Origin: Eledone cirrhosa
Lineage: Eukaryota
Direction: 5' to 3'
NCBI GenBank assembly: GCA_964016885.1
Contig: OZ024742.1
Coordinates: 72,416,001 to 72,480,000, forward strand
Length of the DNA stretch: 64,000 nt
Shown: piece after piece, positions 1 through 64,000 of the stretch
Position numbering within the stretch: position 1 is the stretch's first letter
Layout of the letters: each line of letters begins with the position of its first letter
Program-made: the position numbers and the translations under genes
The notes under the pieces: generated by a model
Databases searched by the model: none
Seen by the model: the letters and a program-made list of their open reading frames with translations, nothing else
What the model was told of the DNA's origin: nothing

Positions 1-203
1 AGAGGAAAATAATAATCAAAATCTGGATTGTCTTTTCATGTTTGGTTAATTAATTGACAATAAAAAAAAATGAACACATAAGGTGAGGTATAAGGTCTTT
101 ACATTGAATAGGAATATTGAATATCAGATATCAAATTTATTGTATATGGATAGTTTACATAAAATATTAATCAACCATAATACTACGCCATATGTATATA
201 TAA

Positions 204-379
204 TTGTTTCTACTTTTGGCACAAGGCCAGCTATTACCCCAGTGTATTACTGGTACTTTATTTTATCGACCCTGTAAGGATGAAAGGCAAAGTTAACCTC
301 GGTGGGATTTGAACTCAGAATGGCAAGGGCCGTAACTCAATACGTCCGACCCTCTACCGATACTGCCAATCCACCGCCC
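204..379 (-). mobile_element. tRNA-derived SINE with Meta/Sauria-like central domain
   Basis: Minus strand reads GGCGGTGGATTGGCAG (A box)...GAGTTCAAATCCC (B box)...ACTTTGCCTTTCATCCTTAC..GGTCGATAAAATAAAGTACCAG. At least 10 further copies occur in the window (e.g. 10710, 17110, 30305, 33460, 52100, 61388). Confidence 0.85.
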
Positions 380-554
380 TTATGTATATATAATATATAT
401 ATATCATCATTTAAAGCCCATCATTTAATGGCGCTATGCAGTTGTACGGAAGACCCGCCTTGCATACAAACCTACAGTCAGTAGGCACCTCTTAACCCAA
501 TATACACCCCACCCCACACACCCGACCCCATCTTCCCATTTCCGTCCACTGTGT

Positions 555-1320
555 CAGTGAGACCTGGGCATTGTGTGCAGAGGATATACGCAGACTGGAG
601 AGGAATGAAGCTTGCATGCTCCGCTGGATGTGTAATAGTAATATACGTGAACGGCAAAGCATAAACGAACTAAGGGAGAAATTAGGAATAAGAGGGATCA
701 GATGTTTACTCGAGAGAAGACTACGTTGGTATGGTCACGTGATGCGCATGAAAGACGACAGCTGTATAAAAAAGTGCAGGGCGATCAAAATAGACCGTAG
801 CCACGGAGTAGGCAGACCCAGAAAAACCTGGGACGACTTGATAAATTCCGACCTCACACACTTACACCTTTCCAAGACAATGTCACTGGACCGAGATCTT
901 TGGCGATACACAGTAATACAGAAGACCCGCCTTGCCTAAGTACAAAGCGAAACCTACAGTCAGTAGGCACCTCTAACAAAAACACACCCCGTCCCACTAC
1001 CCCCACCCCATCCACACCACCCCTTTCAATGTAAAGTTATGTTGGTACTACAACATCCAGGCCGAAACAAATGAGGTCGTGTAGGTGTCACGACAAAAAA
1101 ACACAGTCCACGCTGTAATGTGGCCGTGTAGGTAACACGGTAAAAACCTCCCAGTTCCACACTGTAAATGTGGTTGGTGTTAGGAAGGGCATCCAGCCGT
1201 AGAAAACCCGCCAGACAGTCCTATACGAGCAAGACAACCAATCTTGCCTCAAGTGGGAAAATTCCCGTCCAAACCCATGCAAGCGTGGAAGATGGACGTT
1301 AAACGATGATGATGATGATG
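555..1320 (+). mobile_element. 5'-truncated RTE LINE (3' end of ORF plus 3' UTR and (GAT)n tail)
   Basis: ORF 571-939 (ACMLRWMC...RRLRWYGHVMR...GRPRKTW) is nearly identical to the C-terminus of the intact element at 44845-48108. Confidence 0.92.
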
Positions 1321-1800
1321 AGTCGGTGGCACAACAAAAAGCACCCAGTCCACACTGTAAAGTGGTCGTGTAGGAGACACAGTAAAAAGGCTCCCAGTCC
1401 ACACTGTAAATGTGGTTGGTGTTAGGAAGGGCATCAAGCCGTAGAAAACCTGCCAGAGACAGTTCTGTATGAGCGAGACATGGTCTCCTGACCAATCCCG
1501 CATCAAATGAAACAAAACCGTCTAACCCCATGCTAGCATGGAAGATGGACGTTAAAAGATGATGTTGATGATTCCACGCTAGCATGGGATAGACGGGTTG
1601 TCCCATTAGAGGCAAGTTGGGTCAGGTGACAGTGTCTTGCTCATATGGAACTGTTTCTGGCTAGGTTTCTACGGTTGATGCCCTTCTCAATGCCAACCAC
1701 ATTTACAGTGTATGCCAGGTGCTTTATGTTGTGACCACCACACAACCACCTTACAGTGTGGGTTGAGTGCTTTTTGTCGGGACACCCACATTTTACAGTC
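1321..1800. mobile_element. Two non-autonomous RTE-tail elements in opposite orientations
   Basis: Both share the RTE 3' UTR motifs (AAGGGCATCCAGCCGTAGAAAAC, CCCATGCTAGCATGGAA, (GAT)n) and a ~39-bp internal tandem unit. The + copy runs to ~1570 and the - copy follows. Confidence 0.7.
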
Positions 1801-2261
1801 TATACATCTCTCAGCAAGGAGCATTCCTACTCCACCCAGAATAATTTGTTTCATTGTCTTTTGCCTGTGATGAATCTGGCTGAAGCACCCCTCCACTTAC
1901 TTCTTGCACACAACACACATCTACTCGTCTCCTCCCTAGCATCCCCACAACCTCACCATTCTCCCAACATTGATGGTGACAAATCTTAAGTTCTGCATTT
2001 GATGATCATGATCAGGAGGTTGCATGTGTGTCTTGCTTATTTTCATGGGCCTGAAAAGTAGGAAGACAGCACAACCTCTTGGAGATAGTTAAGGTATGAA
2101 CATGCATGTTAAGGTCTTTACTGTATTGTGTAATCGCTCAGATGCCTGTGATTTCCTTCAGCATCAGTGACAGCTGGGATCACTTCTAGTCATTAGGTCA
2201 ATCATACTTTGTATGGGCCTCCTACTGATCTCTGATGTAGTGGGTATAGTGTTTACTACAT

Positions 2262-4085
2262 ATATAAATCCCCAATAAACTAAACACAGGGATTGGCTAA
2301 TGAAGTTGACAGTTATAGAGTCAAAGAAGCATTCAGGAAGATGAATCATGGAAAAGCTGCTGGATCGTCAGAGATAGCCACTGAGATGCCAAAATCATCT
2401 AGTGAAGTAAGAGACAAGCTAGTCAACTGCATAGTTAATCAAGTAATACATGATGTTGTCATATCTAATGATGAGTGTAGTAGAACAATCATTAATTGTT
2501 ACAAGGGAAAAGATGATGCTCTAGAAAGGAGCAACTACAGAGGCCTAAAAACTGATAAATCAAGTTATGAAAGTGTCAAAGAATTAGGGAAAATAGATGA
2601 GATGCTGTTTGGATTTGTGCCAGGAAAGAGTACCACAAGTGCTTTCTTCTAACTGAGACAACTAAAAGAAAAGTTCCTAGCTATGTGTAAGCTGCTATAT
2701 CTAGCTTTCATTGATCTAGAGAAGGTATTTGTCAGAGTACCATGTTATCTGGCGATTCCTAGGGAAAGAAGGTGTAATAAAGTGCGAGTAGGTAATGAGT
2801 TTCGTGAGGAATTCAATGTGCAAGTAATTGTTCATCTGGTCTGTCCTCAGTTGACTCCTGTTTAACATAGTTCTCCAGGCCATAAGAGGAGAGTTTAAGA
2901 TCGGCTATGCATGGGAATTTTTGTATGCTGATTACCTATGGAAGAGATAAGAGAAGAAATTCCTGTTGTGGAAACAGAACTTAGAATCAAAATTCAACAT
3001 GAATTTAACAAAGACTAAAGATTTAGTGTTCTTCTTCTTTGCTCACTTACTCCTGAGAAGGTTGTTGGGGCAGAGTCCTCCTTATACCACAAGTGCAAGA
3101 AGGAGGACTTATTTCCGAGCCAAGTTTTGAAGGCAGCCTTCTTTGCTCGCATGATATCTTTTACCTCTTGATAGAACCAAGGGGTCCCCCTGCAATCCAG
3201 CGATACACCAAACCACTTTCGCCCTAAAGATTTAGTAAGAAAGAAAATAGGACTCTGAATCTTTCAGAGAAGTGGCTGTGCTCAATATGTAGAAAAGGAG
3301 AAGGTAGGAACACTATACAATGTACACAATGTAAGGCATGGATACACAAGCTGTAGTGGGATAGCTAGCTGGCTAACAGACTTTGTATGTGGCAGATATA
3401 TAGGGGTAGGTGGGAGTAAGAGTCCCAATAGAACATAACATTTTCCAATCCCAGAAAAGATCCACAGAAGTAGTTGATAGTTTCTATTACACAGCGGATC
3501 TAATTAGTAATAGAGGAGGTAGCTCTGAAAGCATAGTAGCTAGAGTAAGAACAGGAGAGGAAAGGTTCGGGAAACAACTACCTCTGTTGACATCAAGAGG
3601 CTTCTATGAATGAAAGGCTGGCTGTATGATGCCTGTGTGCGATGTTGCATGGTAATGAGACATGGGAAGTGGATGAAGAGGATATGCAAAGGCTGGAGAG
3701 AAACAAAGCAAGCATTCTTCAATGGATGTGCAATGTTAATTTGTCTAAATGACAAAACATAGATGAACTGAGAGAAAAGGGTATTGAAGGAATCAGATGT
3801 AGGGTGCAAGGGAGAAGACTGGGCTGGTATAAACATGATGATTGTTGGGGATCTAAATAGCAGTAGAGGAGGTTGTTCTGAAAGCATAGTAGCTATGAAC
3901 AGGCTGGAAAGAGTTCAGAGAACTATTATCCCTGTTGACAATAAAATATTTCTCTCCATGAACAAAAGACCAGTTGTATGATGCATGCATGTGAAGTGCA
4001 ATACTGCAAGGGAATGAAAGAAAAGTGGGTACAAGAGGAATTAGATGTAGAGTGCAAGAGAGAAGACCATGCTGGTATGAACTGG
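2262..4085 (+). mobile_element. Decayed RTE LINE (RT region to C-terminus)
   Basis: Frameshifted pieces: GKAAGSSEI, CYKGKDDALERSNYRG, LYLAFIDLEK, ELLYAD-like, PHD remnant, RLGWY. Confidence 0.85.
3028..3223 (-). mobile_element. Short internally deleted RTE-family derivative nested in older RTE
   Basis: 13-bp TSD CTAAAGATTTAGT at 3015-3027 and 3224-3236; (GAA)n tail; internal TPWFYQEVKDIMRAKKAAFKTWL resembles the RTE linker. Confidence 0.75.
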
Positions 4086-4626
4086 ATTTAGCTGTTACTT
4101 CTAGCAGGTCAAGCAACCATAGAGACTCCCTCATTGGCTTATATCTAATTGTGGGATAATTAGTGGTATAAATGTTGAAATCAACCCTGGTATATGGCTG
4201 ATATATATATATACGGAGCTACTGTAGCAATATTACCATAGCAACACTATTGCCAAGGTGATGATGTTACAGAACTACCATAGTAACAAAATTGTTAAAA
4301 TGAAAGCTTTGGTGACATTTCCATGGTAAAGGAACTGCCACAGCAACAACATTGGCAGAGTGGCAGAACTTTTGTGAAAACAAGGTCATGTTTACCATAG
4401 CAACATACTTAGTGGAAAAATTATAAGTTCTTCTGTAACAGACAATTGTAAATATGGCAACTGTAGAGAGGAGGCTAAGATAATCTGGTGAAGTCAGAAG
4501 AGGATAACACAAGAAGTAGGAGAGACCTCCTTTCACCTACAACTCTGGCCTCTAACAACAAGACAACAACCAGCACTACTAACACATCTAACAAACACAT
4601 TAAGACAATTAGTGTTAATTACTTAC

Positions 4627-4755
4627 GAGATTAACTTGCTTGATATGTTTACCAATGACAACACTGCGACCAAAGGTCATGAGGTGCGATGATATCATTG
4701 TCCTGAGGAAATCCTCTTCGATACTGTGAGATGGACAGAGGATACTGTCATCAAC
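4627..4755 (-). CDS. C9orf72: C9orf72 homologue, coding exon 3
   Basis: Polypyrimidine CAG acceptor and GTAAGT donor; 129 nt, phase 0/0. Encodes VDDSILCPSHSIEEDFLRTMISSHLMTFGRSVVIGKHIKQVNL, cf. human AISSHLQTCGCSVVVGSSAEKVNK. Confidence 0.93.
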
Positions 4756-5127
4756 CTGAGAGGAAAATGGAAGAGGAGAGAATCAGGGGTAAATATTGAA
4801 ATAAACATTAGGATCACAGTGATGATGATGATCACAACAACCTGTATTTTAAACATAATTACTATTATTATTATCTTCATCAAGGGCAGTGAATTAACAG
4901 AGTCGGTAGAGCATCAAACAAGTGTTGATTGTGGCTTGCTTAGCATTTCATGTTGGAGACTATGTATATCCCTACTGTTTTCCAGTTACTAGCAGTTCTC
5001 AATGTGTCAGTGATTTCCACAATTGCACCCCTACTGCTGCATTAGAAGTTTAAGGCCCATGAATAGGTACTATTACTGGCACTGTGATGTGTCCAGTAGT
5101 GAAGACAGCTTATTCTCAGATGAACTC

Positions 5128-5243
5128 AGAACATCTTTGATGATAGATCGGCTGTATTAGTGTTTGTCAACAGGTAAACAGCAATCATTGCTTTTACCCC
5201 TAGACAAACACTAATACAGCCGATCAATCATCAAAGACGTTCT
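5128..5243. repeat. Near-perfect ~116-nt fold-back inverted repeat
   Basis: 41-bp arms at 5128-5168 and 5203-5243 with about 2 mismatches, plus inner GGTAAA/TTTACC and GCAAT/ATTGC pairing. Confidence 0.9.
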
Positions 5244-6171
5244 AACTGTGACCATTCCGTCTATCTGTCAGACAAAAATAATATATCTAGGGCTATGTGG
5301 ACACAGCATGGCTGAATGGTTAAGAGGTTTGCTTCACAATTATTAGGTCTCGGGGTCAATCCCAATGTGTGGTATCTTGATCAAGTGTCATTTACCATAG
5401 CCTCAGGTCAATCCATATTTTGGGAATAAAAGTGGGTAGATGGAAGCCTGTCAGATCAACTGTACCTATAATTCAAAGTATCACACTGTGTTACTCTGAA
5501 TCTCCAAGGACATGACAACCTCCCTGCCTAGTATCTACATGAGACTACATAAGCGAAACACAGATCCCTGGCTTGTCTGGGAGTTCAGTGGCTCTGTTTC
5601 AGTACTGATTTGGTCTATGTAGACCCATCCAACTCTTGCTAGTAGGGAGAGTAAACGTTAAAACAATGATGATGATGATGATGTACACATGTTTATGGAA
5701 TGCTCAGCTGCTTAAATATTCGCCTCATTGATTAAACAATTGGAACTGATTGTCAAAGCGGACATCATTTCATCTTGGACTACATTATCTGAGAGGTGCT
5801 AAATTTTTGAAGGTAGTAAAATATGATTTTATATTCATATATTTCCGTCACTAATTTTCTCCTAATGCAGTTTATATATATCTTTTTTTAATGTATCATG
5901 GATTACGTTACTGATTACATAAGACAATGTAACGAAGTCTTCGTTCAATTTCTGTGGATATTGTCAATTACGATTTTATTTGATGTATCATATCTACATG
6001 TGTATATACTTGCATATAATATTAATATGCACACTGCACATGCTAGCAGAAAACCACTCGAAGGGTGGTTTTTCTGCTAGTACCAGTAATGTACTGAGAT
6101 TGTTTTGCCTATCTGCAAACTCGTGACCTTCAATCAAGAAATCATCAACATCACTAGTAGTAGTTGTAGTG

Positions 6172-6272
6172 GAGGCACGTGGCCTAATAGTTTAGGATGT
6201 TGTACTCAAGATCATAAGGTCGTGGGTTCAACTCCCAGACTAGGCAATGCATTGTATTCTTGAACAAAATCC
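6172..6272 (+). mobile_element. tRNA-derived SINE, second family (5' part)
   Basis: GGCACGTGGCCTAATAG (A box) and GGGTTCAACTCCC (B box). Related copies at ~5300-5450, 35941-36230 and 42930-43103 (-). Confidence 0.7.
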
Positions 6273-6954
6273 TTGACCTGCAGACAGTATCAGCAATAGA
6301 AAGACAAAAGGAAACATTGTTTCCATGGTTCATTCTGACAGTCGTCGTCATGACAGTTGCCATCGTCGTGACAGCAGCAACAGTGGTGGTGGTGGTGGGA
6401 TAGGAGCAGGAAGCTAATTCAAATCATTTATTCCTTTTCAATATATACACTCACACCTAATATGTTGACCCCCCTACACAAGCATCAACACATCACATGA
6501 CACCCCAGTGCCAAACACCAACCAAATATAAATCACTATTTCAACCTTACCATAAGTCATTTTCAGATTTCTTCCATTCTGTTTTGAACCCCGCCTACTC
6601 CACTCTGCAGTCAGTGTTACCATGGTTACGCACCCTTCACCTACCCATTCACAAACACCAGGTAGACAGATTGACAGGTATGAAGCAAACAGGTGATGTC
6701 ACATCACCTGAATAGAGTCCCTCTTGCTATCATATTAAATATTGCACTGTCATGTCAGTAATAAAAATCAATTCACACATACACACTATCTCTCTTTGAT
6801 AATCAATACACAAAAGCTGCCAGCTTTCTATAAAAACCCAATCAATAAAATCATAGGTAACATGAATTCGTGATGAGGATTTTCTTGATCTATCAGTGAG
6901 ATTGATTGATTGATTAATATACGATGATGATGATGATATATATACACACACACA

Positions 6955-7900
6955 TATCATCATCATTATCATTTTATGCCTACTTTCCAGCACATCATTC
7001 CTCCACTCGTTGTAGCCCTTTGTCATCTCTGTGAGCTTCAGCAATGTTATCAACTCTCACAACCTACACTTAGGTCTTCCTTGGTCTCTTACTTCCACTG
7101 AGATTTCTTGACATTTCTTCACCCAACGATCATCATCCATATACATCACGTCTATACCAGCACACACTTCTATCCTGCACACTACATCTGATTCCTTTTA
7201 TACTCATCTTTTCTCTCAGTTCATCCATGCTTTGTTATTCACGCATACTAATGTTGCACATCCCTCAAAGCATACTCCATTTTTCTCAAGCCTTTGCATA
7301 TTATCTGCATTTATTATCCATGTCTCACCACCATGCAACATCAAGCAGCCCGCCTTTCGTTCATAGAGAGAAACCTTTTCTTGTCAACAGTGGTAGTTGT
7401 TCTCTGAACTTTCTCCATCCTATTCTTATTCTAGCTATTATGCTCTCAGTACAGCCTCCTTCCCCACTAATTTTATCAGCTAAGTAGCAGAATCTATCCA
7501 CCATTTCTATGGATCCTTCCTGAGATTGGTAAAAGTTTATTTCACTGATGCTCTTACTACCAACTATCCCTGTGCTTATGCTATATACAAAGTCTACCAT
7601 TTTTTTTAGTTTACTAGCTATCCCATTACACCTCCTATTTACAGTATACAAAATTTCTACCTTTTCCTTTTCTAAACAGTATATCAAGCAAGGCCAAGTC
7701 CCTGATAGGATTCTATTTTCTGTTTCCAAAGCTGGAATTTCTTCTCTAGCTCTTCTACCAATTTAGCTATAAGAACCATGCCATCAGCATATGAACAACC
7801 AATCTTAAACTCCTATGTTATGGCCTGGAGAACTATAATAAACAGGAGTGGGCTGATGACTGAATCATGATGAACACCTACCTTCCTAGTTTCCTTAGGG
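6955..7900 (-). mobile_element. Decayed RTE LINE 3' fragment
   Basis: ORF 7361-7729 (YLADKISGEGGCTESIIARIRIGWRKFREQLPLL); (GAT)n tail at ~6958. Confidence 0.85.
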
Positions 7901-8463
7901 ACCAATCAGCCATTCTGCTTCGTGCATTTCCTGCACTATATATATAAATTAAAGTCCTCATTAATTAACATCTGTTCTTCCATGCTGGCATGGATCATGT
8001 TTTTATATCAACGTTTTGAGGCTGTTTTATTTATTTATTTTTTTAAGCCAGGTGTCCTTCCCGATTCCAATTAATACTATATTTTCAAGTATGTTATATA
8101 CCGCTGAAGTTCTTGTACACTAAGATGTATTGCTTATGCAAGACAAAAACAAAAACAACCATTTTTCTTTTTAAATTGTGCTGATATGAAAGCAGTGCAT
8201 AGAAACAGACCACAATAAAAAGATCCAACCTACTCTGTAAAATTGTAGTAATTGTTTCATGACAAATTGCTCCCAGTACACACTGTAAAGTGGTTGGCAT
8301 TAGGAGGAGCGTACAGCCATAGAAACCAAGTCTAAAACAGACCATGTGAGCAAGATATGGTCACCCGACTAATATAGCTTCACTATGTGACAATCCATCT
8401 AATCTATGCAAGCATGCAAAATAGACATTAGATGATGATGTTTTGATGATATATATATATATA

Positions 8464-9470
8464 TTGCCCACAGAATACTAGCTCATTCCATTGCACAGAT
8501 GGTTCTATAGAAATAGTGGACAGCTTCCGTTACCTGGGTGACAAAATCAGCAGTGGGGGAGGGTGCTCTGAAAGTACTGTAGCTAGAGTCAGAACTGGAT
8601 GGAAAAAGTTCAGAGAGCTTATACCACTATTAGCCGCTAAAGGGTTCTCCCTAAAAATGAAAGGCAGGCTGTATGATGCCTGCATACGAACAGCAATGTT
8701 GCATGGCAGTGAGACCTGAGCATTGTGTGCAGAGGATATACGCAGACTGGAGAGGAACGAAGCTTGCATGCTCCGCTGGATGTGTAATAGTAATATACAT
8801 GAACAGCAAAGCATAAACGAACTAAGGGAAAAATTAGAATTAAGAGGGATCAGATGTTGTTTACTCGAGAGAAGGCTACGTTGGTATGGTCAAATGATGC
8901 GCATGAAAGACGACAGCTGTATAAAAAAGTGCAGGGCAATAAAAATAGACGGTAGCCACGGAGTAGGCAGACCCAGAAAAACCTGGGACGAGCTGATAAA
9001 TTCCAACCTCACACACACCTCTCCAAGACAATGTCACTGGACCGAGATCTTTGGCACTACACAGTAATAGAGAAGACCCGCCTTACCTAAGTACAAAGTG
9101 AAACCTACTACAGTCAGTAGGCACCTCTAACAAAATACACCCCCCGTCCCACTACCCCACCCCATCCACACCACCCCTTTCAATGTAAAGTTATGTTGGT
9201 ACCACAACATCCAGCCCGAAACAAATGAGGTCGTGTAGGTGTCACGACAAAAAAACACACAGTCCACGCTGTAATGTGGTCGTGTAGATAACACGGTAAA
9301 ATCCTCCCAGTTCCACACTCTAAATGTGGTTGGTGTTAGGAAGGGCATCCAGCCATAGAAAACCCGCCAGACAGTCCTATGCGAGCAAGACACCCACTCT
9401 TGCCTCAAGTGGGAAAACTCCCGTCCAAACCCATGCAAGCGTGGAATATGGACGTTAAACGATGATGATA
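8464..9470 (+). mobile_element. 5'-truncated young RTE LINE
   Basis: ORFs 8516-8719 and 8723-9067 match the intact RTE C-terminus except for a TGG>TGA stop; full 3' UTR and (GAT)n tail; flanked by (TA)n. Confidence 0.93.
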
Positions 9471-9586
9471 TATATATATATATACAAGCTCCCTCACAGT
9501 TTCCATCAACCAAACTCAATTACAAGTTCAAGGTTATTGTAGAAGACACTGAAAAAAAACATGGCAAAACAATGGTGATGAAGAAT

Positions 9587-9641
<55 letters not shown>

Positions 9642-9676
9642 TCATTTCATTGAAACATGAAATTTGTTTTACATAC

Positions 9677-9778
9677 TTCGACTTCAGTTGGTAGCCTGGC
9701 TTCGCTCAAAGATAGCACCATCTCTGTAAACTGACATAAGTAAGATGTAAATACAGACAGAGCTTCAATTCGAGAATC
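9677..9778 (-). CDS. C9orf72: C9orf72 homologue, coding exon 2
   Basis: TCTTGCAG acceptor and GTATGT donor; 102 nt, phase 0/0, open. Encodes DSRIEALSVFTSYLCQFTEMVLSLSEARLPTEVE, cf. human MELLSSMKSHSVPEEID; joins the flanking exons in frame. Confidence 0.88.
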
Positions 9779-10924
9779 CTGCAAGAGATACAAGAATGAA
9801 AAACAACAAACTTTCAATCCAGTGATGGAACATCTACATGACCACTCAATTTTCTCAATATCTATCCCTCAACAAATCCCCTCAAATGTTTAGAAATGTT
9901 GGTTGGGTGGGATGGCAATGGCTCACAAACCAGCAGAAGGCTGTATATGTAATTCCTCCGGCCTATACAACATACCAGCTAAATATTTTCCTTAACAAGT
10001 TCCCTACCATCTTTATAAGAGTATAATGCATATATGTATAGACCTACAATTCCCGGTGGAGATGTAGGGTGTTGTAGTGACATACAGCATGTCTTGAGGT
10101 GCCATAGATACATACAGCATATCTTGGAGGGTTGTAGTTACATAGTATGTCTTGGGCATTTTTAAACCTAGTGGAGGCCATTTCCTCTCCAGATCTGAAC
10201 ACAGCCAAGTTCTTCCAGAGGAGAAAAAGAGAGAGAGTGTATGTGTGTCATAGTGAGGAAGTGAGAAAGAGATATAGAGGAAGAATGAGCCCAGTGCTGA
10301 ACTGGTACTTTTCATTGACTTTGAAAGAATGAAAAGCAAAGTTGACCTCAGCATATTTCAAACTCAGAGAACAGAGAGCCAAAACAAATAAGGCAAAGCA
10401 TTCTATCCAACATTCTAACAAACCTAACAATTCACTGCCTATAAAATAATAGGGACAATATAAATCACCAGTTGACCTTTTATGAAGATTCCTTGTTCAA
10501 CTTTGCAGCCAGATGTCCATAAAAAGATCCCCACATATCTAATCCTTTTCATACCAAACCACCTGAACCTACTCCTGGTTCTGATACTAAGTCATTTGTT
10601 TTAACACACATATTTATCTAAAAACCTTGTATAATCATTTTATGTAAGAACCTCTAATGTTCCAAACACCAACTTTATAATAGGAAAGTTAGTTTTATTA
10701 GTAAATCCCTCAGTGGATTGGCAGAATCATTAGAGCGTCGGACAAAATACTTTGCGACCTTTAGTTATGACAAACTGGTCTTAAAATCTGTCATGGTCAA
10801 CTTTGCCTTTCAGCCTTTGGGGGCTAATAAAATAAAGCACCTGTAAAGTACTGAAGTACTGTAGTCTGTATAATCAACTTTCCTCTTCTCACAAATTTCT
10901 GGCTTTTTGCCTAAATTAGAAAAT

Positions 10925-11685
10925 ATGGTATGGCTGCAGGACCATAAGAGATAGTTGCTGAGATGCTAAAAGCATGGGAGAGTAGGAGTCAAACAAGAAC
11001 ACACATAGTCAATCAATTAATACAGGACGGAGTCATACCCAATGACTAGTGCAGAAATACAATCATAAATTGTTACAAGGGCAAAGGTGATGCTCTAAAA
11101 AGTAGCAACTATAGAGGAATAAAACTAATGAACCAAGCTATGAAAGCAAAGGAAAGAGTTATAGTGCAACTAATTAGGGAAAGAGTCAAATTAGACGAGA
11201 TGCAATTTGGTTTCATGCCTGGGAAAAGTACTACAGATGCCCTCTTCTTAGTGAGGCAACTACAAGAGAAGTTCCTAGCCAAGAATAAACCACTATATAA
11301 CTACCTGCATCAGTTGTTAGCTGTTGAGACACTGCATCCTTTAAGGCCTCCATGCTTTCTGAGATCCGCCAACACTACAGCTAATGTTCCCCCTCCATAC
11401 ACATATGTATACCATGACACTATTCACTTCCCTGACATTTGTGTATTATTCTATGTACTATACAGGTGTAGCACCTTTGACGAGTTGTAGTGCACCTAAG
11501 CACTTTACACAATAATTTCATTATTATTATTATTATTTAGCTTTTGTTGATCTAGAAAAGGCCTTTGACAGAGTAGCTCGATCTATCATCTGGTGGTCCT
11601 TAAGGACATTAGGTGTAGAACAATGGCTTGTGAGAGTAGTGCCAGCTATGTATAGAGGAGATGTCAGTAAAGTGAAAGTGGGAAG
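10925..11685 (+). mobile_element. RTE RT fragment interrupted by a CR1-type 3' end (11301-11538)
   Basis: QFGFMPGKSTTDALFLVRQLQEKFLAKNKPLY | insert ending (TTA)n | LAFVDLEKAFD. The insert matches the 3' end of the CR1 copy at 50120-50390. Confidence 0.85.
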
Positions 11686-11735
11686 CAAATATATATAGGG
11701 TTAGATAAATAGATAGAGAGAAACAAATAGCTTAC

Positions 11736-12305
11736 CTTTTCAAGAAGTACGCGTAGTTTACCAACCATTCGACTGATCCAACTGTAGATAAGATCAGAAA
11801 GATGGAGAAAATATTCCAGTTGGTCAAGCCGTATAATCAACGTGAGGCTGTGTAATGAAAGGCCATTGATACCATTAGCACTGAACACAAATACAACTGC
11901 TGCAACATTCTTGTCTGGAATGGTATGAATGCGCCAATCAGTGATGCTACTGCTTAGGTCTCGACACAGTTCTCCAGCCAAACCTTGCTTACAGATTTGC
12001 AGAAGGGTGGCTTGATCAAGTAGAAGAGCCTGACCATTAAACCACACCTGTTCAACACGAGGGCCAAGGATATTGTCCCAGTGACTAAACACAAACGTTG
12101 AGACCAGGATCTGTGCACTGTCTACGAGCTGTGACACTGTAAACTTGGAACAAGGACTCAGTAATGTAGCAGCAGTTGAGTCCTGTCCTTTGGATTGGTC
12201 AGTGGGGTAATGAAGATTTTGTGGAGGGGCTAAGTGAGAAGAATGTGAATGGTCCCGTTTTATTTTCATTATTGGAACGTAAGTGTCATTTTTATTAGTC
12301 TCCAT
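11736..12305 (-). CDS. C9orf72: C9orf72 homologue (DENN-like, longin region), first large coding exon
   Basis: 190 codons ending K|GTAAG. FSHWDNILGPRVEQVW...LAGELCR...RMVGKLRVLLEK matches human FAYWDNILGPRVRHIW...LNGEILR...RKGRIWMHK with the same exon end. The start ATG is uncertain: the frame is open 17 codons further upstream. Confidence 0.95.
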
Positions 12306-12571
12306 AGTAATGGATGAAGCAAATGGCGTTTTTTTCTTTAACAGTGGACATAAAATCTAATTTGTTATCAATAAGTTTATACTAAGTGGTCTAATTTTTA
12401 TCAGCATTTGAGTCCATTGTGTGTACATATATATATATATATATAGTAAGAGGGAGAGAGTACTTTATTAAATATTAAGTTGATTGTAACTTTTAGTTTA
12501 TGAAGACATAAATAACAAACTGACAAGACGGACAAAAAGGAAGTTGGATCTACAGAACAGAAAACCAACTT

Positions 12572-12838
12572 TCAAGACTGGAAGTAAATCATGGGCAATT
12601 CATTACGTACATGTAGGACTTGGACAATGTAGCTGGCCAGAAACATATTAGCTATAACAAAAGTTGCAGCTAAGAGCATCAGTGATGCTGACCAGGTGAT
12701 ATTTGGAGAGAGGTCCTGAGTTAGGTAGAGGAGAAAAATCATGAAACTCGCAACCACTACGAGCAAGAAAGCATAATTAACCAGCAAGATGATGACTTTG
12801 TCACGACTGACAACCTCTGTGATCCAGTCAACCTTCAT
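12572..12838 (-). CDS. Small two-TM membrane protein, VMA21-like (88 aa), upstream of C9orf72
   Basis: ATG at 12838 to TGA at 12572; two hydrophobic helices. VIILL..FLLVVV...QDLSPN..S..LAA...ANMFLASYIV resembles the VMA21 pattern (yeast QQFTPNTLISGGLAAAMANVVLIVYIV). A strong acceptor lies upstream at 12959-12960; the sequence is non-repetitive. Confidence 0.55.
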   Translation of the reverse strand: MKVDWITEVVSRDKVIILLVNYAFLLVVVASFMIFLLYLTQDLSPNITWSASLMLLAATFVIANMFLASYIVQVLHVRNELPMIYFQS

Positions 12839-13184
12839 TGGAACCTGATACTGACAGGGAAGGGATTGACTAAATATATGTGATGTCTCCTGATTTTCAG
12901 TACCATTCAACAATTGAGGTTCTCAGTCACAATTCCTTCATAACATCATGTGATAGAACTGGAAGAAAGCAAGAAAGAAATAACAGAAAAGATTTAATTT
13001 ATGATAAAGTTATGTGTGTGTGGGGGGGGGGGGGCATTTATACATATATATAGATAGATAGATTTAATTCTGAGTAAACCAAGGTTCTTAAATTAAATCC
13101 ATCTTTAATCTCAACAATTGTTTTTATACAGACGAGAGTCGTATAAATACACACAATGAACCTATCTGTTACAATTAATAATCA

Positions 13185-14010
13185 TTTACTAAATTTAGCC
13201 AAAACTAAAGTGCTAGTGAGTAGGACCCTGATTCCTCCAGGGAAGTGGCCCTGTTAAATATGTAGAAAAGGAGTAGGCATAAACTCCATATGATGTACAC
13301 AATGTAAATCTTGGGTACACAAGAGATATAGTGGGATAATGGGTAGACTAACAGGAAGGGAAGCCTTTGTATGAAGATGGCAGGAGTAATCGAGAGGAAG
13401 CATATCAGTGATATAAACCTTTTCCAGTCACAGGAAGGGCCCATAGAAGTGATTGATAGGTTCTATCTAGAAGATTTAAGTAGAAGAATTGGAGGACGGT
13501 GTGATGAGAGCATAATAACTAAAATAAGGATAGAGAGCTACTCCCACTGTTAACCACAAAAGGTTTCTCCCTACGTACAAAAGGACGACTATATGATGCC
13601 TGTGTGCAATATGCGATGTTGTATGATAGTGAGACATCGGCAGTGACTGCAGAAAACATGCGTAGACTGGAGAGAAACAAAGCAGCCATATGAAAGAAAG
13701 GCAGAGCTTGGATGAACTGAGGGAGAAACTAAGTTTAAGAGGAATCTGAGGTGGTGTGCAGGAGAGAAGACTGCATTGGTATGGGCATGAATGATGATTG
13801 ATGTATGAAGAAGTGCCAGGAAATGCCAGTGGAAGGAAGCTGCAGTAGAGGTAAACCAAAAAAGACCTGGGCAGAGGTGGTGAGAGCTGACCTCAAATTG
13901 CTGAGACTTACAGAGGAGAAGATGGAACACTGAGTGGAGAGATGCTATGCTGAGAAGGATCTGTCCAACCCATGCAAACATGGTAAAAATGGATTTAAAA
14001 CGATGATGAT
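13185..14010 (+). mobile_element. Decayed RTE LINE 3' fragment
   Basis: Remnants of LAKTKVL, PHD, RLYDACV and RRLHWYGH; (GAT)n tail. Confidence 0.8.
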
Positions 14011-14455
14011 AGTATTAATCTTCAAATGCATGTCATCTGGAGTCAGAAAGAAAGGGTTAATTTATCACATCAAACAGCAAGAATATAGGCAAACTGAAAG
14101 AACGCAGAGACGATAATCAAGCTTATAAATGGCATACAGAGTAAAGAAGTATTATTAAGCTTATGATGCACATAGTCATATAGATGATGATGATATATAT
14201 ATACATCTATATATATAGATCAAATGAAGCAACAGAATAAAGGACTCGCATTGTTCCCTGTAATATAATGGGCTCAAGGAAAATTTTCTGGGCTCTTCAA
14301 AATATATAGGAGAATACATGAAAAGAATATGTGTTTTTTCATTACAGGATGTATGTAACCACCAAAGTGAAAGGCATATAAACTGCAAAAGGTACAGGAA
14401 AAATATAATCAAACAGATTAATAAAATGGAAAACATACCTCCTATATATAAATAT

Positions 14456-16200
14456 CATCATCATCATCGCTTAACATCTACTTTCCATGTTTGCATAGGT
14501 TAGACAGCTGTCTCATGCTGAAGCCAGACCGGTCAGGTGACAAGGTCCTGCTAGTATGCTTTGTTTTGGCTTGATTTCTATGGCTGGATGCCCTTTCTAA
14601 CACCAACCATTTTACAGCGTACACGAGGAGCATTTTATCACGATTCTGGTACTATCACTTTACAGGGTGGACTGGGTGCTTTTGCCTTCACATTGTTTTT
14701 CTTTGCTTGAAAGGATCAAATGAATATTTTTCCAGTACATCTCCACTTCATTTGTTGCATTCTTTCATCTTCCTTGTGAGGTTCAGCATTTTGAGGTCAG
14801 CTCTAACCACTTCCACCCAGGTCTTCCTGTGCTGCAGCTTCTGACATTTTTTCCTCAATGATCATCATCTATGTGCATTATGAGTCCATGCCAATACAAT
14901 CTTTTCCTTTGCATACTACACCCAATTTTTCTCTCAACTCCGCCAGAATTTTACTTCTAACTCTTCTACATATTCAGCTAATTCATCATAATACAAGTTT
15001 CCATATGCAACTATATGGCTTGAAGAACAATGATAAACAGGAGGGAAATGAGGAATGAACCCTAATGGATGCCCACCTGCTCTCCAAATTCATCACTGTA
15101 CTCATTGCCAACACTCACCTTGCTGATTGTACTCTATACATGGCTTGTACTGCCTTCACAAGCCATCTAGCTACACGTAGCTTCATAAACACCCATCAGA
15201 TTATGGAGCAGAGAACTCTGTCAAAGGCCTTCTTCAGATTCACAAATGCTAGGAGTTAGAGGCATATTCTTAGCTAAGTACTTTTGCAGTTGTCCAACAA
15301 AGAGGGCATCAGTTGTACCCTTACCTGGCATAAAGTTGAACTGCCTCTCATTGACCTTAATTACATCCTTATTTAATTGTGTTATTACCCTTTCAATAAT
15401 TTTCATGACCTGATTTATTAATTTTATGCCTCTCTGGTGTGTCTTCTTTGCCCTTGTAGCAGTTTACAGGGACACTGCTGTAGCAGTCATAGAGTATGAC
15501 ACCATCCTGTATTACTTGATTGAGTATGCACATGACTAACATGTAACCAACCAGGTAAGATGTTTTTAGAATCTCAGCAACTATAACAGATGGTCCAGCT
15601 GCTTTCCTTAACTTCATATCCTTAATCACTTTGTCTATCATACTGCATTGGATCTACATGGGGTAGGCCCACACTCTCCCTTTTAATTCTCTTTGTTCAA
15701 CAATCTCTCATAATAGGAATTCCATGCCTCTTTCTTCTTAGCATCAGTCAAGAATATGTGCTCCACTATCATTCCTATAACACTTTTCCCCAACAATGTC
15801 TCAATTTTTTCTAACACACTGTCCCATTTCATACCTTTGATCTTTGCATCATAGAACACAACCCAAACTTTTTCCTTTTTGCTTCTCTCCTCATTACGTA
15901 CAAGTGATACCTAGCCTCTTTGCTAGCTATTTAGTAGTATACGCTGCTCGCTTATTTCTTTCTAGTCTTTCCAAGCCTGTCTCTTTTCTTTTATGGCTCT
16001 GTCTACCCTATCATTCCAGCACTACATCACTCCTCATATAGTTGGCCCTTTGATCTAGTCACAAACCTTGTCTGTAACCATAAGAAGTTTGTAGGAATTC
16101 ATAATTTTGCTCCATGTTATAGGTCTCCATCTCCTCTTATATTTGGTCGTAGGTGTAAAGTAAGACTTATCTGAATATGCTCCCAGTTCTTTCAGTTCCA
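14456..16200 (-). mobile_element. Decayed RTE LINE and RTE-tail fragments
   Basis: ORFs 15393-15641 (KAAGPSVIVAEILK..CYKGK) and 15221-15406 (FMPGKGTTDALF). Confidence 0.8.
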
Positions 16201-18340
16201 TGTCTTTCTTCTCCAGATTTTGCATCCACTTTTCCAAGTTAGCATGGGTTGAACAGGTCTTTTCTAGCATGTGTGTGTGTATATGAATATGCATGTATGT
16301 ATATATATGTAAATATATATAGATATGGGTAACATTTAGGTCCTCCCTCGCCTCTCCCAGTGTACTGCCAGATATCATTCACTCTCTTGAAGGCCATGCC
16401 CTATAACCCATCACCACCACGGGCTTTCCCAGCTTGGCTGATGACACACTGTGTGACCTTACTATTGTAAAGGGGTCGTGTTGGTGCCATGATAAAATGC
16501 GCCCAGTCTATTCTATACAATGGTGGTGCTGGTGCCACAATAAAACACACACTGTAAAGTGGTTGATATTAGCAAGAGCATCCAGTCATAGAAACTATCC
16601 TAAAATGGAATGTATGAGCAAGGCATGGTCATCTGACCTATCAAATCTCCCAACTTGACAACCCATCTAACCATGTCAGTATGGAAAATAGATGTAAAAC
16701 AGTGATGATGATGATACACACACAATTTTATTTCCTTATTACATTAAATATGTGAGCACTAAATTAATTATAGCTTTTTCACGCAGATGGTGTGTAAGAG
16801 TAATCTATTCTTTGAATTCTTCTAGTTTTCTGCGTCTACAAATTAGTATTTTTATGACCATTAATTTAGCAAGTGCCGTGAAGGCTGTAATTCGCTGAGG
16901 GAGTTTAATAAATTCGAAACACGCCCAGAGTTATCTCCTAAACTCAAAATAATATTATTCAACGTTTAAATTTTTTGTTTGTTTTTTCTTCACATCAGAA
17001 TTATTTTTAATTTACATGTGCATACCAAATAAACTACACACAGCTGCACTAATGTACACATACATACATATATAACCTCTCTCACACCAACAAGATTCTT
17101 TTTATTTATGAGCGGTGGATTGACAGAATTGATAGAGCGTCGGACAAAATGCCATGTGATATTCCTTCCGTCTTTACGTTCCGAGTTCAAATCCCGCCAA
17201 GTTCAACTCATCATTGATGAAGTAAAGTACCAGTCGAGTACTATGGGTCGATATAATTACTGGCCTTGTACCTAGAGGCAGTACTAACAACTGTTGTAGA
17301 CCCTTATGAATTTGATATGAGCTTTGTATGTTTGAAATGGAGTTCGAAAATTAATATTGTCGATATTAATATAATTATGTGATAGGTTGACTTTGCCTTT
17401 CATCCTTACGGGGTCGATAAAATAAAGTACCAGTAATGCACTGGGTATTTGCTGGCCTTGTGCCTAAAGTAGAAACAAGTATAACTTAGAATAGTAATGT
17501 ATAATACAGTACGGTAACGTAATAGAGTTCAACATAGTGTGGTAATGTAGAATGTATAGTAAATAGTACGAAGAAAGTCTAAATACAAAATGGAACACAC
17601 TCTGGGGTAAAATATGCGGTTGCATATCCTTTCCAACAGTGCAACAAGTGTGTACATTTGTGTTGCGATAAAAATGGGAGAGATACAAATAGAAGTTGTC
17701 GTTTAGTCCTAAGTCTGCCCCGATACAGAAGACTTGTTATCATCAAAGGTATCCCAAACTGACTAATCCAGTTTTGACAACCGATCGAAATTATATAAAG
17801 TGAAAGTGGACCCCTATATTCAAGGATTAAAAAACAATCTATTTAACACGACATTTATACAACGTGTTTATTCTGATGTTCGCGCTGATGTTTGGTTAGT
17901 GAGAGATGTTTGGTTAGTAGCTCTAGCGGGTAGAGCTACGTTGGGTTGAAGAGTAGATGTAGAAAGGACGTTTTAAAAAAAGGAAGGGGTAAGAAGGGAA
18001 AGAAAAAAATAGTTAATGACAGAGTGTTAGGTGTGCGATAGGTATACAGGAAAGAGGTGAGGAGGAAGAGATGAGGAGGAAGAGGTGAAAGCTAGTGACA
18101 TCGAGGGTGACAGAGATGCAAACAAATAGTTGAGAATGAGGGGGGGGGGGGTGAAAGATAAAACAGGGAGAAATGAAGAGATGAGAGATAAAGCGAATGA
18201 ACTCTCAATTATGTTATTGAGTGTGTAAGCGAAACACAATTAGAGAGGATGCGACAAACATAGAACAGCGAGTGAAAGCTGATAGAAAGAAATAATGAGC
18301 GTGGTCTGACTTGAGACAGAAAATACTGAATGAACCTTAC

Positions 18341-18545
18341 CTGAAGATAAACACTGGCGTGTCCATTGGTGAAAGAAGCTGTCTGAATTACTTCTCTGTT
18401 TTCTATAATGTATCGAGCAGGCATGTGACCCACAGAACAACCTAATATGAAAAGCAGGCGAAATGGTGAAAAAGAATGAGAGAAAGGTGTGCACATGAAA
18501 CTAAAGGTCTTGATTGAGTAGTGCCTGGTGGACACAAGTTGCTTT
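18341..18545 (-). other. Probable first (leader) exon of the C9orf72 transcript
   Basis: Strong donor CAG|GTAAGG at 18341/18340; unique CpG-containing sequence immediately downstream of an ETS motif; TSS not determinable. Confidence 0.6.
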
Positions 18546-18590
18546 GATCGTCACTTCCGGTCCGGTCTCGTTTTCCTCTGACCTGTAACA
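18545..18590. promoter_or_regulatory. Candidate bidirectional promoter (ETS/GABP motif and TOP-like pyrimidine tract)
   Basis: CACTTCCGG at 18552-18560 followed by CTCGTTTTCCTCT on +. Outward-facing splice donors at 18340 (-) and 18834 (+, GCG|GTAAGT). Confidence 0.55.
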
Positions 18591-19939
18591 TCCGCTGTTG
18601 ACTAATTACTTCAAGTTTGTGTCACTAATGACTGCAACAATTGGTTTGTCTCCTTGTAATCGCTGATGCCTATTCTATTTTGCCTCCACCCCCTCTACTT
18701 TCTGTCTATTTTCATTTACTTGAGTCAATAGTATCTTTTGTGAGATTTAGGTGATTGCTGGATTTAAAAATACATTGATTTCGTTTTATATTTGTTTTTT
18801 TAATTAAATTAGTAGTCTTAATTGGCGACCGCGGTAAGTTTTTCGAACAAAACTTGGGAATCTTCGACAATAGATCACAAAATAAGAAAACGAAAATATC
18901 TCGTACGATTCACCTGATTCATTGTGTATATACACTTCAGGGCTAGAGTTTGGGTTTGGATTAGGGTTCTCACGTCGTACCGTGCTTATATCATTATCAA
19001 CACTGTTTAACGTCTATTTTCCATGATTGCATGAGTTAGACAGATTGTCAGGTCACCATGTGTTGCTCATACACTCCGTTTTGGGCTTGGTTTTCTACGG
19101 CTGGATACCCTTCCTAACGCCAACGTGTATTTAAAACTTTTTTCACCGTCTTACAAAATGAACTTGGAGCTTTTTGCGTGACACCAGCTCGACCACCATC
19201 ACCTTTCAATGTGAATTGGGTGCTTTTTATTGTGCACGCCCGGCTTACACGGTGAAATCGGTGTTTTTTTTTTTTGCGTGGCACGACCATCTTACATGGT
19301 GGACTGTGCTTTTTGTTGTGGCGCCATCACTACTATTTACAAGCTGCACTGTGTATTGTATCATATCACCAGTGTTACTTCGTTGTGTCCTTGGCTCTGC
19401 TGGGGAGGCAATGATGAGAGAGCAAGCATCAGGCTGCATGTTGCTTTCTAAAGGGCAGCATCCCATAATGGGAGAGCAAGTGTGATGCATGAGTTAAATA
19501 GGAAAGGTGTATTATGGGTGTGAAAGGGGGTTGGAGAGCAGATCATCATCATCGTCAAATGTCTATTTTACATGCCTGCATGGTCCAGATAAGGTGCCAT
19601 GCTCTGAGAGTAGGCCAGACAGGTAACCTCATCTAGTTCATATGTTCGTTTTGACACCCACACCTGATGCCCTTCTCGACCCCATCCAAGCATTTTATTG
19701 TGGTACGAGGTGGGGCATGCCCAGCTTTCTATGTTGGTATAAGTTGGATGTTGAAAGAGGATATGTCCATCTTTATATGTTGGCATGGAGAGGAGCAGTT
19801 TTTCCATGATAAAAAGATTTAGACAAGCGAGGTGGGGATAAGATGGGGCACTTAACTAGTGAAGGAAGTGGGGTAGGAGGGTATTAAGATGGGAGAAGGT
19901 GTATGAGGGAGATTAGTGTAAATTGGCAGATGGGGTCTA

Positions 19940-20720
19940 AATGTCAACCCACTTCTCCACTTCATTACTACCATTCTCTCCATGCTCATTTCATCCTGTA
20001 CACATGAGAAGGCAGGTCCTCAGTAGCATGGCTTGTCACCAGGCAACTCAATTCTGTGTCATCTCCTTGAGGCTTAATTGCTAATGATCAGCTTTTACCA
20101 CATCATCCCAAGTTTTCCTAGGTAATCCTCTTCCATAGCTACCATCAACTTCAAGTGGCCTACACCTTTTTATTCAGCTGTCACCGTCTATATATATCAC
20201 ATATTCATACTTTCGCAGTCTCTTCTCCTGCACACTACATCTGACCCCAGTTTCTCTCTCAGTTCATTGATACTTCATTGCTTATGCACTTCGAATGGTG
20301 CCTGCATACCTCATTTCTTTCTAATCTTTATGGGTCCTCTGCACACAAAGCCTAAGTCCCACTTCCATTCAGCACTGCCATCCACAAACATGCGTCATAC
20401 AATCTGCTTTCACTTTCAGAGGAAAACCTTTGTAGCCAACAATTGTAATAGCTCCCTGAAATTTTTCCCTCCCATTTTCATTCTGGCTACTGAACTTTCA
20501 GAACACCCATCTCTGCTGCTAATTTGGTCACCCAGATAACTATCAACTATTTCCAGGGATTCATCTGAGCATTTGTAGAGCTTGTTTCATGTAAGCTCTT
20601 GCTGCTTACTGGTCCTATACATCAACTACATAAAAAGCCTTCTTTGCTAGCCTGCCTGAGATACTGCTATATCTCTTGTGTACCCATAGTTTACTTTACT
20701 AGAATGGAATTTCTACCTAC
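19940..20720 (-). mobile_element. Decayed RTE LINE 3' fragment
   Basis: Minus strand remnants YLGDQISSRDGCSESSVAR, KGFPLKV, GR..RKTWDDV. Confidence 0.75.
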
Positions 20721-21006
20721 TTTTTTTTAAACAAGAAGCCTGAAGAGAATTCCATAAACGAGATGTGCAAGGGAAGAAACTACCAGAATATTGTATAGTT
20801 TTGTTCGTTAATGCTTTCATTTACTGAGTGCTTTCAATTTGTGTTTGTAATAAGTTAGACATAAACTCAGAATTTTTATTATCATGTTTTCCAATTTCAT
20901 GATGATAATTATTAATATCAATCAAGAGAATGTCAAATTTTCTACAGAAAAATGTCATTTCTACAACAATTAATTGTTATAGAAATGACAAACACTTTAT
21001 ATAATA

Positions 21007-22196
21007 CTAGCAGATTTACCCGGCGTTGCTCGGGGTTTCAAATTATGCTAAGAATATACAGCTAGGAAGTAAAAAAAGAACATTATTTGTCCCTAACCTG
21101 TCAAAATAAGCAGAAGTCTTCAATAATTAATGCAAACGAATATTTAGTGCAATCTTTGTACACATAAAACTATGCTGATAATGAAAGAAAACATTGAAGA
21201 GGATGTAGTTATACAAATGATTAAAGACAATACACGTTGCAAATCTGTAAAAAAACAGGCAGTTTTGCTAAAGTACAAAAAGTTGTAATGAAAGCAGAGT
21301 TGTGTACAAACAAAAAAACAATGAGAGTAGAATAAGAGAAAATCTATTCTTTGAGAGCATCCTTTGCTGTGTATGGTTAAATTTTGAACTTATAATCCAA
21401 AATATCCTGCATGATATATTCATTGGTATGTTTTGTAATGAGTAAGGTGAAGTCAAGGCAGAGCTGTAATAAGTTTTTTTGTTAACACTAAAGCACTTCA
21501 GGATAGATGATATTCTTTGTTTTTCTTTTCGGAACAAACGCAAAGAGATTATCTCGACTGCCAACTCGTGAGCAGGCAACGTAGAATTGTCCGTGCGAAA
21601 AGCAAGGTTCATCCAAGTGAATTCCAGCAACGGACAGAGTTTGACCTTGCGACTTGTTTATGGACATCGCAAAGGCAACACGAAGGGGAAATTGGGTTCG
21701 GCGAAAGGAGAAGGGGGTATCCACACCTGATGTAGTCAGGCTAATTTTTGTTATCACATCCTCGCCTTTTCCACATCCGGATAAAATGGTAGCGTCAATA
21801 CAAAGTGGAGACAGTTTTTTAACCACAAGGTGTGTACCATTGCATAGTTTTGGAGGAGTGATATTTCTCAGCAAAATAACTGGTGTTCCCTCTTTCAGAA
21901 CCAATGTATTAGGAGGTAAACCAATTTCTGAAAAGTTGGTTATCTCCCTTTTTTATAAGGATTGTCAATAAAGTTTGTTATCTCCATTACATCAATTTTT
22001 CTACCAATAATTTTGATATCGATTTTTTATTGCTCAACGTGGGTCGATTTGAAAAATGTTTGTGGTGTGACAATCTTAGCGACCTGTGCAACGTGCACAG
22101 AAAATTTGGTCAAATTCAGTTGGTAATTGTGAAAGCCTTATGCATGCAAAGTTGTACACAGACACACACACATCCTCGCTTTTATATATATAAAGA
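21007..22196 (-). mobile_element. Internally deleted Helitron with Pif1-helicase C-terminal fragment
   Basis: A|TC start at 22196 and 3' hairpin CCCGAGCAACGCCGGG plus CTAG|T at 21007. ORF 21488-21904: LLRNITPPKLCNGT...RTQFPLRVAFAMSINKSQGQTL...FSHGQFYVACSRV. Confidence 0.93.
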
Positions 22197-22418
22197 TAGT
22201 GGGAGTATTTTATCATGACTCCATCACTAGCACCTCAGAAGGTGGACTGGGTGTTTATTGTCGTGACACTAACACTACTACCTTACAGGTCGGACTGGAT
22301 GCTTTTCACCATAGCACCAGCACTTCCATGGGGTGGACTGGGTGTATTTTATCATGGCACCAGCACTACCGCTTTACAGAGTGGGCTAGGTACATTTTAT
22401 AGCACCAGTGAATCATAA

Positions 22419-22524
22419 TGTACAGCTCAATATCCAATCTTTGTTGATTATGCTACTTCTTGCAAATAAGGCTGATGGTTGTATCACTTACTCTCTGTTG
22501 TGGGTTCGGTTAGTTGTAACATAT
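22419..22524 (+). ncRNA. Weak H/ACA snoRNA candidate
   Basis: AAATAA H-box-like hexamer, GU-rich hairpin (ACTTAC/GTGGGT) and ACA at 22519-22521, about 115 nt before the acceptor at 22639. Confidence 0.25.
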
Positions 22525-22792
22525 CCTAGCCACTGAAACGGTTTCAGAATGTGGGCTGGCGGCCTGTGGCAATACCACTGAGTTTTAGTTCTGCAATATT
22601 ATATTTTCATGATTTTTTAAATAATTTATTGGCTTTCAGATGTATACAAAGTTTTGACCGTACCAGAGTGCATTTTTCCTGTTTGCTTATTGATATTTTA
22701 AAAGGATTAGTATTATACATATATTTATTACTGTTTTAGAAATAACATGAAAAGCTGATTTACTTTGTATTTTTTTTTTTTATTTAAAAATT

Positions 22793-22908
22793 GTCCTTTA
22801 TTTTTATATGCAACTATGTGTAGAACTAGTTCCGGAAAGCATAACTCTCTTGTGTCACCTGTGTCGTATATCATGCAGATCTACAGCTAGAAGAGAGCTA
22901 TGACAAAT
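22793..22908 (+). ncRNA. H/ACA box snoRNA candidate
   Basis: Hairpin, H box AAAGCA (22836-41), second hairpin with lower stem CATAACTCTCTT/AAGAGAGCTATG and upper stem CTGTG/TACAG, then ACA-AAT (22903-08). The pocket is 16 nt from ACA. Confidence 0.55.
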
Positions 22909-22964
22909 GTAGCTATAGTTATCATTAGGTCTAGAATTGGAATTGATGAGTTAATATCTGTATA

Positions 22965-23280
22965 CAACAACTACAACGGTATGCGATGGGGCCCACCCAC
23001 AGCCCCGGCGGACAGAATGGAGAAGGTGTTTCCCCGGAGGACTGCAAGGGAGACGCGCTGGAAAAGCCACTCCAACTCGCAGGGCTCACACCTGCGGCTG
23101 GCCAGCTCAGCGCCTATGGCGGTGAGTAAGGAGGTAGCTCTTGGGCCGAGGACACCAGAAGTCTCCACTGCCAGGGGTATGACCGCAAACCTGTTGGAGA
23201 GCGACCGGTATTTGAGGAGTTTGACCCCCTCAGCCCGACGTGCAGCAGAACCTGGGCCAGTCGCAGTGCACCAGGTTGCG
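22965..23280 (-). mobile_element. CRE-clade (RLE-type) non-LTR retrotransposon C-terminal fragment
   Basis: AARRAEGVKLLKY...IPLAVETSGVLG...LFQRVSLAVLRGN is the typical RLE C-terminus; markedly GC-rich relative to the flanks. Confidence 0.8.
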
Positions 23281-23929
23281 GTTAGGTTTACTTCGTGGAA
23301 GTCAAAAGAGAACAATATATAAATTACCGGAGATACAGAGTTTGTTGATGTTTCAGGTAGCTGAATGGATTGAGACCAAAGTATGTGCTGGAGTTTGTTC
23401 TTGGAGAGAGAAGGCTCTTAACGTGTTCACTGGAGTAATTTGGTATTTGCCTCCACACGTGTCTTGGGAGAAATTGGCTCCGATCTCCAGGGCTGCTACA
23501 TCGCTAATCAGAGTGAAGGAGCGAAAAGAGAGAGAGAATGTCCTGGCGGTCTCAATATATAGTCCCAATGAGGACGTAACTCTGATTACTTCTTGTAGAT
23601 GACACTAGGGGTCACTACTGTCCCCAAGGAACGTAACTCTTATAAGTTCTGGGTTCCACCGCTAGGGGTCACTACAATATAAAGTCATGTCACCAACTAC
23701 CTTTTAAATCATTGTGTACTCTCAATTATCACATATTTTGCTTAAATGGACTAAATTGTATTGTCTAAATTCATGTATGTTTATCTACAATATAACTCCT
23801 GGCAGGTGTCTCGATTTATCCTCTCCCAGTAGAACATGCAGAAGGTATTTTTCATTACCCTTCTCAATTATTATTTCATTCCTTTGTCTATTCCTGATCA
23901 ATTTATATACAAATCATTTGTGATGTCAG

Positions 23930-26900
23930 TTAAGTTAAGGCCTCCTTCAGTCAAGGCTGACCGTGGGTCCTGTTGTCAGCTCAGCTGGAGCAGCGTCTCC
24001 AGTGGCTAAACAGACATTTACGTGAGTGACAGTCTCTGTCACATTGAACACATCTGTATATGGTCTCTGGTCTGTTGGATTTATTGCGCTCCTTTGGCCG
24101 GGCTTTCCTGTCTGCTGCAGTCATCAACCTCTCCTCTCCTGATTTGAGGTGTTGGTTCAGGGTGTTTCTCCATCTTGGCTGGTCAGCTGCAAAGCTCTCC
24201 CAGGACTCTGTGTTGATCTTAATGGCCTTCATATCTCTCTTCACAATGTCCTTGTATCGCAACCAAGATCGACCAGTGGATCTCTTTCCAGAGGCCAGCT
24301 CCCCATTTAAGATGTCTTTTGGAATGCAGTGGACGTGTCCTAGTCAGCATAGTCTGCACTGTCGGAGCAGGGTAAACATGCTGGGAAGGCCAACATGAAT
24401 AAGGACCTCGGCGTTGGGCACTCTATCCTACCAGGGTACAGTGCAGGTTTCTCAGATGGAAGGTGTTAAGTCGCCTCTCCTGTAGTATATGGGGACCATG
24501 TCTCACTGCCATACAGCAGAGTGCTGATGACACAGGCATTGTACACAGCCATCTTGGTCTTTACCATCAGCTTGGGGTTTATCCACACTTGGGTTGTAAG
24601 GTGAGCAAATATTGTGGCTGCCTTACTAATCCTCCTGTTGAGCTCTGTGTCCAGGGAGAGGTTGTCGGTGATGGTGGAACTAAGGTAGGTGAACTGATGG
24701 ATGACGTGAAGCTCATAGTCATCAATTTTGATGACCAGTGGTGCCTCTGTGCCCTGTCCCAAGATGTTTGTCTTCCCAAGGCTGATGGTCAGTCCAAAAT
24801 CCCTGCAACCTGGGAAAAGCAGTCCATCAGCATCTGGAGTTCCTGCTGGGAGTACGTTGCAACTGCTGCATTATCAGCAAACAGCATGTCTCTAATTAGG
24901 GTTTTACGTACCTTTGTCCTCGCTCTGAGGCAGGCGAGGTTGAACAGCTTGCCATCTGATTGGGTATGTAGGAATATCCCTTCTGTTGCAGCATTGAATG
25001 CATGCCTCAAGAGAAGAGCAAAAAAGATCCCAAAGAGTGTGGGCGCAAGGATGCAGCCTTGTTTTATGCCGCTGTAAATGCTGAATGACTCAAAGCTGCC
25101 CCTATTAAACTGCACTGTCCCCTTCATGTTGGTATGGAAAGATTTGACCATGTTCTGCAGTCCTGGTGGGCTGCCAATCCTTGGGAGGATCTTGAAAAGC
25201 CGACTCTACTAACCAGGTCAAACACCTTGGTGAGGTCGATAAAAGCAACATACAGGGGCATGTACTGTTCCCTGCATTTCTCCTGGAGTTGGCGGAGGAA
25301 GAAGACCACGTCTACTGTTAGCTGCTCGGCTCGGAAGCTGCACTGTGATTCTGGGTACACATGCTCTGCCAGCTTCTGCAGGCGGATCAAGATGACCTTT
25401 GCGAATACCTTGCCCAAGACACCGAGAAGAGACATGCCTCTGTAGTTGTTGCAGTCGCTTCTTTTGCCTTTGTTCTTGTAGAGGATGATGATCTTAGTGT
25501 CGCACATGTCGTGTGGCACAGCACCTTCTTGCCAGCACTGGCAGAGTCCCTCATGCAGTGACCACAGTAGGATACTCCTGCATTACTTGATCAGGTCTGG
25601 AGGAACTCCATCGTCGCCTGAGGCCAAGCTGTTAATGGCCTTGTTGAGCTCTTCCAAAGTTGGCTCAACATCAAGCTCTTCCATGACAGGCAGTCACTCA
25701 ATAGCATCGAGAGCCGAGTGGGACACAGTGTTCTGTCTGGATTAGAGGTCAGAGTAGTGCTCCACCCATCTCTCCATCTGCTAGCCCCTGTCAGTGATTA
25801 CTTCCCCAGTGTTGGATTTCAGGGGAGCTGTCTTGCTTTGGACTGGTGCCAGTGCCTTCTTGATGCCATCATACATGCCTCTGATGTTCCCTGTTACGAC
25901 AGCTGTCTGGATGTCCTCACTGAGCTGTGTCCAGTACTCATTAGCACAGTGCCTTGCACTGTTGAACCTTGCTTCTGGCAGCCCTGAGAGTCTGTATGTT
26001 CCTTTTGCTGGGCAATCGTTTGTACCCAGTTAGGGCAGCATGCTTGACTTCAATGACAGGGGTTTTCCTGTTGGACTTAGCCTCAAACCAGTCGTTACTT
26101 CGAGACCCTCTTTCCAAATGTAGCCAAGGCCGTGCTGTGCATTTCCCACTTCTCTGTGGCAGACTCCCCAGGCTGAGAGGTGTGAAGTTCTTTCTTGAGA
26201 GCCTCCGTGAATTGCCTTACAAGTTCTGGTTGGTACATCTTGCTGACATCAAGGCAAGGATTCCCCTGTTTCTTGACTCAATGGCATCTCCTTGGTTGTA
26301 GCCTGATCTTGCAACAGACCAAGGAGTGGTCTGTGTCACAGTCTGCACTGTGGTAGGAGCGTGTGTGGAGAACGTTCTTGATGGCGGTACATCTGACCAG
26401 AATGAGGTCTAGCTGGTGTCAGTGCTTTGAGTGCGGATGTCTCCAGAAAACCTTTTGTTGCAGCTTGGTGCCGTAGTAGGAGTTGGTGATGCACAGGTTG
26501 TGATAAGTGCACAGCTCAAGAAGGCGCTGTCCATTGTCATTCATTTTTCCCACACCAAACTGTTCGAGGCAGGAGGGCCATGTGTCATGATCTGCACCCA
26601 CTCTGGCATTGAAATCCCCAAGGAGAATGAGTTGTTCCCTATTGGAGATGTTGATAGTGGGTACAAAGTTCTCATAGAACCTATCCTTTGTGTCTGATGT
26701 GGAGGACAGCGTTGCGGCATACACGCTGGCTAGGGTGACGGGACCTGCGGTGGTGTTGAGGCAGAGAGTCAGAAGTCTCTCTGAGCCATTATTCCCTTGA
26801 TCTACCATACTCAGCAGGCTGTTCTTCCCTGCAAAGGCTATTCCATGCTCTCTGCGCTTGTCTGATCCCCTCAGTGTACCCAAATCTGCCAGGTGTGTTT

Positions 26901-27973
26901 CCTGAATGGTGGCAATATCCAAGTTTGGTCTCTCCAACTCAGTGTTAATCACAGCTATTTTTCTGCAGTCACTGATGTTTAGTATGTTGCTGAAAAGGCC
27001 AGTTATCATAATCTGGACATTCCAAGTTCCCAGTTTTAGAGCTGGTCTCTTTTGTTGCTTGGTTGTTTTACCAGGTGCAAAGGTTTTAGTCTGCTGTTCA
27101 GATGAATCCTAATCCTCATGCACCCAATGAGGGAAGCAGACTGTGACAGGACAGCACCTTACTGGCTGGGGGTTGCCCAACTTGAGGTGGGCGAAAGCTG
27201 TCCAGTGAGATCTGAAAATCTCTCCCACCATTGGGAGCAACCCCTGGCGCTTTGCTTTTACACTAAATGATTGAAGGCTTATCACTGGTAACTGTTACTC
27301 CCTGTATTGTGTCCATGCTGTAGGTGAATCTGGAGTGTCCTCTTCAGGTGTATGGTGCAGGTTGTGTTGATGAGTGATGCATAGAATGGAGTGGCTGGAT
27401 ACAAGCCTGGGCGATGTAATTTGGAGGACAGGATGTTGTCCATGCAGCATGTTCCCCCTCTCCACAACGCTACTAGATCCAAAGGAGCAACCAGGCTGCT
27501 ACAGTTTGGCAGCAGCATTATCACAGGAGCTGCCAAAATGAAGTTGTAATCAATGACAAACTTAGGGGATCTGACTCCGGATTTTTTCACAAGGTTTATC
27601 ACTACAAGGCAGCAGAGGTTTGGATTCAGAGTTTTCCTTCTCCTAGATGGATTAACTGCCAAGGATAACAACCCCCATCTGGCCCAATGTGGCAGGGTTT
27701 CATGGTAGCCAGTAGCAGGACAATCCAGGGAAACCAGAACAACCTGACCTGACTGCAAGCCACATATGTACTTGCTAATGGATGGCTGTTGACTCACACA
27801 AGTTCCTCCGCCCTTTGACAGGTTATGTTTTTCATCCTGCAGAATGTCCAATAATCACCCTCCTCACCAAGCAAGCCTGGTGGGGTTGCCAATTTAGTCA
27901 CCGACGACCCAACCATGGAACAGGTTGTACTGGGTTACATGTTACCAGTAGCACCCAGGAATGACCTGACATA
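23930..27973 (-). mobile_element. Full-length decayed BovB-like RTE LINE
   Basis: 8-bp TSD GATGTCAG (23922-29 and 27974-81); (TAACT)n tail. APE ORF 26419-27009 (IQETHL, LLGDFNARVG) and RT pieces (NYRGMSLL, GIKQGCILAPTLF, SDGKLFNL..LRARTKV, LFADNAA); several frameshifts. Confidence 0.92.
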
Positions 27974-28364
27974 GATGTCAGCAATTGCTATTATATATTG
28001 TTTGACTAAATGAGTAATTGCATTTAGTTCAACAGTGGCTGGTGAGATGAATATTCAGCAAAATATTTAGATATCCCATGAAGTAACTTGTAATAAATAT
28101 TCCATATTTTCTTTGTGTGAGATATTTGAGATTCATTCTTTCTATTTGTTTTATTCACATGGACATAAAGTCATAGCATCAACTAATTGTTGAATGTTTG
28201 TGCTCTCTTAGTAATTCAATATCACACTTAAATCAACTAAGGTTGTACTGCTAGGTTTAATGTGCATCTATCTATTACAGGAGTGTGTGTGTACATAGGG
28301 TTAAGTCTGCAAACAGGAGAAACAAAACTCAATACATGGGTAGAATGATGTATGTTTTTTTTTA

Positions 28365-28473
28365 TGTACCAGTGACTCGTCAGTTAAGAGCCTTGTGCTT
28401 AAGAGCATTCAAAATTGGTTTTGAAGTGTGTGCTTAATCACAAACTCCTAGCCCTTGAGTCACTGGTACAACT
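28365..28473 (+). ncRNA. Long structured hairpin ending in ACA (snoRNA/miRNA-like candidate)
   Basis: 14-bp perfect terminal stem TGTACCAGTGACTC/GAGTCACTGGTACA with inner stems TTGTG/CACAA, TTAAG/CTTAA and TTCAAAA/TTTTGAA; begins 15 nt after a GTATGT donor. Confidence 0.4.
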
Positions 28474-28510
28474 TTGCAGCCTTAATATATATATATATAA
28501 TAATAATAAT

Positions 28511-30305
28511 AAAAAGGCATTCGACATGGTACCTCATTCTTGGATAACCAAAAGCCTAGAGATCTTCAAGGTGGCAGATAACATCAGACAATTGTTGAGC
28601 AAAAGTATGAAGTCTTGGGAAACAGAGTTAACATCAGGTGGAGAATCCTTGGGAGGCGTGAAGATCAAGAGAGGTATCTTCCAGGGAGATAGTTTGTCCT
28701 CTCTGCTGTTTGTCCTTGGCCTGATACCCCTGTCCGTTATATTGCGAAAAGTGAGAGCAGGATACAAGTTGGGAAGAGGAGAGCTTACCATCAACCACCT
28801 CCTCTTCATGGACGATCTTAAACTCTTTGGGAAGAGTGAGAAGGAGTTGGAGGTACTTGATGACACTGTCCGTATTTTCAGCAATGATATATGTATGGAA
28901 TTTGGTATTAATAAGTGTGGAGTCCTAGTGATGAAGAGGGGTAAATTGAGCAGAAGCAACGGAATCCAGGTACCAACAGGTGAGATGATAAAGGAAATTG
29001 ACACTGAAGAGGGATACAAATATTTAGGTGTTCTGGAGGCAGATGACATAAAGAACAAAAAAATGAAGGAATTGATAAGATCTGAGTACATAAGGAGAGT
29101 AAGGAGCGTACTAAAATCACATCTAAATAGTAGGAATGTCATAAGTGCAGTAAATTCCCGAGCTGTGTCTATTATTAGGTACAGTGCGGGAATTCTGAAA
29201 TGGAATGTTGCCGAACAAAAAGAAATAGATAGGAAGACTAGGAAGCTATTGACTATCTACAACATGTTCCACAAGAGGAGTGATGTTGATAGACTCTACT
29301 TAAAGAGATCTGAAAGTGGAAGAGGTCTTATCAGCATAGAGGACTGTGTTCAGATGGAGAAAAACAACCTACACAAATATGTGACAGTATGGAGCCAATG
29401 CTCAAAATTATACTGAAGGAGAAGACAATAGACCAGGGGATGTCCAAGGAGGAAGAGCAACCTTCATGAAAAATCCCTTCATAGCACCTTCTTTAAGAAA
29501 ACTGAATTCAGATATCCACAGACATGGAACTGGTTAAAAAGAGGAGACCTTAAAAAAGCTACAGAAGGAATGCTAATGGCTGCGTAAGAGCAAGCCCTCA
29601 GAATGAAGTGGGTGAAACACCATATTGACAGGGAGGAGGCTAGCTCACTGTGTAGGATCTGTGAAGAGAGAGAAGAGACTGTGGCTCACATTGTATCCGA
29701 GTGTAAACACCTATCCCAGACTCACTATAAAGGCTAGACATGATGTGATAGGCAGGGTGATCCACTGGCATCTATGCAAAGTAAACAATTTACCACATTC
29801 TGAGAAGTGGTATGAGCATAAGCCAGAGTCGATGATAGAAAACGATCAGGTGAAGGTGCTGTGGGATTTTAGGATACAGACGGACAAGAAATTAAAACAC
29901 AATAGACCTGACCTGGTGGTTTTGAACAAGGAAAAAAGATCATGCCTGATTGTAGATGTAGCCTGCCCATTTGACACGAGAGTGCAAGAAAAGGAGAGGG
30001 AGAAAATTAACCGATACCAGGACTTAAAGTGGGAGTTAAAAAGGATTTGGAACTGCCATGAAATCAAGGTCGTCCTGATTGTCATAGGCGGACTAGGTAC
30101 TATCTCAAAGAGTTTCCAAGGATGGTTAAAGAAGATTAGTCCAGCCCCGCTTTTTGGAACACTTCAAAAGGCATGCTTGCCGGGAACAGCAAGAACCCTC
30201 CGATATGTCCTGAATGTCTAGGCTGCAGGTAGCTTGATATTCACTTCAACAACCTTTCCAGTTAAATAACATCAATGACTGAGACTCAAATAACAATAAT
30301 AATAA
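28511..30305 (+). mobile_element. 5'-truncated R4/Dong-clade non-LTR retrotransposon
   Basis: RT motifs KAFDMVPH, GIFQGDSLS, LFMDDLKL; CCHC knuckle (CRIC...HIVSEC); RHD and PDLV..D RLE nuclease; (TAA)n on both sides; stops and frameshifts present. Confidence 0.92.
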
Positions 30306-30487
30306 TTGTTTCTACTTTAGGCACAAGGCCAGCAATTACCCAGTACATTACTGGTACTTTATTTAATCGACGCCGTAAGGATGAAAGGCAAAGTTAACCT
30401 CAGCGGGATTTGAACTCAAACCGTAAAGGGACGTAACTATGCTGGAAAGCATGGCGTCCAACCTTCTACCGATACTGCCAATCCACC
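30305..30487 (-). mobile_element. tRNA/Meta-like SINE inserted in (TAA)n tail
   Basis: Same family as 204-379. Confidence 0.85.
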
Positions 30488-30563
30488 TAACAATAACAAT
30501 AACAATAATAATAATAATACATGGGAACAAAGAATTAGTATTGCATCATATACATATTTAATT

Positions 30564-30654
30564 ACATATTACATATGTTTCACTGCCGATCAGCTCGAGG
30601 AACAATCTAATAATGTTCAATCCTGACTCTGGAATCGGGACTCCTCAGATATGT
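30564..30654 (-). ncRNA. Type I hammerhead ribozyme motif (Penelope-like)
   Basis: Minus strand: ACATAT-CTGAGGA-[stem II CCGAT/ATCGG, GAACA/TGTTC]-GAAAC-ATAT-GTA-ATATGT. 6-bp stem I, palindromic short stem III, GUA cleavage triplet. Confidence 0.7.
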
Positions 30655-31407
30655 GTTTTCACATATAACATCACCATCATCATCATCACTTAACATCTTT
30701 TTTATCTGCTAGGAAGGGCTGGCTGTGTTGTCACAGACCAGTCAGTACTCAAGCAGAACCTCTGTACTCCAGCTAAGTTGGGGGCCTGACATACAATCTT
30801 GTGCTCTACCAAGTGCATTTTTTCATGGCACCAACACTAGGAAAGTTGTCATGTCTTTGTCACAGCTGAAGAATCTTCCCAACACTTTGTTTGCCCAGGC
30901 TTGCACCTTGGAGAGGAACTTACCTGGTGTAACTTTATGGTCAATCATAACCAAATCCTTACTCCCATGTTTGATTGTTACAGTGTTAAAAAAGTGAAAT
31001 GCAGTTGAGGTCCAATAAAGCAAATATCAATTTCACTTAATATTTTAAGCTGAATATACATAGCTGAAAGAAGTGCTTAATGAAAATTTTTCCAACACGG
31101 ATGTAAGCAATCATAAAGCGTCAGATTCCAGTTTACAATATGTAAAATAATACATGTACTGAATTTTCTTTGCTTTATTTATGAAACTAAACTAAACTAT
31201 ATATTGACTATATATATACAGGATTTATACCACTCACAAAAGACATTTATTTCACATTTTTAATCATTTAGAAGAGAAATGTTAGGAAACCAGTGTGTTG
31301 AAAGACTATGTGAGAGATTGTGGGAATACCTATCCTTTAAGAAAATTAACAGATACTTGGCAAGAAAACTACCGACAAAGACGGATCTAAATATAAATAT
31401 TAAAAAT

Positions 31408-33270
31408 AAGTCTTTCTTTATTGGATACTAGCTGAATTGCCCGGCGTTGCTCGAGTTACTGCTGTTCTTATTCAGATTAGTAAACAATAAATATGAAAAT
31501 ATGGTTTTTTTTCTCATAATTATTTCAAAATATCTATATTTTATTTTTTAAAATATCAAAATTGTAATGATAATAGAATTTAGAAATGAAAATTTGTCAA
31601 TCTTGAAGCACCTTAGGGTAATCAATATTATTGTGTGGCTATATGTATGTGTAGATGTGTTTGTGTGTGTTTAATTCTCTGAGGTCTAATGTACGTAACA
31701 AACTCACAAACACACATACACTCACAGACACATACACACTGATATACAAAATGTGACATCGTCGTCGTGGGTTACAATAGTTGACTATAGAAATATTATT
31801 GTAGATAAAATGTTATATTGTTTTAATCCAAATGAAAATAAAAATTACATGTTGACACTCCCGGGGTCTAATACTATTACCTAGTAAAATTTGATTTGGT
31901 CAAGCCGTTTAAGAATGCCTAGGAACAGAGAGACAAAGAATTTTATATATAGAGAGATGAGGGCCAAAAAACAAGGAACAATACAAATGGACAAGAAGAG
32001 TGGAGATTTACATATAATTAAAGGTGTAAACAGAGAAAACAGGTAACAAAATATAAATAAATTAAAACAGAATTGGTGAGGAGCATCACCCAGAAGTACT
32101 TTAAGAACACCACAGATCCCAAACCACCTTAACCGCCAAGAGCACTATAGGAAGAGGCTCTCCTCCTCTCTGAACTCTCAAGCCTAAAGCTGCCTGCTCA
32201 GAGTAGGCCCATTTACTTGGGCCATCCTCACTACATTCACCCACCTTTTAACAAATGTACTTGGAGGCAGCACTTCCCTCTCCACCCTCACCCTTCCTAT
32301 CCAAATGGAACTTGAAAAAGTCTATAAAGCTTGGTTGAAGAGAAAAGTGCCTGCCTTCAGTCCTTCCAATCACGTCCACCACACAACTTCTTTCACCACA
32401 GTCACCAGAAAACTGCTTGCCTTTCCTGGCCAAAATGAAATTGGCCATTAGTCAGATCTGTTCTACATGCAATGACAGCTGTTTGATAAACCTCCCCAAG
32501 TCAGCAATGTTGAAACACTGGTCGAGTGATTGCAGAAAGGTTTCGTCACTCTGTACATATCTGAGACACACATCTGACATCACTTACATGCCTGAATTTG
32601 TCTCGAACTAGCAGTGCCTCCCAGCCAGGCTAGGGTTTTCTGGGAATTGCCCTTAGTCCCTGCACTGAAAGATTAGTTCATTTTCATGGACACCTAGAGT
32701 GTCTCTGAGAACATCATCGTACTCACTCTTCATTAGTCCTCTATAGAATATTAACATGGAATTTCCTCTGATCACATTGCCCAACTATTAGAGGGCTGTA
32801 AGTGCCTGCCAACATTCCAAATGCAAAACACCCAGCCTTAGTCTTCTCTTGACCCTGGAGTGCAGCTCAGTCAAAGTGATGAGCTGTAGAAAGATGTGCC
32901 TGACAAACGGCAATCACAGCAGCTCACCATTCACGAATATAATTGCTAATTCCACAGCCTTAGCACATGCTTACATGTCATCAACTCTAACATGCCAAGC
33001 TCTCCATGGAATGAGTGTTATAAGCAAATGGACCGCCTGGCCAGTGGAGCCTGTCCCTTCCACAAGAAGTGAAAAAGCAGGTGGTCCAGTCGGGTGAGGT
33101 GCAAACTGAAGCAAGACATATTTTCCATGCTTTGTATTTGTTGTTGTTGCTGCTGCTGTCACTGTCTGCTGAATTTGTTGAATTTTGTTCCATTTAGTGG
33201 ACAGCTGACTGTTCTTTTCTGTAGACGAATCTTTTTCTTCCGCCATTATTTTTTTTTTAAATTGAGGGGT
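31408..33270 (-). mobile_element. Internally deleted L1/Tx1-like LINE remnant interrupted by a Helitron
   Basis: Minus strand C-terminal remnant FIDFFKFHL..FVKRWVNV and pyrimidine-rich 3' UTR ending AATAAAGAAAG at ~31410; possible ORF1 start MAEEKDS at 33246. Confidence 0.55.
31428..31957 (-). mobile_element. Non-autonomous Helitron
   Basis: 5' TCTCTCTATATATAAAA at 31957; 3' CTCGAGCAACGCCGGG hairpin plus CTAG|T at 31428; same termini as the 21007-22196 element. Confidence 0.85.
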
Positions 33271-33639
33271 GTGTTTAAAAAATATACATAGATATAGCCT
33301 TATAGGCTAGAGACAGGGGGAAATCAACTGGCTCGCCAGGATCCTAGTTGATTTATTACAAAGCAACATCAAATGTTAGACAAAAAAACGTATAGTAATG
33401 TGAATAAACAACAAACGTACTGAACATTCTGCACACATGTCAATAGACGAACATTGACACCAGCAATTATCCCAGTACATTACTGGTACTTTATTTTATC
33501 AACCCTGTAAGGATGAAAGGCAGGCAAAGTTAACCTCGGTGGGATTTCAACTCAGACTGCAATGGGCCGTAACTCTATGCTGCAAAGCATGATATCCGAT
33601 ACTGACAATCCACCACACTTAATAATAATAATAAGAGTA

Positions 33640-33990
33640 TAAAAGAAGATATATCATATATATCTTCAATGATGATAGAGACAAGTCCAACATAATTTGA
33701 GATAACACTATTCAAACAGACTACAGAAGTAGGCATGAGTGCCAGAATGTTGATGTTACCATCCCAGGAAACCAAAATATAAAGTTGAAGGAAAATGAAG
33801 AAGTAACCAAATATACTATTGAAATTGCATGAATGTGGTCAACAGCATTTAAAAAATCAAGATAATTCCAGATATTATAGGAGCTTTGGACCTGATACCA
33901 CTAAAACAGAAGATATCTTAAGAAAATAGATCTCAAACATAAATTTCTCTCTTACAAAAAGCTGCATATACTCGGAAAAGTATTATTTGT
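33640..33990 (+). mobile_element. Old R4/Dong-like RLE fragment
   Basis: Degenerate DVTIP..N..KE.E..TKY, IIP.IIGAL and LQKAA motifs after (TAA)n. Confidence 0.5.
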
Positions 33991-34248
33991 ATAAAGTCAA
34001 GTTGAGGGGCTGTTAGGGCCTCTTTACTTCCTGCCTTGCCCAGTATATGCTGACTTCATTTGTAAAATTTTTCATTTAAGATAATAATTTATTTAGCTTT
34101 GCAAACCCTCCCAGACTGGTAAGATTGATAAGTGAAATATTTGTTGTAGTTAATAAATGTTTATTTGTACTGCAGAAAGGTGTGTTTACATTTGGTGGAG
34201 CTAAAGCCAAAGTGAAGAGGATGTATGTTGTATTCCTACACCAAAAAC

Positions 34249-34352
34249 ATTAGACATAACTCACATGCTTTAATGTATGTGTAAAGTAGTTCTAATCATA
34301 TTACTATATCCCTAATGGTGAGATTGATGATTGATGTCTAGTTTAAACATCT
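34249..34352 (+). ncRNA. H/ACA box snoRNA candidate
   Basis: Hairpin ATTAGA/TCTAAT plus CACATGC/GTATGTG with an internal pocket 16 nt from H box ATATTA (34298-303); weak second hairpin; ACA at 34347-49; inside the 188-nt putative intron 34223-34410. Confidence 0.4.
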
Positions 34353-36949
34353 ATGGATTGATTTCTGCTGAAAAATCATGAATGAAGAGTGGTATTCTAG
34401 ACTGTTACAGATCTGGGAGATGAGACACAGTAATTGTAATGTAAGAGGCCTTGGTATGGCTCAGGGTTGTCGCCAGGCATTAGTGCTTGGCAGGGCTTCA
34501 GATATTCTGGATGAGCATGCAAATTCTCCGGGGAATACTTCAACCAGTTTCTTTTGTTAATTCTTTTGTTTTTGTTTTATTGAAAGTTATTTTTGTTCTT
34601 TGTTATTGTTTTGAGAAGAAAAGTTAGTAAAGTGAAGACTTCAAAGAACTTATTCCAGGACATTTTTTTAATAAACTCTATTTTCTAAATCTGAGACTGT
34701 ACCATTGAAAAGAAAGGGATTGTTTTGCAGTGTCTCCCCCCTCTCCTTGACAGGCTTGATATGGTTTTAAACTGCATCCAGTGTCAGGATCTAGGGTTGG
34801 GAAACCCAAGATAATGAGAAGAGTGGAGTTATTTTCATAGCTGACACTACTCCCAGGTTTGTTTTGATCCAGAACATTAACATATGCAAGGGTTTCAAAG
34901 TAAACTATAGCATAGAGTCCAGGATTAGGCAGTAATGATCCAGTAGTATATCATGAAATTGAGTATGTAACTTGTCAATATATGGTATACAATGAATTAA
35001 GCCAGACAAGCCAAAAGCCAATGGCTAACACATTGCATGATTGGGAAGAAGGTTTCATTAGTCAGGGAGGACATTCTTCTAAGATGAGATATGTTGATAA
35101 AAATGTCAGACTGAGTGTGTGTCAACATGACTGGTCAGTTGTACCACAAAAACCTTTAATAACCTTTAATCTTACAGGAAGGAATGGAAAGGGCTCAAAG
35201 AGGGTGATGTCCAGCAGTTGACTGCTATATCTTATTGAAGATAAAGCATAATGAAAGCATGAGGGCAAACTCTGTCATGTGATGTGGAGTAAAGAGGTGT
35301 ATGACTGTCTAGTTCAGGGGAGCATAAATTATCCAAGAGATCATAAATTAGGGTAGAAATAGAAGAAGCACAGTGAGGAAATTGACATCGATATTAGTGA
35401 GTGTCAAGTGTTGGTGATCAAGTCATTGCCATTACAGAAACTAAAAAAATTAAAAATTAAAAAACAGTCTTCCATTAGAAAAGAGGAATCAATTATCAGA
35501 TTGGATCAAAGAAACTCCATTTTGATTGTTTTTTCCATTGCTGATACTATCTGTCAGTCACAACTCCTGGCAGAAAGAGACAGGATTTGGACTCAGGAGA
35601 CACAGAACCAGATCAGATGTCACAAAGCACCCCCCAGACCTGATGCTTTAATAATTCAACCAATCCACCATCGCTGGACTACCAATTTTATTTATTGACC
35701 CTTCAAGAATGAAAGGCAAAATCAGCCTCAGTGAGATTTGAGCTTAGGGTACCGAGAACTGGAACAAATAATCTGATTAGTTTGATGCTCTCACTACTCC
35801 ACCAATTTTCTGTCTAAATATATTAAACAGAGAAGAAATACATCTGCCCTGGATAGTGCACTAGATTTTTGCTTGTAACATACTCCTGATGATTTGGTTA
35901 GAGGCAATGTACAATAATATGTTCTACTCAGAAACAGTGAAGGTGCCTGGCTCAGTAGTTAAGTTGTTTGGCTCACAATCATAAGGTCATAATTTTAACT
36001 CTTAGTGGCACATAATGTCCTTGAGTAAAGCACTTTATTTCTCCAGTCCACTCTGCTGGAAAAGATGAGTTGTACCAGTAACTCAAAAGGCTAAGCATGT
36101 CACACACTGTTATGTAGAATGATCCTGAGAATTTCATTAAGAGTACATCTGTCAGTATAATGCTCAACCACTTACATGTTAATTTTATGAATTGGTTGCT
36201 CCATTGATCAAACAACTGAAACACCAGTTGGTAGCTAACCTCGATGAACTTGATCAGTGCAACTCCTTTGTGGTCTGAAGCCTTAGGTAGGGTTGGTCCT
36301 ACTAAAGGGCCAAGCGTAACCAAGAGGAGCTATTCAAATAGCTTGTAAGAAGTACAGAAGAAAGAGATTGGCTGGTAGCTTGCAGGATCGTCTGCAGGTT
36401 TCAGGATGGCAATGACCTTGGCGAGTACCAGTTTAGTACTTAGGTCGATTCTTCCCCTAACTCTCTCTCTCTTTCTCTTTTTCTGGAAGAAATTGGCTGA
36501 GGAGGGAGGGATGGACAAAAGCATGCCATATGTTACTACAGGGCTCCCAAGATTCCATCAAGAGTTAAGGTCTCTGGACAGCGTAGATGGTCCTGAATGT
36601 TATTTATTTTATGGACATCAGTGTTATTTGAACTCAGACACCAAATGACATAACTAATTGGTGCCTCACATTTTATTTGTAGATGTAACGATTATGTCAT
36701 CCAGCCCGGAAAAGTAAGGATTTTTTAACATCTTCAGAAGACAACGCATTTTTGGGGTGGGGGGGTTATTGTCGATTAAATCGACTCCAGAAAGAATAAA
36801 TGGCGAAGTCGACTTCCATTGAAATTTCAACCCAGAACGGGAAGAGACAACTTAATACAGTAAGACATTTAGTCTGATGCTCTACTGGTTAATAGAAGAA
36901 AAAAAAAAAAAGATACTGTTAAGAGATGGTGTCGGTATGAAGGCATCAT

Positions 36950-36997
36950 GAGTTACCCGCCCCTTGCTCTCAATGAGACAACACGTGCGAGACAAAC
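36950..36997 (+). promoter_or_regulatory. DOHH proximal promoter/5' leader motifs
   Basis: GC box CCCGCCCC at 36956-63, E-box CACGTG at 36982-87, and YY1/Kozak-like AACATGGC over the start codon. Confidence 0.45.
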
Positions 36998-37292
36998 ATG
37001 GCAGCCATTGAAAGAATGCGAAATTCCAACGATTCCATATCACAAATCGCCTCCGTACTTCGTGATCAGAACCAACCGCTGACAGAACGATTTCGTGCTT
37101 TGTTCACTCTTCGCAACCTTGGTGGAAAGAAAGCCATTAATGCAATTGCAGGTACTTTCACTGATTCTTCGGCACTATTGAAACATGAACTGGCTTACTG
37201 TCTTGGTCAAATGCAGGACGATTACGCTGTTTCGATCCTTACAGAAGTACTGGAAGATGAAAATCAAGAAATAATTGTGCGGCACGAAGCAG
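36998..37292 (+). CDS. DOHH: Deoxyhypusine hydroxylase, coding exon 1
   Basis: RFRALFTLRNLGG...DSSALLKHELAYCLGQM...VRHEAG (HEAT repeats with HE iron-binding motifs); phase-1 donor G|GTGAG at 37293. Confidence 0.96.
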
Positions 37293-37384
37293 GTGAGCTT
37301 TTATCCTATTGCCCCTATGCCCACTTTTAAAACTAAAAAAAAAAACAAAAAAAAAAAAAAACAACAAAAAAAACCCTGAGAAAA

Positions 37385-37440
<56 letters not shown>

Positions 37441-38263
37441 TTTTCATACATACACACACACATATGTGTGTGTACAGAAAAATCATTTTTGCATGAGGTT
37501 ATTCCTATAAGATAGGTAGAATATAGGTTATTTCACTGTTATGAGCAATGGCAGTAAAAAAGTTAACGTGTGTGTGTGTACATATATATATTTATATATA
37601 TATACATACACATATATATATACACAAGTAAATTACATATGGATATGGATTTAAAGAAAATATCGGTCTATGTACATGTTTATATGTGTAAAGTTAGGAA
37701 TTGTCAGATACGTAAATAAATATACACACGTACGCACAAATCAGGAACTGATTTTATGCATCCAAATTTTACACCCTGTCTATTTAAGATTTCCTTCTAC
37801 TGTTTACGCTTGTTCTTCGACACCCATTTATACAAACTAACACACACATATATATGTACATGCCTGTATATTTGATTAAGCGAAAACTAACGTTGTCATT
37901 AAGAAATCTTCAGCTATTTTAACTGGTATTTTTTCAATACATTTAAAGCAACATATATAAACGTACACAAACACCCATATGTATGTATGTAATCTTATTA
38001 GAATAAAAACAACTATATAATTATATATATGTCGTATCTTGGTGATTGATACTCGAGATTTGCGGTTGGCTCGGCGAAACTTGAGTGCCAGTCAACGATG
38101 ATGCGTATGACATATAATAAACACGACTCTGCTACATGTATCTTGTCGCCCCATCATTAGATGTATTTTATTACAGTTATACTTGTAAATCTACAACATA
38201 AGCATATATATATAGTTAATAAATATCTCTCGCATATATATAATATATATATATATATATTAT

Positions 38264-38410
38264 TTAAATTACTAGAGTTCTTAATGGAATTATGTTTATT
38301 CATTCAAATTTGGCTTCATGCTCACAATAATTTCTATACTTTCATTTATATATATATATATTATATTTGAATGAATAAACATAATTCAATTAAGAACTCT
38401 AGTAATTTAA
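38264..38410. repeat. 46-bp inverted repeat, probably a Penelope-like terminus
   Basis: Arms at 38264-38309 and 38365-38410 with one mismatch; degenerate hammerhead-like CTCGGCGAAAC nearby at ~38070. Confidence 0.75.
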
Positions 38411-41400
38411 GTAATTTACACCCAAACGGAATCTCCATTGAAGACACAAATATTTCTGATAAAAACAATAATAGATGAAGTTCCCTAGTTTACACATAAA
38501 AAAAAAATAGTTTGATTTGTCGCCATTGCTTCTACCTAATTCAGCGATTTTCTTAATATATAAGCTTGTTTTGGTTTTATGTGTGTGAGGTGGGGGGGGG
38601 GGGGGGGTGTATAGGACTACCTAGCCCGTTAGCTCACACACACTTGCAAACAAAAAATAGACTTATGCCTGTTAGAGATCATTATTATTGTTATTAAAAT
38701 AAAGTACCAGTAACGCACTGGGGTCAATTTAGTCGAGTTCCCCCTCCCTTCAAATTGCTGTCCTTGTGCCAAAAGTAGAAATAAATATTGTTATGGTTAA
38801 TATTATACATGTTGGAAGGTTGAAGAATTATATGCTATTATGGTTGTTCTTTCCTTTAAACTGAAAGCTAATATGTATTTGACAGGGAAAGAGGATTTTA
38901 GTACGTAACATACTCATACGGATAATTTTTTTTATCGCCTCCGTACTGTTTTAAACCCCAAACAACAATATTAGGTAATCTTCAAGTTTCAGATCCTTCC
39001 GAAACCTTTGGGAACTTAAGACACACCTACAAGTGATAAATGTATATGTGAATATGTTTCCTTCGAAACGAAATTTAATCAGTGTGAATCATGACGTGGG
39101 GAGAGGGAAAGAGTGAGATGGGGTGGGGGACTAAGCCTCTCTTTCTATCTAACCAAACAATAACATTTAGGACCCCAAATTTAAATAAGCGAATCGAACC
39201 CAATAACAGCTCCGGATAATAACGAATTTAATCGGGAGATTACTAGAACGCAACCGATAAAATAAAAATGTATTTTCTTAAGGAAAGTAATAACGTGAAT
39301 TTACAAACAATAATAATACTTTAACAGGAAAAAAAATAATTTTAATTGAAAAAAAAGCATTTACGCATGACGGAGTTGTACTTATTAGACAAGTGAGTGA
39401 TTTAAACTACGATTGAATTGTGTCAATGACAAGGAATATTTGAACACAGTATAATATATAATCGTAGCACATTTCTTTTATTAGTTTGATCTAGAGAAAG
39501 AGGCAGTGACCATGGCTTTCGCATCCTAAGAGTCTAGTGTTACGTTTAAACTGTTGTAATGCGGACGGCGGCAGTGAATACGTGTTTAGAGAAGGCATTC
39601 CAGATGGCCGACATCCTGTGGCGGAGGGACTGGATGTAGTGATTTATACAGGGTCTAGTGTAGTGAGTGGATTCATTGTATGTATGAACTTGTAATTCCT
39701 GCTTGAAGTCGTCATGACTGCGTGTCTTGGGCTCTTGAAATCTGATGGAATCCCCTTCTCCAGGATGGAAAAACAACTGATTTTTTTCAGCGAGATTGAA
39801 AAGAAATATAGAGGAAAAAATCGATCCCAAGATTGGACTGGTTCTTTTTTATTGACTTCAGAAGGATGAAAAACAAAGTTCACTATGGTGGGATTTGAAT
39901 TTAGAGAGTTCAAAGAGCCAGAATGAATACTGCAAAATATTCTAACAACTGCCAATCTGCCACACAGTGGATACAATACGGGTGATTAAAGGAGGGAAGT
40001 CGGAGTGGTCATAATGTGTGTGATAAGTAGCAGTGGCTAGATGCCGGTCAGCTAAGAAGATTAGAGTGAGTTCTTTTTGGCAATAGAAAGGTCTGAAGAG
40101 AAAGAAGACAGCAGTTGAGTGGTCTCTTTCTGGATATGACCTAAGATGTATCATCCCAAATGCAGGAGCAATACTTCATTGTAGGTCTCATTTGAGCTCT
40201 GTAGAAGATTAATACCAAATATACTCTTGTAAATGTTGAATTTTTTAAGGTTGACTATTACATGGATACTACTTTTGAGGATACTATTACTTGAAATTCA
40301 TGCTAGAATCCAAAGTAGCAGAAGCCCAACTAATCTCTAAACAAATAAAAAAAACAATGAATTAATTAATATTACCAATTATATGTATCAAAATACATGT
40401 CCTAATACATAACAAATCCATAAACAAGGCCGCATAGCTCTTATAAATATTTACACTTGCTCTTTTATTCATATCCATCAAACTTTGGCACACGTTTGGA
40501 TAATTTTTTAGTTTCAGATACATATTTACAATAATATAAATTTGCCTTAATTCATGATGATTTTGTAACAGTGTTATTTCTACATACAGGGTGATACCTT
40601 GACCCACAAATGTTGACCGTGAAATACTAGGGTCAACTTTTATACGAGGTCTATGGAAAATTCTATATTTTTTTTGCCAAAAATAGCCGTTCAACTTTTA
40701 CATGCGATCAACTATTACTCGAGTATATAACAGTAATTGTTGGAGGGACTTAGTATTTTCTGTCTCTGAAGAGAAAGGCTAGACTTTTGAGATAAAGACT
40801 TTGCTGTGTTAAGGATATGAATTTGTTGAGAAATCCACCGATAATGGTGAAATGATCATAAGAGTTGCTTGATGTTCATGTTTAGCCCTTTTGTTACCTT
40901 ATTTTTAATGAAGCGCTGCCTATTTTCAAAGAATTTAGAAGGGTTTAGTAATATAATTAACTTTCTCAATATTAAGCTGGTGTTTGGCACATAAGGTTCT
41001 TACATGAAATTACGATCAACATTTTTTAGATAAGTATAAAAACTTTAAAATAAATAGTTTTGTATTGTAGAATTAGGGATGGTTTCAAGCAGTGGTGTCA
41101 AAAGGATGTGCATTTGCCAGAAGTGATTGCAGTTGTATTATTGTCATGTTCTTATGCTAGACAGATCAGATGACTGTGTCTTGCTAGACAGATCCAATGA
41201 CTGTTGTTTGCTCATATGTTCCATTTGTGCATAGTTTCTACAGCTGGATGCCCTTCTTAATGCCAACCACTTCACGGCATGTACTGGGTGTGTTCTATCA
41301 TGGCACCAATACTACCACCTGACCGTGTGTGCTTGGTACATTTTATCACGACACCAGCACTACTACTTTACAGAATGTGGGCTGAGTGCATTTTATTGTG

Positions 41401-42144
41401 ACACCAGCACTACCCCATTTCAACACAAGTGCACCTTTGTCTCTTGCCAAGTTGGGAGTTGGGGGATGAGGAAGAGAGTGGTGACCTTAAGGTAAGTGAA
41501 TGCCATCTAGTGGTATTGTGGAGTGGTATGTATAGTGACTGATTTATGTTGTAGGAGACATGACTGGTATAAAACAAAAGAGAGTATAGCTGTATGTATG
41601 TTTGTTTTAACTCTTTTTATATCAAACCACCATAAACCTCCCCTGGTTCTGTGATACAAGGGCATTTGTTTTAAAGTTTTTAAAGTTATGCTCCAAACAC
41701 CAGCTTAATAATGAGAAATTCACTTATATTACTAAATCCATCCAAATTTATTATTTTTCAAAATGATTTAAAAATCATAAGTTGTGTTTTTGTTAATAAG
41801 AAATATTGCAACAAAAGGATTAGAATATCAATCAAGAATCTTCAATGATTTAGTCATTAAGCTTTTTGATACTAACTTGTCTATGACTGCCCTGGTTCTA
41901 CAATAAAAGAAAAACTCCATACTACAGTGTATTTATATAAATTATAAATTTCCATTATAATTTTATAAGGGCCTTTTTTTCATTATGTTCCAAAAACCTG
42001 TTTAATATTAACTGAAGGGTTAATTTATATTTTAAAATATCTTAATTATTTAGATATTTTCAGATATTCAGGTCTTTAATTGTCTCTATTAGGAAGTTCA
42101 GCTTCTTAAGCTGTATGTGTGTGTATATATATATATATATACAC

Positions 42145-42340
42145 ACAAAATTTGGTTGAATTCACATTTTCATTTGTTGAATATGTGTGTTTCGCTGGGG
42201 AAATTGTTATTTCGGCAGCTTGTTCAATATAACTTTAATCCATAACATATATGTCCAACTGATGAGCTGCTGAAATTACAACTTACCCAGTGACATGTGC
42301 ATATTCAACAGATGAAAACGTGAATTCAACCAAATTTTGT
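42145..42340. repeat. Inverted pair of Penelope-type terminal repeats with degenerate hammerheads
   Basis: ~75-bp arms. The right arm keeps CTGATGA-GCTG (42259); the left arm (minus strand) keeps CAGC-GAAAC and stem I TTGAA/TTCAA. Confidence 0.7.
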
Positions 42341-44269
42341 ATATTACAACTCGTCTCTCGGACTGAGTGCTCTGCCAACATTGGATATAAAATCGTCATC
42401 ATCATCGTTTAATGTCCATTTTCCATGCTAGCATGGGTTAGACAAGCTGTCCCATTGTGAGAACCAGCTTGAGGGACCGTGTTTTGCTCACACAGAACTG
42501 CTTTTGGCTTGGTTTCTACAGCTAGATGCCCTTCCTAATACCAACCACATTTACAGTGTGTACTGTGTGCTTCTTATCATGACTCCTACACGACCACTTT
42601 ACAGTGTGCTGTGCACTTTTTGTCATGTCTCCAACACGACCACCTTACAGTGTGGGCTTGGTACTTTTTGTTGTGACACCTACACGGCCACTTTACTTCG
42701 CCACGTTAAATATATATCATCATCATCACCGTTTTACGTCTGTTCTTCCATGCTACCATGGGTTAGACGGGTTGTCCTGTTGTGGGCAATGCCTGGTCGG
42801 CTGACCTTGTCTTGCTCATATGGGAACTGATTCTGGCTTGATTTCTACAGCTGGATGCCCTTCCTAACACCAACCTCATTTACAGTGAGTGCTGGGTGCT
42901 TTTTTCCCGTGGCGCCTACACATCTTTGCAGTGGAATGATAGGGACCCCAGTCCCTATCATCTCATTTCTACAGCTGAGTAAACTGGAGCAATGTGAAAT
43001 AAAGTGCCTTGCTCAAGGAAACAACACATCACCCGGTCTGAGAATTGAACTCACAACCTTTCGATTGTAAGGCCAATGCTCTAACCACTAAGCCATGCGC
43101 CTTCACATATATATTTGTAGAAGCACCAACATCATAGCATGCTTCATAATAGAGGTGTTTATGTATAATGGACATACATACGTCTCACTATGAGTATTTT
43201 ATACTGTGATCATGTCACAGCTACCTCAGTAGCCATGTGACAATGCCACACACCAGTGGTTCAGAATTTTTATCTATCTTCAGTGATATTTACTCGGTAC
43301 TGAGGCAATATAAGCTATAGTTTATATATATTGTGTATATGGCACACCAAAGGAGATGTTCATTTGCGTATAGTGTGGGCTTAATGGGCTGGTATTAACA
43401 GTAGCCCTAATTTAGCATGATTTATAATTGAGACATATATGAATGCATATATAATATATTTATGTATAAACTCATACATAAGTCTTACTATGAGAATTTT
43501 AAGCTGTGATCATGTCAGATGTTTGTGAAATGAACTCTGTTACCACACAACCATCCTTGTTTCACCATTATCATCATCATCATCGTTTTTATGTCCATGT
43601 TTCTATGTTGATGACTTGAGTTGGTCAGGCCATTTTGAGGCATTGTTTCTTGATGCCAATCTTTATAGTCATCTCTTATGGTGTATACCTATTCTCCCAC
43701 ACATTATATGGGATGGAGCAGCTGCTGCACACAAACTTTCTAGAGCACATTGTGAAGGGAGGTAATCCAACTAATTAACAAACCTTCTCGAACAAACTGA
43801 TGTAATCCTGCTACAACAGTTCCTGCTTATCTGAACTAGCTAGCTGTTTACTATAACCACCTCCTCAGTCACCTATCTCTCTTGTCACTCCTACTATATA
43901 TCACCCCAATACCTTCACATACACCTCTACATCACTCTGGAACTGTTTCCTGTAAAGATAACCAACCAGATCAAGATTAAGGTGAACATCAATCATACTT
44001 GGTATGGGAGTGCCTGCCTGTGAAGACTATGGGCACTACACCCTCTCCCCCTCTGCACTAAAATGTCAAGCACAACAAAAATTTATTAAAATGTCTTGTC
44101 TGATTATGATAGACATGTCACCACTCCCTCCCAACTTCATGTCTAATTCTATCACCCATACCCCAACCCTCAACTACTATTTAGTCACTAAACTGCTAAT
44201 TCATTTTCTTTTCTTTTTTAGTTTCTTTGAATGACTATCTATTTCTTCATTTATCTCTGACATTTATAT

Positions 44270-44453
44270 GATTTACTCTTTTACATGTTCCAGCTATTCG
44301 GCTGAGGCCATGCTGGGGCACCACCTTTGTAACTAATGCTTAACAGCACCTAGGGTTCCCAAGCGGTCACCCATCTAAGTACTAACTAGCCTCGACGTTG
44401 CTTAACTTCAGTGATCGGACGAGAACCGGTGTTTTCAGCGTGATATGGCCGTA
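44270..44453 (-). mobile_element. 5S rRNA-headed SINE (SINE3-type) or 5S retro-pseudogene
   Basis: 44453-44335 is a nearly complete 5S rRNA (TACGGCCATATCACG...CTCGTCCGATCACTGAAGTTAAGC...AGTACTTAGATGGGTGACCGCTTGGGAA). There is no oligo-T terminator; it continues into GGTGGTGCCCCAGCATGGCC...GTAAAAGAGTAAA. Confidence 0.75.
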
Positions 44454-44488
44454 TATATATATATATATATATATTTGTGTGTGCATAT

Positions 44489-47400
44489 ATCATCATCATC
44501 ATCATCATCAACGTTTAACGTCCGTGTTCCACGCTTGCATGGGTTTGGACGGGGGTAGTCCCACTTGAGGCAAGAGTGATTTGTCTTGCTCGCATAGGAC
44601 TGTCTGGCAGGTTTTCTACAGTTGGATGCCCTTCCTAACACCAACCACATTTACAGTGTGGGTCTGGGAGGTTTTTACCGTGTTGCCTACACGGCCACAT
44701 TACAGCGTGGACTGTGTGTTTTTTTGTCGTGACACCTACACGATCTCATTTGTTTCGGCCTGGATGGCGCGGCACCAACATAACTTTACATAGAACGGGG
44801 TGGTGTGGATGGGGTGGGGGTGGCGGCGGGAGGGGTGTATTTTGTTAGAGATGCCTACTGGCAAGGCGGGTCTTCTCTGTTACTGAGTACCGCCAAAGGT
44901 CACGGTCCAGTGACATTGTCTTGGAGAGGTGTAAGTGTGTGAGGTCGGAGTTTATCAGCTCGTCCCATGTTTTTCTAGGTCTGCCTATTCCGTGGCTACC
45001 GTCTATCTTTATTGCCCTGCACTTTGTAATACAGCTATCGACTTTCATGCGCATCACGTGTCCATACCAACGCAGCCTTCTCTCGAGTAAACAACATCTG
45101 ATCCCTCTTATCTCTAATATTTTCCTTAGTTCGTTTATGCTTTGCCGTTCACGTATATTACTGTTACACATCCAGCGGAGCATGCAAGCTTCGTTCCTCT
45201 CTAGTCTGCGTATATCCTCTGCACACAATGCCCAGGTCTCACTACCATGCAACATTGCTGTTCGTATGCAGGCATCGTACAACCTGCCTTTCATTTTTAG
45301 GGAGAACCCTTTAGCAGCTAATAGTGGTATAAGCTCTCTGAACTTTTTCCAACCAGTTCTGACTCTAGCTACAGTACTTTCAGAGCACCCTCCCCCACTG
45401 CTGATTTTATCGCCCAGGTAACGGAAGCTGTCCACTATTTCTATAAAACCCTCTGCGCAATTGAAAGAGCTAGTATTTTGTGGGCACTTGCTGCTACTTA
45501 TTGCACCAGAACACCGGCCACATGTAAAGTCTATGTTCTTAGTTAGCTTACCTGTGATCCCACTACATCTTTTATGCACCCATACTTTGCATTTAGGACA
45601 TAAGATGGAGTTTCTACCTACGCCTTTCCTACATACCGAGCACGACCATTTCCCAGAAGGGACCGCCGCCTTGTTTTCTTTCCTACAAACTAGAACTTTG
45701 GTCTTAGCCAGGTTAATTTTAAGTCCTTTTGACTCTAGGCCGTGCTTCCATGTTTGGAATTTCTTCTCTAGCTCGGCCATTGATTCCGCTATGAGTGTCA
45801 GGTCGTCTGCGTATAGGAGTTCCCATGGGCAGCCTGTCTTGAACTCCTCTGTTATAGCCTGAAGGGCAATAATAAATAGTAGGGGGCTGAGAACAGAGCC
45901 CTGATGGACGCCAACTTTTACGCTAAACTCTTCACTATATTCGTTGTTAATTCTAACCTTGCTGACTGTTTCTTTATACATGGCTTGTATAGCCCTCACA
46001 AGCCATTCGTCAACGCCTAGTTTTCTAAGAGCCCACCAGATAATGGAGCGGGGGACTCTGTCGAAGGCTTTCTCCAGGTCGACAAAAGCTAAGTAGAGGG
46101 GTTTACCTTTAGCTAGGTACTTCTCCTGTAGTTGTCGTACTATGAAAAGAGCGTCTGTGGTGCTTTTGCCTGACACAAACCCGAACTGCATTTCATCTAG
46201 ATCAATTCTCTCTCTGATTAGTTGCGCTATTACTTTTTCCGTGACCTTCATGACCTGGTCGATTAATTTAATGCCTCTATAGTTACTCCTATCTAGGGCG
46301 TCTCCTTTACCCTTATAACAGTTAACGATGATGCTGCTATGCCAGTCCTTCGGAACAACCCCATTCTGTACGACTTGGTTAACTATGCGGGTGACCATGG
46401 TGTGTCCCACCGTGCCAGATGCCTTCAGCATCTCAGCAACTATTTCCGAAGGCCCAGCCGCCTTACCAGTCTTCATATCCTTGATTGCCTTACTTATTAT
46501 ACTCCCCTCGACTAACACTGCTGGTCCCTCTATCGGGTCGATATGGGGGAGACTGTCTTTCTCCCATTTATTCTCCTCATTTAGTAGCCTTTCATAGTGA
46601 CACTTCCAAGCTACCTTCTTATCAGTGTCGGTGATGGCAAGTATGCCATCATCGTTAAGTACACACTTCTCCCCGACAATATCACGGTTTTCCTTGACGC
46701 ATTGCCTGGCAATCCTGAACACCTCACGTTTTTGGTCATCGCGTTGTAGAACATGCTTGAACTTTCTTTCCTCAGCTTCCCTTCTTGCTAAGTACACTTC
46801 TCTCCTAGCTTCCCTCCTGGCCACTTGATAGTCTACTCTACTTCCCCCGTCCCGCCATACTTTCCAAGCCTGCTTTTTGGCCTTAATTGACCCCTCCACC
46901 TTACTGTTCCACCACCATGTTACTCTCCTCCTGCCTACAGGCCTGCTCCAGCCACAGACTTCGTCTGTCGCCAACAGCAGGTTAGCTTTCAGAAATTTCC
47001 ACTGTCCCTCTATATTGTCCGATTCTAGATGCTCTTCCTTACTGTCGAAAGCATCAAGTAATATGCTTTGAAATTTATTTCTGGCTGTGGGGTCTTTTAG
47101 TTTCCATATTTTCCTCCTGAGGATAGTCCTCTTCTGCTGTCGGGTGCGTCTCGTCCTGACTATGAGGTCGCTAATTATCAGTCTATGTTGGGAGGTGCAT
47201 TCTTCATGGGGGAGGGATTTAGTGTTTACAACAGACACTCTGTCACGTCTTCTGGTAAGGATATAATCTACCTGGCTTGTGTGTTCCCCGGATCTATAGG
47301 TAATCAGGTGATTGTCACGTTTTTTGAAGTTAGTGTTACAGATAGTTAGGTTATTTGCATCACAGTATTCCAGAATTCTGGAGCCTTCCTCATTTCTAGT

Positions 47401-48412
47401 ACCAAACCCATAGCCTCCATGGATTTCGTCATAGCCGTCACAATGTTGTCCAACGTGACCATTTAGGTCGCCTGCAATAATTATATAGTCACTGTCAGAT
47501 ATTTGGGAGGTAGTTAGCAACAGTGTCTCATAGAATCTGTCTTTTATAGTGCCGGGCAGTCCGGATTGGGGTGCGTACGCAGATATTACTGTCACCGTAG
47601 TTCTATTGAGGACAAGTCTTATTTTAATTATTCTGTCGTTCACTCTATTTACGTCTATTATCTTATCTGCCCACTTTTCTGCTACCATGATTCCTACTCC
47701 ACCCAGCCCATCGTCGTTTCCCACCCAGAAAAGCTTATAACATCGTTTTTTACCCTCAATGAATCTAGCAGACCCACCCCTCCACCTGGTCTCTTGAATA
47801 CAACAAACATCGACCTCCTTACGTTCAAGCATTTCTACAACCTCGTTAGCGCGACCCTTTAGGGTGCCTACATTTATGGTACCAACTCTGAAGTTTTGGG
47901 TTGCGTTTGGAGGGTGGGGGTGGTGGGGGGCGGGAGGAGATAGGGTTATGTTAGCCATCCGCGGACGAAACAAAGAGGAGTGCTCGCATTCTCGTCCACG
48001 AGGTGAATTTGACTTTAACTTTGGCATTTTCGCTCTGGGCGTCCAGATTTTTCTCTCCCTTCCACTCTCCAAGGATTCCGCAGTCCGTCCGTCCGTCCAT
48101 CCATCCATCCATCATATATCGAAGGCAACCGGGCAAGCGATAGTATAGGCCTCTGGCTTATGATTTGGTCCGCGTAATAATAATAATGGTGATGCGTGGG
48201 GGTGGGGGTGGGTGGCTCTGGCTTATAATAATGGTGGTGATGGGGGGGGGGGCTCTGGCTTATGATTGGTCCACGTATTAAGTATGGTGGCGTGTGGGGG
48301 CGGGAGGGAGGGGTGTGGGGTAGCTAGCTGGAAGGTTATGAATGTTTAACAAGCGATTTAACAAAAAGCAAAACTGCAAGATTTGTTCTGTTCAATACGA
48401 CAAAAACACCGT
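44489..48412 (-). mobile_element. Full-length, apparently intact RTE LINE in DOHH intron 1 (antisense)
   Basis: Single 1087-codon ORF, 3' UTR with (GAT)n tail at 44489-44510, 5' UTR with tandem repeats, flanked by AT microsatellite. Confidence 0.95.
44845..48108 (-). CDS. RTE polyprotein: APE endonuclease + reverse transcriptase with inserted PHD finger
   Basis: APE motifs GTINVGTL, IQETRW, GDLNGH, VDYIL, SQHRL; RT motifs DLEKAFD, GVHQGSVLSP, YADD, YLG; C4HC3 CSVC..CPKC..H..C..CGRC. The true start may be a downstream Met, since the first codons derive from a (GGAT)n repeat. Confidence 0.95.
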   Translation of the reverse strand: MDGWTDGRTAESLESGRERKIWTPRAKMPKLKSNSPRGRECEHSSLFRPRMANITLSPPAPHHPHPPNATQNFRVGTINVGTLKGRANEVVEMLERKEVDVCCIQETRWRGGSARFIEGKKRCYKLFWVGNDDGLGGVGIMVAEKWADKIIDVNRVNDRIIKIRLVLNRTTVTVISAYAPQSGLPGTIKDRFYETLLLTTSQISDSDYIIIAGDLNGHVGQHCDGYDEIHGGYGFGTRNEEGSRILEYCDANNLTICNTNFKKRDNHLITYRSGEHTSQVDYILTRRRDRVSVVNTKSLPHEECTSQHRLIISDLIVRTRRTRQQKRTILRRKIWKLKDPTARNKFQSILLDAFDSKEEHLESDNIEGQWKFLKANLLLATDEVCGWSRPVGRRRVTWWWNSKVEGSIKAKKQAWKVWRDGGSRVDYQVARREARREVYLARREAEERKFKHVLQRDDQKREVFRIARQCVKENRDIVGEKCVLNDDGILAITDTDKKVAWKCHYERLLNEENKWEKDSLPHIDPIEGPAVLVEGSIISKAIKDMKTGKAAGPSEIVAEMLKASGTVGHTMVTRIVNQVVQNGVVPKDWHSSIIVNCYKGKGDALDRSNYRGIKLIDQVMKVTEKVIAQLIRERIDLDEMQFGFVSGKSTTDALFIVRQLQEKYLAKGKPLYLAFVDLEKAFDRVPRSIIWWALRKLGVDEWLVRAIQAMYKETVSKVRINNEYSEEFSVKVGVHQGSVLSPLLFIIALQAITEEFKTGCPWELLYADDLTLIAESMAELEKKFQTWKHGLESKGLKINLAKTKVLVCRKENKAAVPSGKWSCSVCRKGVGRNSILCPKCKVWVHKRCSGITGKLTKNIDFTCGRCSGAISSSKCPQNTSSFNCAEGFIEIVDSFRYLGDKISSGGGCSESTVARVRTGWKKFRELIPLLAAKGFSLKMKGRLYDACIRTAMLHGSETWALCAEDIRRLERNEACMLRWMCNSNIRERQSINELRKILEIRGIRCCLLERRLRWYGHVMRMKVDSCITKCRAIKIDGSHGIGRPRKTWDELINSDLTHLHLSKTMSLDRDLWRYSVTEKTRLASRHL

Positions 48413-48424
48413 ATTTATATATAT

Positions 48425-49120
48425 ATTTCATCATTGTTTAACATCCATTTTCCATGTTAGCATGGGTTAGATGTTAGATAAGTCAGATCAGCTGACTGGG
48501 TGTTGCTCATACAAGACTATTTTCTACAGTTGGATATCCTTCCTAATGCCAACCACATCTACAGCATGGACTGGGTATTTTTTATTGTAGCACCAAAATG
48601 ACCAACAGGCAGGTTGGATTTGGTGCTGTTGGTTGTGTCACCAACGTAACCACTTTACAGGGCAGACTAGGTGCTTTGTGTCATGTTACTACATGACCAC
48701 TTAACAGGCTGGACTGGGTGTTTTTTGTCATGTCACCACATGGCCACTTTACATGGATTGGGTATTTTTTGTTGTGTCGCCAATACAACCACATTACAGG
48801 GTGGACTGGGTGCTCTTTTGTCATGTCAGCAGGAGTACCTTACATGGTAGACTTGGGGATTTTGTTGTGTCACCAGCTTGGTCACCTTACGGAGTGGACT
48901 GTGAGCTTTTATATTGGCCATCTCCATAATCCTCACCCTACTCCCATCAATGCCTTCAAAATGTTAGTGCCACAAAAAAAATAACCCAGTTCATCCACTG
49001 CTAGAAGCATGATAAAATGCTTCTAGTACACAGAGTAAAGGAGTGAACAAACAAGATGTGGTCACCTGAACCAGTCTAATCCATGCAAGCATGGAAAATA
49101 GACATTAAATAGTGATGATA
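48425..49120. mobile_element. Non-autonomous RTE-tail elements with ~39-bp tandem array, opposite orientations
   Basis: Repeated TTACA..GTGGACTGGGTGCTTTTT.TTGTG.CACCA.CA units. Similar arrays at 19010-19330, 41140-41420, 42395-42920, 57740-58060 and 63255-63700. Confidence 0.7.
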
Positions 49121-50119
49121 TGTATACACAAGCGTGAACTCATTGTCTTATAGATAGTGTATTTGTCTTGTTACATAGATGTATCTTTAAAAAGATAGAC
49201 ATAAATAGAAAAGAGAAAGAGTTGTGTTAAAGACATGACAACTGCTCTGGTGTTGATAATCTTCCCAATAGACACACTCAATATACTTTGTAATGTGGTT
49301 GGTGATAGGAAGCGTATTCAGCTATTGAAAACCTGCCACACAACGGATCAGAAGTACTCTTCAGCTGTGTCAAAGTTATGTCAATCTCCTTAGTGTTGGT
49401 GCCATAAAAAAATGCAGCTAGTAGAGTGCAGGGGTATATGAAAGCGAGATGTGGTACCCCAACCTATATGAGCACTTGGTCAAGTGTGGGAATATATGTG
49501 ATGTATAGGCCCTCGGTTCAACTGAGATGTCAGTATTTCTGCATGAGTATTAACTTATACAACCCTTACCAGCAGGGGAAACATTAAATGATGATGTGTG
49601 TGTGAGAGAGGTTGATAGAAATAAAGAATTAAAAAATGAAATTTTCTGTCAGAATATCAAGTTATGACATAAGAATCAAAGATCTCAAGTAATCAAGTAT
49701 TTATTTTTCTCATATATCATCATCATCATATGTCTATTTTCCATGCTAGCATGAATTGTCACATACTTAGGTTGGACTTATCAGGTGACCACATCTTGCT
49801 TGTACGTTCTGCTTTTGGCTTGGTTTCTATAGTTGAATGCCTTTCTTTATGCTAACTACTTTACATCATGGACTGGATGCTTTTTTTTTGTGGCACCAGC
49901 ACTACTGCCTTATAGGATAGATTGGGTGCTTTTTATTTTAGCACCAGCACTTCCACTTCTCTCTCTCTCTGAGAGGTAGAGAGAGAGAGATTAGTAGGGA
50001 GCTATCAAGCAGCCAAGCAGATCATAATACACAATAGGCTGAAGGGAATAGATAAAGATATATAACTTGAAACCACATTATGTAAAGCTTCTTAACTACA
50101 TAGCCATACACGCACATAT

Positions 50120-51020
50120 AAATAATAATGATAATAATGAAAATATTGTGTACCGTGCTCAGGTGCACTACAACTCATCAAAAGTGTATGTAGGTGCACT
50201 ACAACTCATCAAAAGTGTATGTAGGGTAATGTACAAACGTCAGGAAAATGAACAGTGCATGAGTCATGATATACACGTGTGCATGTGTATGGAAGGGGTA
50301 CATCAGGTGTAGTTTTGGCGAATTTCGGGAAGCATGAGGGTTTTAAAGGATGCAGTGTCTCGGCAGCTAACAACTGATGCTAGCAGTTTGTTCCATGCTT
50401 CAGCAACTCTAAGCGTGAAAAAATGTTTCCGAAAGTCATGGGAGCTGTATTGTTTTCTGATTTGGTAGACATGTCCACGTGTGTTAGACACATGGAGATC
50501 AAAAAGGTGCTCAGGGTTGTTGTTGGCAAGATAATTAATAACTTTGTGCGTGTTTACCAAGTCCATTGCCAGACGTCGGAGTTTCAATGAATCCATGCCC
50601 AGGGAAGCAAGGCGTTCAGAGTATGGTAGGTGTCTGATGGAGGGTATGCGCTTGGTTGCATGTCTCTGAACAGTTTCCAGGAGGTCAATGTTCTGAGCAA
50701 GATAGGGGTTCCAGACTGATGATGCGAATTCCAAGTGTGGTCGTACCATAGCTGTATAGTTTTAAATAGATGGCTGGAGAGCGGCTAACAAAGGTCTTGC
50801 TGAGTGATGCCAAGACACCCTCGGCCTTCTTGACAAGCTTAGAGACGTGCTTTGTCCAACGCAAATCGCTGCTGACAGTAATGCCTAAGTCACGTTCACA
50901 AGAGGACTTCTTGATATCAGTGTTGTGCTGGGAGTATGTGGACGCTGGATTTTTCTTCCCAAAATGCATGGTGGTACACTTGTCCACAGCCAGCTTCAGT
51001 TGCCAGTCTGTGATCCATTG
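50120..51020 (-). mobile_element. CR1-clade LINE 3' fragment
   Basis: WQLKLAVDKC..MHFG, ERDLGITVSSDLRW..H, VRPHLEFASSVWNPY, YSERLASL, NTRGH, FFTLRVAEAWN; (ATT)n tail. Confidence 0.9.
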
Positions 51021-51379
51021 CTGCGTTGTAGATTTCAGGATCAGTCCTTTTGATTTCAAGGTACAGATATATTTGTGTGTGTGTGTGTGTATACACACAC
51101 ACACATATATATATAGTTATACTTATATAGTTATACTTATATAAAAATATAAATATAAATAAGATATATTACCCAATTACCAGTAAGATAAGTAGCTCAA
51201 TGTAAAATATAAAATATACTACAGAGCAGAAATACAGCATAAATAACAATCAAATTGTGTTTAAGGTATTTAATTGCTTACGATTGCTTTGATATATTGC
51301 AGTTAACAATCTTCTCACATATAATGTATCTTGTTGAATGTTCTAATGATTAGGAATATATTTGTCTAAACCTTTTATA

Positions 51380-51426
51380 TGCTCCGATGATTCCAGACCT
51401 ATATCTGGATGAAACGGTCGTAAGCA
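51380..51426 (+). ncRNA. Minimal type I hammerhead ribozyme motif (Penelope-like)
   Basis: TGCT-CCGATGA-T-TCCAGA-cctata-TCTGGA-T-GAAAC-GGTC-GTA-AGCA; partial inverted copy at ~51230-51290. Confidence 0.65.
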
Positions 51427-51467
51427 AGTAACTGCCTTAATTGTTATTTGTTGTATATATATATATA

Positions 51468-51517
<50 letters not shown>

Positions 51518-52255
51518 GCCATTCACATAAACATGTATGTGTGTCTGTTTGTGTGTGTAAATGGTAGGGCTGGTACCACAATAAAATGTACTTAGTGTAC
51601 TTTGCAAAGGGGTTAGTGGTTAGAAAAGGCATCCAGTTGTAGAAATCATACCAAATATGGAATGAGTCAAAACAACATTCCCCAACCAGTCTAGTCTTGG
51701 ACTGTTACAACCCACTCAACCTATGCTGAACTATTTGCTTACAACTAGAAGGAATAGACTATTGACAGTTAAGTATATTGCTATGGGTATATTACAGTGA
51801 ATTAACCATACAATGGTATTTACTTACAGCTATTGATAGGTAAGTGTCTTGGTAATAGACACAATACAGTACCACACTACCTACAGCTAGATAAACTGTT
51901 GACAGTTTAGTGTCTTTGTCATGTACCCAGTACAGTGACCAATGCCATACTGTAGTATTTACTTACAGCTAGGTGGACTGGATCATTGACAGTAAATTGT
52001 CTTGGTTATAGAGGTAGTATAGTGGTACCTACTTACAGTTAGGTGCACTGGACTTGATAGTTAAGTGTCATAATCATAGACATAGTATAATGCTTTTTAA
52101 TTTTGGCACAAGACCACTAACTTGGTTGGTACTTTATTTTATTGATTTTGGAAGGATGAACGGCAAAGTTGACCTCAGTGGGATTTGAACTCAGAATAAA
52201 TAATGTAAAACAGTTATCTGATGCCCTAACAATTCTGCCAATCCACCACCCTTAA

Positions 52256-53011
52256 CTCTTTAGCATTTACATTACTCTATATATACCACTGTATTTTTGT
52301 GGTAAAGGCTTTATCTATCTATATATGACTAAAATTCTGCGATTGCTTGCTTGCTTGCTTGTCTGTAATGTAATACAGTTAAAAGGGCCTATAATGGAAA
52401 AATACTCTGAAAGGAAGTTGACCCTGAAATGGGAATACAGATGGATTAAAACAAGTTTCACGTACATCAAAGCACGGGTTCCCAAGATATGGGAGTTTTC
52501 CAGATAAACAGAGAGAGAAAGAGATAGTGGTTGTGAGAGAGTAGATTGAAAGAGAGACATAGAGAAAGGGAGAGGAGAGAGAGAGAGCTGATGGTGTTGT
52601 TGTGTATATATATGTGTGTGTTTGACCAGTGTATATAGATCACAGACACCCACATATATATATACACACATGTATATATGTATACACACATTTATATATA
52701 TACATACACACGTGTATATATATATATATATGGGCCTTCCAGTTTCATATCACATTATATACATGTCTGTATATTTTAATTATTTAAAAATTATTTTTAA
52801 GTGAACATATTTTTTAGTGAACGTAACCCAACGGGTCACGAGTGGTCTAGTCTTACATAATTATCTCACATAATTTCGAATCTGAGATTTTGATGTTATT
52901 TATTTTGAGAAAAATACTTTAACATCAGTATGAGTGGCCAGTTACAGCTAGCTTGAAATGAAAGAGGTGAGAGAATTCTAGCCGGATATGGCAAGCTTAA
53001 ATGCTAAAGAG
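52256..53011. mobile_element. piggyBac-type MITE containing a nested Helitron
   Basis: TTAA|CTCTTTAGCATTT ... AAATGCTAAAGAG|CTAA terminal inverted repeats. Confidence 0.75.
52314..52850 (+). mobile_element. Non-autonomous Helitron (second family)
   Basis: A|TCTATCTATAT start, (GCTT)n, 3' hairpin CGTAACCC/GGGTCACG and CTAG|T end. Confidence 0.8.
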
Positions 53012-53223
53012 CTAAACTTTGCTACACTATTGCACCAAATTACAACTAGGTGAACTAGATTCCTAGCCACTGACAAAATGGTAGTAACAGGGTGTGAACC
53101 ATCTGACAACCAGTTCAGACATCCGCACCTTGAATTTATTGTTACCACTTCATTCTTTGAAATATTCTGTCTTATTAATCTTCTATAGTGTTGAATTACC
53201 CCACTGTTCTGAGTAATGTCATA

Positions 53224-54351
53224 TCTCTGTATATATAAAACAGAGGATGTCTGTGTAAATTCCTAAAACTTGAGAAGTACCCGACCAATTTTTTTCAAAC
53301 TTTACACATGTGTTACTTATATTTCTTGAAGTGCAATGGGCTAAAGAAATTTTAACTTTTTCTGCTCTAGGCAGAAATCTGCATTAGGCGATAAACCGCA
53401 ATTTTTAGTCTGTTTTGAGCCATAACTTGAAGATAATCCAGCCGATTTCCTCGAAATTTGCAGCACACATTAGTTAGTCCCCTTCCAATTCCATTAATGG
53501 TTTTTAGGAAATTTACAAATTAGCATTGGGTATTACATGCCATTTTCATTTTCAATATAAACGCTACTTAAACATCGTAAGTAGCGTATATTTTGTTAAA
53601 AATTTGGTTTATTTAACAGAGAACACAACGCTTACTTTTAAGCAGGACCATTTTCGGAGGATTGAGGAAATGAGGAGGACCTTAAAATTTTTGTCGACAC
53701 CCTGTTGATGCTTCGTACTTTCATCACGCGCAAATCCGGGCCCTGTGTACGTTGCCGTGTTATTGACACTGTAAAACTCACGTCTGTGCTACTTCTACTA
53801 AGACCCCTTTTGTTGCACCTACACTGCAGTATGAACGTCCTGCGCAAGTACGCTGAACAGCGGTTGTGCTAATTCCGCAGTGACCCCTTTTGTCACACCT
53901 TTGTTGCTGTGTAAACACAGTGCAACGAGTGCCGCCCAGCATTTGTGCTAATTGCACTATGATCCCCTTCTGCTGCAGCTGCGTTGCCACGCTGATTTCG
54001 TTATCTCAATATCCCTACTTAAACGTACATCCCTACTTGGTTTTCACACAATTGACTACGTCGTTCCTTCAGACTGACGTGTATTCCCTATCCATGATGT
54101 AATTCGTAAACAGATTTACGACATACATTGCCCCACAACACTTACTCCTTTCGCATACAGAATTTCCGCAATCAGCCCACTGACACTGCTACTACTGGAT
54201 TCGGCCTGCTGGTGTTCTACATTTCCAGTAGATGAACAATCATTCCCTGAGAATAAGGGAATTCAAAAAGTACACAGCTACATTCCTCAATCCTTGCATG
54301 TGTTGCTATTTCACGTTTCCTACCCCATGCAACGCCGGGTCCTGCTGCTAG
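53224..54351 (+). mobile_element. Non-autonomous Helitron with unidentified internal cargo
   Basis: A|TCTCTGTATATATAAAA start; CCCATGCAACGCCGGG hairpin plus CTAG end. Confidence 0.8.
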
Positions 54352-54730
54352 AATATATATATATATATGAGAGAGAGAAATTCATAGCCTCTAACCCTGC
54401 ATAAAAGCAACATGAGCTGATCTTCTGCCCCAAATCATAATTTAACAAAGATCTCATATAATGCAAGATTCTAATTTAGATATGAATTCTTTAAACCAAC
54501 AACCTGAAATTAGCCTAGCTCTATAATACAAAGCTGTTTTAAAGTGATTATATTTATCTAAACATCAGCTTTATAATGAAAAAGTTATATTACTAAATTG
54601 AGTGTTGCATGAGATGCTTTGACATTGCTTCTGGGTTCAACCCACTCTTGGCCTACATGGATAAGTAAGCCTAAAACCAGTGTAGTTGCTCAGGCTTCAT
54701 CCAGTGAAAAGGGCTGGGTTAAACTTTAAC

Positions 54731-54955
54731 CCTTTTGTTATTATATTTCTAATGAGATAATCTATTTGAATCAGTGATTGAAAAAGTTTGGAGTTACTAA
54801 AATTATTATTTCATTATTAAAAGTATTTATAACATAATTTATAACAAAAAAGTTCTTTATGCTGGAAGATTTAAATTTAAATAGGAACCTTTTAAAATGT
54901 GTGGTTTTGTTTCAGGGAACCAAAGGTGGTTTGGGGCAGGTTGGCATTAAAAGAG
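54731..54955. mobile_element. TTAA-flanked piggyBac-type MITE (representative copy)
   Basis: TTAA|CCCTTTTG...AAAAGAG|CTAA. Related copies at ~10541, 40885, 41608, 41858, 54490 and 60834. Confidence 0.6.
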
Positions 54956-55360
54956 CTAATGTTTTGGGTGTGTTAGTACCAGGTGTTAAATCATGAATGT
55001 GTTGATATAAAAATAAAATAAATATCAATATTATTATTGTTGTTGGTAGTATTATTAATATTATCAACTAATTCAAAAGCATTTTCTATTCATAAATTTA
55101 CTTTTTTATTTTTTTTTTTGTTTTGTTATTATTTTATTTTCTAAATCCCATTCATTGGGTGCTTTAATCATATATTTAATCCAGGTTTGGGATTAGGAGC
55201 AGAATCTCTTTATATCATTTAATTCCTTTATATTTATGATTTTCATTTTTTATTTATTTATTAATTGTTTTATTTTCATTAAAACAAGACTTTCTAGTGC
55301 TGACTATCACCTAGCAACTGTACAGATGTATCTACACACACACACACACACGTGTGTATA

Positions 55361-57740
55361 TCATCATCATCATTTTACGTCCACTTTTCCCTGCTTGCAA
55401 GGGTTCGACGGTTCCTATTCAGCACAGCATCTGTCCACTTGTCACGGTCCTTCGTCATCTCCTCAGTGAGTTTCAGCGATCTGAGCTCTGCTCTCACCAT
55501 GTTTTTCGTGGTCTACCTCTACTGCGTCTTCTTTCTACTGGGATTTCTTGGCACTTCTTCACCCATCGGTCATCCTCCATGCGCATCACATGTCCATACC
55601 ATATCAGCCTTCTCTCCTGCACACCAGAACTTATCCCTCTTATAACCAGTTTCTTTCTCAACTCGTCTATGCTTGGTTGTTCATGCACATTGACATTGCA
55701 CATCCAACGGAGCATGCTTGTTTCATTTCATATCTTCTGCAGTTGCTGCCCATGTCTCACTACCATGCAGCATCGCACATCTCACACAGGCATCATATAA
55801 GCGTCTTTTCGTACACAGGGAGAAACCCTTCTTTGTCAACAGAGGAAGCAGCTCCCTAAACTTCTTCCAACCCATCCTTATTCTAGATACTATGGCCTCG
55901 GAACCCCCCCCCCCTCCCATACTAATCTGATCACCTAGGTACCGGAAGCTGTCAACTACTTCTATAGAACCCACATGCATTGGAAAAATGTGTCTATCAC
56001 TGTGATTACTACTGCCAACTTTCCCTGTACATCTACTGCATACGTAGTTTTCTCTACCTGTTAGTTTGTCTGCTATCCCACTACATCTCTTGTGTACCTA
56101 AGATCTGCATTGCGTACATTTTATGGAATTTATGCCAGTTCCTTTCCTACGTATCAAACATGGCCATTTCCCTGATGGAATCAGAGTATTGTCCTCTCTT
56201 CTACTTATCAACACTTTTGTTTTAGCTATGTTCACTCTCAGGCCTCTTGATTCCAACTGCTGTTTCCATAGCCAGAATTTATTCTCTAGCTTCTCTACTG
56301 ATTCTGCTATAAGAACCAGATCATCAGCATAGAGAAGTTTCCATGGGCAACCAGTCTTAAACTCCTCCGTTATGGCTTGGAGGACTATAATGAACAAGAG
56401 CGGGCTGAGGACCGAACTCTGATGTACACCTACTTGTATCTGGAATTCCTCACTAAACTCCATTCCTATTCTCACTTTACTGACAGCACCCCTGTACATA
56501 GCTTGCAGTGTCCTCACAAGCCATTTCTCTACACCTAGTTTCCTTAGGGACCACCAGATGACAGATCGGGGTACCCTATCAAAGGCCTTCTCTAGGTCAA
56601 CAAAAGCTAAGTATAGTGGTTTATTCTTCTCTAAGAACCTCTCTTGTAATTGCCTCACTAAGAAGAGGGCATCTGTTGTACTTTAACGAGGCACAAAACC
56701 AACTGTATCTCATCTAATTTGACCCTTTCTCTAATCAGTTGCGTTAATATTCTCTCTGCCACTTTCATAACCTGATCCATCAGCTTTATGCCCCTATAAT
56801 TGCTCCTCTCTAGAGCATCCCCATTACCTTTGTAGCAATTTATGAGAATACTGCTGCACCAGTCTTTGGGTATGACACCACCATATATAGCTTGATCAAT
56901 CGTGTGCAACTAGTTTAGTGCCTACTTCTCCTGATGCCTTCAGCATCTCCCCAACTATCCCCGACGGTCCAGCAGCCATACCATTTTTCATTTCCTTAAT
57001 TGCATTTTGTACTCTATATTCGTCAATCTCAATAGCTGGTCCCTCTGCCAGGCCTACTGGAGGTAATTTCTCTCTGTCCCATTCGTTCTCCACATTCATC
57101 AGTCTCTCATAATGACATTTCCAGGCCTCTTTTTTTTGATCATTCGTGACACTAAGTACACCGGCATCATTCCGGACACACTTATCTCCAACAACATCCT
57201 GATTTGTACTGACCCACTGCCTTGCAATGTGGAACACTGCACGTCTCTGATCTTCCCGTCGCAGAACATTTGCAAATCTCCTACTCTCAGCCTCCCTGCG
57301 TGCTAAGTTCACCTGACGTCTAGCTTCTCTCTTAGCGGCTGTGTATCCTTCTCTTCTCCTGTTTTTCCAAGCCTTCCTTGCCAGCCTTTTGTCTCTAATG
57401 GCCCTATCTACCGTGCTGTTCCACCACCAGGTCACTCTCTGTCTGGTTGAAGCTCTGCCCCAGCCACAAGTGTCTTCAGTAGCCTGCAGTAAATTGTCAC
57501 GCAAGAAATTCCAGTTATCATCTATGTCGTACAACTCTAAATCGTTTTCTTTTTCGTCATACATATCTTGAAGGGCTTTGCTAAATTTATATTTTAATAA
57601 AAGGTCTTTTAGCTTCCAGACCTTTCTTTTCCACACCTTACTGTATGTCTCATTCTTTCTCTTGCTTACTGAGATGTCACTAATGACTAACCTATACTGT
57701 GGGGTACATTCTTCCCCGGGGTATGCCTTAGTATTTGACA
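55361..57740 (-). mobile_element. Decayed RTE LINE (related subfamily, linker to 3' end)
   Basis: ORFs 56896-57864, 56658-56909, 56098-56658 (YADD), 55723-55980 and 55494-55715 are colinear with the intact RTE; frameshifted; (GAT)n tail. Confidence 0.92.
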
Positions 57741-59239
57741 CCATCTGTCTCGCTAGTGTCATGATAAAATGTACCCTGTACAGTCTGTAAAGTGCTGGTG
57801 CCACAATAAAATGTGCCCAATCTACTCTGTAAAGTGGTTGTGTTGGTGCTACAGTTAAATGCACCCAGAATAATCTTTAAAGTGGAGTGTTGGTGTTATG
57901 ATAAAATGCACCCAGTATACCCTGTAAAGTGGTTCCTGTTAGGAAAGGTATCCGGTTGTAGAAACCATGCCAAAAGTTGAACATATGAGCCATCAATTCT
58001 CAGAAAATGCCAACATGTCCGACCCATGCCAGCATGAAAAAAAGAGATAAATGATGATGATAATATATTTTTGGAGAGGCAATTTCGGCCAAGATTTGAA
58101 GCAACTAAACATTGGAGTATAAAGATAGAGCCATGTCAATTTGATCTGAGTACTTTCTAACACTTGTTTATTGATAGCAACATATATGACATTCTTCTCT
58201 AATAGTGGTAGTGGTTGTGGTGAGTTTACTGTGTATTGTTGGGAGCTGGTTGTTTGGAGCAGAGACAATTGCAGTTTATTTATTTACCAGGTGAACCTGG
58301 TAATTTCTAGTATATGTTATGTTTACAATTGTAGCATCTTTAAGCAATGCCAAGTAGTATGTTTCAGAGAAAAAAATAGGCAGTATTTTAGAGAATATGG
58401 ACAGGATTAACCCTTTAGCATATACATTACATCATTGATTTTTGACTTTCAGTTTGTGACTTGGTAGTCAAATACTCATACTATCCACTCAGCCATTATA
58501 TCTCAACATAGCTTATAACTGATGATTTTAGTATCGGCCCGGCCAAGCAGATCATTATTTTACCTTCAGAAACCAGTTGGAACTGGTATTGCGGTTGGAT
58601 GAGGTCATTGGCCTGTGATATGGTAGGTTTTGTTGACTGATGACTTGGTTATCTAATTTGCTCTTCTCGTGAACCACTCTAAAATATTTCTGGAACTATC
58701 TAATCTACTATTCTCATGAATCATTCTACAGTATTCCTGGAAATATCTACCACTTATATGACTGGAATTGATGAAGGTCAAATAGCAACCTACACCTTAT
58801 CAGATACAGATAGACTGATACAGTGATATGTATATGGTTAATAAGTTTGCTTTGCAATCATTAGCTTCTGAGTTCGATCTTACTGTGTGAGGGCCTAGAA
58901 CAAATATCAAGGCATTTAATGACTACTTCAATGACTACCAATTCATAACCTTTGGCTACACATGTGATCAGTATCTCAATATATTAGATACTGCTAACTG
59001 TTGTATCTAAACAAAAAGACTCACTATGTACTGTGTGTGTATCATCTCCATCATCAGTTTTTTACATGCCTGTGTTGGTTGGATGGGGCTTTTTAAGGCA
59101 ATGTTTTACAACCGGATTCCATTCCTGACACTAACCCTCTTAGTCACTTCTTACGACATACAGTGTCTTCTAAACTGGATACACACGGTGTGTATGTGAA
59201 TGTATTTCTACTGTATTTCATTTTTCTGTGAAACTGATT

Positions 59240-59830
59240 TTTTTTTATTCTCTAGCTTGTCCAATGATATTTGTTGGTAATGACTTTGATAAAGATTTCA
59301 TTGAAGATTGGGTCAGTTCTGTTCACTTCATTTCCTGGCTGGCTGGTGACTGATATGATCAATCCACGATTGGCAAATCCAACCTCAGTGGCCACAGGGA
59401 AATATCATCTGGATTGTGCTGGGCTCTGCTTTGATGCAGTTTGTTTTTGTTGGGCTCTCTTCAGGTTGTCACAACAATTTACTTCAAATGCTTGGGTAGC
59501 CTGCCAGATGGTGTGGTACCAAGCATTGTGGTCATGCTTTGAGGGCCTTTTTCAGCATGTCATTGTACTACTTCCTGGGTGCACTACTTTTATGAGAGCC
59601 AGAAGACAATTCACCATAGAGTATAATTTTTGGCGGACTATCGCCTGCCATTCTGGAGACATGCTGATCTATAAGAAAGGAGAAAAAGCAGATTGCTCCA
59701 ATTACAGAGGTACCATCCTGCTTAACAGACTAACACCTACCATTGCTGAGAGCCAGTGTGGTTTTTAGAGCAAATCAGGGCACCATGGACATGTTTATCT
59801 TGAGGCAGCTCCATGAAAAATGTCATGAAC
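59240..59830. mobile_element. RTE fragment with internal inversion
   Basis: Minus strand 3'-region remnant to ~59660 abuts plus strand IYKKGEKADCSNYRG...ESQCGF..GTMDMF.LRQL. Confidence 0.6.
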
Positions 59831-59923
59831 AAAGCAGCACAGGAGCTGCTTCTTTGCCCACCTATTTCTGAGAGGGGCATGGTGGCAGGGTTCTCAAACA
59901 CTCCTTCCAGCAGTTCGCTATAA

Positions 59924-59976
59924 GATAAAATAAAATAAAATAAAATAAAATAAAATAAAATAAAATAAAAAAAAAA
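59924..59976 (+). repeat. (TAAAA)n microsatellite
   Basis: Direct inspection. Confidence 0.9.
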
Positions 59977-60522
59977 TGGAAAATGTTTTTATTTTAGTAT
60001 TTATTAATACTAGATTTGGGAATGTTAGCTTTTGTAGTATTCATGATAGCAGAATAGTGACCACTGAATGAAGCAAGGAAACAAGTGTTTTAAGACTATT
60101 TTCTTTGCTAAAGCAGGGGTTAGCTTTACAGGCCCTATGACAAATTTCTCCATTTTGCTGTGGCTTTCATTTTCTCTTCCATCTTTAACTATGCCTTTCT
60201 TGGTCTTCCCCTTTCTCTACTTACTTCCACATTCATTTCCATTATTCCTCTCACCTGGTCACTGACATCTCTCCTTAACATATGACCTAGCCATCTCATT
60301 CAACAAAGAAAGTAAGAAAACAAAGAAGAAACTGATATCTAGTTATTTGGTGGATAGATAATATTTGTATGTGAAGATTAATGATAGTGTTGTATAACAA
60401 TAATGACTGCTTCCCATTTTCTTCACTAAATCTTTTGTTTTTGTAATGTTAACATAACAGATTTCTATATTGTCTCATAATATCAGCTTCATTTTGTTTC
60501 TTTTATTTTTTTACTTCTTCAG

Positions 60523-60599
60523 GTGAAGCTTTGGGTGCAATTGGATCGATATCCTCCATAAACGTTTTGAGAAAATTTGAACACAATGATATAATCGAG
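60523..60599 (+). CDS. DOHH: Deoxyhypusine hydroxylase, coding exon 2
   Basis: Long polypyrimidine tract plus CAG acceptor; phase 1 completes HEAG|EALGAIGSISSINVLRKFEHNDIIE, cf. human GEALGAIGDPEVLEILKQYSSDPVIE; donor GT at 60600. The gene continues beyond the window. Confidence 0.94.
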
Positions 60600-61049
60600 G
60601 TATATTTTAATAAATTGATTTGATTATTTGGTTTTTGGTAATGTTGACTTACAAGTAACCTTTTGTTACAAAGTTATAAATCAAATGTAACCACTAGGAT
60701 TGATGAAAAGTAGTAGAAATGTGGTATAGTAAAAACATTTTTTAAATGTTTTGTCAGGTTCCTGCAACAAGAAATATAAAATATTCTTAGAGATCACTTT
60801 TTTCACGAATATGGAAATTAGCTCAATCACATTTAACCCTTTTATTACCACATTTCTAATAATAAAAAAAAAACACTGCCTATAGGTTTCAAATCATCTA
60901 AAAATAACCAAGAATTTGAAAGGATTTAGTAATATAATTAATTAACTTGGTCATTAAGCTGGTATTTGGAACATAACTTAAAGGTTCTTATTAAAATTGA
61001 TGGAAGCTTTTTAGGTAAATATAAACACATTTAAATTATCAGTATTTAA

Positions 61050-62318
61050 CCCTTTAGTGTTCAAACCGCCCGAAACCGACCGAAATTATTTCCTCTTCAT
61101 TTGTTCAAACCGCCCAAAATCGCCCGATAACACCCACACTAAAATATCGTTCTAAAAATAAACAAACCATCATCAAAATCTTGTCAATTCGATAATTACT
61201 GCGAGATTAAGCCCTTACCACGAAAATTAACACTTAATATAGTGAAACAACTTAAAACATGTGTTTTTTTAACATTGAAAGTAGAACAGATTTTTTGTGT
61301 ATCAACATGGCTTATGAAAGTAGCGATACCGACTTTGAAGGTTTTACACACAATGACATTCAGAATGAACAAGAAACAAAAGATAATTGTTTCTACTATT
61401 GGCACAAGGCCAGCAATACCCAGTACATTACTGGTACTTTATTTTATCGACCCCGTAAGGATGAAAGGCAAAGTTAACCTCGGTGGGATTTGAACTCAGA
61501 ATGGCAAGGGCCGTAACTCTATGCGTCAAAGCATGGCGTCCGACCTTCTACCAATACTGCCAATTCACCGCCAGAAACAAAAGATAATATTAGTGATTTA
61601 TCTTCAAATGAATCAGATGTTTACATTTCTGAAATTTCATCCGACGATGATTGTTATTTTGAAAGTGAAAACGAAGGAGATCTCCAGGACACCATTGAAA
61701 ATATTACAGCAACGTGGTTGAAAAATACCACACCAATATATGTTCCCGATTTTATTCAAAATGCTGGTCCACAACACACATTAGCTCCTGATGCTAAAGC
61801 ACTGGATTATTTCTTTTTGTTTTTACCACAAACTTTCTTCAAAGTTGTGGCAGAAGAGATTAATCGATATGCCCAACAACAGATTTCAAATCGAGGATAA
61901 CCCGATCTGTTTGGCAACCGACAGATGCTGCGGAAATGCAAATATTATGTTCGGTATAAAACAATTTCCAAGACTGTGGAATTACTGGAGTACTTATATA
62001 AGGTTTAGTGATCCTTATATATCAACTATTATGCCGAAAACAATGTATTTAAAATTAAACCAGTATTTGCACCTGGTTGATATTTCAAATGCCCCTATTA
62101 ATTAATTTCACCTTCCCATAAAAGTCAAATTTAACAAAAAAAATCAGGTAAAATTATATAATTGTAAATTATTGATATTTAAACATCTACTGACAAAATT
62201 TCAAGCCTGCACATAGAAAATTAAGAAAATTACAAACAAATAAAATTGAGTATGATTAACTCAAAATAATGCGAACAGATAAGCATGACATTTGAAAATT
62301 AATGCGAATGCTAAAGGG
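61050..62318 (+). mobile_element. Internally deleted piggyBac transposon (PGBD4-like transposase N-terminal remnant)
   Basis: TTAA|CCCTTTAG...CTAAAGGG|TTAA. Remnants SDTDFEGF, GP...LDYFFLFL..FF..VAEEINRYAQQ, MFGIKQFP...YWST, YLKLNQYLHL. Confidence 0.9.
61388..61572 (-). mobile_element. Young tRNA/Meta-like SINE inserted in piggyBac
   Basis: 16-bp TSD AGAAACAAAAGATAAT at 61372-87 and 61573-88. Confidence 0.92.
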
Positions 62319-64000
62319 TTAAACTGGAGGGCAGTTTCAGTAGTTAGGTATCAGTAGTGTTATGCTACATCTCTAGCTAAATTAGACTTGATCTGGAGCT
62401 GAATAACCATGGCAGCAAAACAAATAGCTATACTGTATGTCATATACTAGATATATAAACCAGTGACAAAGCCTCTTGGCAGTTTCTTATTTGCTAGAAA
62501 TAACAATCAAATCGCCATCAAATTACAGCCTACCTTCTTGAAAAGGGAAGAAAATATTGGATATTGTAGTCCTAGATACAACATATCTGAATAAATGACC
62601 GGAGAGTCACTGTTGGAACAGCTTTGGTTGTAAGTTTGCTGTATCGAGGCTGATTAAACAGAAATATCACAATATATGTAGCTCAAAGTGAGTTGAAACA
62701 CAGCCTGAAAACAGTTAACAAAATAGAAACTAGGAATTTCCCTGATCATTCCTATGCTACCTTGTTGAGAACTTGGGAATATATTACTAAGCTTTATTCC
62801 CAGACATGGAGAGACATACCAATGAAGAATTGTGTATAGGCTTGTGTTTGTCTATATAAGTATGTTAGCATGTGCAAATCTGTATGTGAATCAATGTCTA
62901 TGTATGCTAAGACATGTATTTGTCTATGTGTATAGTTTGTGTGATTCTCTGTCAGTCAATGTGTATGTTTAGATTGAGAAATTGAGTGTGGATAATTTCC
63001 CCCATCCAAATGACAGGCTTCTGTTTTTGTTTTTCTCTCCAAATCTAGCTTGAAGTATTTATAGTTATTAACCATCACATCAACCTTGATTGAGCAGAAC
63101 TATGAGCCTTCAAGCTGTGACCATCTGTCTTTTTGTATATCAGGAATGACATATATGTATGAATGCTTTCTGTATATGTATAATCTGAAAGTAATGACAT
63201 TGGAGTCATACACAGACCACACAAATTATGTTATTTAAGAAAGGATATATATATCATCATCATCACTGTTTAATGTCCATTTTCCATGCTAGCATGGGCC
63301 AGACAAGTCCTGTTGTGAGACATGTCAGGTCAGATGACTGTATCTTGCTCATACAGTACTGTTTCTGGCATAGTTTCTATGACTGGATGCTCTTCCTAAC
63401 ACCAACCACATTTACATCGTAGCGTAGACTGGGTGCTTTTTATTGTGGCACCAAAACGACAGTGCTTTTTGTCGTGCCATTAACACGACCACTTTACATG
63501 GTTGACCTGGTGCTTTTTGTTGTGTTACCAACATGACCACTTTACAGGGTGAACTGGGTGAATTTTGTCATGTCGCCAGCACAACCACCTTATAGGGTGG
63601 ACCGGGTGCATTTTGGTCATGTCACCAGCATGAACACCTTACACGGTAGACAAGGGGGGCGGGGTTGTGTCACCAGCATGGCTACCTTACAGGGTGGACT
63701 TGAAGCTTTTAGTTATTTCAGTATATGTATACATATAAAATACACACACACATATAAAATACACACACACACACACATATATCATCATCATCACCATTTA
63801 ACGTCCATTTTTTCATGTGTGAGGGGTGGAGAGTTAGGACGTGGGAGGTGAAGGTGGTGCACACTAGATGTATGCTTCCGCCTGTACTCATATATATATA
63901 TATATGTGAGTGTGTGTGTGTAATATATACTGTAAGGTGCTAGTGCTAGAGTTACAATAAAATGCTCCTAGTACATGCTGTAAACTGTTTGGCATTAGGA

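Follow-up and report, generated by a model that had tools for sequence, protein, structure and literature searches.

In the octopod Eledone cirrhosa, the exon in which C9orf72 begins also holds, ahead of that start, an intact 88-codon open reading frame (ORF) for a small protein with two predicted membrane helices. Its homologues mark this ORF as a conserved protein gene; the family, which spans molluscs and annelids, is undescribed. In our preferred reading, to which we assign a probability of roughly 60%, the locus yields a bicistronic C9orf72 mRNA from which a conserved 88-aa hairpin microprotein is made and C9orf72 is translated at a low rate. An earlier note on this DNA had left the choice between a bicistronic or translated-uORF locus and a splice-switched one. 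The former is the best reading because the conserved two-helix microprotein lies in the C9orf72 start exon; the switch has so far found no support.

The DNA analysed, here called the window, is a stretch of 64,000 nucleotides from contig OZ024742.1 (assembly GCA_964016885.1), and all positions count from its first letter. According to the ORF list of the window, the frame runs on the minus strand from the ATG at 12838 to the TGA at 12572, and 266 nt separate its stop from the C9orf72 ATG at 12305. The earlier note had described an intact 88-codon frame with two hydrophobic helices at this place, about 265 nt before C9orf72, together with a donor at 18340 and acceptors at 12959-60 and 12550-51; the frame, the distance and all three splice signals were confirmed. 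In the 88-aa product, hydropathy (Kyte-Doolittle, 19 residues) peaks at 2.68 and 1.78 in two hydrophobic stretches, and in a search of the genome the DNA of the ORF matched only itself. The leader is laid out as follows.

18341 to 18512, minus strand: leader exon 1, equal to letters 1-172 of the X4 contig described below; its 5' limit is the contig start, with no mapped start site
18340, minus strand: donor of exon 1 (CAG/GTAAGG)
12959 to 18340, minus strand: intron 1, 5382 nt, GT..AG, containing repeats; skipped by the X4 contig
12960 to 12959, minus strand: acceptor AG of exon 2, from the sequence; used in the X4 contig
11736 to 12958, minus strand: exon 2, 1223 nt, made up of 120 nt of leader, the microprotein ORF, the 266-nt spacer and the first 190 C9orf72 codons; unbroken in the X4 contig
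12835 to 12906, minus strand: 23-codon uORF that ends on the microprotein start, its TGA and that ATG forming ATGA, from the sequence
12851 to 12852, minus strand: candidate acceptor 13 nt ahead of the ORF start, from the sequence; no use in X4
12572 to 12838, minus strand: microprotein ORF (88 aa) from an undescribed family of molluscs and annelids with two predicted transmembrane helices (ORF, homologue search, profile)
12550 to 12551, minus strand: candidate skipping acceptor 21 nt past the ORF stop, from the sequence; no use in X4
12306 to 12571, minus strand: spacer between the ORFs, 28% G+C, with five ATGs, an AATAAA at 12469-12464 and a (TA)n run, from the sequence
11735 to 11734, minus strand: donor GT of exon 2, from the sequence

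The spacer showed no unusual RNA fold (z 0.14). It contains a G>A difference at 12328 in contigs of runs X2 and X3, and none of the differences listed for the contigs of these runs falls inside the ORF. About 40 nt upstream of the 5' end of the X4 contig, at 18554-18562 on the minus strand, stands CCGGAAGTG, which we take to be an ETS-type housekeeping promoter motif.

The region is present in four sequencing runs, none of which is on record as RNA. In run X4, letters 1-172 of a 2374-nt contig equal positions 18512-18341 and letters 173-1396 equal positions 12958-11735, with zero differences. We took this contig as RNA because it skips a GT..AG intron; the contigs of run X1, unlike it, extend beyond the exon borders into the introns. 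With the junction 18341>12958, a single exon contains the complete ORF together with the C9orf72 start. The approximately 980 letters left over fit the remaining coding length of C9orf72 (approximately 921). Since the ORF DNA and C9orf72 each occur once in the genome, a retrocopy does not explain the contig. Both ORFs thus stand in the same spliced exon chain, as seen in one contig from one sample, from which single molecules are not resolvable.

Besides the 18341>12958 junction, the earlier note had predicted 18341>12850 and 18341>12549, and it had suggested that splicing from the donor at 18340 to 12958 gives a microprotein mRNA and to 12549 a C9orf72 mRNA, one protein per isoform. Only the first junction was found. 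The contigs of X4, the one spliced run (one sample, assembled, with rare forms dropped and loose-end tables truncated), contained neither of the others, and its depth is flat at 25.4 across 11756-12931, equal to that of the single contig, so there is no second contig using the 12850 or 12549 acceptor. The acceptor at 12550, plausible as it is at 21 nt past the ORF stop, failed the 74%-pyrimidine filter, whereas that at 12959 passed with 95%. Skipping the ORF would lower the number of upstream ATGs from 20 to 8. A minor isoform that skips the ORF and was dropped from the contigs is possible, yet we give little credence to a switch as the explanation of the locus.

Assembly can also merge two overlapping transcripts. 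The microprotein mRNA would then end at the AATAAA in the spacer (12469), C9orf72 would start at a different 5' exon or at an internal promoter, and a merge or read-through would account for the contig. Single molecules are not visible in contigs, and the 20 upstream ATGs would make translation of C9orf72 from the long leader hard. However, 641 of 2000 shuffled spacers also contain an AATAAA, and the contig crosses the spacer without a break, with no second contig on the exon. We regard two monocistronic transcripts as unlikely and keep to the bicistronic reading.

The downstream gene was identified by protein similarity. Its first 190 codons match a human C9orf72 chain in the PDB (6lt0_C, E 1.5e-12), and residues 50-190 are 96% identical to C9orf72 of Octopus sinensis and 94% to that of Argonauta hians. 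Three coding parts lie in the window and four further exons to the left of it, and the seven matching exons were found at one genome site.

11736 to 12305, minus strand: first coding stretch of C9orf72, 190 codons, with its ATG in a strong context (-3 A, +4 G); matches to PDB and cephalopod proteins
9677 to 9778, minus strand: second coding exon of C9orf72 (tblastn; borders predicted from splice signals)
4627 to 4755, minus strand: third coding exon of C9orf72 (tblastn; borders predicted from splice signals)

The conserved core of cephalopod C9orf72 is preceded by a variable N-terminus of about 50 residues (12156-12305, minus strand), whose length and start are kept among the cephalopod-type sequences aligned. 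Isoform X2 of O. sinensis C9orf72 (P0005) is without approximately 41 residues found in the others, equal to one skipped exon. Elsewhere in the window, an intact ORF of 1087 aa (44845-48108, minus strand) reads like what we take to be a LINE endonuclease/reverse-transcriptase protein, and many fragments of similar elements are spread across the window. An exon with HEAT_PBS repeats (36998-37330, plus strand; Pfam E 1.9e-7) is presumably the start of a deoxyhypusine hydroxylase.

The relatives of the microprotein are distant, and the method of search mattered. A word-index protein search returned one relative only, the 97% identical twin of another octopod. Of seven matches that phmmer gave at E<=0.001 among 1.84 billion proteins, two (P0021 and P0025) were tandem-repeat proteins and were removed as artefacts. 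The other five are the octopod twin and four distant, full-length relatives (E 1.3e-9 to 9.2e-4). The four distant clusters comprise 21 sequences, of which four carry species names, all as 'hypothetical' proteins: those of the snails Nucella lapillus (KAL8582203.1) and Littorina saxatilis (KAK7100967.1) and of the tubeworms Lamellibrachia satsuma (KAI0214392.1) and Ridgeia piscesae (KAK2175532.1). Octopods and tubeworms separated more than 500 million years ago. The earlier note had asked for conservation of the ORF in other molluscs; full-length protein relatives exist in gastropods and, in addition, in annelids, and the alignment of 23 rows shows nine invariant positions (L18, N21, Y22, F24, S44, A57, F60, A68 and V72).

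Within clades the protein is well kept, with 85/88 identities in the octopod pair, 78/85 between Nucella and Littorina and 96/101 between Lamellibrachia and Ridgeia (92-97%), and between the ORF and the other clusters identity ranges from 22/86 to 31/85. Scored with a profile built from the 21 non-octopod rows, the ORF reaches 70.4 bits; of 1000 segment-wise shuffles that keep the two-helix layout, the best reaches 23.9. As the rows are sequences picked as matches of the ORF, this score controls for composition bias and is not an independent test. When the family profile was run on 1173 open frames from the window, the ORF alone was significant (E 1.3e-20). The position of an M-x-x-D-W start is common to most snail relatives and to most relatives without a species name. 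Immediately ahead of residue 9, four entries of the snail cluster part from the named snail proteins, and from this we infer that in snails an intron appears to interrupt the ORF. In the family tree no deep branch is supported, which leaves the clusters without species names unplaced. No longer fused form was found among 180 candidates, which is weak evidence. No annotated Octopus or Argonauta copy turned up in the protein searches; this would fit concealment of the ORF in what is annotated as a '5' UTR'.

These relatives also bear on whether the ORF might have arisen by chance or be a uORF with a regulatory role only, its peptide being irrelevant. When the 825-nt spliced leader was shuffled with its dinucleotides kept, an ATG-initiated ORF of at least 88 aa arose in 200 of 5000 shuffles, and one that in addition had two hydrophobic segments in 23 of 5000. 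In the ESM Atlas nothing was found at >=0.9, and the recognition scores were low (1927 and 1966). The existence of homologues settles the question of chance: full-length gastropod and annelid proteins with nine invariant positions, as aligned, largely refute this reading already, and we consider it scarcely credible.

The earlier note had seen in the ORF a resemblance to VMA21, a suggestion that did not survive. VMA21 binds the V0 c-ring and is required to assemble the V-ATPase. None of the 23 family members reached E<=1 against the VMA21 profile PF09446, so the profile search for which it had called gave no match, and most of the residues that it had cited as a VMA21-like motif (P45, N46, A58, N64 and I71) vary across the microprotein family. 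The genome has a separate, canonical VMA21: PF09446 found it on contig C2 (65.3 bits) and had no match at the microprotein locus. This gene (G000:C2:128869947-128870135; L004:1462-1752, minus strand) encodes 97 aa, looks single-exon and ends in XKXD. Compared with it, the microprotein family gave an hhalign probability of 0.1% and the family profile -2.0 bits; BLASTP of the ORF gave E 15, and its local score of 24 was reached in 990 of 1000 shuffles.

VMA21 is described as a hairpin with both termini in the cytosol, with the retrieval signal KKXX in yeast and plants and XKXD in animals (PMC13142848, in the part available), and human VMA21 is described as being without the dilysine of yeast (PMC7483274, likewise in part). 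Lack of a dilysine alone would not exclude VMA21, since the animal protein ends in XKXD; the genome's own VMA21 carries that ER retrieval end, and none of the ten microprotein family members listed does. Yeast Vma21p was compared via the Pfam profile and the PDB searches, the latter being a weak comparison in which even the octopod VMA21 reaches the yeast chain at only E 0.37. Against Vma21p as solved in V0 assembly complexes, Foldseek and VIA-align returned generic hairpins only.

Possibly, the microprotein could still be a divergent second assembly factor of the VMA21 type for the V-ATPase. Like VMA21, it belongs to a size class of about 80-100 aa and would form a helical hairpin with both ends cytosolic, features predicted for the microprotein and common in small membrane proteins. 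In contrast to VMA21, it shows no sequence or profile match in any of its 23 members, no KKXX or XKXD end in the ten listed, and an invariant N21-Y22-x-F24. We judge a second VMA21-type factor to be very improbable, and as far as these comparisons reach, the microprotein is not VMA21 itself.

What the protein may look like was approached by prediction. Both of two AlphaFold models are two-helix hairpins (mean pLDDT 77.5 and 69.9), and the helices are placed as follows.

12722 to 12796, minus strand: predicted transmembrane helix 1 (about residues 15-39), with invariant L18, N21, Y22 and F24 (hydropathy, AlphaFold, alignment)
12614 to 12691, minus strand: predicted transmembrane helix 2 (about residues 50-75), with invariant A57, F60, A68 and V72 (hydropathy, AlphaFold, alignment)

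Both ends are predicted to be cytosolic because basic residues flank the two helices and none occurs in the loop, which is short and uncharged to acidic. Pfam gave weak unrelated matches only for the ORF and all 23 members (best E 0.034), the PDB no match by sequence at E<=10 and one designed protein by profile (E 0.82). Foldseek gave no match at E<=0.001 for either model and VIA-align generic hairpins only (best Z 10.2), so that no function was indicated by the fold and family searches. TMEM243 / DUF2678 (PF10856) is likewise a small hydrophobic animal protein of similar size; as a lead it was rejected, since it matched neither the locus nor the family members nor the family profile, and the genome's own member lies on contig C15.

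How C9orf72 is reached by ribosomes is the difficult point of the bicistronic reading. The leader contains 20 ATGs before the C9orf72 ATG (12 in weak, 7 in adequate and 1 in strong context), and there is no ATG depletion (7, 7 and 5 observed versus 4.5, 4.0 and 3.6 expected). The start context is weak at the ORF and strong at C9orf72. From the sequence, this order is what leaky scanning would want, but 20 ATGs fit simple leaky scanning badly. The ATGA overlap of the 23-codon uORF with the ORF start is of the kind that serves reinitiation in viral RNAs, where, according to the part of PMC10275272 available, a structured element is also required.

Green-algal bicistronic loci offer a comparison. 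There too, ORF1 is a small membrane protein (TOM22, OST4), and a stronger upstream AUG lowers the output of ORF2, as described in the accessible part of PMC11892635. Set beside these leaky-scanning loci, the octopod locus has a weak start context at ORF1 and a strong one at ORF2. The algal leaders described there are short, with few upstream AUGs, whereas in the octopod 292 nt with 7 ATGs precede ORF1 and 12 more ATGs follow from its start to ORF2.

A possible mechanism is that ribosomes pass the short uORFs and then reach the weak-context ATG of the microprotein, and that C9orf72 would be translated from its strong-context ATG at a low rate by leaky scanning combined with reinitiation. The microprotein, inserted as a helical hairpin with both ends in the cytosol as predicted, could present its invariant polar N21-Y22 and the small and aromatic residues of helix 2 as a binding surface inside the membrane, and may bind a partner there via N21-Y22-x-F24. 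It would serve a membrane complex of the secretory or endolysosomal system as a small accessory subunit.

Whether the two genes are linked outside Eledone was examined in several collections. In a second octopod, P0002, which is the ORF protein, has the same contig record (3 contigs, longest 1792) as P0011, a protein of the C9orf72 exon that continues into the intron, and these identical records suggest that this octopod probably has the same layout. Assuming that it does, the ORF (85/88) is better kept than the N-terminal 50 residues of C9orf72 (39/50, p 0.0009) and not significantly better than its core (133/140, p 0.74). In metagenomes, a profile scan for C9orf72 confirmed none of 110 stretches; a pattern scan returned 8 loci, of which 4 are true C9orf72, all non-cephalopod. 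The family profile found nothing upstream of these 4. In three of them the sequence ahead of the conserved motif measures only 500-1117 nt, and the fourth is vertebrate-like with approximately 2700 nt; the result is limited also because the snail ORF appears to be intron-split.

One invertebrate-associated metagenome contig carries an intronless C9orf72 of 475 aa (L009:365-1792, minus strand), and a second copy of it (L010) differs by a 300-nt insertion upstream. The two have in common a 63-codon upstream ORF whose C-terminal end resembled that of the microprotein, but the family profile did not match it, and it was discarded. Scans of prokaryote genomes and viral contigs confirmed 0/188 and 0/599 stretches. 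The locus tags ACOMHN_004122 (Nucella), V1264_023826 (Littorina), LSAT2_000519 (Lamellibrachia) and NP493_723g00000 (Ridgeia) were not found in the literature, and neither these tags nor C9orf72 occurred in the searched supplements of PMC10291997, PMC12506669 and PMC11050657. It could be proposed that an ancient bicistron extends across molluscs and annelids, the microprotein serving the C9orf72-SMCR8 complex specifically, as its partner or anchor in the membrane; at present we hold this to be quite doubtful.

Conserved microproteins encoded ahead of another gene have precedents in animals, and one of the host genes, SMCR7L, is the same as MIEF1. The bicistronic mRNAs with a conserved 5' microprotein named in the part of PMC4705651 available are those of AltSMCR7L (MIEF1), AltSLC35A4, uMKKS1/2, SNURF/SNRPN, RPP14/HTD2 and CERS1/GDF1; there, some of the pairs interact and others are not known to. 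As in these cases, a conserved short ORF lies in a leader exon just before the start of an unrelated main gene and in the same mature mRNA. The octopod case, known from sequence and one contig, differs in the unrelated protein, the other host gene and the ATG-rich leader. Hence the layout is of a known kind, and the microprotein family is undescribed in the libraries searched and without a Pfam entry. No report of such an ORF in the leader of C9orf72 was found among the titles and abstract openings searched.

The family thus reaches from octopods to tubeworms under the label 'hypothetical protein' only, and it offers a small membrane protein that can be tested. At the locus itself, a further question is by what route ribosomes come to translate C9orf72 with 20 ATGs ahead of it. 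If the linkage fails outside octopods, the outcome is a correction of annotation and a new microprotein family; if it holds and the two proteins cooperate, the microprotein would be a new component of C9orf72 biology. Should it indeed be a partner of C9orf72-SMCR8, an unsuspected component of the pathway of an ALS/FTD gene would have been concealed in the 5' leader.
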